IMG/VR virus record: IMGVR_UViG_3300005236_000140
Coordinates: 1-5,607 of that record
Direction: 5' to 3' (one strand)
DNA length: 5,607 nt
The position numbers were made by a program, and so were the translations under genes. The notes under the pieces are model-generated. The model saw only the letters and a program-made list of their open reading frames with translations, was not told where the DNA came from and made no database searches. The stretch's first letter is position 1. Each line of letters begins with the position of its first letter. This document shows positions 1 through 5,607 of this stretch, one piece after another.

Positions 1-3000
1 TAGCTTGGCTTTTACCTGCTCTATGGAGAGGTTGATATTATCCATGGTGGAGAGCATTTCATCCCCTCTTTTTCTCCACAACTTTTCCACTTCACCCCAT
101 TTGTCAGCCTGTCTAAGGGCCTGGGCTTCCTCCATAGTTTGCCTCATCATCCGGTGAGGGATAAAAGCAGCAGTCTCGGACATGGTTTCATAGTTGGTAA
201 AGACTTCCATCAGGTCAGCTTTGGTATTGATAGGAAAGGCATCTAACTCCGAGGCTCGGAGACGGAAATTCTCAGCTACTTCATAGGGGTAATGCCTCAA
301 GTCCTCTATAGCGGTATCAGCTACCTGCTTAACAAAAGATTGGATATTATCTACGCTCCTAAGAACCTTACCTTCCTTGATTAACTGCTCGCCTAATGCC
401 TTAGCCCTAGGACTCAACAACTCTGCCTTCCTCAATATCTTAATCATTTCACCTTGCATTAGGGAGCCATCAGTCAATATGGATTTCAAAGCCAAGGCAT
501 CATCCACACTAGATAACAACCTCTTAGTCAGTTCTTGGGATAACTCCTCACTTGTCAATCCTAAAGCAGTTTTGGCTATTTTGGGTGGATTCTTACTCAA
601 TATACCTAAAGCTCTCCAAATGTCCTCACCAGCTACTTTGTAGGTATATTCAGCCAAATACTGCTGCATCTTGGTAGCCACAAAATTCCTCCTCAAAGCA
701 CCACCAGCCCAATCACTAACACCTAAGGTTAATTGCCTCCAGAATTTGGGTAACATACTCCAAGCACCTTTACGGTTAGAAGCTACTGTTTTGAAGATTC
801 CAGAAGGGTCACCACCAGGTCTTAGCTTTAAGGCTGGGTCACCTATCAAACCCTTAGTCAACATCTGATAAGCCTCATCCTTCATAAACTTTGGTATAAC
901 ACCTTCAATAAGGCTTACTCCAAGACCTTCAAAAACATTCCAAATGGGGTAGGCTATATTACCAAGATTGGCTTCGGCTAACGGCCTAACCCAGTACCTA
1001 GCTATGGCAGTTTGTAACCTGCTACGCTCCATCCTATCCACACCCCTCTGCATAGCCAACACCACACCTTCAAAGAAACTACCACTGGCTTGTGGCCCTC
1101 TCACCATGCTATTGGCTATAGCCTTTTGCCGTTTCATCATATAACCAATCATTTGCTCTACAGCACCTACTTTGGCAGCTTTACCAATCCTAATAACAGT
1201 ATCAACATCAGTGGCTTGCTTGGCTCCGAAGGCTATAATCTCCTTACCCAGTTTGGCTATGTTATCAGGAGTCTCCTCTATCATTAAGGCTCTAGCCATC
1301 CTAACGGCATTAAAATCCTTACTACCCTTTTTCATTATAAGGTCAGAGATAATATCGTTAACCTCGGATACTAGAGGGTCATCCACTACCTTCAACAATC
1401 CAGGAGGGGCCTTGGTACTACCAGGTTCTAGTAACTGTCCGGCATGGGTCTTACTCCAAGACCAGATTTGGTTGGCATCCAAAGCCTTATGACGGGCTAG
1501 GAAACCTCCAAGCTGAGTTATAGGGTCAATGTTATCTGGAGCAGTTTGAAAAGCCTTCCTAGCTGCTAATAGGGTTTGGGCTACATCATCCATTGTAGCC
1601 TGTCCTACTCCCTTACCACCAATAATCTTGCCAGTATTAACCTCTATAGCTTGGTGGAATTTCAGGACAAAATCATCCGACTGCTTGGCTACTAGCTGGG
1701 TAAAGGTTCTAGCCATACGTCCGGACTGGAAATACTTCATGGCAGTCCATGGAAAGTCTAAGGCAGCCCACATACCTCTATTAACAGCCAATATCTTACC
1801 ACCAAACATTTCAAGTCCGGCACCTACCAAATACTTGGTTGATAATATACTTTTACCGCCAGCCATCATAGCTCTACCTGTTGCTCCAAGGGCTACACCT
1901 GGAACCTTTAGCACCAAGCCAGGTGTATAGGTAAGTGGGTCCATAAATATTTCCAAGGGCAACTTGTAATACCATTCTACATCTAAATCTTCCCAAGCAG
2001 CACCAGCAGCCTGCCAAACACTCATTCCTGAGGCTCTATACTCGTTATAGGCTGTATCGGTATTATACTTATTGATAAACTTACCCCAGAAAAACTTGGC
2101 TGTCCAACCTACTATAGGATTAGCCCAATTCTTTATATAGGGTTGCATCAGGTTAGCCATCTGTTGCATAGGGCTTTGAACCATGAAAAAGGCTTTCTCA
2201 AAGAAAGTTTGGTCTGGAGGCTCCCACTCTCTAACTCCTGCCAATACCTCTTGCCTTGTTTTGTCCCATTCCTTATAGGATTCAGAGATAATACTAACTA
2301 TGGTATCATAATCCAAAACCTCTGATAGTACTTCTGGAGTTACTCCACCTGGCCCAGATAAACCTATAATACTGGCATAATGCATTAACTCCTCTTGAGT
2401 CATATCCTTGGGTAACTCAACCATGCCCGTAGCTGGCAGGGCTTTGAGTAACTCATCCACAGTTATACTCTGGAGACTAAGTTGGGGAGGTTTAGCTTTC
2501 TCCTCCAGGAAGGCTCTAACCACTGCTTCTTCCTCAGGGGGCACCTTCAACCAGTCTGGAACCTCCACCTTTTTAGCCTGTTGGGCAGATATAGCCCCTT
2601 CCATATCAGCTAGTAACTCTGGAGGTAATGTCCCAACTGGTATTTTAGCCATCCTCAGGTAATCATCTACCGAGGTAATGGCTTTGGCAGGGTCATCCTT
2701 GAAATATTGGAGGATATCCATATGGTCGTAAAACTGGGACATTAGGTTAGCATTGGCTGCATTGTTAACCGATTGCTCCATTTCAGATTTGGCCATTTTA
2801 GTCCCTGTTTCAGTATATTGTAATTGGGTTATGGGTACAAACTTGCCAGTAATAGGGTCTTTTATGCCACCACTGGATAATAGACGGCCAAAGACCTGGT
2901 ATGCTATAGTTTGCCAGATATTTTTACCAGCAGGAATTTCACTGATAGGGGTAAATCCAGGAACTTCTACCTTAGGTTCTTGAGTAGAAAACCTCTCAAC

Positions 3001-3093
3001 TTGTTTTGCCCACCATTCCCTACTTCTCTGGTATTCAGAAGGGTCAGGTTTTAGTAATTCCTCAAACACTTTTTCTTTCTCTGGTTCTGGCAT
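1..3093 (-). CDS. Giant phage protein (>=1031 aa, 3' end outside window); putative internal virion / DNA-ejection protein
   Basis: Not in the ORF track because its stop lies outside the window. Manual translation from ATG 3093 gives MPEPEKEKVFEELLKPDPSEYQRSREWWAKQ...DNINLSIEQVKAKL with no stop codon over 1031 codons. SD AAGGAG lies 7 nt upstream. It has a Pro/Glu-rich N-terminus, an EIFMDPLTYTPG motif (aa 381-392) followed by a Gly/Ala-rich hydrophobic stretch, a helical-looking remainder and no Cys. The CDS is near certain; the function is inferred from composition and its position after the portal. Confidence 0.85.
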   Translation of the reverse strand, partial: MPEPEKEKVFEELLKPDPSEYQRSREWWAKQVERFSTQEPKVEVPGFTPISEIPAGKNIWQTIAYQVFGRLLSSGGIKDPITGKFVPITQLQYTETGTKMAKSEMEQSVNNAANANLMSQFYDHMDILQYFKDDPAKAITSVDDYLRMAKIPVGTLPPELLADMEGAISAQQAKKVEVPDWLKVPPEEEAVVRAFLEEKAKPPQLSLQSITVDELLKALPATGMVELPKDMTQEELMHYASIIGLSGPGGVTPEVLSEVLDYDTIVSIISESYKEWDKTRQEVLAGVREWEPPDQTFFEKAFFMVQSPMQQMANLMQPYIKNWANPIVGWTAKFFWGKFINKYNTDTAYNEYRASGMSVWQAAGAAWEDLDVEWYYKLPLEIFMDPLTYTPGLVLKVPGVALGATGRAMMAGGKSILSTKYLVGAGLEMFGGKILAVNRGMWAALDFPWTAMKYFQSGRMARTFTQLVAKQSDDFVLKFHQAIEVNTGKIIGGKGVGQATMDDVAQTLLAARKAFQTAPDNIDPITQLGGFLARHKALDANQIWSWSKTHAGQLLEPGSTKAPPGLLKVVDDPLVSEVNDIISDLIMKKGSKDFNAVRMARALMIEETPDNIAKLGKEIIAFGAKQATDVDTVIRIGKAAKVGAVEQMIGYMMKRQKAIANSMVRGPQASGSFFEGVVLAMQRGVDRMERSRLQTAIARYWVRPLAEANLGNIAYPIWNVFEGLGVSLIEGVIPKFMKDEAYQMLTKGLIGDPALKLRPGGDPSGIFKTVASNRKGAWSMLPKFWRQLTLGVSDWAGGALRRNFVATKMQQYLAEYTYKVAGEDIWRALGILSKNPPKIAKTALGLTSEELSQELTKRLLSSVDDALALKSILTDGSLMQGEMIKILRKAELLSPRAKALGEQLIKEGKVLRSVDNIQSFVKQVADTAIEDLRHYPYEVAENFRLRASELDAFPINTKADLMEVFTNYETMSETAAFIPHRMMRQTMEEAQALRQADKWGEVEKLWRKRGDEMLSTMDNINLSIEQVKAKL

Positions 3094-3100
3094 ACCTCAA

Positions 3101-3106
3101 CTCCTT
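3101..3106 (-). promoter_or_regulatory. Shine-Dalgarno site (AAGGAG) of the giant ORF
   Basis: The minus strand reads TAAGGAG-TTGAGGT-ATG; the SD overlaps the TAA stop of the upstream small ORF. Confidence 0.8.
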
Positions 3107-3200
3107 ACCATAGGGTTAACCAAGGATAACCCCAAACAATATCATAGGCTAAAATACCAATTATAAGCCAATACAATATAATACCAATCCATAATCTCAA
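3105..3200 (-). CDS. Small single-pass membrane protein, 31 aa (MRLWIGIILYWLIIGILAYDIVWGYPWLTLW), or frameshift extension of the portal
   Basis: TTG start at 3200 with GGAG 9 nt upstream. It fills the portal/giant-ORF gap almost exactly, and its TAA overlaps the SD of the next gene, as at the other junctions. Residues ~3-24 are hydrophobic. Probably absent from the ORF track because of its short length. Confidence 0.6.
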   Translation of the reverse strand: MRLWIGIILYWLIIGILAYDIVWGYPWLTLW

Positions 3201-3201
3201 A

Positions 3202-4884
3202 TTAAAGTTCTCCAAGTCCTCTGGTAGGTTCAACAACCTCTCTTGGCATAACCTCTCTAAGAGGTTGTCGTGGTTGTTCTTGCCTCTGTTGAGGTTGCTG
3301 GACTAATCCTAACTCAGCCTCTACACTGGCTGCCAACTTCTCATATAGCTGGGCTGATGGAATATCTCCAGCCTCCCTCAATCTCTTGCTATGCTCTCTA
3401 TAGGCTATGATGGCATCTACCATAACAGCCTTAGGATGCATCATAGCTTCTTCCTCTCTAACCTGGGCTTGAGTTCTTAGGGCATCTTGAATCTCTGGGA
3501 ACATCCTATCCATTATCCAGCGTTGGGGAAGTTTGAAGGCAGGATTCAACATCCTGGCTATAGTAGCTCTCTGTACCATGTAGCCTGGTATCTGTATCTC
3601 ACTGGTTACTTTGAACCTAAATTCCTCCGGCACATTATCAGGCATTTCAAACTTATGGGGTTTGAGGTTATTTACTTTAATCATGTTATACCAGAAGTTA
3701 TCCACATCAGTTAAGCAGCCTTCTAAACCCTCTTGATAGGGAGTAAGCTGTTGCAGGGCACTAGAAGCAACATTAGCCATAGCCAAATAGCTTAACTGCT
3801 GTTGGAGATTACCATGCAGTACCCAGGGAAACATCCCTCTCTGAATCATGTTGGAATACTCAAACATAGCCGTTCTAAGCTCTACTGGTATGTTGGGAGG
3901 TTGGATAAAGCCTATATCATCATTGGGGCCCATCCTAAATATGGCTCCCCACTTATTCGTATTCTCCTCAGTTAGGATGGCAGTATCTCCAGTGGATTTT
4001 TCATACCACCTAGCCTGGGCAGCATTACGGCTGGATTGCTGTATAAAACTTAACATCTTGTTATAGGTTAGGGTCATTTGCTCGTTGGTAGCTACTATAG
4101 ACTCACCAAAGTGTTCCTGCCATTTCTTGCCTGTAGCTATAGCACCTTCATCCGGTAAGCCACCTACTGGAGAGGTAAAGACAGGTAGATAGGATTCTCC
4201 CGTCTTTTGTATCAGCCTGTTAATAGCTACATCCTTCTCGGGAGGTTTGACATATTCCTGTCCTAAGATAATGGCATTGGTAGCATCACCATCATCATCA
4301 AAACCCCAATAATCATAGAGGTTGGCATTGTTGGCTATTCTATTAATACTCCATCCTTGCAACTTTACTTTCCTATTAGCTTCGGCTGGTGTCATAGAAT
4401 AGATATGAGCCACTTCAATTAAACCATCAGAGCCAAAATCAGGATAAACCTCTATAGGGTTCCACACCTCAGCCCATAACTTGTCTTTGGTAACCATGGC
4501 AAATACTGAATACCAACCAGTGGCTAGCATAAGACTAATCATTTTGGACATAAACCTTTGCCTACCGCTGCGCCTATATCTCTCCTCCTCAGCTTGCCAC
4601 CTTTTGGTAATGTAACTTTCCAACTGGCTGGTGGCAGACACTTCTGCTGGTAACAATTCCTCTATTTCTATTTTGTGGCTAATAATACTGGATTGGAGGA
4701 GGAATCGGCCTAGGTTATATCCAGTCTTAGGGTCATTGGAAACAACTGACTCCATACCTTCCTGCTTTAACTCATCTTTAAGGGAAAGGATATCATACCA
4801 ATCTCGTATTTTCTTATTCCTAGTTGACCAATTAGCCTTGAGCTTACCACACTTCTGTATCAGGTCCGACGCCAATAATGCCAT
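3202..4884 (-). CDS. Phage portal (head-tail connector) protein, P22/podovirus-like
   Basis: 560-aa ORF with a strong SD (GGAGGT). Size and motif pattern resemble portals: N-terminal helix (NWSTRNKKIRDWYDIL), WNPIEVYPDFG wing-like segment, FGESIV followed by a long stem-like helix, and a helical/Gln-Pro-rich C-terminal tail. Recognised by pattern and context, not by search. Confidence 0.75.
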   Translation of the reverse strand: MALLASDLIQKCGKLKANWSTRNKKIRDWYDILSLKDELKQEGMESVVSNDPKTGYNLGRFLLQSSIISHKIEIEELLPAEVSATSQLESYITKRWQAEEERYRRSGRQRFMSKMISLMLATGWYSVFAMVTKDKLWAEVWNPIEVYPDFGSDGLIEVAHIYSMTPAEANRKVKLQGWSINRIANNANLYDYWGFDDDGDATNAIILGQEYVKPPEKDVAINRLIQKTGESYLPVFTSPVGGLPDEGAIATGKKWQEHFGESIVATNEQMTLTYNKMLSFIQQSSRNAAQARWYEKSTGDTAILTEENTNKWGAIFRMGPNDDIGFIQPPNIPVELRTAMFEYSNMIQRGMFPWVLHGNLQQQLSYLAMANVASSALQQLTPYQEGLEGCLTDVDNFWYNMIKVNNLKPHKFEMPDNVPEEFRFKVTSEIQIPGYMVQRATIARMLNPAFKLPQRWIMDRMFPEIQDALRTQAQVREEEAMMHPKAVMVDAIIAYREHSKRLREAGDIPSAQLYEKLAASVEAELGLVQQPQQRQEQPRQPLREVMPREVVEPTRGLGEL

Positions 4885-4889
4885 AATTA

Positions 4890-4895
4890 ACCTCC
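4890..4895 (-). promoter_or_regulatory. Shine-Dalgarno site (GGAGGT) of the portal gene
   Basis: The minus strand reads TAG-GGAGGT-TAATT-ATG, directly after the holin stop. Confidence 0.85.
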
Positions 4896-5084
4896 CTACT
4901 TACTTATCGGTTGGCTAGTAACAAACCTTAGGACTATGTTGATTATTGCCAGGATACTGGTAGCTAATGCAGCCTGAACCTCAACATCCAGTTCTATTCC
5001 AAATTGGCTGTTAAGGATTATAGCTACTATAGCCAAAAAGTTCACCCACAATGTCTTACTGGCGTACCAATGTTTACTTTCCAC
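4896..5084 (-). CDS. Holin-like small membrane protein (2 predicted TM helices)
   Basis: 62 aa, GTG start with SD AAGGAGGG. Two hydrophobic segments (TLWVNFLAIVAIIL; AALATSILAIINIVL) are joined by an acidic loop. The KxWYxSKTLWxN...NIxLRxxTxxPI pattern is one I recognise from small phage holin-like proteins. Confidence 0.7.
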   Translation of the reverse strand: MESKHWYASKTLWVNFLAIVAIILNSQFGIELDVEVQAALATSILAIINIVLRFVTSQPISK

Positions 5085-5088
5085 TTTA

Positions 5089-5096
5089 CCCTCCTT
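5089..5096 (-). promoter_or_regulatory. Shine-Dalgarno site (AAGGAGGG) of the holin-like gene
   Basis: The minus strand reads TAA-AAGGAGGG-TAAA-GTG, directly after the peptidase stop. Confidence 0.85.
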
Positions 5097-5576
5097 TTAT
5101 AATACCGCTCTATCTAGTTGGTACCCTTTTTCACCTACTTCAAATACCTCACCAGTTTGAGGTTCTACAACTACCCTCCTATCCTCTGCCCTAACAAGAT
5201 TAAAGGCATGATAGCCCATCGGAGTGTTACCTAACTGTATTGCACAATCATTTATGCCAAACTCAGAGGACATTAAACCCTTGAATAGGATTGCAAAATC
5301 ATCACAATCCATTCTTGCTTTCCTATATTTGGGGAATTTATAGACTTTCCTTATCCACTTAGTAGCCTCTTTTACTCCCCATAAAGTTGTATAGTAATAT
5401 GGCTCACCAGCATCCCATAATCCCATGGGAATGGCAATACCTAAATCCTGCATTTCCTTCTGGACTAATTGGGAATCATTCTCATAAAAGGTAATATCAG
5501 GCTTTCCTGCCTCAAATTCCTGTTCTCCAAAGGCTTTACAAATACCACAGGCTATATTCCTTATTAACTCTAACAT
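5097..5576 (-). CDS. Papain/transglutaminase-like cysteine peptidase related to the Marasmius oreades agglutinin (MOA) C-terminal domain
   Basis: Motifs DCDDFA (Cys codon 5304-5306), HAFN (His 5208-5210) and EPQ (Glu 5163-5165) match the order and spacing of the Cys-His-Glu triad of the MOA proteolytic domain. I prefer the ATG at 5576 (159 aa; TAATG overlap with an upstream stop, GGTGG 8 nt upstream) over the track's GTG at 5588. Confidence 0.75.
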   Translation of the reverse strand: MLELIRNIACGICKAFGEQEFEAGKPDITFYENDSQLVQKEMQDLGIAIPMGLWDAGEPYYYTTLWGVKEATKWIRKVYKFPKYRKARMDCDDFAILFKGLMSSEFGINDCAIQLGNTPMGYHAFNLVRAEDRRVVVEPQTGEVFEVGEKGYQLDRAVL

Positions 5577-5607
5577 TACCATTTCCACCCACTGCGACCA
5601 GCATATC
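5576..5607 (-). CDS. Probable C-terminal fragment of an upstream gene (...YAGRSGWKW*), possibly the terminase large subunit
   Basis: An open frame TAT GCT GGT CGC AGT GGG TGG AAA TGG TAA whose stop overlaps the next ATG (TAATG). Only 9 codons are visible; the terminase guess rests only on the usual terminase-portal gene order. Confidence 0.35.
   Translation of the reverse strand, partial: YAGRSGWKW

What the first reader, a model, noticed from the sequence alone, without database searches (positions are those of the whole stretch)
1..3093. Giant ORF (>=1031 aa) missed by the ORF track, directly downstream of the portal
Seen: the minus-strand frame from ATG 3093 is stop-free to position 1, has a good SD, and explains the short plus-strand ORFs here as antisense shadows. 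Known: podoviruses pack very large ejection proteins (T7 gp15/gp16, N4 and crAss-like virion RNA polymerases, large polyvalent proteins such as P1 DarB). Inference: this is the N-terminal part of such a protein, and any enzymatic domains could lie beyond the window. I recognise no catalytic motif in the visible part.
Basis: partly seen in the sequence, partly recalled or inferred. Interest (0 to 1): 0.6.

Follow-up and report, generated by a model that had tools for sequence, protein, structure and literature searches.

The report
Giant phage cargo-carrying head-module protein
The open frame is real and is the first 47% of a 2,187-residue, cysteine-free, all-helical phage protein encoded between the portal and capsid genes, which carries a DNA methyltransferase in a swappable "cargo slot" and is most likely packed into the virion and injected with the DNA to blunt host restriction.

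Summary
Observation confirmed. Window 1..3093 (-) is a stop-free 1,031-codon frame with ATG and AAGGAG. Its codon usage matches the neighbouring gene, and dN/dS is about 0.14.

An overlapping metagenome contig (L010; 1 aa mismatch in 660) completes the gene at 2,187 aa. It is followed by a coiled-coil scaffold-like gene.

The protein belongs to a family of at least 68 clusters (1,800-2,800 aa). All come from uncultured phages, and the four contigs I examined (41.9-45.1 kb) all have the order TerL, portal-like, giant gene, scaffold-like, capsid.

No Pfam, PHROG, PDB or cultured-phage relative exists for the conserved parts. AlphaFold models of both halves are almost purely alpha-helical and match no known fold.

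A single disordered linker serves as a cargo slot:
- a D12/Dam-class DNA adenine methyltransferase in this phage (PF02086, E 1e-12; DPFFGGG and DPPY motifs);
- ART-PolyVal (E 8e-17) in one relative;
- a zincin HExxH module in about 15;
- nothing in close relatives.

Ten members carry an intein in an invariant C-domain motif. The mature family is about 18-fold depleted in cysteine, as are T7 gp15 and gp16.

Best reading: a new chassis of the known "polyvalent protein" kind, encapsidated and ejected with the DNA. Packaging and ejection are inferred, not shown.

The parts
1..3093 (-). First 1,031 codons (47%) of the 2,187-aa giant gene. This is the N-terminal, all-alpha-helical half of the conserved chassis. 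The gene continues past window position 1.
   Evidence: real coding frame. (68 homologous clusters aligning collinearly from their N-termini). (AF2: about 45 helices, essentially no strand, pLDDT 73.6). (continuation on L010).
2794..3093 (-). Residues 1-100: poorly conserved N-terminal segment modelled with low confidence. The N-terminal 110-360 aa are variable across the family.
   Evidence: pLDDT about 46-55 for most of residues 40-100. (many members have N-terminal segments that few other members share).
1918..2001 (-). Residues 365-392: conserved block W..K...E...DPLTY.G.G, including nearly invariant K377, D385 and P386.
   Evidence: alignment conservation.
889..996 (-). Residues 700-735: conserved block (V)RP.AEA.L....Y...N..E........G(V).P, including nearly invariant N719, E722 and P734.
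1..354 (-). Residues 914-1031: start of a central rod of long antiparallel helices (spectrin-like three-helix bundle). The rod continues beyond the window.
3094..3201 (-). 108-nt spacer between the portal-like gene and the giant gene. It holds the Shine-Dalgarno AAGGAG (3106-3101) and a sigma70-like promoter match TTGGTA-16-TATAAT (3187-3160).
   Evidence: sequence. (consensus scan only; 3 promoter-like sites against 0.7 expected).
3202..4884 (-). 560-aa portal-like protein (P0002), immediately upstream. It is 48% identical to the gene in the same position in relative L005.
   Evidence: No Pfam, PHROG or PDB hit.
4896..5084 (-). 62-aa small protein with two hydrophobic helices. Context only, not part of the giant gene.
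   Evidence: weak holin PHROG hits, E 0.002-0.007. (hydropathy 1.98).
5097..5606 (-). C-terminal part of a roughly 160-aa protein that follows TerL. Context only.
   Evidence: 159-aa gene on L003. (sub-threshold lectin-type hits).

Best explanation
The frame is the N-terminal 47% of a 2,187-aa late (head-module) protein. It is built as a conserved, cysteine-free, all-alpha-helical chassis: an N-half, a central helical rod and a roughly 600-aa C-domain. One disordered linker acts as a cargo slot. In this phage the slot holds a Dam-family (D12) N6-adenine DNA methyltransferase.

I infer that the protein is incorporated into the procapsid next to the portal, travels through the portal and tail channel with the DNA at infection, and delivers its cargo into the cell. 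There the methyltransferase would protect the incoming genome, or otherwise interfere with restriction. This would make it a functional analogue of P1 DarB and other phage 'polyvalent proteins'. The chassis may also serve as the ejection conduit, as T7 gp15/gp16 do.

Shown: the gene, its full length, its family, the conserved synteny, the methyltransferase domain and its motifs, the cargo-slot architecture, the intein, and the cysteine avoidance.

Inferred: encapsidation, ejection, and an anti-restriction role.
For: Real gene under purifying selection.

Full length 2,187 aa, from contig L010 overlapping residues 372-1031 with one aa mismatch and 399/400 nt identity.

Family of 68 cluster representatives, mostly 1,800-2,800 aa and homologous end to end.

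Conserved order TerL, portal-like, giant, scaffold-like coiled coil, capsid (phrog_212 9e-50; PF20911) on 42-45 kb contigs, even at about 23% identity.

Methyltransferase: PF02086 at E 1.3e-12, 48.4 bits against a cutoff of 22. It aligns to M.DpnII (PDB 2DPM) with motif I PF.GGG and motif IV DPPY in register.

Cargo slot: the methyltransferase sits between P0003 residues 1417 and 1430, the only linker with pLDDT <50 in the C-half model. The same slot holds ART-PolyVal in P0043 (PF18760, E 7.8e-17, 62.8 bits against a cutoff of 31.2) and a zincin HExxH...E module in P0063, and the module occurs in about 15 members overall, at this slot or nearby. The slot is empty in P0003 and L018.

These cargo types are the ones catalogued for virion-delivered phage polyvalent proteins (PMC5512222).

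Cysteine: 0 Cys in 2,187 aa (P about 3e-12). The mature family has 0.7 Cys per 1,000 aa, against 12-13.5 in other proteins of the same phages. T7 ejection proteins gp15 and gp16 also have 0 Cys.

Both halves are all-alpha, as T7 gp16 is before ejection (PMC8954989).

No other ejection-protein-like or tape-measure-like gene was found in the relatives' structural modules.

The lineage shows extreme restriction-type avoidance: GATC 0 observed against 42 expected, CpG o/e 0.2.

Precedents: P1 DarB, about 2,000 aa, packaged at about 45 copies and co-ejected (PMC12810830). phi24B gp47, 2,811 aa, found in virions by mass spectrometry but invisible by cryo-EM (bioRxiv 10.64898/2026.04.10.717836).
Against: There is no direct evidence of virion association or ejection.

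The chassis has no detectable homology to any known packaged or ejected protein: hhalign <=7% to T7 gp14/15/16 and P1 DarB/DdrB/DarA/Sit, no LPD or MuF Pfam hit, and no fold match.

The methyltransferase is D12 class without a helicase, unlike the DarB-type dyad.

GATC, the canonical D12/Dam target, is absent from the phage DNA available, so self-protection at GATC cannot be its role.

The cargo is absent from the closest relatives, so the core function of the chassis is cargo-independent and remains unknown.

Tail morphology and host are unknown.
Confidence: 0.6

Rival explanations
1. An internal head core or assembly protein that is not delivered. The chassis would nucleate or size the procapsid on the portal, like an inner body or core. 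The methyltransferase, tethered at the portal, would methylate progeny DNA as it is packaged in the producing cell.
For: The gene sits between the portal and the scaffold and capsid genes. That slot holds assembly factors such as the maturation protease in phage Rowa. The intein in an invariant motif argues for an essential function. P1 DarA and Hdf link internal proteins to head morphogenesis.
Against: ART-PolyVal, zincin and possibly GNAT cargo make most sense as effectors acting in a newly infected cell. Family-wide Cys avoidance matching T7 gp15/16 is not expected for a purely cytoplasmic or capsid-resident protein. A separate coiled-coil scaffold candidate exists (P0072).
Confidence: 0.17
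2. A non-virion late protein: a cytoplasmic anti-defence or DNA-modification hub that merely happens to be encoded in the late operon.
For: There is no homology to any known virion protein. A promoter-like site lies upstream of the gene. Methyltransferases in phages are normally stand-alone cytoplasmic enzymes.
Against: Strict synteny inside the head module holds across relatives down to about 23% identity. About 15% of the genome's coding capacity goes to a conserved helical chassis that persists without cargo. Cys avoidance. The ART-PolyVal domain family is defined from packaged polyvalent proteins.
Confidence: 0.1
3. A displaced tape-measure or tail-length protein of a siphovirus.
For: It is all-alpha and very long. 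The capsid protein's nearest cultured relatives are siphoviruses. No other tape-measure-like gene was seen in the relatives' structural modules. Weak BFVD rows include tape measures (E 5e-3 to 0.3, TM <=0.1).
Against: The gene lies upstream of the scaffold and capsid genes, not after tail tube and chaperone genes. Many short helices are packed into confidently modelled globular domains (pLDDT 82-95), not one extended helix. hhalign to P1 Sit gives only 6.9%. It carries enzymatic cargo and an intein in a compact conserved domain.
Confidence: 0.05
4. A very divergent, expanded MuF / SPP1 gp7-type minor head protein. MuF is the classic portal-adjacent carrier of C-terminal effector domains.
For: It has the same gene position directly after the portal, and the same logic of a head protein fused to effectors. 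One weak ESM-Atlas structural row points to an SPP1 gp7/MuF cluster (TM 0.26 over model residues 456-906).
Against: No PF04233 hit in the window protein at E<=1, and none reported in the 58 family members scanned at thresholds of 0.001-0.1. TM 0.26 is within noise for helical proteins. The cargo here is internal, not C-terminal.
Confidence: 0.08

Closest known systems
Phage 'polyvalent proteins' (Iyer, Burroughs, Anand, de Souza and Aravind 2017, PMC5512222)
   Same: A giant single polypeptide encoded with portal and terminase late genes. It combines non-catalytic domains of unknown fold with effector enzymes. The family's cargo repertoire (DNA adenine methylase, ART-PolyVal, zincin metallopeptidase, possibly GNAT) matches the catalogued repertoire, and one member carries the signature ART-PolyVal domain.
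   Different: None of the described LPD domains, MuF or MPTase-PolyVal models hit the chassis. There is one cargo per protein, in a single defined slot, rather than 2-15 strung domains. The methylase is D12/Dam class without the LPD36-methylase-SF2 helicase dyad. The conserved chassis takes up about 85-100% of the protein.
P1 DarB (2,255 aa; anti-restriction internal head protein)
   Same: Similar size. It contains a DNA adenine methyltransferase, and its gene abuts the portal gene. It is the functional model for a packaged, co-ejected protein that protects DNA from restriction.
   Different: No sequence or profile similarity (hhalign <=0.4%). DarB has an EcoKI/TaqI-class methylase plus a helicase, while this protein has a D12-class methylase and no helicase. 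DarB has 9 Cys and this protein has none. P1 is a 94-kb myovirus, while this clade has 42-45 kb genomes.
T7 gp15/gp16 internal core (ejection) proteins
   Same: Large, almost entirely alpha-helical and cysteine-free (0 Cys in 747 and 1,318 aa). No other candidate for this role was found in the clade's structural module.
   Different: No homology (hhalign <=1.9%). T7's genes lie after the tail genes, not between the portal and scaffold genes. No lytic transglycosylase domain was detected here. This is one polypeptide, where T7 has three.
E. coli phage phi24B gp47 (2,811 aa; LPD5/LPD1/LPD38 plus metallopeptidase)
   Same: A giant protein, abundant in virions by mass spectrometry but invisible by cryo-EM, and proposed to be an ejection protein. 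The Atlas feature search gave a weak LPD38-containing cluster (0.89). Relative P0004 (2,816 aa) ends in a zincin module.
   Different: No Pfam LPD hits and no tblastn match to any deposited phage genome. The resemblance is architectural only.

Membership tests
Polyvalent proteins (Iyer et al. 2017) | A giant polypeptide that combines an effector enzymatic domain with other domains | tested here: met
   2,187 aa with a PF02086 methyltransferase (E 1.3e-12) embedded in about 1,900 aa of other conserved sequence.
Polyvalent proteins (Iyer et al. 2017) | Encoded among portal/terminase late (virion) genes | tested here: met
   TerL (phrog_2, 1e-12), portal-like, giant, scaffold-like, MCP (phrog_212, 9e-50).
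Polyvalent proteins (Iyer et al. 2017) | Signature domains (ART-PolyVal, MPTase-PolyVal, LPDs, MuF) | tested here: inconclusive
   The window phage's own protein has none. Homologue P0043 has ART-PolyVal at 62.8 bits. About 15 homologues have a zincin HExxH...E module that does not reach any Pfam threshold.
Polyvalent proteins (Iyer et al. 2017) | Packaged in the capsid and delivered into the host | not testable with these tools
   Needs virion proteomics or infection assays. Indirect support only: synteny and Cys avoidance.
P1 DarB family | LPD36 + EcoKI/TaqI-like methylase + SF2 helicase dyad; sequence similarity to DarB | tested here: not met
   The methylase is D12 class (PF02086). There is no helicase or other Pfam domain in the 1,816 C-terminal residues. 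hhalign gives 0.4% and BLASTP E>1.
T7 gp15/gp16-type ejection proteins | Profile similarity, or synteny after the tail tubular genes | tested here: not met
   hhalign probability 0.1-1.9%. The gene lies between the portal and scaffold genes, unlike T7.
T7 gp15/gp16-type ejection proteins | Large, alpha-helical, cysteine-free composition | tested here: met
   AF2 gives almost only helices. 0 Cys here and in gp15/gp16.
Tail tape measure proteins | Gene after the tail tube and chaperone genes; extended helix; TMP profile hits | tested here: not met
   Position upstream of the capsid gene. No Pfam or PHROG TMP hit. hhalign to P1 Sit 6.9%. Compact domains with high pLDDT.
MuF / SPP1 gp7 minor head proteins | PF04233 Phage_Mu_F domain | tested here: not met
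   Not reported in any Pfam scan: E<=1 for the window protein and thresholds of 0.001-0.1 for 58 family members. Only a TM 0.26 Atlas row. The portal-adjacent position is shared.
D12-class (Dam-family) N6-adenine DNA methyltransferase (the cargo domain, outside the window) | Pfam PF02086 above the gathering score; motif I (FxGxG) and motif IV (DPPY) in alpha-class order | tested here: met
   48.4 bits against a cutoff of 22, covering profile positions 3-230 of 253. DPFFGGG at full-length residue 1305 and DPPY at 1470. Aligned with M.DpnII 2DPM at E 3.5e-5.
D12-class (Dam-family) N6-adenine DNA methyltransferase (the cargo domain, outside the window) | Catalytic activity and target sequence | not testable with these tools
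   GATC is absent from the phage's known 14 kb, so the target is probably not GATC on its own DNA.
Inteins (in 10 family members, not in this phage's copy) | Insertion in a conserved host-protein motif; N-terminal Cys/Ser; C-terminal Asn followed by Ser/Thr; splicing domain | tested here: met
   IYPYW|C(M/V)PE...TGN|TYESQRW, and a second site two to three residues later. Pfam Intein_splicing matches in one member at E 1.2e-4.
Portal protein (upstream gene P0002) | Portal Pfam/PHROG profile or portal fold | tested here: inconclusive
   No Pfam, PHROG, PDB or tblastn hit. Atlas features place it among SPP1_portal, P22_portal and Head-tail_con clusters at 0.93-0.97. Its size and its position after TerL fit a portal.

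The most novel reading that the evidence does not exclude
The conserved, cysteine-free, roughly 1,900-aa helical chassis is by itself a previously undescribed single-polypeptide ejection machine: the equivalent of T7 gp14, gp15 and gp16 in one chain. Its one disordered linker would be a natural plug-in site through which this phage clade delivers interchangeable enzymes (methyltransferase, ADP-ribosyltransferase, metallopeptidase, acetyltransferase) into the host together with the DNA.
Probability: 0.35. Interest if true: 0.75.

Novelty: new variant of a known kind. Interest (0 to 1): 0.62.

Why it matters
If packaging and ejection are confirmed, this family would add a new, widespread chassis for protein delivery by phages, unrelated in sequence to MuF, DarB, LPD-type polyvalent proteins or T7/P22 ejection proteins.

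It has an unusually clean modular design. One conserved carrier has one cargo slot in a disordered linker, and nature has already filled that slot with at least three to four different enzymes. This makes an open question directly testable: how large folded enzymes are encapsidated and passed through the portal channel. The empty, methyltransferase, ART and zincin versions can be compared on the same chassis.

The design also suggests a route for engineering phages that co-inject chosen enzymes.

The cysteine-free signature shared with T7 gp15/gp16 could be a cheap genomic predictor of ejected proteins.

For annotation, it assigns a probable role to a 6-kb gene (about 15% of the genome) that is currently 'hypothetical' in every database searched.

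Tried and rejected
Searches on the window protein:
- Pfam and PHROGs: no hits.
- PDB by sequence and by profile: nothing beyond coiled-coil noise.
- tblastn of both halves against 50,697 phage genomes: no match.
- Word-based protein search: nothing, probably because of its length window.
- Same search with the methyltransferase region: nothing.

Fold searches:
- Foldseek against PDB for both AF2 models: best E 0.16 and 0.27, TM <=0.18. The weak Fic-domain rows are rejected, because TM is 0.14 and I saw no Fic-type motif in the translation.
- BFVD: best E 1.9e-3 to an uncharacterised phage protein, then tape measures and polyvalent proteins at TM <=0.1.
- ESM Atlas by shape: TM <=0.31.

Specific hypotheses tested:
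- LPD38, a lead from Atlas features at 0.89: not supported by Pfam.
- Lytic transglycosylase reading of the 'YES' in YPYWTYESQRW: rejected, because the Glu is not conserved in the window's own clade (TYHTYRW).
- Head maturation protease, which occupies this slot in phage Rowa: rejected, because there is essentially no beta structure and the zincin module is missing from the window's clade.
- hhalign to T7 gp14/15/16/gp8 and P1 DarB/DdrB/DarA/Sit/portal: all <=7%.

Steps that failed:
- phi24B could not be fetched by the accession I tried.

Weak results:
- GNAT cargo rests on weak hits only: Pfam E 1.3e-4 in 2 members and PDB 2ATR E 0.14 for the L020 insert.
- The P0034 insert remains unidentified.
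Full report
OBSERVATION

The window is a complete 5,607-base IMG/VR record, with CheckV completeness about 13%. With open-ended frames allowed, the ORF listing reports 1..3093 on the minus strand as a 1,031-codon frame that starts at ATG and runs off the contig. The default listing drops frames that run off an end, which explains why an ORF track missed it.

- The translation has no stop.
- AAGGAG lies 7 nt upstream of the ATG.
- A stop-free run of this length has probability about 9e-30 at this composition.
- Codon usage correlates 0.88 with the neighbouring gene in frame, against 0.15-0.18 out of frame.
- Two diverged relatives (78% and 73% identity) keep the frame open, with dN/dS 0.14-0.15.
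- The plus-strand ORFs inside the region are all short and TTG-started.

CONTEXT

An ENA contig carrying the identical 560-aa upstream protein (L003) extends the context. Its order is a weak TerS-like protein, a 62-aa ORF, TerL (phrog_2, E 1e-12), a 159-aa ORF, a 62-aa ORF, the 560-aa protein, then the giant gene.

The 560-aa protein has no Pfam, PHROG, PDB or phage tblastn match. Protein-language-model features place it among SPP1_portal, P22_portal and podovirus Head-tail_con clusters at 0.93-0.97. It is 48% identical to the gene in the same position in a relative. 'Portal' is therefore probable.

FULL LENGTH

A JGI metagenome contig (L010, 6,229 b) matches residues 372-1031 with a single I978T difference, and 399/400 nt in the terminal overlap. 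It continues in frame to a stop. The protein is 371 + 1,816 = 2,187 aa, and the window holds the first 47%. A 209-aa gene follows, encoding a charged coiled-coil protein that looks like a scaffold.

FAMILY

The word-based search found nothing. The exhaustive HMMER search found 68 cluster representatives, most 1,800-2,800 aa, aligning collinearly from their N-termini. They are homologous end to end, and the last roughly 600 aa are best conserved, at up to 58% identity.

None of the family's conserved regions hits Pfam or PHROGs, PDB sequences or any of 50,697 deposited phage genomes.

On three long contigs (41.9, 42.2 and 45.1 kb) the order is invariant, even at about 23% identity. The order is TerL, portal-sized protein, giant gene, a roughly 190-aa coiled-coil protein, then the major capsid protein (phrog_212, 9e-50; PF20911).

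STRUCTURE

AlphaFold2 was run with family alignments. The window's half gave pLDDT 73.6 with about 45 helices and essentially no strand. The C-terminal half of the closest full-length relative gave pLDDT 82.4 and is also all-alpha. Its only linker with pLDDT <50 is at P0003 1416-1428, with another at 1439-1447.

Residues about 914-1031 of the window protein, and the next roughly 200 residues, form a rod of long antiparallel helices. Foldseek (PDB, BFVD), VIA-align and the ESM Atlas return only generic helical matches. Profile comparisons to T7 gp14/15/16 and P1 DarB/DdrB/DarA/Sit are negative, at <=7%.

CARGO SLOT

The part of this phage's protein that lies beyond the window contains PF02086, the D12-class N6-adenine DNA methyltransferase. 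The match is E 1.3e-12, 48.4 bits against a cutoff of 22, covering 228 of 253 profile positions. It aligns to M.DpnII (2DPM), with motif I (DPFFGGG, residue 1305) and motif IV (DPPY, residue 1470) in register.

The 277-aa insert lies exactly in the disordered linker of the cargo-less relative. The same slot holds:
- ART-PolyVal in P0043 (PF18760, E 7.8e-17);
- a zincin-type HExxH...E module in P0063. The module occurs in about 15 members at this slot or nearby, and at the C-terminal tip of P0004;
- an unidentified 265-aa insert in L020, with a weak GNAT lead.

The slot is empty in P0003 and in L018, which is 70% identical in the C-domain. No other representative has the methyltransferase, and its nearest phage relatives are stand-alone Dam-like enzymes at <=28% identity. 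The cargo is therefore a recent capture.

OTHER SIGNATURES

Intein. Ten members carry a roughly 300-aa intein interrupting the near-invariant motif IYPYW|TYESQRWFW, which opens the C-domain. Established knowledge is that inteins home into critical sites of essential genes, so this argues that the C-domain is indispensable.

Cysteine. The full protein has no cysteine. Across 59 full-length members, after removing inteins, there are 0.7 Cys per 1,000 residues, against 12-13.5 in the other proteins of the same phages. T7 gp15 and gp16 are likewise Cys-free.

My inference is that this fits a protein that must unfold, pass the portal and tail channel, and refold in or beyond the oxidising periplasm.

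Restriction pressure. GATC is absent from 14.2 kb of this phage (42 expected) and from several relatives, and CpG o/e is about 0.2. The lineage is under strong restriction-type selection, and the methyltransferase probably does not act on GATC in its own DNA.

INTERPRETATION

The architecture is a giant late protein with effector enzymes drawn from the repertoire of Iyer et al. (PMC5512222), and a homologue carries ART-PolyVal. This places the family among phage polyvalent proteins in kind.

It differs in three ways:
- the chassis is new, with no LPD, MuF or MPTase profile hit;
- the cargo is single and sits in one slot;
- the methylase is of a different class from DarB's and lacks the helicase partner.

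Two precedents make encapsidation and ejection the most likely mechanism (about 0.6):
- P1 DarB is packaged at about 45 copies and co-ejected (PMC12810830).
- phi24B gp47 is found in virions by mass spectrometry but is invisible by cryo-EM.

Neither step is shown here.

Rivals, in order of weight:
- a non-ejected head core with co-packaging methylation;
- a cytoplasmic late protein;
- an expanded MuF-like protein;
- a displaced tape measure, contradicted by gene position and by the compact domains.

The capsid protein is nearest to siphovirus capsids. Yet the relatives' structural modules contain no tape-measure-like gene, and their larger tail proteins are compositionally like the T7 nozzle.

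LIMITS

- The host, habitat, expression and tail type are unknown.
- The conserved C-domain was not folded alone.
- No alternative genetic code was needed.

Noticed in passing
window 1-5607; also L003, L010, L006, L008, L017, L018, L020: GATC is completely absent: 0 in the window, and 0 observed against 41.7 expected in 14.2 kb of this phage. It is also absent from five relatives. TCGA, ACGT and GGCC are depleted too, and CpG observed/expected is only 0.21-0.23. This is extreme restriction-site-type avoidance for a phage.
   Followed up: partly
whole giant protein (window 1-3093 plus L010:1982-5449) and family P0003-P0070: Zero cysteines in 2,187 aa. The mature family has 0.7 Cys per 1,000 aa, against 12-13.5 in other proteins of the same phages. 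T7 gp15 and gp16 are also Cys-free. This could be a genomic signature of ejected proteins.
   Followed up: yes
family members P0014, P0015, P0023, P0037, P0040, P0047, P0052, P0059, P0063, P0064; L005:5356-7983; L016:13362-16235: This phage clade is rich in inteins. Ten giant-protein homologues carry an intein in the invariant YPYW|TYESQRW motif, at two adjacent insertion points. A relative's TerL has a LAGLIDADG insert, and its DNA polymerase A has an intein plus a LAGLIDADG domain.
   Followed up: partly
window 4896-5084 (-): A 62-aa ORF between the TerL-side gene and the portal-like gene encodes two hydrophobic helices and gives weak holin PHROG hits (E 0.002-0.007). That is an odd place for a holin-like membrane protein.
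   Followed up: partly
window 3160-3187 (-): A sigma70-like promoter match (TTGGTA-16-TATAAT, 10 of 12) lies in the 108-nt AT-rich spacer before the giant gene. Some relatives have almost no spacer here (L005 0 nt, L008 about 10 nt). It is a pattern match only.
   Followed up: no
window end (position 1); L002/L012 end; L003 end; L010 start: All four independent assemblies of this phage (5,607, 5,119, 8,226 and 6,229 b) terminate inside the giant gene, at different positions. That suggests low coverage or strain microdiversity in this gene. One I978T difference separates the window from L010.
   Followed up: no
L016:16213-17049 (-): The relative whose giant protein lacks methyltransferase cargo encodes a stand-alone N6_N4-class methyltransferase (weak Pfam hit) beside its DNA polymerase. 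DNA methylation may therefore be supplied in different ways across the clade.
   Followed up: no
P0004 residues 1870-2816 (L006:7013-9853): The second-closest relative has a roughly 950-aa C-terminal extension. It ends in a zincin module (HEIGH at residue 2691; sub-threshold Reprolysin_4 at E 7e-4 and M90 at E 5e-3). The first roughly 700 aa of the extension have no recognisable domain.
   Followed up: partly
P0003 877-1041 and seven other members: A roughly 160-aa helical module occurs at different positions in different members, for example P0003 898-1060 against P0011 1313-1487. This indicates internal module shuffling within the central rod.
   Followed up: no
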